NCBI RefSeq assembly: GCF_036321535.1 | Contig: NC_087436.1 | Location: 40,426,001-40,490,000 of the forward strand | DNA from: Camelus dromedarius | Taxonomy: Eukaryota | DNA: 64,000 nucleotides | Direction of reading: 5' to 3' | Shown here: positions 1 to 64,000 of the stretch, in pieces | Position numbering within the stretch: position 1 is the stretch's first letter | Layout: each line of letters opens with the position of its first letter | The notes under the pieces: model-generated | Database searches by the model: none | What the model was told of the DNA's origin: nothing | The model's input: the letters and a program-made list of their open reading frames with translations, nothing else | Made by a program: the position numbers and the translations under genes

Positions 1-799
1 TTTTATTTTACAAAATATTTTACTTTCTACATTACAGAGTCAATCTTTTTAGTGATTATGACAATAGCCTTAAATTCTTGACGTTAGTAAGATTTCCTCA
101 TTATTTAATTTCTGTTTTCCCCAGTACCTAATTTTAAAATATTGAAAGAAATGAACAAATAAACAAATCCTGTTATATAAGGTTTTGCTGAAATTAATAT
201 ACATGTAAAAATTTATAAGACAAAATTATTCACAGATAGTTAAGGCTTAAATTCTCCATTTCTACTATCATTTTTGAAAGCTATTTTTCATCAACTTAAA
301 GACATATAATAGACAGGTTAGTAGTTTTATATGCTTAAGTAAAGCAGTAAAACCAGCAGAATCTATTCCTAGGAATTCTCTTCCATTGGTCCAACAAAAT
401 GCACATTCTGCAATAAGAATTAGAGATGTTAAATTGGTAAAATTATTTTGCAAAAAAAACTTATTTCATTTAGTTTTCCAGATAATTGTTTAAATCACCA
501 CCAAAGCAGATTTACAGATATATAAGCATTTCACAATAAATCATATAATAATTTAAGTACACAAAGAAACAAAGCATCATAAACATATGATAGATGACAG
601 AAAAGACTTTCACACACTAATGTTAACAGATTTTTTGTACTAAACATAACGAATAATACAAGCTTGAACATATTTTCAGGGCATAGGAAAATATAAAATG
701 TGATGTAGCTGACTTGGAGAGAAATAGAAGTTCAAGAAAAAATATATATATATGATGAAGAAAATTTAAACTTAATGAAATAAGCAGCAAAATTGAAAA

Positions 800-1340
800 C
801 ATCTGAAACTGGAGGCGATGTTAGAAAAAAATAAGGCAAAGTAGCACAAGGAAACAGGGGCCATAAAGTCTAGAATGAGAAGGTTTGGTGTGTGCTTAAC
901 TAGAGTTCCAGAAAGGTAGGCAAGAGGAAGCAGAGGCCATACGTTAGAAGCTGGTAGCTGGGAAGTTGCCAGAGCTGTCAAACAACACCAGTCTTTACAT
1001 CCAATGCACTCAGTAAATCTCAGGCACAATTCAGACACACATACACCTACCTAGTAATATCATAGTGTCACTTCAGAGAACTAAATGCAGAGAGATGGTC
1101 TTAAAAATTGCTAGAACAAAGTGAGAAATTAAGAACAGAAAACAGTCTGAGAGGAGATTGGATTCTCCACAGTGATGGTGGTGGTAGAAGCCTGAGTTAC
1201 ATAAACCGCAGTGCTGAGAGAAATTGTCAAGCCAGGGGTCTATATCCAGTAAAAAAAAAAAAAAAAAAAAAGTGCTTCATACATTTAGGTAATCACCTCC
1301 ATTTTCTGAGATACTAAGTATTGTATAATTTCCTGAGAAA
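800..1340 (+). mobile_element. Ancient L1/HAL1-type ORF1 remnant
   Basis: Degenerate ORF1 landmarks in the right order: agaatgagaagg..ctagagttccagaaagg, acacctacctagtaatatcatagtg, gtcttaaaaattgctaga, agtgctgagagaaattgtcaagccaggggtctatatccagtaaaa. No open frame. Boundaries approximate. Confidence 0.55.
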
Positions 1341-2306
1341 TATATGATCACATAGAATGAGGGGTGTGGATGTGTGGGGGTGTGTGTGTTTATGTGTGTG
1401 TTTAAAAACAGAAAACAGAACCAAAGCATCCTGCCTACCATTTCCTCTCTGTGTTCTGGCTACACAGCCATATACTCTCACACTCCCCACCCACCCCCGA
1501 CACATTTATCTAACAGTGTTAGTCAGTCAAAATGAAGTGAAAGATTAAGATACACTATTGGTCTAGCAAACAACAGAATAAGAACTTCCCTCAAAACTAT
1601 AGCCTGAGGTTCAAAGATTCCATTTTTCATGGAAATTACCACTTGGAAGGAATTCAACTTACCTTTTCATGTCTAACCCTGAATGGAATTTCTGAATTTT
1701 CAATTCATCTACAAGGATCATTCCTAAAATAATCTTAATAATTAGAAGAGTGAAGTTTAGTTTCCCAATAACAAATAGTTTGTCTCTTCTCACACTCACT
1801 TCCAATAAACACACACACACACCATACAGTATAGAGACCTTTTTATATGGAACTGTGCCTAGCAGTCCTGGCTTAGCCTAAACTCGTCATGAAGAAGCAG
1901 CTGGCAATTTGACAGGGAGAGGAAAGTTGACAGCTTCTCATCAAATATCAAGCACTGCTGTGTTTCTAATGTCAACCTGGATTTGACATTTAATTTTAAA
2001 AGTATCTTAACATAGGTCTACACACAGTAAAGCAGATAGCAGCTACAAGACTGATTTTGTTCTATTTAATGCTGAAAAAAGCCTCCTGCCCAGCAGGCAG
2101 AATTATTTTAAGGAAAGTATCACCGCTATGCCTCTGGGAATATTGGCAGTACTAAGAATAAAGTATTTTTACTAGTTCAAGGTATTGGATTTAGCTCAGA
2201 AAGAGAAAATAGTGGTGTGTAATAGAAAAAAATGGATTGCTGTAACTATAGAATTTCTGTTGATATGTTTAGTTACCAAATTGGATAAAAGTATACTCCA
2301 TCGGGG

Positions 2307-2307
<1 letters not shown>

Positions 2308-2343
<36 letters not shown>
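2308..2343. repeat. (TG)18 microsatellite
   Basis: Direct reading of the sequence. Confidence 0.98.
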
Positions 2344-2345
<2 letters not shown>

Positions 2346-2850
2346 ATCACTCATGCGGATGCATGTATACACATAAACCACACAGATACCATATAAACAC
2401 TGTCACATTGCATCTTCTAGACTGTTTCTTTTTGAAAAATAAAGGATTTATCCACTCGTGAAAAATACTTAGCAAATAGAGATGACAATATTCTGATTTT
2501 ACAGAAAAACAAGTACATTCTTAATACAACATAATTAGTGATAGAATCCATTTTTTCACCGTATTATCAACCTAATAAAATATTTCAAAATATTTAAATG
2601 TGGCAAGCTCTTAAAAAATAACTTTTGGTAAATAACAGCAGATTTCAGTATATGATTTTCAGTGCATTAGATCATATTAGGAAATGAAAGTTTAACATCC
2701 TTCATTATTCCTTAAACTTCAAATTAATTGGATTATAAAACACTAAGGCTAAATTTAGCACGATCAAATTATTTATGACCCTAAAAAGACTTTGAGTAGG
2801 GATATCTTAGGGCAGTAAATATCAAATCCTGTTTAAAATGCCAGTTCCTC

Positions 2851-3003
2851 GGGGGAGGGTATAGCTCCAGCAATAGAGAGCATGCTTAGCACAAGGTCCT
2901 GGGTTCAATCCCCAGCACCTCCTCTAAAAATAAATAAATAAATAAATAAACAAACAAACACACCTAATTACCTCCCCCCACCCAAAAAATAATAATAATA
3001 AAT
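2851..3003 (+). mobile_element. tRNA-derived SINE, camelid Vic-1-like
   Basis: Head gggggagggtatagctc (A-box-like), B box ggttcaatccc, (TAAA)n, cctaattacctccccc and an A-rich tail. TSD aaaatgccagttcct (2835-2849) / aaaacaccagctcct (3004-3018); the TG vs CA difference fits decay of one ancestral CpG on opposite strands. Confidence 0.85.
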
Positions 3004-3109
3004 AAAACACCAGCTCCTTCCTGTGCTAGTAGTAAACCTCACATTACTGTCTTATCAGGTACAACATTTCTTAGAGCCCTCTCCTTCAATGGTTCCAGAT
3101 CAGTATTTG

Positions 3110-3490
3110 TCAATGAATGGCCCTCACATCTGTTATGAAGAGCAGAGGAAGAGTCATTATATTCTCATGAGATGCTGATGGCCAAATGTGGCCACTACGC
3201 AGACTTCCCTGCAATTTCCAGCTTTCCTGTTTCAAGTTGAGACAGTTGGTAGGATTGTATCCAGACAAGTGAGAGTTGTGGCGTTTTCCCTGCAAACTTT
3301 GAAAAGCCATTTCACTCAGTTGGCCAGGCTGGTATCTTCAGTGACTGTGTCTCCGCCCTTCCAGCTGCAGCCTCATGATCTACATAGTCCCTGCTCTTTC
3401 TACATGTGTGGAAGCCCGAACCCTGTTACAAACTCTTTTGTCTCATAATACTTAGTGTGGTTCTATTTCCTGAAAATTCAGAATGATGAC
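3110..3490 (+). mobile_element. Old ERVL-type solo LTR remnant
   Basis: 3' end ccctgttacaaactcttttgtctcataatacttagtgtggttctatttcctga resembles the poly(A)-signal/U5 end of old ERVL LTRs. Subfamily not assigned. Confidence 0.4.
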
Positions 3491-4019
3491 CTTCACTAAT
3501 AGATACAATGCTTAGACCTTAATGACCTACACTGAAGGTCATGTTACAGACCTGTAACAGTAACGCAAAGTTGCCGTAAAACTCTTAGATATTGACTCTC
3601 TCCATGTGCCATCATATAGCAAGGCTGGCCCATTATCCAAATAAACAACAGTCAAAAAAATCAAAGAGTAACTACCAAAACAGCAAAAAGCCCTCCTTCC
3701 ACGTGGAGGTTAATCACCTAAATTTTATTTTTTAACATCTCTTCTAGATACATTTTTGTTTCCTCTTACATAGAAATATTTGAAGTGGTATTATCCTAAA
3801 AGACAGCATTCATATATATTTTATTGTGAATAATAAACTTAGGGCTGTTTTCCCTACCACAGCATGCCATTCAAATGTGCTTTATTAATTCTACTTCTAT
3901 CAGATTCTAATAACTCTTCAAGCAGAGAATGGTTGTCATCTTTTGGCTGAGACAAGACTTAAAAAATATACGAAGGTCTAACTAATACTCAGAAAATAAG
4001 TATTTTGTCCTTTACCTTC

Positions 4020-4155
4020 TAATGTAAACTGCTTGTGGCCAAAGACCAAGCCCTGTCTATCAACACACACACCTTTTGCCGTCTCAACCACAGGATACAA
4101 CACAGTGCCTTACACACAATTAGGTGCTCTCTAAACGTTTGTAATTAAAATAATG
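4020..4155 (+). mobile_element. L2 3' end fragment
   Basis: tgtaaactgcttgtggccaaagacc...acacagtgccttacacacaattaggtgctctctaaacgtttg follows the L2 terminal consensus pattern. Confidence 0.55.
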
Positions 4156-4499
4156 AAGTTTAAATTCATGTAAGGTGAGAGACAGGGTGGTTGACAGAGC
4201 CATACATCTGGGTGAACCAGAGAAACTATAGTCACATTATACTTACTGCACAGATGTGGTGAGACTGATCCACGGCATGATAAGATTAAGGACAGAATGA
4301 TGAAGATATGCTGTTTTCAGTAGGAGGCAATTCACCTTCTATCACATATACTTGTATAATTTGTGTACACTCATCTGTATAGGAAAAAAAGAAGCCATTA
4401 TATTTTACTTCCTTAAATTTGTCAAAATGATTCTGTATGTTTCATAAAATTTGATGCTTACAATTATTTTACATAGGAGAGATAGCCTCTACTTACATA

Positions 4500-4783
4500 A
4501 TCAAATTCAAACTTCTCATCTATCATGTCCTCTGGGAAACTTGCTTTCCACCTCAAATCAAATTCTTCTGCTCTTTGTGACCTCCTTTTATATTACATCA
4601 ACTTTTACCATAGCAATGTTCACATGTTATTGTATTTATTTCTCTGCTAAACTGCTGTGCTCCTACATCGTGCCTGCCTTGGGGACAGAAAGTGCACACT
4701 GAAAATTTGTACCTGTGCATCACCTAGTATAGTCCCAAGAAAACTGCGTGTTCAATGAGTGAATAAATGTTTTTGAATGAATG
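4500..4783 (+). mobile_element. L2 3' end fragment
   Basis: ...cacctagtatagtccc...gttcaatgagtgaataaatgtttttgaatgaatg, ending in the L2 (TGAA)n tail. Confidence 0.55.
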
Positions 4784-5806
4784 TAAGGAGAAACTTTTTT
4801 TTCCCTATAGGTTTGTACATCCAAAATGATTCTGATTTGAAGGCTTGGATAGAATGTTCTTCATTTATAATCAGTGGGAGAGTGTGAAGGGAGAGGGCAC
4901 AGAAAGGATAACAAAAAATATTTGGCCCATTATATCCAAAGTGAAATAGGCACCATCAGTTTACCTCTGCACGTCCATTTCTGTTTGTCTGCAATTGTCT
5001 CTTTTACATCTAGTAGTAGAGAAGATACTTTTGTTGGAGGAAGAGCTGGAGGAGAAAAAGAGAGAATATAGGGTAAATCATGACCTGTCTATTTCCTTGG
5101 TGGCTCCAGGGAAGAAACCTGAGTGGCTACAACGGATAGAGAAGTGAGAGCCACAGGTTCCCAGGATTGCATACGAAAACTGTGCAAGTCTCTGGCCAGG
5201 AGCCCAGCTGCTTTCATGTTCTGATGACCACATGAGATAGCAGGTTGAGAGGAAACCCTTTTTTTTTCTGCCACCAGGATAAACATTGCATCACTCAGAC
5301 CCTCCAAGGAAGAGAGGCACTCAGAGCATTGGGTGACAGCGATCCTAGTAGGGGTGCTGGCATTTCAGGATGGTAACTGGCAGTGGTCAGGTTTCCATAA
5401 GCAATTGTGTGTGAAGCAGGGTGGCCAAGTGGAAGCTAAGGCAGGATGGGGACTAGGGTAATGCAGCGTGGGGACTACAGCTCATAAATCCACGACTGGG
5501 TGTGTGCGAAAGGCTCCTCTGAGATGCCCAGGAATAAGTACAAGATGCTGTGGAAGGGAGAGCTGTTCTAACACCATTACATAGGTCAGAGCTGTTAAAC
5601 TGAGAGTAAAAGGATTGGCAAGCAATTTTGGGGACCCAACTGAAATTGGAAACTATAAATCTGCCCCACCTGGCAGAGTTATGCGATTTTTCTCTAGGAC
5701 AGCTCAGCAGCTCAGAAGATGGAAAATGTTTGTGATTAGAGAGTTCTAGGTTGAGAGTGTGTTCAGAAGGAAAGCAGGAGAGTAGGGGATTGAAGATAAG
5801 AGTACC

Positions 5807-6064
5807 GGGAGGTGGGAGGAGGAAAGAGGGAGGGGAGGGATAAATTGGGAGTTCGGGATTTGCAGATACTAACTACTATATACAAAATAGATAAATAACA
5901 ATGTCCTAATGTACAGCACAGGGAACTATATTCAATACCTTGTAATGGCTTATAATGAAAAATAATATAAAAGCAATATATATATGAATAAATGAATCAC
6001 TATGCTGCACACTAGAAACTAATACAATATTGTAAACCATATACTTCAATAAAAAAGAAAAAAA
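5807..6064 (+). mobile_element. 5'-truncated L1 3' UTR (cetartiodactyl type)
   Basis: gggataaattgggagttcgggatttgcagatactaactactatata...cagcacagggaactatattcaatacc...tacttcaataaaaaa with an A tail. Degenerate TSD aagataagagtacc / aatggtaagagtgacc. Confidence 0.85.
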
Positions 6065-6439
6065 TGGTAAGAGTGACCAGAAATGACCAAACATGATGAT
6101 GAAGTTCATCGGAAGGTAAAGCCAAGAAGCATCACATGAAAAAAAAAAAAAATACTGAGAAGTTTAAAGACCTAAGTGAGTGAATAAAAATATTTAGTGG
6201 CGATAAGCATTTCTTATCAGAGAGAGGGCTTTAGATGTAGTTCAGTTTACAGGATTGTAAAACCTGCCTTTGGCCTCAAGAATTGTTTATTGAAGCAAAA
6301 CGATGTGAAATCATAGTCATTAAAGATACTAAGAAATTCAGAATGCAATAAAGTTACTCGGGTAATGAAAATTGTGGAAATAGAAACAAAATGAGTGAGC
6401 GATCACATTCTTCTTGGAATGAAGGACGGCAGCCTAATA

Positions 6440-6818
6440 TTTGGAATAGCTATTAAATAAGAAAAGTAACAAAATCTATTCTTTATATCTTCAAATTCAC
6501 TCGTTAAAACAAGAAAGTTCTCTTTTCCATTCACAGCGCAGTGCAAATGAGTATGTGGCAGGGTGGTAGAGGTACCCAGGGTTCGTCCATGCCCTGGGGC
6601 CCTCGGCAAGATCCACCTCATCTGGCTGGGAGGCGAGGGAAGGGGGAGGGGGCGGTTCCACAGACCAACCCAGGAAGCGGTACATTTCAAGTACACTCTC
6701 CATTGGCCAGAACTCGCAAGGCACAAGGCACTTGAAAGAGAGCTGGGAAGTGGAGGTGAGCTGTGTGCATAGAGAGGAGAAATACGAATATTGGAAAACA
6801 CCAGCATTCTCTGTTACA
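6440..6818 (-). mobile_element. MLT1 (J/K/L-like) MaLR solo LTR
   Basis: ctccattggccagaactc...gagagctgggaagtggaggtgagctgtgtgc...ccagcattctctgttaca is the reverse-strand MLT1 signature. Confidence 0.65.
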
Positions 6819-7939
6819 GCAGGCTATGGTGAAAACACTGCCTGCCGTGTAGGAATCTCCAAGAAAACGATTTCACAATGACAAACAGCAACAACAACAA
6901 AGGCTATTGTCCGGAAGGATAGTGTAGATCTAGGAAAATTCTTAGCTTGTTGCCAGACCAGGATTTCACTGGAAAATGTCATGCTCTGAGACTGTTGTTA
7001 GCAGCAAATATTATTCAAACTGAGGGCTCCAGATACAATCTGCCGAAACAATGGGAATAAATGAGGGTTTTACGGGTTGCAGTATCAAAGGGAAGATTTG
7101 TGTTGTGTGATGGAGGATACTCAGAAGAGGGGAGACCAGATGAGGAACTGAGATAAATAGATGAAGGCAGGATTTTCCCCTTTAGCATCGTGGGCTGATA
7201 CAGGAAGGAGAAAGGATGGTCTGACAGGGAAGGAATAGAGAGGCGACATAGGCCAATGATTTCAAACACAACTACAGTGAAATACATTTTTTAACTGCCT
7301 GTGACTATTACTGTAACCAGGTGCCCCACGTGTCAATGGTTATGAAGACAACGAGCAAAGAACTTCTCCCAGGCATCACCATCATTTCTGGTGGTATATT
7401 TCTGTGACAAGGGAATAAAACAATACCTTATTTACCTATTTGCAGAAAATATTTAGATATGATGTATTGTGATGAATCTTGAGATATTAATTTTTATTCT
7501 CTATAATTTTACTTATCATTTCCAACAATCCATGTTTATGGTCTCTTGCTTTATGTTTGACTTTCCTGGAGAACAAAAACATGGGGAGAGTCTAGCCTCA
7601 GAGTACTTAAAATATGGTAGAAATAATCTTGGATATGCGGTTGAGAGCCACAAATGAGAGAGGTGCACACAAGGAAGTATGCGCGTAGCTATGACTAGAA
7701 TAACAGAAATACCACCGAAGTGGATAATACACGTGCACGCTCTTGTACACATGCACACACACACGTGAACTAGAAAGCTTGTTTGGCTTTCCAGGAACTG
7801 CGTGCGTATGTTGTGGGACAGGCAGTAGATACAAAGCAGGAAGAGGAGTGCAGGATAACATGCCTTCCCAATAGCAGACCTTTCTAGGGAAATTCCAAAA
7901 ATTCTAGAGTTTTATATCAATAAGAAAGAGGAAATTCCT

Positions 7940-8760
7940 GAAGAATTGTCAGGGGACAACGCTATAAAAGTTGGTTCCTGCCAGATCATGAAACACCTTT
8001 GGCTCCATGTTAAGGCATTTCAGCCTATAGGAATCCACTGAAGAACTGCGAATGGAGAAATGGCTTTGCCAATACACGTTATGGGAAGATCCCCCTGGCT
8101 GCTGGGTGAAGAGTGGAGAGGAAAATAAGAATGGTCGTGAAATTTGTTAGGAAGGTATTCCAGTTGCTCAGGTAGAACTGCCAAATCCTAAACTAGGGTA
8201 ATGGCCCATGAAAATGAGGGAAGAGAATGCACGTAAGAAATATTGAGAATGTAAATTGTGTAACTCTTTGTGGCTGATTGAAAGTAGAGGATGAGTGAGT
8301 TGAGAGAGACTAAGAGTGATACTGGTTGAGTGAGCCCATTCACGGAGACAAGGGAAAGAGGAGGACAAGATCATATCATAAATACCTTGCTTTGAGATAC
8401 CTATGAGGAGTTGCTTTGTGTGTGATTTGAACTTTAGGTATGGTACTCAACAGAGATGGTTTGGTCAGAGATCCTGCTCTGAGAGTCATCAACATTTACA
8501 TGATACTTAAAGCCATCTTGTGGATGAGGACACCAAGGAAGAGACTTATAACAAGAATAAATTCCAAGTACAAGGATTTAGGAGCAGAAAATGTAAGGGA
8601 TCACTAAAGGAAGACAGTAACGTGAAAAAATAAAATAAATGCAGGAAGAAAATTGGACATTGTAAACTTTCAGAAACAAGAAGGGCGTTTCAAGAAAGAG
8701 GGAATGGTCAAGAATTACAAATAATGGAGAAAGCTTCAGGAGGCAGGGATGTGTTGAATC
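7940..8760 (-). mobile_element. L2 ORF2 internal fragment
   Basis: Purine-rich, with typical antisense L2 motifs: gccagatcatg, gaagatccccctggctgctgggtgaagag, gagagtcatcaacatt, tttcaagaaagagggaatggtcaa. Confidence 0.65.
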
Positions 8761-9229
8761 GACTTTATGAGAAGGGTGACAAAACTGTTCAAACTGCAGA
8801 CGCATCACAGAGGTCAGGGTGATACACTTTTTTTAAAAAGAAGTGCTTCCTCTGTCAACACTTTTTTATAGTAATATCTAAACCAGTAGTGTCCAAAATT
8901 TGATCTCTTTCTTTTGTAAAACATTAAACATACTCCTCATGTATGTATATTGAATGGATAAAGAGCAGAGATACTGCTCCCAAGCTCTGTTAAAAACAAA
9001 CAACAGTTAAACAGTTGCAACAGAAAGTGTGATGAGAGCAGCAGAGAATATCAAGGAGATACTTAATTAAAATTATATCCGGAATCCAAGAATAAAGTAC
9101 AGTAAAAAGTATCAGAGTTCTATGTGAGGGTAATTTATTTATATTATCTGCCTCAATTACTCCCCATAGTTGATTCAATGTTCAGGAAAGATTCAACGAA
9201 GAGATGAAAGTAAGTAATTTTATCATGGA

Positions 9230-10565
9230 TGTAGACTTAGAACAACTGAGCCTTTATGAGGATATGGCTAATATTTCCCTAAAATAGATTACAAGACTGA
9301 CTCCAAGGCAAGCCACTGTGATCATGAGGAATATCTATCCATCCAGAAATTGCTTGAGAGATCCTATTTGGCTAAAACTAAATAATCTAATTCCTTATAT
9401 CACTAAAAGTTTTACTTTTTTTGAGAGTGGCACGTATGACTACAGCAGTGTTCCTAATACTGAATATTAGCACAAAGGTCTTCCAGTAATTATGGAAGTC
9501 ACGGGTTTATTTTAAATTTTAACTTGCTTAATGACAATCGTGTATTTTCTGACGATTAGGATAAGGTCATACTTTCTATAATGTTAATTTAAAACTCTTT
9601 AATTCTAATAGGGAAACTAAAATGTCTCTTTTTGGTGAAAATATTTTTCAAGGAATCTCAAGGAATAAACAAGAAAGACTGGTTGGTGAAAAGGGACTGA
9701 TGGTCACCTGGGGAGAGAGTAATCAAAATCATGGCATCTTCACATTTATGATAGCTATGCAAATGAAGACAGACCATAATTACTCATGGACCCTAGAGTT
9801 TAGGAAAACAGGCTTTAAAAAATTCAAACACAAGTGATTTATTTCATACCTCTGAAATGGACAATATCTCAAGCAGTCTAGATAGCACTAAAATTTTTTA
9901 AAAGTACATCTCTCTGTGTGGTAATATACGACTTTAGTGTGGAAAAAAGAAATGGAGGTGTAATTTAAAAGTTGAGTGCAGCTGCACCTGAGCTCGGAGG
10001 AAATTAAAGGGTGAGAAGATATTTACCCAAGATGCAAATAAGGAACTTAAAGCATATGAAGAATTTCAGAGTAGCACAGAATTTTAAGAATTACATCAGA
10101 AGATCAAAAGCCTCAATAGAGCGGATTTTATTATATGAGCTTTAATAATTACTGATAATTGCAATGCTTGCTTTTTAAATGTATAAAAAAATTAAATGAT
10201 GAAAGAATAGTTGGATCACTGCTTGACGCTGATGGCGTAATGTTTATGGATAATATTGCATTGGCAGAATCCACCAGCTTCTATTTGCTTCAGTTTTTCC
10301 TAGAAAAGAAGATTCTTTGAATTGAAGAGGATATCAGAAGCATTTCTAAGAATGAATTGCAATCTAAGATGAAATAAGTGATTGTAAGATAACTCTGCCT
10401 TCTCTTTATAAATTCAAGTCTCCTGGCTAAGAATAATTACATTTCATTATACCGAAAGTAACGGCAAATTAATTGTTTGACCATGGCAAATAATCACCAA
10501 GCAATGTGAAAAAAAAAAGTAAAAGTTACCAGAACACTGAGAGCAGGCAAATGTGATGATTTTAA
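9230..10565 (+). mobile_element. L3 (CR1) LINE fossil: endonuclease C-terminus and linker of ORF2
   Basis: ORF 9622-9837 (NKQERLVGEKGLMVTWGESNQNHGIFTFMIAMQMKTDHNYSWTLEFRKTGFKKFK) follows the CR1 pattern NKEELV..V.GTLGESDH..LEF.I......TLDFRKADF. Downstream DNA follows GPLL..DG.MLTD, FASVF, EFKSPGPD and PEDWRRANV. Confidence 0.8.
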
Positions 10566-10945
10566 TCTACTCATTTTTATGTTGGTTTAGACATAGATGA
10601 TTAATGATTGATTTAATAAAAGGTGATATAACCACTATCAATTGAAATAGATTCATATTTATAAAATATCCTATTCTTCTTTCCTAATCTTGCTCTATTA
10701 AACAATTGTGGCAATGATATGATCAAAGAAATAGAAAGCAAGATTAACAATTTTTTTGTGTGTACATGTAGCTGATGTTAAGAATATTTTAACAGAAAGA
10801 AAAAACAGTCATTTAAATCTTAAGCTTTCATTCTCTAGCGCTTAGTATCTTCTTCCACCTTACCCTCAAATTAACCCTATAAATTAGATACAGGCACATT
10901 TCATTTAACTGGGCTTCAGTTTATTGTACTTTGCAATAATATATT

Positions 10946-11548
10946 TTCTTCTTTTTTTATTGAGTTATAGTCAGTTTACAATGTTGTGTCAGTTTCTGTT
11001 GTACAGCACAATTTTTCAGTCATACATGAATATACATATATTCATTTTCATATTCCTTTTCACCATGAGTACTACAAGATCTTGTATATATTTCCCTGTG
11101 TTATACAGTATAAACTTGTTTATCTATTCTATGTATACCTGTCAGTATCTACAAATCTCGAACTCCCAGTCTGTCCCTTCCACTCCCCGCTGGCAACCAC
11201 AAGTTTGTATTCTATGTCTATGAGTCTGTTTCTGTTTTATATTTAAATTAATTTACCTTCTTCTCTTATTTTTTTTAGATTCCACATATGAGTAATGTCA
11301 CATGGTATTTTTCTTTCTTTCTGGCTTACTTCACTTAGAATGACATTCTCCAGGAGCATCCATGTTGCTGCAAATGGTGTTATGTTGTCAGTTTTTATGG
11401 CTGAGTAGTATTCCATTGTATAAATATACCACATCTTCTTTATCCAGTCATCTGTTGATGGACATTTAGGCTATTTCTGTGTCCTGGCTATTATAAATAG
11501 TGCTGCTATGAACATTGGGGTGTAGGTGTCTTTTAGAATTAGGGTTCC
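10946..11548 (-). mobile_element. Young 5'-truncated L1 nested in Tigger1
   Basis: T-tract, 3' UTR and ORF2 C-terminus (MWYIYTMEYYSAIK..PFAATWMLLENVILSEVSQ). TSD ttgcaataatatatt (10931-10945) / ttgcaataatgtgtt (11549-11563). Confidence 0.92.
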
Positions 11549-11901
11549 TTGCAATAATGTGTTGTTTTTTTTCCCCCAAATTGAAGGTTGTGGTAACCAA
11601 GTACTGAGCAAGTCTGTTGGGACCATTTTCCAACAAAATGTGCTTACTTCATGTCTCTGCAACACATTTTGGCAATTCTCACAACATTTCAAACTTTTTT
11701 CATTGTTATTATATTTGCTATGATGATCAGTGATTAGTGCTGTTTAGTGTTTGTATTTTAACTGCAGTTGTGGTGGAAATAGCACAAGAACTAGAAGTAA
11801 AAGTAGACACTGAAGATGTGATTGAATTGCTGCAATTTCATGATAAAAGCTTCATGGATGAGGAGTTGCTTCTTATGGATAAGAAAAGAAAGTGGTTTCT
11901 T

Positions 11902-11991
11902 TTTTAAATTTAATTAGTTTTTAAATTTTTTATGGAAGTACAGTCAATTACAATGTGTCAATCTCTGGTGTACAAAAAAAAAAAAAGAAAG
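11902..11991. mobile_element. Tiny inverted L1 3'-end insertion with poly(T) start and poly(A) end
   Basis: Perfect 17-bp direct repeat aaagaaagtggtttctt at 11885-11901 and 11992-12008. The insert matches the antisense L1 3' terminus seen at 18910-18961 and is followed by A13. Confidence 0.8.
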
Positions 11992-12593
11992 AAAGAAAGT
12001 GGTTTCTTGAGGTGGAATCTACTCCTGGTGAAGACGCTTTGACTATTGTTAAAATAACAGCAGAAGATTTAGAAAATAACGTAAACTTGGTTGATAAAGC
12101 AGCAGCAGATTTTGAGAGAACTGACTCCAATTTTGAAAGTTTTACTGTGAGTAAAATGCTATCAAACAGCATTGCATGCTTCAAAGAAATCGTTCATGAA
12201 AGAGTGAGTCAATGCAGTATACTTTGTTGTTGTCTTGTTGTAAGAAATCATTGTGGTATCCCAAACTTCAGCAAGCAACACCCTGACCAGTCAGCAGCCC
12301 TCAACATCAAGGCAAAACCTTCTGCCAGCAGAAGGATTATGACTTGCTGAAGGCTCAGATGATGGTTAGCACTTCTTAGCAATAAAATATGTTTAATTAA
12401 GTATGTACATTGTTTTTTAGACATAATGCTATTGCACACTTACTGGACTACAGTATGAACATAACTTTTATATACACTAGGAAACCAAAAAATTTGTGTG
12501 ACTCACTTTATTGTGATATTCACTTTATTATGGTGATCTGGAGCTGAACTTCCAATGTCCCTGAGTTATGCCTATGTCTCATACCATACATAC

Positions 12594-13010
12594 TGTGATT
12601 GGCCACAGAGTGCCCAATGTTTAGTCAAACATTATTCTGTGTCTGTGAGGGTGTTTTTGGATGATTTCAACATTTAAATTGATACACTGAATAAAGCAGG
12701 TTGTTCTTCATAATGTGGGTGGGCTTCATCCTAACAGTTGAAGACCTGACTAGAATAAAAGAGTGAATCTCCCCTGACAGGATGGAATTTCTTCTGCTTG
12801 ACTGCCTTCAAGCTGAGACATTGATTTTTTTTTTCCTGCCTTCAAACTCAGCTAAAACATTGGCTCTTCCTGAGTCTTGAGCCTGATGGCTTTCAGAGTG
12901 AAACTCCACCATCAGCTCTCCTGGGTCTCCAGCTTGCCAACTGCAGATCTTGAGATTTTGAGCTAATTCCTTAGACAATTTCTCTCTCTCTCTCTCTCCC
13001 CATATATATG
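12594..13010 (+). mobile_element. MLT2 (C/D-like) ERVL solo LTR
   Basis: ggccacagagtgccca..gtcaaacattattctgtgtctgtgagggtgtttttggatga..taatgtgggtgggcttcatcc..ctgggtctccagcttgccaactgcagatctt plus a (CT)n tract. Confidence 0.85.
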
Positions 13011-13479
13011 GAATTGGAGGAGAATGTGCAATGTGAGTTCAGAACCTAGTCTCATTGCTTCCCTTATACCTAAACATTCAGTCGTTGTTCAGCTAGACCC
13101 TGGAACACTACATAGGAAGCTAAGCATAACTTTATATAAAGGGCTGACTTGTGAAAAAGAAAATATTTTAGAAAATCACTATGTGGATGTATTTCAGAAT
13201 AGCAAAGAACTTTCTTTTTCTCATATTCTGGGCTTTGCATTAATTAAATGTGTCCATTGGAGGAATTAAGAATTTGATCAATAAATTCCTTAAGCATGAG
13301 CCAAAATCTTTTGGTAGAGAAGATATATAAAGGATTCAAATGACATTATTTGGTTAACTTCATTTCTGTAACAATAGCCTCAAATTAAATAATGACTTGA
13401 GATCCAATCTCTTACCCATAGACACACACACATACACACACACAAACACACATACTTTGTTCAACTCTCTCTCTCTAAA

Positions 13480-13791
13480 AGCAGCTGTTTCTCACTGGAA
13501 AATTATTGTTCTCAGTGTGGTGACTCAGGTGCAGGGTGCCTCTGTGATGTGGCTCTGTCATTCCAAGAGCCCTATTTCCCACCCATCATCCCCACCCAGA
13601 ACTGAAGGAAATAAACACATTCTCTTAAAGACTGTGCTCTTACATAGTGGATGTCACATCTGCTCACATTTCGTAGATTAAGACTCAGTCATATGACAAT
13701 GATTAATTGCAAGGGAGGTTGTAAAAGGAGTCTAGTTATAGTTTAAAAAAAGAGGATACATTTTAGGATGTAACTAGCAGCATTTGTCACA
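13480..13791 (-). mobile_element. MLT1 (K-like) LTR remnant
   Basis: tctgctcacatttc...agtcatatgac...tgcaagggaggttg...agtctag...ctagcagcatttgtcaca. Confidence 0.6.
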
Positions 13792-13899
13792 CTGTGCATG
13801 GATCATTCATTGTCTAGATGACCATAGAGATTCCCTTTTACAAATACGGGTGCCATGTTTAACCCAATGATTATGAACCCATTGGCAATATATTGGTTA

Positions 13900-14745
13900 G
13901 TGATGAGTTATAATTATAGGTTTACTATGAATAAAAATTAGCCCTATGAAATTAATCTAATTCTTTTTATAATAGAGTGTTTGTTAGGTTATAAATTTGG
14001 GAACATAATATAAACATCATATATCTATTTTTGTCAGATGTTTGGCAAAGTTCTTCAAGAGATTATTTTGTCTGGGAGGTAGAAATGTGAAGATCTCAAA
14101 TGAGTTAGATAAATTAACATCTGTTACAGCAACCACATCCAAATTGTATAAATAAACACATCAATGTTGGTATCTGCAGATGTCTCCAGGGATGTGATTC
14201 AGGGCTCAGTCTTGACCCTGTGCTCATTAAATACTTTAAAAGCCAACATATTTATTTTATCATCCTTTTCCACCAAGAAAAGCAAAAGAATATGGGTATA
14301 TAGGCAAAATGCTTAAAAGCTCTATTCAGTCTATAACTTGGTGCAAAAATAAAATAGTGGGACTGTGCATGGATGAACAGAAACTCTGGTTCTAGTTTGT
14401 TTGCACAGCAACTGCAGATAACGATCAATGAGAACCTTGGCCTAATTATGAATTTTCAGGTGGAAAAAATTCAATAAGCCATCAGTATAAAAAAGAAAAA
14501 AGAAAAGGAAATAAAATAGTTTCCTTTGAACTTGTACTCCTATCAGAGGATGTCTGGCTGACTTTATGTTCTGGGCATTGTGGGTTAAGAGAGACAGTGA
14601 CACATGTGTCCAGAATGAGGTATATATGATGATGAAGGTAGGAAAGCACATGTTATAAAGATGAATTGAATAAATAGAACTGTATTCCTTGGAAAAACAT
14701 AAGATAAAGAAATAAATATCAAAAGCTGTTCAAGTGACATCTGAC
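13900..14745 (+). mobile_element. L3 (CR1) LINE fossil: reverse transcriptase and C-terminal part
   Basis: Degenerate DNA following the CR1 motifs HGF..NKSC.TNLISF, D.VYL.F.KAF.KV and VSSGV.QGSVL.PVL (gatgtctccagggatgtgattcagggctcagtcttgaccctgtgctc), then V.FWA..KRD, VQRR and LF.LEK. Confidence 0.75.
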
Positions 14746-14959
14746 CAGGAACTAGTGTATTAATGTAATCTTAAAATAATTGTATGACAAAGAAGACTTG
14801 CTAATACAGATTGTTATCCTAATATTGTGCTTATCGCTTTTGGTGGGCTGTCACATTTGAAAGGGCAAATATAAGATACTCAGCTATCACTAGTTCCTCT
14901 CCATTCTGAAATCCCACTGGACAAATGTTGCCAGATACTACTGCTCCTTGCAGGAGCTC

Positions 14960-15265
14960 CCCAGTCCATTTTACTGTTTGGCCTGCTCCCTGTGGTTTGG
15001 CTGATTTGGTGATGGCCTGATTGGAAGGACACGGTTTAGCTTCCCATAGTCTCCCATCCTCTAGCCATCCAGATCAGCCTTGTTCACATGGTGGTGGCAA
15101 TGCCTGTTGAGGCCTGGATGACAAATGGTGTGCTGTCGGTCCTGCTGCCTTCCATGGGCCAATAGTCACAGGGTTAGCCTAGATTCAAGCAAAGCGACAT
15201 TGTAATTCACATAATAACAGGGAAGGATGGAGAACTGGTGCAGTTTTCAGAATTCATATGCAACA
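14960..15265 (-). mobile_element. MLT1 (H-like) LTR remnant
   Basis: gccttgttcacatggtggtggca..ttgaggcctgg..ccatgggccaatagtcacagggttagcctagattcaag..acagggaaggatggagaactgg. Confidence 0.55.
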
Positions 15266-16099
15266 AGAAGTATGAGAAAATTATCATGTTTAAGAGAAGC
15301 AAATATTTTGATGGTCATAAGCTTAAAACAATTATTTGGAGCTCTAACATTCAAGCTTTGGTTTTGGTTTTTCTTATTAATTAGGAAAGATGAAAATATG
15401 TAAAAGCTGTTTAATCTGTACTTTTAGCATTCCTCATGAGAAACAATTTTCAGAAACAAGTGGTTTCTAGAGACAGGAATGTTAGTAAAAAGGAAGAAAT
15501 AATTTTGAGATATGTTATAAAGGGTATAGAAAAGAGATTTTCATGGAAAAATATAAGTTCTGGTTTGTACAAAATCTATGGTATATTTAATATGGGTAAA
15601 CTTCTAAGATTTTCTTTCTCTCTCTAATTTATTTAAAATCTAATTTAAAAAAAAATCTTACACAATTACAAAGAAAATCAGTTGTACTGGCAGTAGATTA
15701 TGTGTCAAATTAGTTGCACATAAAAAGAGTTCTGTAGAAATTCAAAGGGGGATGGTTTAATTAGTCTGTCTGTGTAATCAAGAGAATTTCCTCTCAGATA
15801 AATAGCATAGCATAAGCCAAGGCTCAGAGAGTAAATGCATAGGTCATGGCCAGAGGCCACTGAGAAATCTAATTAGAGTGTGGGAAATAAAGAAAAGGAA
15901 ATGTTGGCTGAAATTTAGATTAATCAAATTTGAGAAGTTTTAAATGAAAGTTAGAATTATCAGGCTTTTAAATTACCAAAATGTGAAGCACTACCAAAAT
16001 TATTCAGGGGAATTAAATAATAAAGATATTTTAAGAACACTTTAATTTAGAAATTTTTGAAGTTAATTTGTTTAAACTAAAAACAGAAAACCAAAAAAC

Positions 16100-19000
16100 A
16101 AAAATAGTTCACCCATTTCTCATTCTCTTCCCCCAGCTTTGGCAAGAACTAATCTCATTTTTGTATATATGATTTGGGTTTGTTTGTTTTAGATTCTACA
16201 TATAGGAGAGATCATACAGTATTTGTCTTTCTCCATCTGACTTATTTCACTTAAAATAATGCCCTTGAGGTCCTTTCATGTTTTTGCTAAGGACATGATT
16301 TTATTTCTTATGGCTGAATAATATTCCATTGTGTGTATGTTTATATGTGTGTGTGTGTGTGTGTGTGTGTATATCTCACATTTTCTTTATCCATTCATCC
16401 ATTGATGGACATTTGAATTATTTTCATGTTTTGGCTCTTGTAAATAATGCTGCAGTGAACCTGGAGGTGCATGTATCTTTTCAAATTAGTGTTTTCTTTG
16501 GATAAATACCCAGAAGTGAAATTGCTGGATTATACATCAGTCCTACCTTTATATATTTGAAGGGCCTCCGTACCTTTTTCCATAATGGCTATACCTATTT
16601 ATATTCCCACTAACAGTTCTAAAGGGCTCCCTTTTCTCCACATTTTAATAGCACTTGTTATTTCTCGTCTTTTTGATAATAGCCATTCTAACCGGTGTGA
16701 GATAATATCTCATTGTTTTGTTTGCATTTCCCTGATAATTAATAATGTAGAGCATGTTTTATGTGCAAGTTGGTCATCTGTATGTCTTCTTTGGAGAATA
16801 TCTATTCAGACCTCTGCTTTTTTTAAAAAAATTGAATTGTTTGCTTTTTTGCTATTGAGATATATGAGTTTATTATATATTTAAATATTAGCCCCTTATC
16901 ATATATATAACTTGAAAATATTTTCTTCCATTCAGTAGGTTGCCTTTTCATTTTCTTGATAGTTTCCTTTGCTGCAGAGACTTTTTCATTTACTGTAGTC
17001 TAAATTGTTTATTTTTATATTTGTTTCTTTTGCTTTTGGTATCAGATTCAAAAAATCATCACCAAGACCTATGTCAAGGAGCTTACTGCTTGTGTTTTCT
17101 TATAAGGACTTTTAAAGTTTCATGTCTTATGTTCAAGTATTTAATCAATTTGGAGTTAATTTTTGCAGATGGTCTAAGAAAATGGTGTAGTTTCATTCTT
17201 TTATACGTAGTTGTCCAGTTTTCCAAATGTCATTTATTGAACATTATTTATTGATTGTCCTTTCTCCATTATATACTCTTGGCTCCTTTGTCGTAAGTTA
17301 ATGGACCATTTATGTGTGTTTATTTCTGGGCTGTCCACTCTATCCCATTGATCTATGAACCTGTTTTAATGCTAATACTATACTGTTTTAATTACTAAAG
17401 CTTTGCAATATAGTTAGAACTAAGGGACCATGATGCTTCCAGCTTTTTCATTCTTCTTAAGATTGCTTTGACTGTTCAGAATCATTTTTAGTCCCATACA
17501 AATTTTAGGAATGTTTCTTCTATTTCTGTGAAAACTGACACTGGTATTTTCATAGGGATTGAACTGAATCTGCATATTGCTTTGAGTAGCATGGACATTT
17601 TAACAGTAATAATTTTCCAGTCCATGAGGAGGGACTACCTTTCCAATTATGTGTATCTTCATCAGTTTCTTTCATCAAAGTCTTGCAGTCTTTGGGGAAC
17701 AGGTCTTTCAGCTTTGTGTTTAAATTTATTCCTAGGTATTTTATTCTTTTTGATTCAATTGTAAATGGGATTTTTTTTTTTAAATTTCTCTTTCAGGAAG
17801 CTTGTTAATAGTGTATAGAAATGCAATAGGTTTATGTTTATTGATTTTATATCATGCAACTTTACTGAATTCATTTATTAGTTGCAATATTTTTTTGGTG
17901 GAGTCTTTATGGTTTTCTATATATAGTATCACGGCATCTGGAAATAGTGATGTTTACTTATTCCTTTTCAATTTGGTTGCCTTTTTATCTCTTTTTCTTA
18001 TCCAATTGCTGTGTCTAGGACTTCCAATACTATGTTGAATGAAAATGGTGATAGTGGGCACCTTGTCTTATTCCTGATCTTAGAGGAAAAGCTTTCAGCT
18101 TTTCACAGGTAAGTATGATGTTAGCTGTGGACTTGTCATGTATGGCCCTTATCATGTTGAAGTATGTTCCTCTATACCCACTTTACTGAGAGTTTTATCA
18201 TAAATATATGTTGAATTTTGTCAGATGTTTTTTCTGCATCAATTGAATTGATCATATGATGTTTATTTCCTGTCTTCTTAATATGATTTATTACACTGAC
18301 TGATTTATGGATGATGAACCACCCTTGAATTCCTGGAATAAATCCCACTTGATCATAGTATATAATTCTTTTTATGTATTGCTGAATTCGGTTTGCTAAT
18401 ATTTTGTTGAGAATTTTTGTGTCTGTGTTCATCATGGATATTGGCCTGTAATTTTCTTTTGTGGCATTCTTGTCTGATTTTGGTATCAGGGTAATGCTGG
18501 CTGCATAAAATGTGTTTTGAAGAGTTCCCTTCTTTACTTTTTTGGGGAAGATTTTGAGAAGCATCAACATGAATTCTTTGAATATTTGATAGACTGCATC
18601 ACTGAAGCTGTCTGGTCCTGGACTTCTGTTTGTTGGAGGTTTTTGATTACTCCTTTAATCTCCTCACTAGTAACTGGTCTGTTCAAATTTTGTATTTCTT
18701 CTTAATTCAGTCTTGGTAGCTTATATGTTTCTAAAAATTTATCTATTTCTTCTAGATTGTCCAATTTGCTGGCATATCACTGTTCACAGTAGTGTTATGG
18801 TCCTTTATATTTCTGTGGTGTCAGTTGTAATATTTCTTCTTCTCTGGTTTTTTAGTTCCTCTCTGCCCTTTTCTTCTTCTCTTGCTTTTTCCCTTTGGTT
18901 TTTTTTTTTTTTTTTAATTGTTGAAGTACAGTCAGTTACAATGTGTCAATTTCTGGTGTACAGCACAATGTCCCAGTCATACATATATATACATATTCAT

Positions 19001-21658
19001 TTTCATATTCTTTTTCATTAAAGATTGTTCCAAGATGTTGAATATAGTTCCCTGTGCTATACAGAAGAAATTTTGTGTTTTGATGCCTTTCTTTAGTGGT
19101 ATGCTTATATTCCTTTCTATCTTTTGTGTTTTTACTATAAGTTTTTGCCTTGTGTTTATGATGAGACTTATATGTAACAAGTTATTACCTATAGCAGTCT
19201 ATTTTAAGTTGATAACAACTTAAGTTTAATCCCATTGTAAAGCTCACTATTATTACTCTTCCCCTAAACACTATGTTTTTGATGTTACATGTTACATCTT
19301 CTTATATTGTATACCCCTTAACTAATTATTGTAATCATAGTTATCTTTTACTACTTTTGTCTTTTAACATTTATACTAGCTTTAAAAGTGATTAATCTAC
19401 TACCTTCACTGTATATTTACATTTCCTGTGAGATTTGTTTTCTTCATGTGTGTTCTTATTACTAGTTAGCACCCTTTCTTTTCAGTTTAAAAAAGTCCCT
19501 TTAACATTTCCAGTAGAGCCAGTTTAGTGATGATGAACTGCTTTAATATTTCCTTGTCTGAAAAATTCTCTCTCTCCACTTCTGAGTGATAACTTTGCTG
19601 AGTATTCTTAGCTGAATATCTTCTTCTCTCTGCTTTGAAAATATGGTGCCACTCCCTTCTGGCCTGTGACATTTCTGCTGAAAGTCTGCTGATAGTCATA
19701 TGGGGGGCTGCTTGTGTGTAACAAGCTGTTTTTTTCTTGCTGCTTTTAATATTATCTCCTCATCTTTAACTTTTGACTTTTTATTGTAATATGTCTTGGT
19801 GTGTGTCTCTTCAGGTTCCTCGTACTTGAAACTCTCTGGGATTCCTCAATCTGGATGTCCTTCTTTTCTCAGGTTAGAAAAGTTTTCAGCCATTATTTCT
19901 TCAAATAAGATTTCTGTCCCTTTCTGTCCACTCCTTCTGGAAGTCCTATGATGCATATGTTAGTCCATTTGATGTTGTCCTATAAGTTCCTTATGCAATC
20001 TTTGCTTTTAAAATTCTTCCCCCCACCATGCTCTGATTGAGTGAGTTCCACTGCTTTGTCTTTGAGTCAACTGATCCTTTCTGTTGCTTCCTCTAGTCTG
20101 CTGATTAAAACCTTTAGTGTATTTTTCTGCTCAATTATTGTATTCTTCACCTCTGTGACTTCTGTTAGGTACTTTCTTATATTTTTCATCTCTTTGTTGA
20201 ATTTCTCACTGTGGTCATCTGTTCTTCTCCCCAATTTGGTTAAGTATCATTATGACCATTACTTTAAACTCCTTATCAGGCAAATTATTTTTCTCCATTT
20301 TATTAAGAATTTTTCTGATGTTTTATCTTGTTCTTTCACTTGAAACATAGTCCTCCGTTTCTTCATTTTGCTTAACTCTCTGTGTTGGTTTCTATCTAGT
20401 CAATAAAACAACTCTCTCTCCCAGGCTTGAAGGAGTGGCCTTGTGTGGGAGATGAACCTTGTCATTAAACTCCGCCTCAGCTCTTGACTGTCCCCCAAAC
20501 CTTTGTGCTTGTCCAAGCAGGCTATTGTATTTTTAATAGCTCCTGGAAATTGAGGATGTGCTAAGACCTGTCAGTGTCCCATACAGGAGAATCTCAGCAC
20601 CTAGATTCAGGCTGTTGGGAAACCAGACCCTCAGGCATCAGCTTTTAAAAGTATATGAATATGTACAGTACTGTAGAACTTCAAGCATAAGATCCATTGT
20701 CCATCAGAGCCACGCCATCTGGAGGTGGTCCTGGGTAGCAGTCACAGAGATCGTGATTCCAAACAAATGTATGTGCTCTTTTCTGGGTGATACTGGTGAA
20801 CTGGAGCAAGGCAGAGGGAGAGTGCCAGGATGGCATTCACAGCCTACGTTCCTTGAGAGCAGCTCCCTAGGCCACTAAATGTGTGCCAAGTCTGAAGCCT
20901 GCCCCTCAGACCAAAGCTCCAGGACAAGCAAAGAGGCCTCTTTCACAGAAAGATTGGGGACTGTGCCTCAGTCCACTGTCTGTGAAGTGTCTTGAGGGAT
21001 TAGCCTGCCAAGAATCGCCTCTACCATTGCCACAATCCAGTGCAACCAGGAATGAAAGCTTCCTCAGCCACCAGAGACATGATCAAAAGGTGTCCCTTGG
21101 GGGAAGCTGCAACAAATAGGGCATCAGATGTGTGTAAAACTCCCCTCCAGGAGACACTGGTGCTGTGGATCATTGCAGAGGATAAGCATGAAGTTAGCTC
21201 CCACTGTGTGAGGTCTCTGTGTGAGTCTGAGTTCAAGAGCCCTTTAAGAGCAGTTTCTCAGACTGTATAGTCTTGTGGGTTTCAGGATGAGAGTCTCATT
21301 GGTTTTCAAAATTAGATGTTTTGGGAGTTCATCTCTCAAGTGTATGTCTTAAAAGTTGGGGTGCTTTATATAGGCTTTGAACCCTCCACTCCTAAGAGAG
21401 AAGCTCTGGGTTCTGAGTTCCCTCTTTTTGTGGGATTGCTGTACCAGGGGTGGCATAGATTTATGGCAAGATTGTGTCTCAACCTGTCTTCTCTACTTCA
21501 GTGTGGCTTTCTTCTCGTTTGCCTAATGTACAGTTACCATTCAGCCAGACTTAGGTGTTCTTAAGAGGAAATTGATCTCTTTGTAGCTGTAGACTCACTG
21601 TATTTGTGGGAGGAAGTGAGTTCAGGATCTTCCCACATCACCATCTTGAACTGGAATC
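16100..21658 (-). mobile_element. Near full-length old L1 (5' UTR, ORF1, most of ORF2, part of 3' UTR) with an internal deletion
   Basis: RT-region peptide 18172-18570 ([54 protein letters not shown]). ORF1 C-terminus 19487-19699 (RLSAEMSQARREWHHIFK..LKQFIITKLALLEMLKGL). The 5' terminus reads gattccagttcaagatggtgatgtgggaagatcctgaactcac on the minus strand. Many stops and frameshifts. Confidence 0.93.
18899..19072 (-). mobile_element. Younger L1 3'-end fragment nested in the old L1
   Basis: Long T-tract, then ttgaagtacagtcagttacaatgtgtcaatttctggtgtacagcac...aatatagttccctgtgctatacagaagaa. Confidence 0.85.
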
Positions 21659-22729
21659 ATCTAATTTTGTCTTTAAATTAGAAGCTAATAAGACATAGAG
21701 ATCAGTAGGAAATTGTTTCCATAAATTATCGACTTTGGCATTAAATATTGGGATTACAGTTTCAGTGGTGAAATAGAGTGATTTTATTATGGAAATTTTT
21801 ATTTCACATAAAGAGAAATAATCGTAAATACCAGTAAGTACTATCATCGGTAAAGTTACTCCTGTACCTCTCAGTTGTCTGATTGGAGCATATTTGCTGA
21901 GAATGCAGCCTGAGGAGAATGGTGCAGGCGTGACCTAACTTGGGGGAGGCACTAATAGGAAGAAGCTTTTGTTCTTGCCTTCACAGATCAAAAAATAGTG
22001 TCAGTTCTTCCTCTGTGAAACCATACTGGGAAACCCATAATGAGCTCAAGCTACTTTCCCTGATAAGTCTGTTGGCTTGTTGAAGAGTTAAGTGCCTTCC
22101 TCAAGAGCTTTCTGCCAAAAGTTCATCAACAAAATGGAACACTCCCTTTTCCATAGACTGAATTTTGCCTTTATGTACATTACATATGCCTATAATTACA
22201 GATATAAACTATACCTAGTTGATATCTTTGGGATAGGAGAATATTCAGCTGTACTCTAACTTCACATCTTTGAGTTAGTTATTCTTCGACATTGCTGATA
22301 AAAATATGGCCAATGATGGTTTTCACAAAAGACACTACCTGGTAATGCTTTTTTCCCCCTAAATCCCAATGAAATTTTTTTGACCAATATAACTCACATT
22401 TCCATAAAGAGATTCAGATTCTGAATGATTGGATGGTAGTGGAGGTTTTTTAATATGATGTTCAATATATAAAGACAAATACCAAATATAATCAAAATAT
22501 TATAAAAATGTACCCCCAATAATGAGTATCCCAAGAATAGTAAAATATTTATCTATCAATCACATTTTTTCTCACATTTTTCAATGTGCCTCAGGCTATA
22601 CATAACTACGTATCAAATTGTTTTAAGGCCTCTATTCTTTCCCTTCTTTTTTATAACTAGAACAATAAAATGCTGATTTTGACAGTTCATTTAATATAAA
22701 CATTTAATATTTTATAATATTTTTTTCTA

Positions 22730-23030
22730 TAACTTCATTGAGTATTTAGGAAAATTCAGTGACTAATCCAGATGTTGTGGACACTGAGATGATGAAAGTC
22801 CCGTCTGTAAGCATCCCACAGTCCTGATTGGAAGCCGCCACCAAGGACATACTGAGAGCTACAAGAGTAGACATTAGGAGAAGTGGTACTTACTGTGTGT
22901 AGAGAAGTGAGGAGAATTGTCCCAGGAAATGTGACGCTTGAGTTGAGATTTAATGAATAAGTAATTTCTCTAGATAACAATTGAAAAATAATTCTGGATG
23001 GAGGAATATTGTATTAAATATTCCTTAAAG
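22730..23030 (-). mobile_element. L2 3' region fragment
   Basis: cattgagtattt..gatgttgtggacactgagatga..ccaggaaatgtgacgcttgagttgagatttaatgaataagta. Confidence 0.55.
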
Positions 23031-23713
23031 CAAGCTGTTTTTCTCTTGGACATAACATATGCACACTACGTACAACCATTATAGCTAGTTTTAACTAGTA
23101 TATCTAATCTGTTACCTAAAATATTTAGCCAGATCTGATATTTGGGAATTACTGAGTGGATTGGTAAGACAGTGTGTGCATGGGGAGAGGGAACACCAGG
23201 TGTACGTGAGAAGAAAAGGGAAGAGATAGATAACTATGTTCAGTTTATAGATACAAATCGGATGTAGATGTTTTCCAGAGATTTAGCCTCTCAAAATATT
23301 TTCTCTTTATATGGCCTGTAAGAGAGAGAATACAGAAACCTTCTTGTATGACCTGATGTATATTTTCTTAGTTAATACAAGTATAGATAGATTAATTAAA
23401 TGAAACTGATTGCTCAATTGCCAAATATCCCCCCATAATCGTATTTTTATTTAAGCTTTTGTTTATGCAAAATACAATAGATTTGAAAGCCTCTTAATGA
23501 ATTCCTTTTTCTTTCTGGAGGTTAGGAGAATGTACAAAACAGAGTCTTAGGGCATATGCTAAACTCTACACCTGTCCCTCTTTTAAGTTTTAAATTTAGG
23601 AATTCATGACCCACAAGCAAATGGCAGCTGTGAGAAACATCTACTGTGAGCCTAAATTTAACTGTAAACCAGCAATATAAAGTTTAGTTTTTATTTTTTT
23701 TTATAAAATTCAT

Positions 23714-24178
23714 TGTTGGGCTGCACCCCACCGGCTTACAAGGCCTATAACTCACCCAGCTTGAAGACCGAAGAAAGAGCTTGGACTCAATGATAGAGTC
23801 ATCAGTGGTTTCATGGGTAGACTTACATGTCTGAAGTAAGGTCCTGGAGCAACTCCTCACCGTGCGCTGTGGACAGCAGACATGGTGTCCGTCTTTGTTC
23901 CCCAGGAGCAGGGGGAGGTTAGCAGTTATAGAGGGAATTGACATCAGGTTGGCACATCCATTACTAGGGAAATAAGCAAAGGGACACGTCCCTTACCACC
24001 CCTTTGGTAAGCATAGAAGAGAGTTCTGATCTAAAGTTAGAACAATCACCAGCTGGGGCCCGGGGCAGCTATGTAGGAAGGTTAGTCATGTGAGTAGGTG
24101 TAGGTGAAGCAGGCACTGGTGGAGCAGGGGATGTACAGAGAGCAAGAGGACAGCCATCTTGAGTGGCCTGATCATACA
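23714..24178 (-). mobile_element. Solo ERV LTR, 465 bp
   Basis: Sharp GC-richer block with TG...CA termini, flanked by ttcat / tacat (5-bp TSD, one mismatch). On the minus strand: tgtatgatcaggccactcaagatggctg, TATA-like ctataac, end cagcccaaca. Subfamily not assigned. Confidence 0.8.
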
Positions 24179-26479
24179 TACATTAAAAAAAATGCTTTGT
24201 GTTATTAAATTAAAACATGGATTGTATTACTTGATTTGTGTACATGATTTAACAAATACATCTTACTGCATGGTTTCTGATGAAAAGATTTATTTGGTCA
24301 ATTGTTCTATATTGCTGTCAGATTTTAGAAAGCACACATGTTTAATTGTTGGCTTTTTCTACATTAAAATAGATTCATTTCTCTAAATAAGAGTATTAAA
24401 CTGCTACAAATACAATACAGAGTATCCCCAACTTTCTGACATGTTGCTAAAAAATAAAGCACAAATAGCCACCACAGTATTTATTATTTTATAAAACTTA
24501 TCAAAATCTCCCCTATCTCCTTTATTAAGTATATTAATAATAGATGAAAATCATGGTGTTTACTTCATGATTAAGATAAATTGAAACCAACCCAAAAAAC
24601 TCCCTAGTGAATTTTTAATTTATAGAAAAATCTTTTTTGTGAAATTTTATTATTCCCAATCTAACAACTAATTTAAATCCCTTACTTTGCAAAATTGCAC
24701 TGATAATTATACAGGCCTAAACTATCTGCTGTAATACATATCAAAGTGATAGGTACAGCCAAACTGTGTCATATAAATGAAATGCATTCTGCATAGCATT
24801 ACACTGCTAATAACATTCCTCTTTATTTTTAGTGGCGCTCTTAAAACGAAAATGTTTTGTGATTATATCCTAATGTTTTTCTACCTTGATATTTTCATCT
24901 TATTAAGGCATGTCTAAAAATGACAGGGGAGTCATTGCAAATCTCATTAGTTTTTATACCACTAAAATCAATTTCATAGGAGACCTCTTGTGTTTTAAGA
25001 TACATCCTTAATTTTATTTCCTTAGCTGATTTTAAATAAAATCACCCATTTGGGGGAATAAATGTTTGCAGTTTGAGTCTAGCGTCTCTTTACCTTTTGG
25101 TGTATTTCATACTCTGTAGTGATTAGAATGGGATGCAGGTCATGTGAAATATTTTAGAAGATTAATTATAATAGTTAATGAAAAACTTTTACTTCAATAC
25201 TGGGACAATGTAGTGAGGTGGTGTAGCTGCCTGAATTTTGAGATTTGTTTTCATTGGTGAATTATTCAGTGCCTGATGCATGCAGGGAACTGTTGCTTGA
25301 ATCTAGTGGAAAAAAAATTAGTCATATTAATCAATGGTTAATTGCATTTATGTGATCACAGATATAGAGAGGCGAACCACATTTTGCAAGATGTAGCTCT
25401 CATAAAGTTTTGAAAAACATCTGTGAGTCATCTGTTGTGGACCAGGCAATATAAAAGCAGTGGGGAGTCTTACAAAGATGAAGTGTTCAGTTTCCTTACT
25501 TTCAAGAACTCACTAAATTACTGAATCTTGATGATTTTTTCCCATGGGCATTCTTCTATACAGATTCTCTCTCTATATGGCAACAATTAATTCTCATGGG
25601 GGAAAAAGACAGCATTATCATACAAGCCAACTTTGTGTAGCACAAATCTCTGCTTGTTGTTTTGACCTACTCACCCTTATTTTGTTAACAGAGGTTGTGT
25701 TTAGTGTTCACCTAGCAAAGAATGAAAACAATAAAATTAATAATCAAGGAAGATATATAGGAATTCCCACAGCATAAGAGCTCAGTAGTTCATCTGGTTG
25801 GATATATTTCTTCTGAGTATTTATTTCCCAAAATAACTAAGACCAGATATTTCAGAGAAAAGCCCAGCACTGACAGAGCATAACCTAATTTGCTACAGGG
25901 AAAATCTCTTCTTTATTCCACTATAAAGAAGAATGATGCACTCAAAGTCATGGTAAAAATTATTGTTCTATCTGCATAATGAATAAAAATACTTTTGAAT
26001 TTAAAATATATATTCCTTTCAATCAAATCTTGAAGAATAAATTATGGACTTTTAATCACTTTTTATCATTACACATGTGAATATACCTGATAGAATTTAA
26101 AAGTTTGGGAATGGGGAATTATAAAGCAGCAGACGTATATATTTTTATTAAAGTAAAACAGCCTTTGATCATCTGCTGTATGACTTAGGTGCATGAAAGA
26201 ACTACTCTGAACATTATTTTGTTCCTTTGTAAGTTACTTATGCATGCTGACTTTTTTCTTAGCTAAAGTAGGGAGAGGCACTTTCAAACTACAGAGTAAC
26301 ATCTAGATATGATTACTGTACTATGTAAAATAGAATAACAATCTCTAATCCTCCACAATAAATTAATAATGTCTGTTAGTTTTTACTAACAGAAATTGGA
26401 TCCTGAAAAAAAAACTTTTAAATTTTAATATGCTTTTGGGTAATGGAACTGGAATTAGTTTTCCAAAAGCAACGGAAAT

Positions 26480-29312
26480 TTGGTATAAATACAGTGTATC
26501 CTGTCAATGTCTGTCATCTCGTGTAACACATACTCCGTAGTTCATGTCACCCATATTAGGCCAGCTGTTTCTTGGTGGGAAGTATGTGGTTATGCTAATG
26601 AATTCCATGAGATTAAGACCATTGTCTGAATGTTGTTGCAAAATGACTTTTCTAATCAGCGGCATTTCTAAATCAGAATCAGTGCTGATTAATATGATAA
26701 TCAAAAAACTTAAATCCATGGGTAGAAGCCCTGGGAAAAGCATTATCACAGGAAAGGGAAATATATATTTAAGTGGTATGTGAGCAGTTGTTACATAATA
26801 TACTCTAGCCTTCCAATCTACCTTGGCCTTTGGACAGCTTCCTCTCTGCTATAGCAAGGAAGCGCTGTCGTATCATCATTATTTGGTATAGACTCCTTTT
26901 GGTTCTAGGATTCAATTAGCCAGTCAAAGCGATTCAGGCATTTCTATTTAATTCTGATACATGGACTACAGAATTTCTATTTAGTGCATGGTGTCAACAC
27001 ATTTTAATTGATCCAAGATTATATATTTTTTCCACCTTGATCTAACACACTAGAATTCACTGTCATACATATTCCTCATAATTTGTCTACATTATTTGGC
27101 TAAATCTTGCAATTATTTTGATATGGTCCCTCTGACTCGGTACCATATTGGTGTGCTAGCTCTGGCTGAGTCAGACTTTGTGCCTGAACCCCTTGGGCCC
27201 TGCGTGGTGGGGGAATGAGTTGAATCAGCAGTCTCATGCCTGAAAACTACCTCAGAGGAGGCTATTACTGTTTCTTCAGGCAGGAGTAAACTAACCACCT
27301 CAGACAAGGGGAGAAGTGCTGCTTCTATTGGCAAAGAAGGCTTGTAGAATCAAAAGGTTCAGGGTCTTTACCTTCATCAGAATCTACGCACATACAAGCC
27401 AATCTTCATTTTTAGGCTCTTTCCCCTTCCCAGTCTGTGTCATTCAGTAGTGCCATATTAGTGCTCAGTGTTTTTCTCTCCTGCCAATTACTAAATAGTG
27501 GTATTAATCAGATCAGCCTGGTTGAAAGGAAGACCATGGTGATGAAACCATGCATGCCCTTTATTTCAAATATCATGGTCTTTTTGTCTGTGAGCCCACC
27601 AAGTAATGTGAGATGATTCAGAGAAAAGGGTGATGGACATCCACAAATTGGGTTACCATACCTACCTGAGTTTTGACAACCTTCTGTTCTTTGGTGAGCA
27701 TTCACATGGAACAGACTCAAAGTCCGTGCTAGGAGGTTCATCTACATAACTTTTCCTATTTATCATCAATCTTCTGCTCTTCTTTTCAAACCTGCAAACA
27801 TCTGTGTGACCCAATAGTATGAGCTAAGCATACAGATCTATGATTCAGCCTAGAAATTCCTCAAAGGCAGAATAAAAGCAAAACAAACAAACAAACAAAC
27901 AAAACCAGATCTATTACTCCAAGTACTGCCCATTGCAGAATTTTCTTTCCTAATATCTGTGAGGAGAACCCAGAAAGGGCAATAGCAGTTTATTTCTAAT
28001 GTCATTACATCATGAAAAAAAAACTATAAATCATTAAACTTGTCATATTGAAGTCTCTGTAAAGACTTATGTGTACTAAGGGAGAGTTAATGGCATAGAA
28101 GAAACACCTTGGGAGTAAGAATCATCTATTCAGGCAACTTACTTTTGTTTCTAGGACCTGCTTGAGTTCAATATTGAATGTTATTTGAGATTTGCAAGTA
28201 CTAACTACTATATAAAATATAGATTAAAAAACAAATTTCTTCTATAAGCACAGGGAACTATATTCAGTATCTATCTTGTAGCAACTTACAATGAAAAAGA
28301 ATATGAAAATGATTATATATATATGTATATGTATGACTGAAACATTACACTGGACATGAGAAATTGACACATCCTAACTGACTATATTTCAATTTAAAAA
28401 AAAAATTGAATGGGATTGGTTTTAGTTGCCAGGTAGCACATCAACTTTCTTCCAACCTGGCCCAGCTGAAAACATTTTTCTTTCTCTGAGCTCCACTCAA
28501 AGACATATAAGAACATACCTATTTATATTCTCTCCTCCCTTATTTAGTAACATCAAAATCTGTCCCCCATGCCAGGATCACCAACAGAAATAAAGTATTA
28601 TCATCTCTTTGGCATGTAACTCTTTTGTTCTTAGGTTTGATTTAGTAATTGATTTCTTAGGACATAGACAATTCTGATTCTATTTATTGGTCAAGCGTCA
28701 TAAGGGGTTGGTATTACCTTGCAAAAAACTGTTTCATGTGATGAGATCCTCATGGAAGACAGGAACAGCCTCAAATGACAGGGAGGAAGAATGTTTCTAT
28801 CAGCCAAGAACAGCCCACTCTTTCCCAATCCAGTGCTCTTACTTCCCCATATTCCTAGACATTCACAGACTCTGAATTCTATCTGTTTTGTGGCTCAGCA
28901 ATCCACAAGATTAAATTCTTCATCTGATTCTGGTTTATCAGTTATGTGACTTCAGATGGACTATTTTCAAGTTTTGCTGTGCTCTGAGCCAAGCAAAGTA
29001 GGTGTTATCTTTTTTAAGAGCTCTATCACAGGTAAAGCAGTCATCTGACCACATAGTCAGATGTGGCTACATGGTTTTTTAATTTGGCTACATGGTTGCT
29101 ACATTCTGGTGTATTAAACCCATCCTATATTTCAGATGAACAAGGCAATGATTTAAATAAGTTTTGCACGGCCTGTTATTTACTCTACTGGTCTCATTTC
29201 CCAATGGCAACTGCATAGCTTCAATATAGCTGAACACTTTTTGAGTGGATAAATTCTAATTTTGGATAAATGGGCCTAGAAAGCTGATTGCTCAAAACCA
29301 CATTTGGTACTA
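26480..29312 (-). mobile_element. Degenerate ERVL/MaLR internal region (gag, RNase H and integrase pieces)
   Basis: Minus-strand peptide PIEAALLPLSEVVSLLLPEETVIASSEVV (ERVL gag); DNA following ELQD.A..Y, ILRVLDQGG and LPWY..EE; RNase H ttggtgagcattcacatgg; integrase F.FP..NA; internal start tagtaccaaatgtggtt at about 29312. Confidence 0.75.
28185..28405 (+). mobile_element. Short L1 3' UTR insertion inside the ERVL interior
   Basis: gatttgcaagtactaactactatata..gcacagggaactatattca..aactgactatatttcaatttaaaaaaaaaa; partial TSD attgaatg on both sides. Confidence 0.85.
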
Positions 29313-29480
29313 GGTATTATGTAACAATATGATTGGTAGTAAATAACAAGACCATTCTAGCTATTTTACAGAGAAAATATTTTTTGACAAACAATTGTTT
29401 AGCTGGAGAATCAGGAAGGCCCTGGCTCAAGGCTTGACTCCAGGAATACAATGGCTGTGATGCAAAGGACAGGGCATTTC
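29313..29480 (-). mobile_element. Partial old MLT1-type LTR, putative 5' LTR of the adjacent interior
   Basis: tattatgtaacaatatgattggtagtaaataacaagaccattctagctattttacagagaaaa resembles the reverse 3' end of old MLT1 LTRs and abuts the internal start. Confidence 0.4.
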
Positions 29481-30179
29481 CTTGAGAAGTCTTCTCTCCA
29501 ATTTTTTAATATTTAGAGTTTAAAAAAAATAATATTTACTGCAAGTCTGGGTCATATATTTTTTTTTCTGCATCTCCTTACCACAGATTTGTTATAACTT
29601 GTGGAGTAATATTAGATAACTTGTGTGTATCCATTTTTTAAAATAATGGAATGTTACATTTATGAAAGCTCAGAAACTGTAGAGTCAAACACTGAACTCA
29701 CTGGACTATAAATTTATAAATAGCTACAAGGTAAAACACGAGTAAAGATACACTATTTTTATGTCTCAGGAAAATAAGTCCTTGCTTAAAGCCAAAACAA
29801 CAACAAAAAAATTACATTCAAATACAAAAGACAAGTTTCATGAAATGCCTAAGTTTAAACACAATGGTATGGTACCAAAGATACATATAGGAGAAACATT
29901 GATCAAAACATAACAGTGAAAAATCATGGAAAAGCTTGGTATATTGAGACAAGGTTAAAATTCTATTTTAAAATGTTATAACTTCTTTTGATGCCAGTCA
30001 GCAATTAAGTAGCAGTGTTTTGTCAGGAAGACTGTAATCTTGAAACACTGTATTTCTAAGCAAAAAGAAAGGAACAGAACCAGCTGTCAGAATCAAATAC
30101 TGCTTTTGCACAGAAAATAGCCAGTGAATCATTAATCATGTAGTCCTGATCTTAGTTATTTCTGGCATTTGTGGGAATT

Positions 30180-30300
30180 AAGAAAGAAGAGAAAGAGGAA
30201 AAGGAGGAAGAGGAGAAAAAGGAAGATGGGGAGGAGAAAGAGAGAGACAAGAAAGGGAACAAGGAGTAGGAATGAGAGAGGGAAAGTGAAGAAAGAAAAT
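30180..30300. repeat. Purine-rich (GA) low-complexity tract
   Basis: About 120 bp that is almost all A/G on the + strand. Confidence 0.9.
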
Positions 30301-30615
30301 CAAGACAGGAATGTGCCCTATTCTCCTGATTTGCCTCAGTGGACATTTGGAAGAGGATGCAGTGTGACAGTAGAATGTCTCTTTTTCATCTGACTATTTT
30401 AAACACAATCTTTTTCTTATTTAAGGTGAGAAGATTGTGTTTTCCTTTCTCTCATATGGTTAATAACTGTAAATTCAGGTCATTTTTCATTGGGCTTCCT
30501 ACCATCCTGAGTTGTCCAGACAAGATTTTGTGTTTGCCTTTGCCAGGTTCTGAAGGTTTCACTATTCTGGACTGACATTATGTTAATTCCTGGATTCCTA
30601 TTCTGATACGATGTT

Positions 30616-31055
30616 GGTAGTGGTTTATTAGTGGCCTCAAAAAGATATGTCCAAGTCATCACCTCTGGCACTTGTCAATGTGATCTTAATTGGAAATAGG
30701 ATCTTTGCAAGTGCAGTTAAGTGAAGAATCTCAAAATGAGATCATCTTGGGCGTAGAGTGGGCCCTAAATCCAATGACACATGTGCTTATAAGAGATGGA
30801 TTTCAGATACAGAGAAGGTGATGTGAAGAAGGAGACAGATTGGAGTGATGTGACTACAAGACCAGAATTGTTGGGCAGCTCCAGAAGCTGAGAGAAAAAT
30901 ATAAATTCTCCCTCAGAATCTGCAGAAGAAACCAACCCTGCCAACACCTTGGTTTTGGACTTCTGTTTTCCAGAACAGTGTGAGAATGAATATCTGCCAT
31001 TGTAGGCTACCATGTTAGTGGTATTGTGTTACCACAGCCCTTAGAAACTGATATA
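30616..31055 (+). mobile_element. MLT1B/C-like MaLR solo LTR
   Basis: aaaagatatgtccaagtc..tgtgatcttaattggaaataggatctttgca..gggccctaaatccaatgac..aaccctgccaacaccttggttttggacttctg..cagcccttagaaactgatata. Confidence 0.88.
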
Positions 31056-31721
31056 GTAGCATTATTTAAGACCCCACAAGGCATATGGGGCAAGCTTACA
31101 GTTCACATGGGTTCTCTGTGATTCTTCATCCATCCACATCCCTGTTAGACTGTCTTTTTGTATCCTTGCAATAAAGAGGCTTAGTAATTGTCTAATGTTG
31201 TGTGGTTATTAAAACTGGTCTCTAAGGCCTATACATATGTGTTTTTTAGAATCACATACTTCTTTCTACTTCAGCTCCTATTGACAAACTTTACTTTTCT
31301 GAGTTTCTATTTTGTTTCTGGAAGTTGTAAATTCCTTCATCTTATTTTAAAGCTCAGCAATGAAGTTTTTTATTTTTTAGATCACACACACTATATATAA
31401 TATGTATATGTGTGTATATATTATATATACACACATACATAGACAGAGCTGTGTGTGTAGGGATCTTTTCACACTGGTTTTGTTTATCATGCAGAAAAGC
31501 ATTTTAAAACTGAAATTAGATAAACGGAATCATATTTTATAGAGGAAAACAGTCTGATTCCCAAAGATGCCTTTATTTAACCAAATGTAATTTTTGTTCT
31601 ATATAAACATTTAAAAAGTATGCAAAATTTGAGAACAGTCCTGGGACTATTTGAAGATTCATCTTTATATCCTACTCCGTAGTAGTTGCAGAATATGCTA
31701 AGAATTCTACGTTCTGTGGCT

Positions 31722-33365
31722 ACTATGTTCACGGATTGGAAGATGTAATATTGTTAAAATGTCTGTACTACCCAAAGCAATTTACAGATTCAGTAAATCC
31801 CTATCAAAATCCCAATGACATTTTTTTTATAGAAATAGGAAAAAAGCCTAAAATTCATATGGAATTTCAAGGGACTCCAAATAGCCAAGATAATCTTAAA
31901 AAAAGAAGAAAGTTGGAGATCTCACATTTCCTGATTTAAGAACATTTTACAAAGCTAATATAATCAAAACATGTGGTACTAGGATAAAGACAGACACATA
32001 AACCAGTGAAACAGAATAGAGAGCCCAGAAATAAACCCTTGCATGTATGGTCGAATGATTTTTACAAAGATGCCAAGACCACACAATGGGGAAAGGACAG
32101 TTTCTTCAACAAATGTCTCTGGGAAAACTTGATATCCATATGCAAAAGAATGAAGTTGAACCTGTACCTTAAACCATACACAAAGTTTAACCAAAAATTG
32201 ATTAAAGATATAAACGTAAGACCTAAAACTATGAAACTCCTAAAATAAAATATAGGGGAAAGTCTAAAGATTGGATTTGGAAATCATTTCTTGTATATGA
32301 CATCAAAGCACAGGAAATGAAAGCAAAAATAGACAAATAAGACATTAAACTCAAAATTGTGTATAAAGAAAACAAAAACAATCAATGGTGTGAAAAGTCA
32401 ACCTACAAAATAGAAGAAAATATTTGTAAATCATGTACTAATTAGGGGTTAATGAGCAGAATATATAGATAACTGCTATAACTCAATAACAAATAAACAA
32501 ATAATTCAATTTAAAAAATGAACAAAGGATTTGATTAGGCATATCTTTAAAGCAGACATACAAATGGCCAAGAACCATGTGAAAAGATGTTCAGTATCAC
32601 TAATCATTAGAGAAATGCAAATAAAAACCTTAATGTGATATCATTTCATAGCCATTAGGATGGACACTATCAGAAAAGAAAAAAAACAAACAACAAACAG
32701 AAAATACCAAGTATTGTTGAGGATTTGGAGAGATTGGAACCCTCATGCACTTCACATGGGAATGTAAAACAGGGGAGTTTCTATGGAAAACAATATGGAG
32801 GGTCCTCAAAAAATTAAAAGTAGAGTTACCATATGATCTAGCAATCCCACTTCTACATGTATATCCAAAAAATTTGGAAATAGTATCTTCAACAGATATT
32901 TACACACCCATGTTCATTGCAGCATTATTCACAAAGGCAAAAGTTGGAAGCAACACATAGGTCCACCAATGAATGAATGGATAAGAAAATGTAGTGTATA
33001 CATACAGTGGAATAGTATTCTTCCTTATAAAAAAAGAAAGCACGTCATCACATGCTACAACATGGATGAAATTTGAGGATATTATGCTAAGTGAAATAAG
33101 CAGTCATAGAAAAATACTGTATGGTTCCAGCATATGAATCAAACTCTTAGAAGCAGAAAGTAGAATGGTGGTTGCCAGGATATGGGGGTGGGGGGTGGTG
33201 CAGAGATGAGTACATGAGAAATGGGGAGTTGTTCAACAGGTATAGAGTTTCCGTTTTGCAAGATGAAGAGTTCCAGAGATTGGTCGCACAACAATGTAAA
33301 TAGAGTTAACACTACTAAAGTGTACAGTTAAAAATGTTTGACTGTGATTTTTAAAATTAAAAATA
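31722..33365 (+). mobile_element. 5'-truncated L1 (L1MB-like): ORF2 C-terminus and 3' UTR
   Basis: Peptides QWGKDSFFNKCLWENLISICKRMKL..PYTK and WRVLKKLKVELPYDLAIPLL..YTPMFIAALFT. 3' UTR agagtttccgttttgcaagatgaagagttccagagattgg. Confidence 0.9.
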
Positions 33366-34948
33366 GGTAGATAAATAGATAGATCAATCTATTGATCTAG
33401 GGGTGTTGTCAGTCCTCTAATACAAACAGAACAAGAAAAAAAAGAATTCTGGATACTTTGGACAGCATATTAATTAGTTGATTCCTACTAAATTATTTGC
33501 AATTGGCACAATTCTTTAGATACTCTCAAGAAACGGGCACACATGAAAGCAATGTGAACAGGTTTATTGGAAAATCTCACATGTCTTATCTCAGTATCTG
33601 ACATTTCACTACATGTAGAAGCAGAATCCACTTACTCTGAAGCCAGCCCATAAACTCGGCTGATGCAACGTGTTATGTTAACCACGGCCATCCGCTGCTG
33701 CGTCCAGCCTTTCTGCAGGTGATAGGTGCCAGCATCACACTCTGAGCTGCCTCCCTGGAGCTGTGCTCATCTGTCAGGTTTCCAAGTCACCGCGCTTCGC
33801 AGCACGGCCCAGCTCCTCATTTATGCACGATGCATTGTGTGTTGGGCAGCTTGCCTAACACATCCCTGCTCTTGCCTTTTTTTCTGACCTAACACAGAAA
33901 CGTCACACATCCTTTTCTTTAAAAACATCACTCATGATCTTCTGTTCATCTCTTCTCTCCCAACCTTGTGAAACGTATCTGCTATAACAACAGGGAGCCT
34001 CTGATTGTGATTGTGAAGGTAAGTTCCTTGGATGGCAGGTTGTGGGAGTGCTAAGATACTGATTAGAATCCAATCCTTTTTAAAAATTTGGAACTGAGGG
34101 GCTCTAGGACACATTACCCTTGCCAGGATCTGTGGTCTCGAAGTCTGAACCTCTGAACAAGTCTTGCTGTCACCTTCTTCAGGATGAACAGGCATCTGGA
34201 ATGTGCTTTCTTATATTTTACTGATTTCTCTTGGCAAAAGAGTTTGGCTAGCATGGGCTGCATGGCATTTACGCGAGAAACTGCTTCTCCAGTTGCTATA
34301 ATGACAAGTGCTTAGATACTTTTTTTTAATGATTTTTTTTACTGGTCAATTTTGTTTCAGAAAAATTTCAAAAGTGAGAGACTTTATCGTTAACTACATG
34401 TTAAAGACAATACTGCAGCATATTAGGGCATCTCAAATATCATTTTGATAAAAAGTTATATTATATAGATAGCAACCTTGTCTCTATCCAGAGAAAGTCT
34501 ATTTTCGAAGTTTACTTATGTTGCTACTGAGCTATACACAGAGCAGATAGCCACAATTTTATTGTCACTGAGAAATCAGCTTACATTTATTCGGGTTCCA
34601 TATAGGCCAGAACGCAGCACAGTGTTTTTCTGCTTTTGTTTTGTTTTGTTTTTCTCTGTTTTGCTTGTTTCAGGTTAGACTGAATGTTTTAGACCAAATG
34701 AATCCCAAGAAGAAGGAGAACTGACATCAAACTCTTCAGTAGGCCTCAAGGGAGCTGTTTTAAACAACCTTGATTTCCAAAGTCAAGAATATGTTTAATT
34801 ATTCAACAGCAGCTTTTGAGAATGTGTGTCTACACTCTGATGTTGTCAAAGTTGACCTTTGTCAGAATTCTAACCTCAGTGGTAAAATGTAGTATTAGTA
34901 GGAGCAAAACAATCCAGGAATCAGCAGATTTTCCACACAGAACGCTGT

Positions 34949-35977
34949 CAGGGTCAGGTACGCAATTTGTGGGGCTCAGTGAGAAATGAAACAGTTCAAA
35001 ATGCAGGGAAAAGCTGCTGTTGAAGGTATTAACACGTAGAGATTTTCCCAGGTTTTTCTGCCCTTTCTCTCTGACTTCTCATGATGTTTTTATTTGCTAT
35101 TTAATGTCACTCTAAGTAAAGAACATTTAACATTTTAAACAATTAACATGAATTTTACTATTCATTTCTATCATGTACAATGACCGTTTTAAATACAAAT
35201 ATCACTACCATCAACTCACATGCAGAACCACCAAAATTACTCCACTTGTGTTTCCTAACTTGTACCTATATGTGTATTCCATTCTTACCAGAACAGTGGA
35301 AACACTACACAAAACTCATTCAAGTGTTTTCGTTTTAGTTCTTTATACACTCACCGTCAACCCCCATCCTCTACCTTTTCGGCTTTCTGATGATGAGAAA
35401 GGAAGAACTGAGAGGAAAAGGAATGAAGGGTTGTCCTACCTTCCCTTTTCCTTCTGTGTCATCAATTTCAGCAAAAGGGGTTGGTTAATATAGGGAAGTA
35501 ACATATGAGTAAGAAGGAATATGGAGGGTTCCTTGGTTATCCATGTAGCTTAGAACCCCATTGCCTTCTTTGTGCATTCAAAGCAGGTTCTGTTTCAGGG
35601 GAAAAGCGTGGTTTCTTGATGCTGTCGGTACCCAGGATGATTCAGGCCTCGAGTTTACACACACTTACCTTGGACTTGCCGTGAATCTTGGTGAACCTCT
35701 TTCCTGTGGACCGTGGGTCCACTGGATCCTGTGCTCACGGGGTCTCCTGAGCACACATGCAAGTGAGATGGCAGGGAATTCCTGACACACATATCGAGTG
35801 TATCTCCTCTGCTTGGTCCATTGTCCTATTAGATTCACTTGCAAAACAGCAGTTCTGAGATCAATTTATTAAAACTGTTAGGACAATGACAGAGTATTAA
35901 CCAGGCTGGGGCCCTCCCAGTGCCGGGTTCTCTGCTCTTGCCTGTCTACAGGTCACATGCCCAAGAATTCAGCCCTA
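34949..35977 (-). mobile_element. Full-length MER45B-like hAT (Tip100) non-autonomous element
   Basis: Ends cagggtcaggtacgcaatttgtggggctcagtg and caggtcacatgcccaagaattcagcccta match MER45 termini. About 1.03 kb. Degenerate 8-bp TSD aacgctgt / attgttgt. Confidence 0.85.
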
Positions 35978-37382
35978 ATTGTTGTATTAATCCAACCTGG
36001 CTCATGAGTAATTTTATTTTGAAATCGCTGCAGCATATGATTTTGATAATAAAAACTAATGGCACTCACGGTAATTGTTAATACCTCCTGTAAACAAGCC
36101 AGGGAGCCTTGAGCAGAACACTAACAGCTAGTTGTGAAATAACAGAAGTTCAGCTCCCATATCTGAGCCTGGCAAGCAGTGGGCACCAGTAATTATTTTA
36201 GTATTTTTATTATTTAATTAAATCAAATATAATTTGTCCTGGATCATTATAATTCCTTGTTAGTTTTACATTGTTGTATGTTTAGAAAATAACTCCTTTT
36301 AAATAACAAAATGCTAGAGAAAGGCATATACCCCATATTAACTTTTTAATATAAAAAGTGTTATTATATTTCTGATTGAGTAATAGGCTTTATTCTAGTT
36401 TAATTCTTTTTCTTTCCCTTTGGATTCCAGAATGCTGCCTATGTTGTAATTTTAAAAATACCAATTTACATTGTCTTTTCAATTCCTGTGTTTTTTCTTT
36501 CTTCCTTGATGGCCCCTAGCTTCAGGGGAAGGTGGCAAATTGTCACTGGAAGGGCCCTCTAGTTCTATGCTCTTCTCCAAATCCTTACTGAGACCCACCA
36601 GGGATGTAATGCATACAAACCTCCCTCTGGGTGTGTGTGACTCTCTACTCCTGGTGTCTGTCATCACTCCAAATGCCCCTAGTTTTGACATCTCCATGTT
36701 TGGGGCTCTTTTTATCCAAACCCCAAAACCTTTAGATCTGCTTGCCTATGCAGTTTGTCTAAGCCTTTTCTCCCACTGTGGCATTAAAGAACATTCAAGT
36801 TTCCTGCAGACCATAATCAGGTCATGAGAAACAGGAATTATAATCCTCAGCCTTCCCTTTGTCTGTCTAAGCCATTCTTCCTCGGGCAGCCACTACATGT
36901 TGGCACTGATACTTTTCAAGATTTTCTTCTGTCTGAGTGTCAAATGAGAAGCAAATTCTTTCTCATTGGAACTCTCCCTAAGGCTGTCGCATTTTCCCAG
37001 TTTTGGCAGAAAAGGGCGAAGGGTGGTCACTGGAAACTCGCTCAAAGGGGAGGATCTTCTCTCCAGTTTTATCCCAACTAAATTTCTCCCTGAAATTCTA
37101 TTCCCACAAAAGATGAAGGACTTTTATCTCCTCATATGAGAAAAAAATGTTCTTATAGAATTTTGATAATTTATCCTATTTTATGGCATTTAGGAAAAAC
37201 TTGGAAGTTTAGAAAAAAAGGTTCTCCTCTCAAGTGGATGGTTTTGGCAGTGCAACACCATGCTATTTTGCCTGAAGTCTTTTTACCAGGTTCTGTTTTG
37301 AAAGGCAAGTATAAACACAATTTTGTTTCCTTTGCTGGATTCTACCATCCCTACAAAGAATTTGATGCCTCTGGCTTTGAGC

Positions 37383-38000
37383 TGTAAGGAACTAAAAATA
37401 ACAAACCCCATTTATAAGTATGAATCCATTACACTTTTTGAGCATTGACCAAGATAGCCTTAATACTTTCCTCAGCTTAACTAAACTTGAGACAAGTTGG
37501 TTTCTGACTGTAGGTCACTGACCTCCCTTTTCTTAGAGCATTTACTTTTAGAAAACTTGTAAATGTTAATTCTTTCTCTGTCCCTTTAAATGTTTGTAAC
37601 ATTTCTTCCAGCTTTCTTCCAGTTTTAGAATGCAGGACTGTCTTTCTCAAGGACCTGGAAATCATCTCTTTGAAATGCAAACATTAAAGGATGTAGCATC
37701 CCTACCTCACAGTCTCCACAAAAGGATAAGCGTCTTGATGGGTACAAATGAGCAGACACACATGGCCTAATCACAGGGAAAACGTTTGCCAACTAAGGAA
37801 TAACACAATGTGCTCAGATTGCATTTGTCAACCTCCCCTCTAATGTCCTCCAATACTTTCCCACTGGATCACGCCAGGGCTTAAAACTCCACCCACCTTT
37901 TGTTTTAGCAGAGCTGAGTTCAGTCTCTTTTCCCTGTTGCAGTAGTATTAAAGCCTTTCTTGCCTACTTAACTTTTATCTCATGCAGTTTTGCTCTGATA
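37383..38000 (+). mobile_element. ERV1 solo LTR (MER34/MER39 group)
   Basis: cttagagcatttacttttagaaaacttgtaaatgttaattctttctctgtcccttt..caggactgtctttctcaaggacctggaaatcatctctttgaaatg; starts with TG, attaaa near the 3' end. Confidence 0.75.
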
Positions 38001-38627
38001 GCATCCTCGAAAGACCTACAAATCTTATAAGTGAAGACCATGAGTCCCCAATTCTTTTGTTCAAAAGCAACAACCATTGCCAGACTTCAAAGAGGAATAT
38101 GGAAAAGATTTTGCAGGACTGACAAGTGTTCACTGTAGAAATAAAGACCTTGACTTGCCAGAGCTTTTCTTCCCTGCCATTTTTAACATAACAAAACATC
38201 CTATCAACCACTGCTAAACTGAAAATGCATTACTCCCTCTTCTGAAAACCAGTCTTAATCAACTATTCCTGGAAGTATCTCATGCATCCTCGTGATTAAG
38301 TTTTCTAAGTACCCCACCTTCCTTCCCCCAAGGTAAAATCCTCCTTTGGAATTGCCTCAGTATTTAGAATGAAGGCTCATGCTTAGTAATGCTCTAGGTA
38401 ATTTTGTTGTAGCTCTTCTCTGAATTGTCTGGGACATTCCTACCCAAGCAACAGCTTGGTAGCTCTAAAGAAAAGATGGATACAGGCTGAAATTTGACAG
38501 TGTATACTTTGCAAGCATATTTTTATAGGCCATACATTTTCATGTTACTTTAAAACATTATTTGTCCTTAAATTATTCATCTAATCCCAATTCATATTGA
38601 ATTACAAGTTCAAATGAGCCTAAAAAT

Positions 38628-38860
38628 TATTGATCCTCAACCAGGGATGATTTTGTCCCCTTGTCCAAGGAGACATTTGTCTCCAGACAATGTCTGGAGA
38701 CAGTTTTGATAATCATAACTGAGAGATGTGGGGCTACCTACTGGTATCAAATGAATAAAGTTCAAGGATGCTATCAGTATTTTATACTGCATAGGACACC
38801 CTCTCACAACAGAGAATTACTTGGTGAAAATATCAGTAGTCTCAAGGTTGAGAAACTCTG
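38628..38860 (+). mobile_element. MER20 (hAT-Charlie)
   Basis: ctcaaccagggatgattttgtcccc..caatgtctggagaca..ggatgcta..cacaacagagaatta..aaggttgagaaactctg; flanks gcctaaaa / gcctagaa. Confidence 0.88.
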
Positions 38861-40029
38861 GCCTAGAAAGCAGATATGGTGTGATTTTTGTCAATACTTA
38901 TACGTCTCAGTGAAACTTGAGTAAATTAGTTATTTTATCAAGCACATTGACCCTTTGAAAGCACTAAAAGATGAATATATATAATTCTTCTGAGGATTAA
39001 TACGTTAATAGGAAAGTTCCATTCTAGCCAGAAGTCGATAAAAGTTTGTATGTTAAACTAGCTCAGGATTATGGAGTTTCTCACAGCTATCAAGAGAGCT
39101 TGGTACATGATAAATGGACCTCTGCACCAATTTTACCCAAATATTTATTTGTTGCTTTCTGTAAGCAAAAATCACCAGCAGCAGAACTCAGGGTTATGTA
39201 CTTAAAACTTAATAGTAAATTTAAATCTAAAATGATTTCCTTCCTTCTTTTGTTCACAGAAATATCTTTCAGGTTGATTTAAGTCTATAGTAGATATAAA
39301 TCTCCCAGGACAAAGTTTTAACATTGCATCTTCCATAGACTCTTCGATTTACCCTGTGATACTGTCTTATTTTATGAGTTTCATAGTTTCAGTTTCTCTC
39401 TCATAAAAGAGACTTTTCTCTGTTACAAAGCTCCTTTTTGATCCCATGAGAAAGTCACAGTACTGAAATATCTTTTTAAGGATATTTTCACAATAGATTG
39501 AGGATTTATAAACACCTGAGAGTTGAGTGTAATAATAGACAGATGAATAGGGGAACAAGCAGGAATTTAAGAGAAAAACAAACACGGTTTATTAATAACA
39601 GGGGAACACTAGTCTAAGATTCACTGGCTGAGTGCATTCAATTTCCCTTAAGCTTTCTGTAGTCAGGCTATAGATTATTTCAGAATGTCAGTTTGGTCTA
39701 CTGGAGAAAGGCAGCCATTAAGAAGGAGCTCTCCCTTCTATATGTTATCCACTGTAAGTGGAAAAGTTTGAATGAGTTAGATGATTTAGTTAAAAGGAAG
39801 AAGAATATGTGAAGTTTATTTTTTTTTAATATCTGGGGTATTTAAAGTAAGATATTTTTGAAGAGATGATATTTATTTAATAAACTCCTAGTATTTACAT
39901 TCTATTCAGTTACAACTATTTTGAAACAATATTAATACTTATAGTAAAACTATTTTTCCTGAAGTTCTCTAACATTTTAAGGAAAGATTTTATTTTTCCT
40001 AAAATTGAATGGCTTTAAGTTTTGTAAAA

Positions 40030-40050
40030 GTGCATCCTGGGAATTGTAGT
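40030..40050 (-). promoter_or_regulatory. ZNF143/THAP11 (SBS2-type) motif match
   Basis: Minus strand reads ACTACAATTCCCAGGATGCAC, against the established ACTACAATTCCCAG(A/C)ATGC. Motif match only; binding not shown. Confidence 0.5.
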
Positions 40051-40680
40051 GTACTCCCTAATGACAGTAAGTCACAGGATTTCCATTGTTTGTCTTGTCT
40101 CTGTTCTATAATGTACTGTCAGCAACCAGAAGCCAGAAAGAATAAAAGGCACAAAGATAGATAATGGAAGTTTCTATAGCAGCAGGATCTCAGACAATAG
40201 AAACAAAGAATGATAATTTCAAGGCATGATAATTTCAAAGGCTTTGAAGGCATGGTAATTTTCAAAAGCTCACAGTTAATCTATTGATGAGTAAGATGTC
40301 TTTAAAGGTATTATATAAGTCATATGACAACAATAAAGATTTGTTTCTGTTTTTGCTTTACTGTCACATATCCAAAAACAGCAAGATTTGCCTGTGGACA
40401 ATTGAACTTAGTCATTTTTACTGTTATGGTGAAAATGCAGATGTTACCAGAAAATAAGTAAAGGCAGTTAAAATATTTATATTCAGTTACTGCAGAGTCA
40501 AAAACAGTTTGGTTGCAATTACAAATGTATTTTTAGTCACTAATTGTTTTTATATGTGTGAGTGTATATGTGCAACTTGGGGATGGTTTCATGCCATTTT
40601 AGATTTTTGCCTCTTTTTCTGATTGTTTACATTTAGTTTTCATTCAGTTGTTTTTGTTCTACTGGTTTTCATGCACTTTA

Positions 40681-42608
40681 TTTTTTATTGAAGTATAATC
40701 AGTTTACAATGTTGTGTCAATTTCTGCTGTACAGTATAATGTTTCAGTATTAGATACATACATTCCTTATCATATTCTATTTCATTATAGGTTACTACAA
40801 AATACTGAGTATAGTTCCCTGTGCTATGTAGCAGGACCTTGTTGTTTATCTATTTTATATATAGTAGTTAGTATCTGCAAATCTTGAACTCCCAATTTAT
40901 CCCTTATCACCCCTTTTCCCCATTGGTAACCATAAGTTTGTTTTCTCTAGCTGTGAGTCTGTTTCTGTTTTGTAAACTAGTTCATGTATATATTTTTCTT
41001 TTTAGATTCCATATATAAGTGATATCATATGGTATTTTTCTTTCTTTTTCTGGCTTACTTCACTTAGAATGACATTCTCCAGGAGCATCCATGTTGCTGC
41101 AAATGGTGTTATGTTGTCAGTTTTTATGGCTGAAGAGTATTCCATTGTATAAATATACCACTTCTTTATCCAGTCATCTGCTGATGGACATTTAGGCTGT
41201 TTCCATGTCTTGGCTATTGTAAATAGTGCTGCTATAAACATTGGGGTGCAGGTGTCATTTTGAAGTAGGGTTCCTTCTGGATATACGCCCAAGAGCAGGA
41301 TTCCTGGGTCCTATGGTAAGTCTATTTCTAGTCTTTTGAGGAATCTCCATAGTGTTTTCCACAGTGGCTGCACCAAACTACATTCCTACCAGCAGTGTAG
41401 GAGGGTTCCCTTTTCTCCACAGCCTCTCCAGCATTTGTCATTTGTGGATTTTTGAATGATGGCCATTCAGACTGGTGTGAGGTGATACCTCATTGTAGTT
41501 TTGATTTGCATTTCTCTGATAATTAGTGATATTAAGAATTTTTTTCATGTGCCTATTATTTGTATGTCTTCCTTGAAGAATTGCTTGTTTAGGTCGTCTG
41601 CCCATTTTTGGATTGGGTTGTTGGTTTTTTCCTTATTAAGTCGTGTGAGCTGCTTATATATTCTGGAGATCAAGCCTTTGTCAGTTTCATTTGCAAAAAT
41701 TTTTTACCTTTCTGTAGGTTGTCTTTTTGTTTTACTTATGGTATCCTTTGCTGTACAGAAGCTTGTAAGTTTCATTAGGTCCCATTTGTTTATTCTTGCT
41801 TTTATTTCTATTGCTTGAGTAGACTGTTCTAGGAGAACATTTTTGAGATGTATGTCAGATAATGTTTTGCCTGTATTTTTTTCTAGGAGGTTTATTGCAT
41901 CTTGTCTTATGTTTAAGTCTTTGATCCATTTTGAGTTGATTTTTGTGTATGGTGTAAGGGAGTGTTCTACCTTCATTGTTTTACACGCTGCTGTCCAGTT
42001 TTCCCAACACCATTTGCTGAAGAGACTGTCTTTATTCCATTGTATATTCTTGCCTCCTTTGTCAAAGATTAGTTGACCAAAAGTTTGTGGGTTCATTTCT
42101 GGGCTCTCTATTCTGTTCCATTTGGTCTATATGTCTGTTTTTGTACCAACACCATGCTGTCTTGATGACTGTAGCTCTATAGTATTGTCTGAAGTTGGGG
42201 AGAGTTATTCCTCCAGCCTCTTTCTTTCTCTTCAGTAATGCTTTGGCAATTCTAGGTCTTTGATATAAATTTTATTATGATTTGTTCTAGTTCTGTGAAA
42301 TATGTCCTGGGTAATTTGATAGGGATTGCATTAAATCTGTAGATTGCCTTGGGCAGTGTGACCATTTTAACAATATTGATTCTTCCAATCCAAGAGCATG
42401 GGATATCTTTCCATTTTTTTAAAGTCTTCTTTAATTTCCTTCATCAATGGTTTATAGTTTTCTGGGTATAATTCTTTCACCTCCTTGGTTAGATTTATTA
42501 CTAGGTATTTTATTACTTTAGGTGCTATTTTAAAGGGGATTGTTTCTTTATTTTCTTTTTCTGTTGATTCATCATTAGTGTAAAGAAATGCAACTGATTT
42601 TTGAATAC
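40681..42608 (-). mobile_element. Young 5'-truncated L1, 1.93 kb
   Basis: Perfect 14-bp TSD tttcatgcacttta (40667-40680, 42609-42622) at a TT/AAAG-type site. ORF2 peptides [65 protein letters not shown] and IQKSVAFLYTN. Frameshifted. Confidence 0.95.
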
Positions 42609-43759
42609 TTTCATGCACTTTAAATTTTGTCCTCTTATTGAATTGTCTGAAAGCAAAAAACTACCAATGATTGTTTTGAAATTATTTAAGTATTTATTTT
42701 CATAAAAATGGATGACTAAGAAACTTAAAAACCATTTGAAAGGAATTTTACATTTTGTGAAGTATTTTTATTTTAAAAATTAATTTGTAAGTGCCTAATG
42801 GTGGCTATATTGTCTCTATGGAGATGTTCTTACCTTTTTCCTTGCATTTTTAATTCTGTGAAAGCAGGGCTTCAGGTAGCATTTAAATATAATTTACACC
42901 ACTCAGTGTAGTTGCTATCCTGTAAAACAATTTCTCCTTTCAAGACTGATGCCTTAGGAAGGAATCACGTACAATTTTAATCACATTCAGTGACATGTTT
43001 ACACATACGAAATTGAACTATGATCCTAAGAATCATGTGTAAATTTTCAAAAACATCTCAGAGTTTGTGAAAATGTCCCCCAGATTTAGATACAAGGATG
43101 AAAACGCTGAAAGGTCCAATACAGTGACAAAGCACCCCTACTGTGCACAACATTTTAAGTTCTTGAAAATAAGTGGCTAGAAATAATCATTGTTAACCAA
43201 TTTGACTTTTGGAGCAATGTGTCATAATTTTTGAGTCAATCAGCTCTTTTTCAACTATTTCATCTTGAATTAAATAAGGTAGGGCTATGTTTGTCAACAC
43301 CAGCCCTGGAAATTCAAAGCCACTAGGAGAGAAAATTCAATTTGAGGCAATTGTTCATAAAAAAGTCTCCTGAGGGTATTCCCCCTTTTTTCCCCCTCTC
43401 TCTGTTTACTCATTGAGGCATAGTATGGAGTTCCCTCAGAATTCTCAGTTTCACTATACTTCAGAAATGAAAGATGACTAAGAATATATTGCTGAGTAAA
43501 AGTAGCACTTTTCCAGGAAAGTATGGTTCATATGACACTGGTTTCATACAAGAAAGAAAATTAAAAACATCTGTATGCAGTTGATTATCATTCTTCAAGA
43601 TAGTGAATAGTAGTGGTAGGAGTATTTGACCAGCTCTAGGGCATCCTTTAGCCCAGTCAGTCACCCCCTCACGGCCCCAGATAGCAGGCTCCTGGATGCA
43701 GTTTTGAGGGAAAATTACCTGCCTAAGGATTGAACCTTAAGACCCACATATTTAGTATA

Positions 43760-44360
43760 ATACTTAAAAAGTTTCAAAAGAGCAAGTGAACAAGTGGAAT
43801 GGCATACAGTGTTCTTAGAAAGGGAGATTTAATATCACAGAAAATAAAATTACCTTTTTTATACAAATTTCCTTTCAGAATTTAAATAAACATAGGGGGA
43901 TTGTATAAAGTGATATTAAAATTAATAGGTTAATAAGTGTATTAGATTATCCCACAATATTATCAATTAAAGACCCATAATATGTACTTACTTGCCTTAC
44001 CAAATTTTACAATGTATGATAAAGGATTTACAATGTAATCAACATGATTTAGGAATAGAGAAATGAGTGAAGCAGAGTAAGGTATCCAGGAAGAGATTTC
44101 AGTATATATGAAGATCAATATTCAATATCGCTGTTAGTTTAATCAGTGAGAAAGAACGGGTTAAGTTAATATATGTTGCTCAAAAAACTGGCAATCTGTA
44201 TGTAATTATATAAAACTAGACCTCATCTCAAGTCTTTTATGGAAAGTACATTTGCAGTGGAGTAAATAAATATGAAAATACTGAAATAATTTTATGTCAA
44301 GATACTTGAAAGTTAGCTTCTATTGAATGAGAAAATCCTTTATTTACCAGGACCAATATT
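43760..44360 (+). mobile_element. Ancient L1 (L1ME-like) ORF2 fragment
   Basis: gaacaagtggaatggcatacagtgttct..ttgccttaccaaatttt..aatcagtgagaaaga..aaaactggcaatc..aaaactagacctcatctca. Confidence 0.55.
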
Positions 44361-44369
44361 TTGATGTCT

Positions 44370-45340
44370 GACTATACACACTCAAAGTAGAAAGAACTCG
44401 GTGTATGCTCACACCAGTTTCTTCTTGTCTGGGGAGGAAGAGGGGCGTCCTTGTAGATGGTAGGGCTGAAGACGGGAGTGTGAAGAGAACTGACCTGAAG
44501 GAAAGAGAGATTATCAAGCACCCAGGGCACCCTACATAGGGATAGTTTGGGTATTGAGATGGGGAGGCGGCAAAAGGCTAAAGGAATACCTGCAGATTTC
44601 CGTACTTCCCTGCTGACCACAAGGTGGCACAGGAGAGGAGAGTGGAAGCAGACGGAAGTGTCCTCTCAGGAGGAAACAGCACTTTTCAGTTTCTCTTGCT
44701 CACTAGTGGCCAGAGGACTACAAAAATTCCGGGGACCGCATAAAAGATAGCTGACTTGACTGGTAAGGTACCAAGGAGGTCCCATCATTAAAGGGCTAAG
44801 GAATTCTTTAACTGAGAGCGGCAGGGAGGATCACCAAGCCATGGACTATAGTATTTGCAGCCAGACATCAGAGGATCTGAAGGCTAGCGAGAGGCTAAGT
44901 GGCATCAAGGCAGGAGGGAGCTAGAGGCTCAGGTTCCTGGGGGCTATGGCCCTACCCCAAGAGCACACTGCCAGTTCCCTGTACTGCAACCACCAAGGGA
45001 GAGCTCGATCCACACTTAAAGCAGTCAAACACAACTGGAAGTCAGTGGCAACTTACATAAAGTGATTGAGATTTCTTCTTAAAGGAAAGTAAGTGTTTCT
45101 GTGTCCTCATACACATTAGGAAATGAGGAGGGTGGGGAGTACCCCAGGGGACAGATTGCATAGGGAGTTTGAATGTTACACTTGATGGAGTAAAATGTCC
45201 CTAAATAACTCATTTAGACTGAGGGAAAAAAGGTGGGGGGATAATGATATGTTTAATCCTCTATTTTTTTTTTCCTTTTCCCTTCCATCAGTGGAAATTA
45301 GAGTTTGTGAGTAAGATGATATTTACTATAGAAAATAAGT
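44370..45340. mobile_element. GC-richer block, probably an ancient LTR (MamGyp/LTR8x-like)
   Basis: Abrupt compositional block of about 1 kb interrupting the L1ME-like DNA. The family assignment is a guess. Confidence 0.35.
44617..44630 (+). promoter_or_regulatory. CTCF core motif match
   Basis: CCACAAGGTGGCAC matches CCASYAGRKGGCRS at 13 of 14 positions. ETS-type CGGAAGTG at 44653-44660. Confidence 0.45.
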
Positions 45341-46589
45341 TCCCTAAGAGATATTTTGAGAGTATGGATTCTTCTGTGTAAATGTTAATCTCATTAAAAT
45401 TTATTGGTGAATTCTTAGAGCTTTAATTTCACATTTTAATTTGTACAGAAACTGAACAAAAGCTGTTAGACATCAAAGAGATAAAAAGACATTTTCTATA
45501 CTGAATAAAAATATCTCTTCCTAACCCCACTAACTGTGGAAAATTAGCAACAGAAAATACTTGCTTGTTAATTTCTATTCTTTTATATGAAATGTATCAC
45601 TTGCTTTGCCATCACATTAAAAGGAGAAATATGTAAGAAAGAAAAAAAATTATATATTAAAAAGAAAACACCATTTTGGTTGTCAGTGAAATTTGAAAAA
45701 TGAGTAAAAGTCATAGAGAAAAATCTCCTTTGTCATATTTGTGTGATACTTTTCTTTCCTTAGTCTTTCACAATGCTGATCACTGTCTTCAGTGTTCGTG
45801 TGTATTTGGCAGGAGGTGGGGGGTGGGAGTTTCCTCATGTTGTTTTGTTACTTTTCAAGTTTCTCTGTTTCTGATTGATCCTTTCATGTTATTGTTCCTG
45901 AGGCGTCTATAAACTGAGAGATGTAGATGGTGAATATGTTAGGAATAGGTGACGCTTGGAGGGAGCCTTTGATCTTTTAAGATAGCAGAGCCCTGAGAAT
46001 GTTTGCTTGCTCAGGAAGGCAGTTAGTGGTGTGCAGATGATTGAAGAATCATAGAAGAAGGAGCAAAACTGAAAAGAAAAAAGAAAAACACACCATTAAG
46101 GAAGGAATGGAAGCCTAACATGGGCCGCAATCCCGGATGAGAAGAAAAGTCTGGAGGAGAGAATGCCCACAGTTTTCTTTAACCTGAGCGAAGAAATAAA
46201 TTGAAATGCTATTATGTAGCTTGCGGATGGGCATCTAAGTGCCTGACTCACATTTAGCAAACACCCAGAGGCAACATTAAAAATGATTTGAGATTCTGGA
46301 TTTTAGCTCAATCTAGACCCTTTCATATGCCATAAAAACGAATTAGCAAATTTCATATAAATAAATAAGAAAATATATTTTTCCACAAGAGAACAAAAAT
46401 AGGTGAATAGTAGCTCCTGAGAGTTTGAATGTCTGAGATTCCTGAATAATTACCTAATTGTGACAGTAACTTACTCAAGGATCTCACTTTTTGATACCTC
46501 TGTCCTAAAACAAGACCTAATTTTAGTCGTCCTAAGCACAACTTTGAGAAAAAAGTCTATTTCTTATCAAATCTCTATTGGTTTATTTT

Positions 46590-46746
46590 TTAATCCTACA
46601 TATTCTGCAGAGTAAGAGTCATCATCTGATTTTAGAGACGATAAATTTGAGGAAGAGAGAGATTAAATAAGCTATGCAAGGTCACACATATTGTATTGAC
46701 GGAGAAGAGATTCAATGACTGTTTTTCCTAAATCACAGAGTACTTT
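46590..46746 (-). mobile_element. MIR SINE core
   Basis: attttagagacgataaatttgagg..agagagattaaataagctatgcaaggtcacaca. Confidence 0.65.
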
Positions 46747-47276
46747 GGGATAAAAGCTTTACTCTTGTGTAACATTTGTAATTCAGAAAAATTCATTGAT
46801 TGACTACATCTTAAATTAGTGATTTATTGATGTCCTCCAAGTTAGATTTTCTTTGATATAGTAATACCATTCTTTAAAAATTATACATTATGTATTTACT
46901 ATTAACTTAATACTTGAATTCAACAACAACAAAAATAATACCCTAAAGAATAATCGCTTAGCTTCCCCCAAATAGAGAAATTAATTTGTGTTTAAGATAC
47001 TTGGAAATAGCATTTCCACTTACTGGCGGATTTCTTCACTGACGTATTCTTTTCCTAACCAGCTTCTTTATTCCTTTCACTTTCATGTTTGACTATAGAG
47101 GATGCTCGTGAGTAGGGAAATTGCACTGCTGTAATTGAGACCTTTACCCTCACTTCATCCCTCTCTCTCCTGGAACAGCAATTACAGTTTTGGAAAACCA
47201 CCTCCAATCCAGGAGTGAGTCCTGAATCGTTGAGCACAGTCACGATACCCATCTGCCTTGTCTGTGTTTGGCCCAC

Positions 47277-47826
47277 TGGTCAGAAGAGGATTAACTCAGC
47301 AGACCTGGCTTGCTCCAACGCTGCATATTCCAAAGAAGGGCCTTCGGTTGGCTCCTAGCAGACAACCTCTTAGCCCTTGTAGTATTCTGCCTGATAAGAG
47401 GTTTGCCTGAGGCCTTGGGCTGGGCTGTATGAATGGATAAGTATATCCTAACTATGTGATAGACCATGGATGCTGGTCATGGGTGGGTGGGGGTCCGTTG
47501 GAGTCTGAGTAGCTGAGGTCAGTCATGTAGGCACTGCCCCTGTGAGCTCCCCGAGTTGGCAACAGTTTGAATGTGGTGTTACACGTTGTTGCTGGGAGAA
47601 TTAAGTGCATCCTGAGGTGCCTCCAATAGGAGCAATTTTGAGAACGGCTGGAAACATGTGCTGGTTTCTCCTGGACTGCGCCCCGTGAACTCTTTCTTTT
47701 TGCTGATTTTCATTTGTTTCCTTTCACTGTTGTAAATTGTAAACGTGAGCATAATAGCTTCTGAAATCTGTGAGTTCTTCTTTTGAATCATTAAAATGGA
47801 GGATTGTTTTGTGGACTCCTGGCACA
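47277..47826 (+). mobile_element. MER77-like ERVL solo LTR
   Basis: tggtcagaagaggattaactcagcagacctgg..gcatattccaaagaagg..ctgcctgataagag..gttgctgggagaattaag..gactcctggcaca, with TG...CA termini. Confidence 0.8.
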
Positions 47827-48219
47827 TTCAGGAACCCGAATTAAGATCATCATTGCAGTATTTTCTTCTTAAAAATAAATAAGCGTGTAGCCCAGTTACC
47901 CAATCAGAATAAACCAAACTTACCGCTGGATTTTGTATTATTTCGACATCAAACTAATAAGTTTTGTGGTTTGCTTGTTCTGTCTTACAGCCAGAAAACA
48001 TTCTAAGTGAAACACACAAGATATACTATATCCATACAAGTAGGCCCTTTTTGGCTCAATGTTATTTCAAATAGAGGACTTATATTAGCTTTAGTAGCAA
48101 AGCTTTTATCGGCATTTAAGAGGCTATAAGGCTATTTTTAGAATAGCATGCTAGTAATTGGAGTGCTCCTTTAATTAGGGGTGAATATTTTGTAGCTATT
48201 ATAAAGAGTATCAAATTGG

Positions 48220-48316
48220 TGTGTATATATATATGTATGTATGTGTATATATATATGTATATATATATATGTATGTATAAATAAAATACATATATATATA
48301 TATGTGTATTTTATTT
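48220..48316. repeat. (TA)n/(TATG)n compound microsatellite ending in a palindrome
   Basis: Direct reading of the sequence. Confidence 0.9.
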
Positions 48317-49675
48317 TATTAAAAATACATATCTTTCCCAAAATGGAGAATCATGGCATTGGGAACGTATCTTCTAAATAATAAAAATCTGCATAAGTTG
48401 CCTCAGCTAATAACACATTTGAAATAAAAAAATTTGTTTGTTAATGAAATTAACCCTGTAATTTGCATTCCTATTGCCAACAAAAATAGCAACAACAAAT
48501 GTATTACTTCTACAAAATATTCTTCATGGCATTCAGTTTTAATAAACAAACTGAGCAGAAGTAACTCAACAGGGCAAACTTACAAGAAGAATATTGGAAG
48601 GAACATTTTTACGAATACAATGTATTTAATCTTTTACGTAAAATATACATTTTGTCATTAGCAAAAGAATAGTTTCCTTTGGACAGTGGAAAATAAAATG
48701 ATCCAAGTGCTCATTCCTCTGTACCAGCAGAGGAAATAATTTAACATATGTTTACAGAAATATTCTTTTGTTTTAAAATACTTTTTCCTTTGATCTTTAA
48801 TACTGAATTTTTAAAGGCAGTTTCTAAAGTTGTGTATCAACTTGCTAGTGATTATTTGTATACTATAGCATGTAAACCATAATGTATTGTTGTATTTGTA
48901 AAGTATCATATTGGATAGTAAATTAAATTCTGAAAGATTCCAGGAGAATACTCTATTATATGTTCTTGCTAACATATCACTTTGATGTCGATAGTTTAAA
49001 GTTAATTGAGTGTGGCATTTAGATAATCCAGCTAAAAGACCAAATTTTCTCCCCTCTATTGTGTACATTTTTTTCCTCTCCCCTCCCCCTCCTCTCCTTC
49101 TCATCCCACTGCTTTCCCTTCTTCTCCTCTTCCTTTATCTCTTCCTCATCTTTTTCTAACTTGCATTTAAATATACTGTGTGTCCTAAGAGCATTTCTAC
49201 ATAGCCAAAGCACCATCTTAGTTATAAGATTTTTATCTTAATTTCTAAGAATTCACAAATGCCTGTTTAATATCAACTTTAGAAGAACATTCTTTAGAGT
49301 CAACAGTTTCTTGATGTCATTTTGAGGTTGAAGAAAATAGTTTAATTTTTGCCTGCTAGATTAAATGCTATTAAAATAGACCCCTTGTTTAGATAGGAAA
49401 GTTGATCCTCTTTGAAGGAAGGTAATATCCATACATGAGAAAAGCAAAAAGTATTTATGAAGCAAACTAAAACATGTGACTGTAGTACCAGAGGAACTTG
49501 ATTATATTCTGGATTTTATTAGTAAGTTGTTGGTTTAGTTATCTGTTTATGTAAGTCTATAAAATAAAGACTAAAATAACACGTGTCATTTCCATTTATA
49601 TAGATGATTTCATTATTCTGATATATGAATAGAATATAATGACAACTATACCAATTCTTAAATATAAGGGAGTGG

Positions 49676-50055
49676 TGACAAAGACTCTCTCCTTGACCAA
49701 ACGTTGGTCGTGTTCCTCAAAGTATTCTTTTTGACTAGGCTTGGACCTTAGTCCCCGTCCTGTCTTTAAGCTGTCTATCCCAACCTTAGCAAAGAATTCT
49801 GCTAAGTCATCTCCCCACCCTTGATATCTGACCATTCGTGATATCTTCTCCAGTTACTCATCGCTCACTTTTGATGTGTAAATCTTTCATCAGCCTTTAG
49901 CAAGAATCCTATTAGGCCAGTTTAGCAAGAATCTCTTACCCTTGATGTTTCTTTTTAGTGATTTTCCATCCAATGACCCTCTTATTCTGTTCATTGCATA
50001 TAAATCCCCACCTGTATTTGCTGTATCCAGATTTAAACACAAGCTCTCTCCCCTT
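49676..50055 (+). mobile_element. MER31-like ERV1 LTR
   Basis: Starts tgacaaagactctctccttgaccaaac; repeated ttagcaagaat and cccttgat blocks; tataaatcccca. The 3' end appears truncated. Confidence 0.8.
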
Positions 50056-51691
50056 ATGATGATGTCGGGGTGCTAACTGGGATCTTTTTTTTTGCAAGGG
50101 TACCAATCCTATTCATAAGTGTTTGGTTTCACAAGGTACAAGACCTTATTGAGATCACCCTAAATTAGAACAAGTACTATCTCCGTTCCACGTGCTCCTG
50201 ACATCATCAGAGATGTGAAATTATTTATTCTTGCTTTTAGATTGAAGTTCCCCAGATGGTACTGTCCCTCTGATTCTAGGTAATAGAGAGGATAGTCTCC
50301 TGAGTTCAGCAGCTAAGGGAAAAGTAGGGCTGAAGCTCAGCTACACTGACTACTGTTACCAAACCAATCCCTTCAAAAAAGAAAAAAGAAAAAAGAATCT
50401 TGATAGTTTTTCTCCTTTCTCTCCTTCTAAAGCTTGTGTCTAAGATTTTGTACTCCGTTTCTTGTACAATACATGGCATCCTGTTTTGTTTTCCTCCCCC
50501 AGCACTTTAAAGACTAGATTATCTCTCACGATATTATGTCTTAAATGTAGAAGTTTATTTTGGTCAGAAGTTTTGTAGTTTTTCCCATAAGCACTGTGTA
50601 TTTTTCAAATTCAAATTACTTTTAAATAATGACTTTCTCTGGAAAGTTGAAATTTGTATGAATTTCTGAACATCAGAAATAAAAATACCAGGGTCTACCT
50701 ATGATAATTGATTTTTACAAGTGGAAAGGCCATAAAATATCCCAAAGCAACTTATGAATAGTATGTTTCCATGTTGTTATTAATTTATATATTCAAAATT
50801 TTATTTTATACTTTTTGATATTCAAATTTTTAATGGAGTCCATCCATATAAAGTCTACATGTTAAATTACTAAGTCTTTGTATTAAACAGACAATTCTAT
50901 TTTCTGATCATATAATAAATTGCTATGTAAACAATCTCAGGCTTATTGGCAATCAATGATATCGATGTCATAAATCAAGGGCTGAATCCAGCAGGTAGTA
51001 TTCTGCATCTTTGCACCATACACAAAATATTATAGCCCAGTGAATAACCAACTACTATGGTTAAAGATCTCTACCTATATAAGAAAAAGTGAAAATTCAA
51101 AATCTTCTCATTTAGTAGGCTTATAAATTCTTGACAATTATTAACATGTCTTCTATTCTTATTCCACATAAGGCCTCTGAGATCAATTGTCTTCGTCTTC
51201 TGTCTTTAAATTCCTTCAATTTTTGTTTTCCACAAAATTTCCTTTAACATCCTTACACCATATGTCACCAGGAACAGAACTGATATCACAGACAGATTTC
51301 TTACCAGCTATTAAATAATTCATCAAAGAGTAGCAACTGCTAGTCTCTGTGAAGCCTGGCAGATGTGGAGCCGCATGGTGACGGGCGAAAAAAATCTCTG
51401 TCTTCCATTTGTCCTTGATGGTAACTATGGTTCTGTTTTGAGTAAAAGTCCCACACAGGATCTCATTTTCTGTGAAGCTTTTAATTGGTATCAATAGGAT
51501 ACACACTAATATATAATTAAAATCTGTGAAAAGTTTTCTAAAACTGTGACATAATTATATAGAAATCTGTAAGAAAATATCACTTCTTTATAGTCAGTTT
51601 GTGTTAAAAATAGTTGGAATCATTGAATATGAAATGGTGTGAATATGTTTAACTTTGCTTTTTATCTTCGTTCCAAATTACTTTTGGGGGG

Positions 51692-51764
51692 GTCTGTCTG
51701 TCTGTCTGTCTATTTACCTACCTACCTACCTACCTACCTACCTACCTACCTACCTATCTATCTA
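51692..51764. repeat. Compound tetranucleotide repeat (TCTG)n(TACC)n(TCTA)n
   Basis: Direct reading of the sequence. Confidence 0.95.
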
Positions 51765-53790
51765 AATGTTCTCTAAATAAGACCTAATTTCATATGGAAA
51801 GAAAGAAGGAGGGAGAGAGGCAAAGTCTCGGAATTTGTTCAGTCACTTATTTAATTATCTCCAAGCCCCTCCACTGTCCAGAAGAAAAGTATGTATTGCA
51901 AGCATTCTTATATTATAATCATTTAATGACAGGCTTTTAATTTTTCTTTGACCCAGAAGAACAAAGTTCTTTCTGTTTTGTATGAATTTACTTTATTTGA
52001 AGAACAATCTATGCTTCAGATTTCTAGTGTATTACAATAACATACATAAACTTACTAAAGCAGTATAAAAATGTAATGGTTTAAAATTGTCCTGATATTG
52101 CAATAGAGACTTATTTAATAGTTTTTATTTTTCTTCCAGAAAGAAAATACCCTATCAACAAATTTAGATGCATCTGAAATAATCCCCAAATCTACAAAAT
52201 TGTGGGCAATTATTTAAAGCATATAATGCTCCATGGTTCACAAAGTAAGGTCACAAAGTAGTTTTCAAGCTGCATTGTAATATTCCATCATAAATATTTA
52301 TTGATAATTTTAGAAAAGTTGCATTGTACTGGTGCTGGGTTTTAAACCAGTATATATATATATGTCTGTTGCTTGAACTCAGTTGGGAGTCTCAAAATAT
52401 GTAATTCATAAAACTGTCCTATAATAAGAATTGTAAGAACTGAAACAGACAAAGAAAAACTAAAGTTGCATCAGAAAGGCTTTTATGAAGTAAAAACTTT
52501 CTTTCTACACTATGTTGGTAAATAAAGCTTCTAAAAGAGACTTTGATTATAAATCACATCAGCAGTCTGGAGATACTATGTCTGAATCCAGGGAATGCCT
52601 TAAAATTCTCGAGGCAAAATGTAAATTGAACTCTGCATCAGGACCTTAACAGATGGATGAAGGCTACCAAGCATTACACCAGAATCAATGCCATTTGGCT
52701 CTGTCTCTTTCCAGGCAATAAATATAGATTTATTTTGCAAGTCATATTTATCTAGGATATTTTATTCTTTTAGTTACAAGTGAATGCCAACCTATTAAAT
52801 ACTTATTTTACAACTTACAAAATAGATTGCTTGAAAGAGTTAATGGGAAAAAAAAAAAACCCAGCCTTCCAGGAACAATAAAGTCACATTTTATTTCATT
52901 CACTCATGGAGATAATAAAACATCCTTGCTCGGGTGTCATTAGGGAGTCAACCTAGATTGTTGCATTAAAGACTCACAAGAAAGTATCTACGTGATGGCA
53001 TCTGGAAATGCTCCAGACAAAATCTCTCCCAATACATAATCCATGTGGCACTTGCCTGGGAAGAGAGCTTCAAAGAGAACCAGACTACAGCCTGAATGTT
53101 CTCTCAAGTGACACCCAAAAAGATCTGCCAAATCATTTGGTCTATCTCTGCTTGAGTGAATCTTTTACTCCGGTTGGTATTTGTTGGGGTGAATTTTTTT
53201 TATCTTTCCTGCTTTCAGCAGAAGGTTCTATCTATGGAATTTTAGCCTATAACCTCATCAGTGTGTCTAAGTTTTAGCCTCTATTATTTAGTAAATGATA
53301 ATAAATTATTTCTTTGTAGGAAGAACACAAGGGAAAAAAATGTTTGCTCCATCTTTTTTTTTTAAACTTTTACACAGAGAACTTGTTTTGAGATGATGAA
53401 ATTGACATTGGAGAGCTTGTCCTACCTTGTATTCCCTTCCCTTTGTCCTCCAACTTTGAATTATTGCAAGAACGGAACACAATGGTACTGGGAAACTTTG
53501 TTTCCTTTTTCTATTTCCTAAAGCTGTGAAAATGTATCACATGGTTAGGGAAATACAGTAGATTTTTCACCCACTTAACACTTTATTTCATGTAATTTGT
53601 ATATTTTGTAAAGTTGTATATTTGGGGAGCTTAGGTCTAAAAATCTTACATCGCAAGAACTTCTCAAAAGTGAAGGAGAGTCATGCCGTTTGGGTTTCTG
53701 ACAATCAAAATTTGCAAATTCTGAATGTATATAAACTATTGGCACCATGACTAGGATCATAAATAGGGGTAATATATTTCACTTCACTTA

Positions 53791-53997
53791 GTAATAATAA
53801 CACATCCCTTACTGAGCACTCATGAGGCAAGCATTTTCTAAACTCCTTATATGGGTTATCTCTTTAACTATATCACAACAATTTGAGGCTAGGACTGTTA
53901 TTCTCAATCTACACACAATGAAACGGAAGCACTAAGGTTTTATAATCTAAGTCTACATTGTATAACCAATAAATGGTGGAATTTGCATCCAATCTGA
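53791..53997 (-). mobile_element. MIR SINE
   Basis: cttactgagcactcatgaggcaagca..cacaacaatttgaggctaggactgttattctc..aatgaaacggaagcact. Confidence 0.6.
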
Positions 53998-54827
53998 AAA
54001 ATGAGTTAAGTAGTCATGAAAAACATTCCACTGGACTAAAAATTTCATCTCAAAATTATTCATATTAATGTGAATTAATGAGTCAAATTATTAAAGTCTG
54101 AGGCTGAATGAGTTTTTTATAAAGTATTTACTTGGATATTGGAATCCTCTCAATTGTTTTTTTTTCTAGTGCTGTTTATTTCTACAAAGTTCATCTTCAT
54201 ATACTCCTATTCACCCTATACCCATTTATCTTCTTTAATATTTATATGCAAATACCATTTTAGTTTTAAACTCTGGGCTCGTTCCCTTTTTCACTGTGAT
54301 CTGTTCCCAAGACAGAATGCAGCGGTCTCTGCTTTGCAACACCTGCCTTTGAAATCATTAATTTCTAATGACAGAGAGCACTTAGACGCCCAAGAAGAAA
54401 ATGTCAAGATTCTTGTTCATTGTCAAAAGGTTCTGAATCTATTGACATTGAATCTAGAATCTTGACTTAAAATAAACATGTTCTCTAAGGCATCCTCATC
54501 ACATTCCTGGTCTTGAAACCACACTAAGGACTTACAGAACTATCCTTCTGCTTCATTATCTACAGGAATAGCAGCTGCCCCAGATGCTGCATGGGAGACC
54601 CACAAGGACAAGAGGGTGGGGGGAAGGTCATGCTATTTCCCTGCATAAGGAACAGAGTAGCTGGGGCGGTAATAAAATAATCCTGCAGGAAGTAAGATTG
54701 CCTGTAAGGATTCTATTTGATGGACAGTACCAAGAAAGACAAAAGGAAACTGTATTCACAATAAAAAGTTTTTCTTAGTCAATAAGCAAAGTCCCACCTT
54801 GGGTTAAAGAGAGAAATTTTTCCAACA

Positions 54828-54828
<1 letters not shown>

Positions 54829-54919
<91 letters not shown>
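54829..54919. repeat. Long (CA)n microsatellite, about 45 units with two substitutions
   Basis: Direct reading; the interruptions (AT, GC) keep the purine-pyrimidine alternation. Confidence 0.98.
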
Positions 54920-54923
<4 letters not shown>

Positions 54924-56569
54924 TTTTCCTGGTGCGATTACTCCTTACCATAGGAATAAAATGTAAATAACAGACTTCTGGGTACACTGGTACATTGGAC
55001 AGGTATTACTGAAAGAGATACTATGACTGACCAAGTCTCAGTCTTGGAAATCTCTGTCCAAGAGAAAAAATAGACTAAGTATGCCTGGGTGCTCTATGTT
55101 TGATTTATAACTATCTCTTAAAAGAGGACTTCTATTTGGATTTTATTATTTCATAATATAGGACAATTTACAATGATGTAACCAGGGTGAACTTTGTTCC
55201 AATCATGATAGAGACCCTGACCTCTGCTCTTTGTTTTGAGGACTAATATGTATCTTTGTATCAGTACCTAATTAGATAAATTTGAACTTGTCAACTCATT
55301 AAGGTGGCATCTTCCAGTTAACTTATCCTATGACAGTATAGAGTTAGTTTTTATAGGATGATTTTTTTCTTTGGTTGTTTTTTTAATTCATTCATTGTTC
55401 CCCATTTTTTTTCTTCAAATGAACATTTATGATGTTTTATTACTGTCCATGTTCTTAAAAAAAGCTATTTGCTTAAGTCAGTAGAAAAGTCTGAATATGA
55501 ACCTTGTTACTTTTAAAGGAGTAAACATTGTTACTTTTAGAAGAAATGATCTAGTTGATGCAAAGACTGTTTCAGCTGATTCACATCTTTACAGGTTGTA
55601 CTAGTGAATACAGATTTGAAATTGTAACATATAGGCACACACACACTCATATACACACACAGAGACAGACACACACACAGGTGCTGGTACAAATTTGGAA
55701 ATTTTGACATTCCTCTCTCTTTGTCTCCAGATCCTTCCTTTGATAGGTGTGAGAATTCTGTTTAAACTTACCTGTACATAGAGTGTACAAAAGTGTATCT
55801 AGATTTACAGCAAAGGTTTAGAGATTTCAATAGACACATTCAGAATCCAGAATTAATGAGATGCGAAGGCAAACAAAAAAAGTAAAAAAAGAAAAAAAAA
55901 ACACTGTAGTGGTAAATATATACACCTGCAACAGCTGAGAAACTAGGTAGATTCTCCAGAAAAATGTGGAAAATGTCTGCACTGGTCACACTCAGGTTTA
56001 CTTTGAGGTACTGCTTTCAAACTGGAACTTATCTAGAGGAATATGTTAAGATTTGGGGAAAAAATGTTGAAGGATCTGGAACAGTGTTCAAACCTAAACT
56101 TATCAAGAGGAAGATGAAAGATTTGGTAAATATGTTGACAAAATTTGAACTTTTAACACCAAAAAGGGAAAAAAATTAGTGAGCTTGTGATATTAGAGAG
56201 GCATATTTCTGTTTAGAAGAATACTCTAATATTGAAAATTATTCCAACAGGCTACACTGTAAGAAAAATGTGTTTTAAATTGTTGTAATCCTTTACAGTT
56301 TCAACGTTTTTACATTAACCATTTCACTGCACACTTACAACATTATTGAAGCAATGCAAGACAGATTTTTTTTTTTTTTTTGCTGTCTCATTAGACGAAG
56401 AAACTGAAGACAAGAAAGATCAAAAAAGCCATTACAGGCTCAAATCTTAAATACTGATTTAATATTCTAATCATGTTTTCTATTCACTACATCACAGTGG
56501 TCTCTAGTGGGTACAATGGCTTAAGTATTTTGGCATAATTTTTAAGAGCCCGTAACTGAACGTAAGGGG

Positions 56570-56780
56570 TATTAGAATGAAGTGAATAAAAGCGTAGACT
56601 CTGGAACTAGATGGTGTCAGTACAAATCTCAGTTCTTCCAATTACTAGCATTTTTCTCACTTGTGAAATTGTGTTAATAAATTTGCATGCCTTAAAATAT
56701 AAGTTGTGGGAATTAAGCAAGTCAAGGTATGGAAAGTGCTTAGCAATGCGTAAATCTCTGTGTTAGGTAAAATCATCACC
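56570..56780 (+). mobile_element. MIR SINE
   Basis: aaagcgtagactctggaactaga..caaatctcagttcttccaattactagc..gttgtgggaattaa..atggaaagtgcttagca. Confidence 0.6.
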
Positions 56781-57991
56781 ATCACATCATCTGGCACATG
56801 AAATTTACCTCATATATGTTAGCTTCTTTATATAGCCTCCAAAATGTGACTTTGGAGGACAAATTTATACTTTATTGTGAGATCTCTAGAAATATAAGGA
56901 TGAGAGGGTGGGTAGTGAGCTTGAAAAAGGTAACATCTTGAGTTCCCTTTTCATGGTGGCTTTTTACTATGCATATTATTGTGTCATCAGTGTCAAACAG
57001 AAGTCATCTCCCAAGCCAGATATGTCCTGGATTTTTTTTTTTCTTTTCCCATACAAATCAATCACATAGATTTCTAAACTAGATCTGAAATATGTGTGGG
57101 GGCAGGGGGAGAATTGGGGATACTGATATACTGATACACATTGGAATGCTAATACAGGCCTTAGTAGATTTTAAAATCTTAGGAGATTTAAAACTCTTAT
57201 TTAGTAATTATCTGTATAATGTGTGCTAACTAGAAGAATTTTTCCTGAAATGTTTAGTTTTGTTCTTAATATAATTTCCAGGCTTGCAGTCTTCTGACTT
57301 ACTGAAAATAAATTCCTCATACTTGACTTATTGTTCATAGGGCTGAAATTCTCTAGGAAAATAACCAAATTTACATATTTGAGTTATGCACTCTAAAGCG
57401 AGGTGAAGTGAATGCATCTTTTCCTACAGGTGATCAAACAAAATGGAAGGTATAAGTGAGTCAACAAAAATTGAAGGGAAATGACAATCCATTAGGGTTT
57501 ATGGACTGCGAAAAGATGGATGCAGTGTATGTGTAATTCTAGCTTCTTTGTTTTCAAATGCATGAACCGTAGATATATCCTTAGCTTCATCTGTGTTATA
57601 AATTTATTTATCTCAGTATTATCAAGAAATGGCTAGACCGAATAGAATACTTTCATCCAATACAAGCTAGCATCCACTGCCCATTTAAATATTAGTGTTT
57701 TGAACTGTATGTGTAGATTTTTGAAACAGGTTTTATTGTTCTGCTGAGCAAGGAAGGTAATATTTTAGCCAATGTGGGGATAAAATCCTGTGAAATAATG
57801 ACAGTGGATGGATAAATAGTAGCCAATATGGCTCTCCTATGAATGAAGAATAATCTAACTTCCATAAATTGTAAGGCCACTAAGATGAATCAAGAATAAA
57901 ATAAATAAATCTCATGGAAAAATGCTGATAGAACAGTATAGATACTTCAGTGTGGAAAAAAAAAGTAAGAATTTGATTTAATAACCACTTT

Positions 57992-58614
57992 TGGTGCAGC
58001 AGGTAAAATTCCTTCTCTACTGTCTTAGGATATACAGCAGGGACTGACATAAAACAGATTAAGAGAAGAAAAGCCTACAGTTTTTTTAGTAATTTTTACA
58101 TGTACATGATAGCCCTCACTAGAAAAATGAAGACCCTAGAAAAGCAATTAGAGCTGAATTCTTCCAAACTGGAACTTATCTAGAAGACTATATATGATTT
58201 GGGGAAAAATGTTGAAGGATCTGGAACTGTGTCTAAACCTGAACTTAAGAAGGGGAAGTCGGACCAAGATTTTAAAGGTGGCCACTTATGAAAATGTTAC
58301 AAGAAAGAGGGGTTTAGGCTGGCAAAGTTCTTGGAGGAAAAGTAACTAGGAAGATAACGCTTAGTTTAACCAATTTGTTTGTGTAGATTTCTCTCAGCCT
58401 CAGCTTCCCATCTCCAGTTACAAGAATGGCTGCCTTCCTATGTGAAAGGTACAGGGAGGGTACCTTTCACATAGGAATTTTATCTCCTGCTTTTAGGAAG
58501 AAAAAAAGATTAGAGAATTCCTCCTGCACCTGCTGTTTCTCAAGTGCCTTTAACTCAAAATATTCAACATGCTGAAATGGGATATTTTGGCGTAACATGC
58601 TCTGAACCGGTACA
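57992..58614 (-). mobile_element. ERV1 solo LTR (MER34-like) carrying a templated insertion
   Basis: TG...CA termini with a perfect 4-bp TSD cttt (57988-57991, 58615-58618). The minus strand begins tgtaccggttcagagcatgttacgccaaaatatccc..ttttgagttaaaggcacttgagaaacagcagg. Confidence 0.82.
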
Positions 58615-59067
58615 CTTTCAACAGAAAACAAACAAAAAAAGTGCTATCCACGGTGAGATCTATCGTCTTAATAATAGCAAATAATTACAAAGCATACTTT
58701 AATTCTAATAATTGGAATTAAGCAATAGCAAGAATAATGCTAAAATGATAAAATACTGTATTTTTTCAAATGAGAATACATTTTTATAACTTTATTATAT
58801 GTAGTATTTAGCTGACAATTCAGAGACTACGATATGATCACCAACACTAACAATGAAAGGGTAAGGTGAAATTAGACTTGCTTTATATGAGATTAAAACT
58901 GCTGCTAATTTTGTGATTTCTCATTCAATTTGCCACTTGCAAAATATGACAACATTTATTAAAGAAGGTTAAATATACAGTGATGGACAACTTCTGGAAG
59001 AAAAGCGATGTTTTAAAGTACTGATATGGCCAAACATTCTGACATTTAGCATCTGGATGGTTGTTTA

Positions 59068-60154
59068 TTTCTTTTTCTTTTTTAAAAGACTTTTAAAATT
59101 AAAAAAAAAAATTCCAGCTTTATTGAGATATCATTGACATACAATACTGTATAAATTTAAGGTGTACAACTTAATGATTTGATTTGCACACATCATGGAA
59201 TGATTATCACAATAAGTTTAATGAACAACCATCATCTCATAGAGGTACCCAATGAAAAATATAGAAAAAACTTTTTTTGTGATGAGAATTCTTAGGATTT
59301 ACTCTCTCAACAACTTTCATATATAACACACAGCAATGACCATTGTATTTATCATGTTGTTTATTACATCTCTAATACTTATTTATCTTAAAACTGGAAG
59401 TTTGTACCTTTTGACAACTTTCATCCAGTTCCCCCTCCCCCTATGCTTGCCTCTGGTAACCACAAATCTCATCACTTTTTCTATGAATTTGTTCACTTGT
59501 TTTTGAAGTATAATTGACCTGCAACACTGTATTAGTTCCTGTTGTACAACATAGTGATTTTTTTTTCCCCTTTACATTTCAAAATGATCGCCACAATAGG
59601 TCTAGTTATATGCCAGGAAACAAAGGTATTATTTAGTTATTGACTATATGCCCCACTTTGTTCATTTTGTATCTGTGACTCATTCATTTTGTAACTGGAA
59701 GTTTGTACCTCTTAATCTGCCTCATCTATTTCTTTCCTCCCCAACCTATTTGTTTTCTGTATCTATAATTCTGTTACTGTCTTCTTGCTCGTTTGTTTCA
59801 GTCTTTTTAGATTCCATGTATAAGTGAAATCATACTTTGTGGGGCCCCCAGGCTGGGGAGCCCGATGTGGGGCTTGGATCACTCCCTCCTGAGGGAGGAC
59901 CTCTGAAACTGTTATTATCCTCCCAGTTGTGGGTCACCGACCTGGAGTGTGAGTCTTGATTATGTTGCATCTCCACCACTTCTACCCGACTTGTGGTTTT
60001 TCCTTCTTTACATCTTTGCTTGTAGAAGATCTTTTCTGCTAGTATTCTGTTTTTTTTTCTCATCAGTAGTTTCCCTGTAAATAGTTGTAGTTTTGGGGTG
60101 CCCAAGGGAGGACATGAGTTCAGAGTCTTCCTACTCCATCATCTTGATGACTCC
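59068..60154 (-). mobile_element. L1 made of about 320 bp of 5' UTR joined to about 770 bp of 3' end
   Basis: 59111-59835 is an antisense L1 3' UTR (doubled aactggaagtttgtacc module, tttttagattccatgtataagtgaaatcatac). 59836-60154 is an antisense L1 5' terminus (minus: ggagtcatcaagatgatggagtaggaagactctgaactc), similar to the terminus at 21600-21658. Confidence 0.85.
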
Positions 60155-62014
60155 TTTACTATTTAGTGTGTTGTTTAGTTGTTTTACTATTTGCTCAGAA
60201 ATATGTGTAAAATATTGGTAGGCATCTTGTTATTATAAAAATTAGAGTTTACCTATATGGTAGTGTCTTGTTTTTCTAATGATTGTGGAAAATTTTAATC
60301 AAAATTTTAAAGGTGGCCTCTTATGGATATGAATTAGTCAATTTTAAAATGTCTAATATACATTTTCCTTCTGTGCCTGGGAAATGTTTGAAAACAGAAG
60401 TAAGAGAAGACAGCTGGGTTTTCTTTGCCACAAATGGAGATTCAGATTTTGGAATCTCTATACATGGAGGGTCTTCCATCATGTGCAGGAGAAATAAATG
60501 CAACTCCAGAATGCACTTCTGTTTAGAGACACTAAGAATAGTTCAGATTTCACTGCCATCTTTTCAGAGTGCAAATAGTCCCAAGTTCTTGGCATCATAC
60601 GGGGAAACAAAACCAGTACTAAAAGAGGATCATGAAACAGCTGAACATTTTGGCTGTGGGGAAGCTGAGATCTTTGTGAGATCTGCTGTGGATGGGATGA
60701 CACAGCAATGACCTGTGGTAAGTGGAAACACACAGGAAATGAACTTTGATAGACCAATAACAGAGAAACCATTCATAAAGTACTTGTCTAATCCACAGTG
60801 GTTCTCTCTAAGGAGGCAGTAATGATCCTTGTTAAAATAAGCAGCATCTTTTCTTTCTTTTCTAAATACTTTTCCAAACAATCCTATTTAAAAGTATTTT
60901 ATTTAGATTTTCTCACAAATGTTAAATTGGTTATCTGCTGTGATCTTTCATCACGTCCCTATTGCCTACTTTTTAACAATTATTTGGTATTATATCATCG
61001 GTAGTGTAGTAGTAGTAGTATTTTATTCTTAGTATTATCAGCATGACTTTTTCCTTACTAAAGAATTAGCATCAAAGAACCATCACTGAGATTTTCTCTC
61101 AAATTACCCTAAGCTGACTTTTTTATTCTTAACAATACTTAAGAAAGGGGATTCTACAGTCTTATCTGGTAATATACATATTCATGAAGGTTTTGTTTTT
61201 GTTTTTGTTTTTTTGCATTTGTGAACTTCTTTATAGCAAACCTAAATTGCTCTTGTTACAGATTATACCCATTTCCTGTAGGTCACTGGAGATAAATGCA
61301 ATTGATGATTGACATTTTCTGTGTACTGACATTGAAGATGAAACTCATTAGGGAGCCATGTAATTATGACAAATGGAACAGAATCATGAAGAAAAGATGG
61401 AAGCTTATTGATATTCTTCAGGTCAATATCAAATCACTTCAAAAAGATTCATAAGAATTTTCTGGAATGATACTCCCCAGCCTCAGTGACCTATTAAAAC
61501 TCTTGTTCAGAAAATTATGATAAACTTACTCAATAGAGTGGAGAGTATAAGAGATTTCAGTACACTGTCTAGTCTTCTTGTATTTTTACAGGTTAGCCTT
61601 TAGTTTATTCTTCTGCCCATTTAGTTTATTCACTGCCATCAACACTTTCAATCTCCTCCCTGTACACAACACAGCTAGGAAATAAATCACTTACAATGTT
61701 ATTAACAGTTGTCCTGTATTTTTGAATGTTATGCCTTACATATAAGTATACAAAATGACTGGAATTAATTGGAACCATGTTTAGTTATTCAGTAAACAAG
61801 TATAGAATGTACCTAATTCCTGTGCATAAATAAAGCCCTTAAAATTTTTTCCCGCTGAAACTCACCCAAATATTGTGGGGTGGATAGCATTATTGTCCCA
61901 TTTTATCTTTGAAGAAAATGAAAAGGGAGGGCTGTTTGAAGAAGCTGTGGCATAGCCACTTAATGACCTACTATGCAGCTAGAAAAACAGGAATGAAAAA
62001 GATCACTTACAAAG

Positions 62015-62020
<6 letters not shown>

Positions 62021-62062
<42 letters not shown>
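62021..62062. repeat. (AT)21 microsatellite
   Basis: Direct reading of the sequence. Confidence 0.98.
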
Positions 62063-62064
<2 letters not shown>

Positions 62065-62099
62065 TATCTTATAGTTTTGGCTTAGAAAATCTATGGATG

Positions 62100-62850
62100 A
62101 TTTACATATACAAAAATAAAATTAAAAAGGAAAACACAATTACTAAAAATTGAAAAAAATAGTAACATAACCACATTAAAAATAATTATTTCAAGTGACT
62201 TTGAACACTGAATATTGATTGTATATTTTTAGAAGAATGTAGTATGAGGATAAATAGGTCTACAATAAAAACTTAAAACTGTGTTCACTGGTTTAATTAG
62301 TGAAGTTATATAGATATTTTGAATTATGATATTGTAAAACTCTGCATATACTTCATAGAATAATACAAATATTTAATTAATCTTTTTAGCAATCAAAATG
62401 TGCATTGTGATAGACTGATATATTATTAAACATTTTAAAATTATATAATATTTAGTATAAATTGGGAATGCCACCATATATATACATATTATATGCATAT
62501 TTTTAATACATACCATTTTTTGGCTTTGTTAGCTGAATTCATCTAAATGTTATTCCAATCCAGTTGCAACAGACACACCTAATGCATGAATTGTTGCATC
62601 TCAATTCTATTCTAGGTCTGAGGAGGAAAATTACACAAGAAGATTCTGAGACTCTCCTTTGCCAGAAGGTAAGGAAGATATTAGAAGTTAATGAGTATTA
62701 ATGGATTTGTGTCAAGGACAGCAAAGATCTACACTGAAGTCCCCAGTGCCAAAGGTAAGTCACTTAAGCATTGGAAAGAATCATGAATGCAATGAATGGA
62801 AATGCATTGCATATATAAAAATCAGTGAGCTTATAATGATAGTTATATAT
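62100..62850 (+). mobile_element. L1MC-type 3' UTR remnant
   Basis: atttcaagtgactttgaacac..cagttgcaacagacacacctaatgc..ttctaggtctgaggaggaaa..tgccagaaggtaaggaag..ccccagtgccaaag. Confidence 0.65.
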
Positions 62851-64000
62851 AAAAAGAGGAAATCACCACCACAACAGTAGACCATTCTGAGCCATTTAAC
62901 TAAAGTGTGAATACTTTATTCTGAAAAGTAGTTGTTAAGAGGAAAAACTAGGCCATGTCGTATAATATCCTACATTTCCTGTGTAAGTTGCATTTCAGCT
63001 TTCATGATGAAAAGTTCTTCTGTATAGAATTTTTTTCATTTGTAAATGTAGAAAAAAATGATAGAAACAAAAAAAGAAAAACCTGTCCATCATGCAGCTT
63101 TTTTGGAATAACTGATTCAGACAAACGTTACCAATAGATGAATAATTTGATAACAGGTTAATAGCATCAAGGGTTTCAAGATGAGCCTCTTAATCAAACT
63201 AAGTGTGGTTATGAAAAGTTAAACTTTCACTTCAGATGAATTTGCTGAACCCCTTAATGAATTTGTTATCCTTGAATTTTTGCCTGCTTTTTATAACTTA
63301 AACATTTGAAATTTAATATTGTTAAGAAATTATATATAATTATGTCTGAATTAATAGATGTCATAGATTCAGATTTTAAGGTAGAACTAAACATTGCCTC
63401 CTTCATTGAAGTGATTAGCAGAGAACATAGGACATCTATTTCATTACGAGGCAATAAATTTGGTCTTACCTACTATGTTATGTTACGCCATCTACTAGGT
63501 AACATGTCATGATATGATACCACACATTAATCTTTTAATCTCTCTTTTTGTCCTAAAATATTTTTCAGTACAATTCTTTAAATAGATTGTTTCCTAACAA
63601 ATTCACTTACCTTATTTATTTCAATTTAACAATTATATTAAGTTCAGCCTTAGATGATAAATAGAACATGCACAATGTGATGTAATATTTTCAGAAATTA
63701 CTTCCTCCTCCCGTTTGCTGAGCAGATTTCATAGAGATCTGAGAACGAGAAGGCACATGCCAATACTATCGACTCTTTCCTACCTGCAGTCTCTAAAGCT
63801 AAGTCAAACTGACTTTATGAGACAGCTACAGAATACACTTTTCAAGAAGCATTTTCCTTTTCGCTGAATTCATAAATTTTTCATCTGTGAAAGCTGCAAT
63901 GCATTTATATGCAAATAGTGTCTTCCTTTGATGTCTCACTTTCTGAAGGCGGAAGGGACATGTTTTGCTATAGGCATATCATTTTCATGAAAAACCATAT

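What the first reader, a model, noticed from the sequence alone, without database searches (positions are those of the whole stretch)
58161..58290. Two-donor templated insertion inside an ERV1 LTR, copied from about 2 kb upstream and about 2 kb downstream
Seen: 58161-58258 is a direct copy of 56014-56113 (by hand about 86% identical; long shared blocks aaactggaacttatctaga and aaaaatgttgaaggatctggaac). After a few linker bases, 58265-58290 (caagattttaaaggtggccacttatg) matches 60300-60325 (caaaattttaaaggtggcctcttatg) at 24 of 26 positions. The composite sits inside a MER34-like LTR that still has intact termini and TSD, so it postdates the LTR. It has no TSD or poly(A). Inference: a fossil double-strand-break repair event with serial template switching (MMBIR/FoSTeS or polymerase theta type) that sampled both flanks, with ttatg as a possible re-entry microhomology.
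Basis: partly seen in the sequence, partly recalled or inferred. Interest (0 to 1): 0.7.

Follow-up and report, generated by a model that had tools for sequence, protein, structure and literature searches.

The report
Fossil two-donor DNA repair patch
An old, dead retroviral end-piece in a mammal's genome carries a 130-base patch copied from two spots about 2 kb to its left and right, most likely the scar of one sloppy DNA repair event tens of millions of years ago: a real and tidy example of a known kind of mutation.

Summary
Observation confirmed. 58161-58258 matches 56014-56113 at 86/100 (E 1e-24). 58265-58290 matches 60300-60325 at 24/26; 0 of 300 shuffles reach that score. Both copies are direct, in genomic order, inside an element with TG..CA ends and a 4-bp TSD (57992-58614). 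The patch has no TSD or poly(A) of its own.

New here: (1) The left donor is itself an older 71-bp tandem dimer and the patch stops inside its second unit, so the patch is probably the copy. (2) A 7-nt word at the inner junction fits both donors (P about 0.02), a likely microhomology. (3) The donors lie near-symmetrically, 2037-2048 and 2004-2010 bp away. (4) A perfect 18-bp hairpin sits about 140 bp away in the same LTR.

Best reading: a germline templated insertion made by microhomology template switching, roughly 20-45 My old. The donor order fits polymerase theta copying of resected tails alone poorly. Not tested: the repeat-family consensus, genome-wide copy number of the donors, and orthologues. 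This is a known class of mutation (MMBIR/FoSTeS, templated insertion). The scan's notes held nothing similar.

The parts
57992..58614 (-). Host element: solo-LTR-like, TG..CA ends; ERV1/MER34-like by recall only
   Evidence: Termini and TSD; chance 0.38%; no second copy of the two arm stretches tested in the window
57988..57991 (+). Left 4-bp target-site duplication of the LTR
58615..58618 (+). Right 4-bp target-site duplication of the LTR
58161..58258 (+). Patch piece A', direct copy of donor A; may run on to 58272
   Evidence: 86/100, E 1e-24
58259..58264 (+). 6-nt linker matching neither donor well
58266..58272 (+). Candidate inner microhomology: identical to 56118-56124 (continuation of A) and 6/7 to the start of B
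   Evidence: 2.1% of 5000 random 17-mers share 7 nt or more with this stretch
58265..58296 (+). Patch piece B', direct copy of donor B (24/26 to 58290, 28/32 to 58296); the right end may overlap LTR sequence
56014..56124 (+). Donor A, upstream; its end is 2037-2048 bp from the patch
56007..56148 (+). Older degenerate 71-bp tandem dimer that contains donor A; the copy stops inside unit 2
   Evidence: 80% over 55 nt, E 1.6e-4; z 11, 0 of 500 shuffles; not reported by TRF
60300..60331 (+). Donor B, downstream; starts 2004-2010 bp from the patch
58435..58477 (.). Perfect 18-bp inverted repeat with a 7-nt loop in the same LTR; likely a short template-switch product; link to the patch unproven
   Evidence: Only non-microsatellite arm of 18 bp or more in the scanned window, 9e-5 expected; z -5.4, 0 of 200 shuffles

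Best explanation
A germline replication or repair accident inside an already fixed solo LTR. A free 3' end in the LTR primed about 2.1 kb upstream and copied about 100-110 nt of donor A. It then moved, through a 7-nt near-shared word, to donor B about 2 kb downstream of the lesion, copied about 20-30 nt, and rejoined the right part of the LTR. Both donors stayed in place (copy, not cut). This is microhomology-mediated serial template switching (FoSTeS/MMBIR type), with at least one step on a sister or duplex template. Shown: the two copies, their order and orientation, no TSD or poly(A). Indicated: the direction from A to patch and the inner microhomology. Inferred: the lesion, the enzymes, the outer microhomologies, any loss of LTR bases, and the age (K2P 0.134; 22-45 My at recalled rates of 1.5-3e-9 per site per year, 11-79 My with the 95% interval). 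No function is implied. Confidence in a local templated insertion of any pathway is about 0.85; in this serial route about 0.5.
For: A/A' 86/100, E 1e-24. B/B' beats 300 of 300 shuffles. Similarity ends sharply at the patch edges, and in 4 of 4 tests the donor flanks are unlike the LTR arms (z -0.4 to 0.9). Donor A sits in an older dimer whose second unit continues past the point where the copy ends (12 of 14 in register with a 2-nt gap). Inner 7-nt word, P 0.021. No other copy of the patch or of either donor region in 64 kb (nhmmer). The class is documented: multi-donor and same-locus templated insertions at induced breaks (10.1101/2022.09.30.509517), 6205 templated complex substitutions in the human pangenome (PMC11724358), and the MMBIR model (PMC2621351).
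Against: No uninterrupted copy of the LTR family was found: 0 hits, and 26 of 26 loci were seed-only chance hits. So the replaced bases and outer microhomologies are unknown. The dimer tail alone is weak (z 1.9, 27 of 500 shuffles). The inner word is offset by 3 nt, was spotted after the fact, and the two donors share it at 6/7 only. B is short (nhmmer E 0.07-0.15) and its region showed L1 similarity in 1 of 40 comparisons (z 3.7). No whole genome is held, so donor copy number is untested.
Confidence: 0.5

Rival explanations
1. Two-ended repair. After symmetric resection of about 2 kb, each 3' tail primed on its own arm near the resection border (left end on A, right end on B). The two extended tails then annealed at the 7-nt word and were joined.
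For: Each piece abuts the LTR arm on its donor's side. The inner ends of the donors lie 2037 and 2004-2010 bp from the patch. One third of donors at induced breaks come from within 2 kb of a cut, read as resected ends (10.1101/2022.09.30.509517; there the nearest cut is not always the acceptor).
Against: The symmetry was noted after the fact, is one case, and includes about 1.1 kb of L1 pieces (59040-60160) of unknown age. It needs two independent priming events.
Confidence: 0.2
2. Ghost of a deletion. A 4.2-kb microhomology deletion first joined the end of A to the start of B on the sister chromatid or homologue, and the broken LTR copied once across that junction.
For: It explains genomic order, direct orientation, the inner word and the symmetry with only one switch in and one out.
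Against: It needs two coupled events. No deleted allele is known, and none could be looked for.
Confidence: 0.12
3. Capture of free fragments (cDNA of a nascent transcript or released single strands) by end joining, as for class 2 templated sequence insertions.
For: No TSD, no poly(A), a short linker and intact donors match the class 2 description (PMC5110952). Both pieces have the same sense.
Against: Class 2 donors are described as distant. No host gene was found (0 of 39 ORFs passed a Pfam cut-off).
Confidence: 0.07
4. Not local copying. The patch is native to this LTR subfamily, or A and B are dispersed repeats whose copies happen to lie nearby, or B is chance.
For: Genome-wide copy number and the family consensus are untested. 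The B region gave weak L1 similarity in one comparison (z 3.7), and A gave z 2.7 against one L1 piece.
Against: No further copy in 64 kb. Donor flanks are unlike the LTR arms. The patch is not L1-like (z at most 1.9 in 10 comparisons). The copy breaks off inside A's older dimer.
Confidence: 0.1
5. Assembly artefact.
For: No read- or contig-level view of the junctions was obtained.
Against: The copies differ at 12 of 98 aligned sites plus 2 gaps, which mis-assembly of one sequence does not produce. 15 of 24 listed runs, from 9 studies and 2 organism labels, hold 94-95% of the sampled words of 55800-60600. One may be the source, and the missing 5% could in principle include the patch.
Confidence: 0.01

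Closest known systems
FoSTeS/MMBIR complex junctions with templated insertions (PMC2621351, PMC5120786; passages seen)
   Same: Short pieces copied from nearby sequence, several switches, microhomology at a junction, donors intact.
   Different: No accompanying large CNV is visible in the window. The event is old and apparently fixed, and the two donors straddle the site at nearly equal distance.
Polymerase theta (TMEJ) templated and patchwork insertions (PMC8654963, PMC10923293, PMC11724358; passages seen)
   Same: Insertion templated from both flanks, no TSD, short microhomology.
   Different: In the passages seen, templates mostly map to the immediate flank; here they are 2 kb away and one piece is about 100 nt. 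The left-then-right order is not what copying of resected tails alone predicts (inference).
Insertions at induced breaks in human cells, Indel-Seq (10.1101/2022.09.30.509517; passages and section 8 seen)
   Same: Donors within 2 kb of breaks; 26% of donors from the acceptor locus itself; 8.7% of insertions have several donors.
   Different: The multi-donor cases there are described as coming from different chromosomes. They are somatic and induced.
Class 2 templated sequence insertion polymorphisms (PMC5110952; passages seen)
   Same: Germline patch without TSD or poly(A), donor retained.
   Different: Donors there are distant and proposed to pass through RNA; here there are two local donors.
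Short-range template switch mutations (PMC5453318; passages seen)
   Same: Explains the perfect 18-bp hairpin in the same LTR.
   Different: That model covers inverted copying within tens of bases, not direct copying from 2 kb away.

Membership tests
Templated insertion (DNA repair patch) | Inserted sequence matches another genomic place beyond chance | tested here: met
Templated insertion (DNA repair patch) | Donor retained (copy, not cut) | tested here: met
   Both donors are present, and A continues its older dimer past the copied part
Templated insertion (DNA repair patch) | No TSD or poly(A), so not L1-mediated | tested here: met
Templated insertion (DNA repair patch) | Absent from the ancestral or empty state of the site | tested here: inconclusive
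   No family copy or orthologue obtained; indirect support only
Templated insertion (DNA repair patch) | Donor is the unique best match in the genome | not testable with these tools
   No genome held; unique within 64 kb
FoSTeS/MMBIR | Two or more template switches | tested here: met
   Two donors, three junctions
FoSTeS/MMBIR | Microhomology at the junctions | tested here: inconclusive
   Inner junction 7 nt, P 0.021; the outer junctions need an uninterrupted copy
FoSTeS/MMBIR | Arises at a stalled or broken fork, independent of RAD51 | not testable with these tools
   Fossil event
TMEJ (polymerase theta) templated insertion | Template in the immediate flank of the break | tested here: not met
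   Donors are about 2 kb away; the immediate flank is the usual origin in PMC10923293, which also shows that other molecules can serve
TMEJ (polymerase theta) templated insertion | POLQ dependence | not testable with these tools
   Fossil event
Class 2 TSIP | Donor in a distant genomic region | tested here: not met
   Both donors are local
ERV1 MER34-group solo LTR (host) | TG..CA termini with 4-bp TSD | tested here: met
   chance 0.38%
ERV1 MER34-group solo LTR (host) | Alignment to the family model | not testable with these tools
   No Dfam or Repbase library; the resemblance is recalled

The most novel reading that the evidence does not exclude
The patch is a fossil ruler of break processing. 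A two-piece insertion whose donors straddle the site collinearly and symmetrically at about 2 kb records either the two resection borders or a lost 4.2-kb deletion junction on the sister chromatid, and the perfect hairpin 140 bp away came from the same error-prone episode. If so, such 'deletion-ghost' insertions form an unrecognised, countable subclass from which germline resection lengths could be read across species.
Probability: 0.15. Interest if true: 0.62.

Novelty: new member of a known kind. Interest (0 to 1): 0.3.

Why it matters
As one neutral event in a dead LTR it changes little: templated insertions with local and multiple donors are documented in cells, model organisms and human pangenomes. 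Its value is as a clean ancient germline example with readable direction, and as a possible phylogenetic marker. The geometry is the part worth following. Collinear, near-symmetric donors on both sides of the site give a testable prediction for pangenome and de novo mutation sets. My 8 literature searches turned up no description of this locus or of that geometry, but they cover only the held open-access library.

Tried and rejected
Own genome: not held. No read or contig laying result was obtained, so depth over the patch and donors is unknown.

Other LTR-family copies or donor copies: 0 matches in viral contigs and in two genome-contig scans. 14 metagenome loci and 12 genome loci matched a 21-nt motif, but all 26 aligned over only 21-31 nt around the seed. 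No match in plasmids. No paper held two or more of four motifs.

Donor A as an ancient L1 fragment: not supported (z at most 2.7 in 20 comparisons). B region as L1: 1 of 10 comparisons at z 3.7, not repeated with the other copies.

Spliced-exon origin of the patch: the donor ends lack GT/AG on either strand (read).

Host gene: 39 selected ORFs of the 131 of at least 70 aa, none above a Pfam cut-off (one DUF4037 hit at E 0.006, below its cut-off). No PDB match for ORF 60283-60708. No homologue for exon-like 60568-60708 among longer proteins (weak evidence). No Rfam hit.

Error-prone synthesis signature in A/A': close mismatch pairs P 0.48, second-longest perfect run P 0.026, 6 transitions and 6 transversions; inconclusive.

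TRF does not report the 71-bp dimer. No supplementary files were read; those of the bioRxiv preprint are closed and may list local donor positions.

Full report
Observation. A self-BLAST of the window finds 58161-58258 matching 56014-56113 at 86 of 100 columns, E 1.3e-24, in direct orientation. The differences are 6 transitions, 6 transversions and 2 gap columns, K2P 0.134. After 6 linker bases, 58265-58290 matches 60300-60325 at 24 of 26, or 28 of 32 to 58296. That short match scores 44. Shuffled queries against the surrounding +-5 kb average 22.5 with a maximum of 32 (0 of 300 reach 44). Only 3 of 230 real tiles do as well, and these are donor A, a CA tract and an L1 piece. Broader searches rate it lower: E 0.002 in the whole-window BLAST and 0.07-0.15 in nhmmer.

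Host element. 57992-58614 begins TG, ends CA and is flanked by the same 4 bases on both sides; 0.38% of random intervals show this. From recall it is a minus-strand ERV1 LTR of the MER34 group; no call tested that name. Two earlier scan notes call this genome camelid; I did not test that. The patch has no TSD-like repeat or poly(A), so L1-mediated insertion is unlikely.

Direction. Donor A lies in an older, degenerate tandem dimer of period 71: 56016-56070 vs 56087-56138, 80% over 55 nt, z 11 against 500 shuffles. The patch carries unit 1 and the first part of unit 2, then turns into B-derived sequence, while the donor's unit 2 continues in register with unit 1 (12 of 14 bases with a 2-nt gap). 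Tested alone that tail is weak (z 1.9), so this is good but not conclusive evidence that A is the source. In 4 of 4 tests the donor flanks do not resemble the LTR arms, so A and B are not remnants of other copies of this LTR. nhmmer finds no further copy of the patch, of the donor regions or of the two arm stretches tested in the 64 kb.

Junctions. The 7 bases at 58266-58272 are identical to the continuation of A (56118-56124) and match the start of B at 6 of 7. Of 5000 random 17-mers, 2.1% share 7 or more bases with that stretch. It was noticed after the fact and needs a 3-base offset. The outer junctions cannot be read without an uninterrupted copy of the element, and all attempts to find one failed.

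Geometry. The end of A is 2037-2048 bp left of the patch and the start of B is 2004-2010 bp right of it. About 1.1 kb of L1 pieces of unknown age lie in the right interval. The pieces keep genomic order and orientation, so the patch reads like the junction of a 4.2-kb deletion. By strand logic (inference), a 3' end annealing to the opposite resected tail copies the opposite flank. A single primer can thus get only one of the two pieces from a resected tail, and two primers would give the reverse order. At least one step needs a sister or duplex template. This favours replication-type switching (0.5), or each end priming on its own arm (0.2), or copying across a deletion junction on the sister (0.12), over plain polymerase theta patching. 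Breakpoints alone cannot separate the replication models (PMC4056370).

A second signature. The same LTR holds a perfect 18-bp inverted repeat with a 7-nt loop at 58435-58477. It is the only non-microsatellite arm that long in the scanned window (9e-5 expected; z -5.4). Short template switches make such hairpins (PMC5453318). If it were as old as the patch it would stay perfect with probability about 0.1, so a separate, younger event or a family feature is at least as likely as a shared origin.

Age and reality. With recalled mammalian rates of 1.5-3e-9 per site per year, the divergence gives 22-45 My (11-79 My with the 95% interval). An assembly error would not yield copies 12% apart. 15 of 24 listed runs from 9 studies hold 94-95% of the sampled words of 55800-60600, though no junction-level view was obtained. 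No host gene was found, so a transcription-coupled route is untested.

Comparison with what is known. In human cells one third of donors come from within 2 kb of a cut, 26% from the acceptor locus itself, and 8.7% of insertions have several donors (10.1101/2022.09.30.509517; passages and section 8). In the human pangenome 6205 of 56,222 complex substitutions show templated-insertion signatures (PMC11724358; passages). Patchwork insertions from break flanks occur in worms and plants (PMC8654963, PMC10923293; passages). Class 2 TSIPs are germline patches from distant donors (PMC5110952; passages). MMBIR and FoSTeS explain multi-switch junctions (PMC2621351, PMC5120786; passages). In a yeast mutant, two pieces from one locus in the same orientation were called very rare (PMC11724301; passages). 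The finding works like these events and meets the testable features of a templated insertion. It does not meet the 'immediate flank' feature of typical TMEJ or the 'distant donor' feature of class 2 TSIPs.

Verdict. A real, probably neutral fossil templated insertion, a new member of a known kind; interest 0.3. The boldest reading left open is that collinear, symmetric, straddling donors mark a subclass that records resection borders or lost deletion junctions (probability 0.15, interest 0.62 if true). It can be tested in pangenome data.

Noticed in passing
window 58435-58477: Perfect 18-bp inverted repeat with a 7-nt loop inside the LTR, likely a short template-switch product.
   Followed up: partly
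window 56007-56148: Degenerate 71-bp tandem dimer of unknown origin, missed by TRF.
   Followed up: partly
window 60568-60717: Exon-like stretch with good acceptor and donor and a 47-codon open frame ending in a stop; no homologue found. Two very short exon-like stretches near 55733-55748 and 57430-57449 were seen by eye and not tested.
   Followed up: partly
window 63942-63611, 61978-61866, 55925-55772, 55053-54949 (minus strand): Splice-site pairs from a crude scan; could be exons of a non-coding transcript or chance.
   Followed up: no
window 59040-60160: Old minus-strand L1-like pieces with internal repeats (59120-59220 vs 59500-59604, 69%; 59357-59506 vs 59658-59811, 65%) and a part 59% like 21357-21649. 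Their age decides the symmetry argument.
   Followed up: partly
window 60180-60450: Weak similarity of the donor B region to one L1 ORF2 copy (z 3.7, 1 of 40 comparisons).
   Followed up: partly
window 51216-51554 (minus strand): 112-codon open frame without a Pfam hit; not examined further.
   Followed up: no
window 10900-11800, 16100-18800, 31600-33200, 40600-42800: Several decayed L1 copies with ORF2-like frames (L1 label recalled).
   Followed up: no
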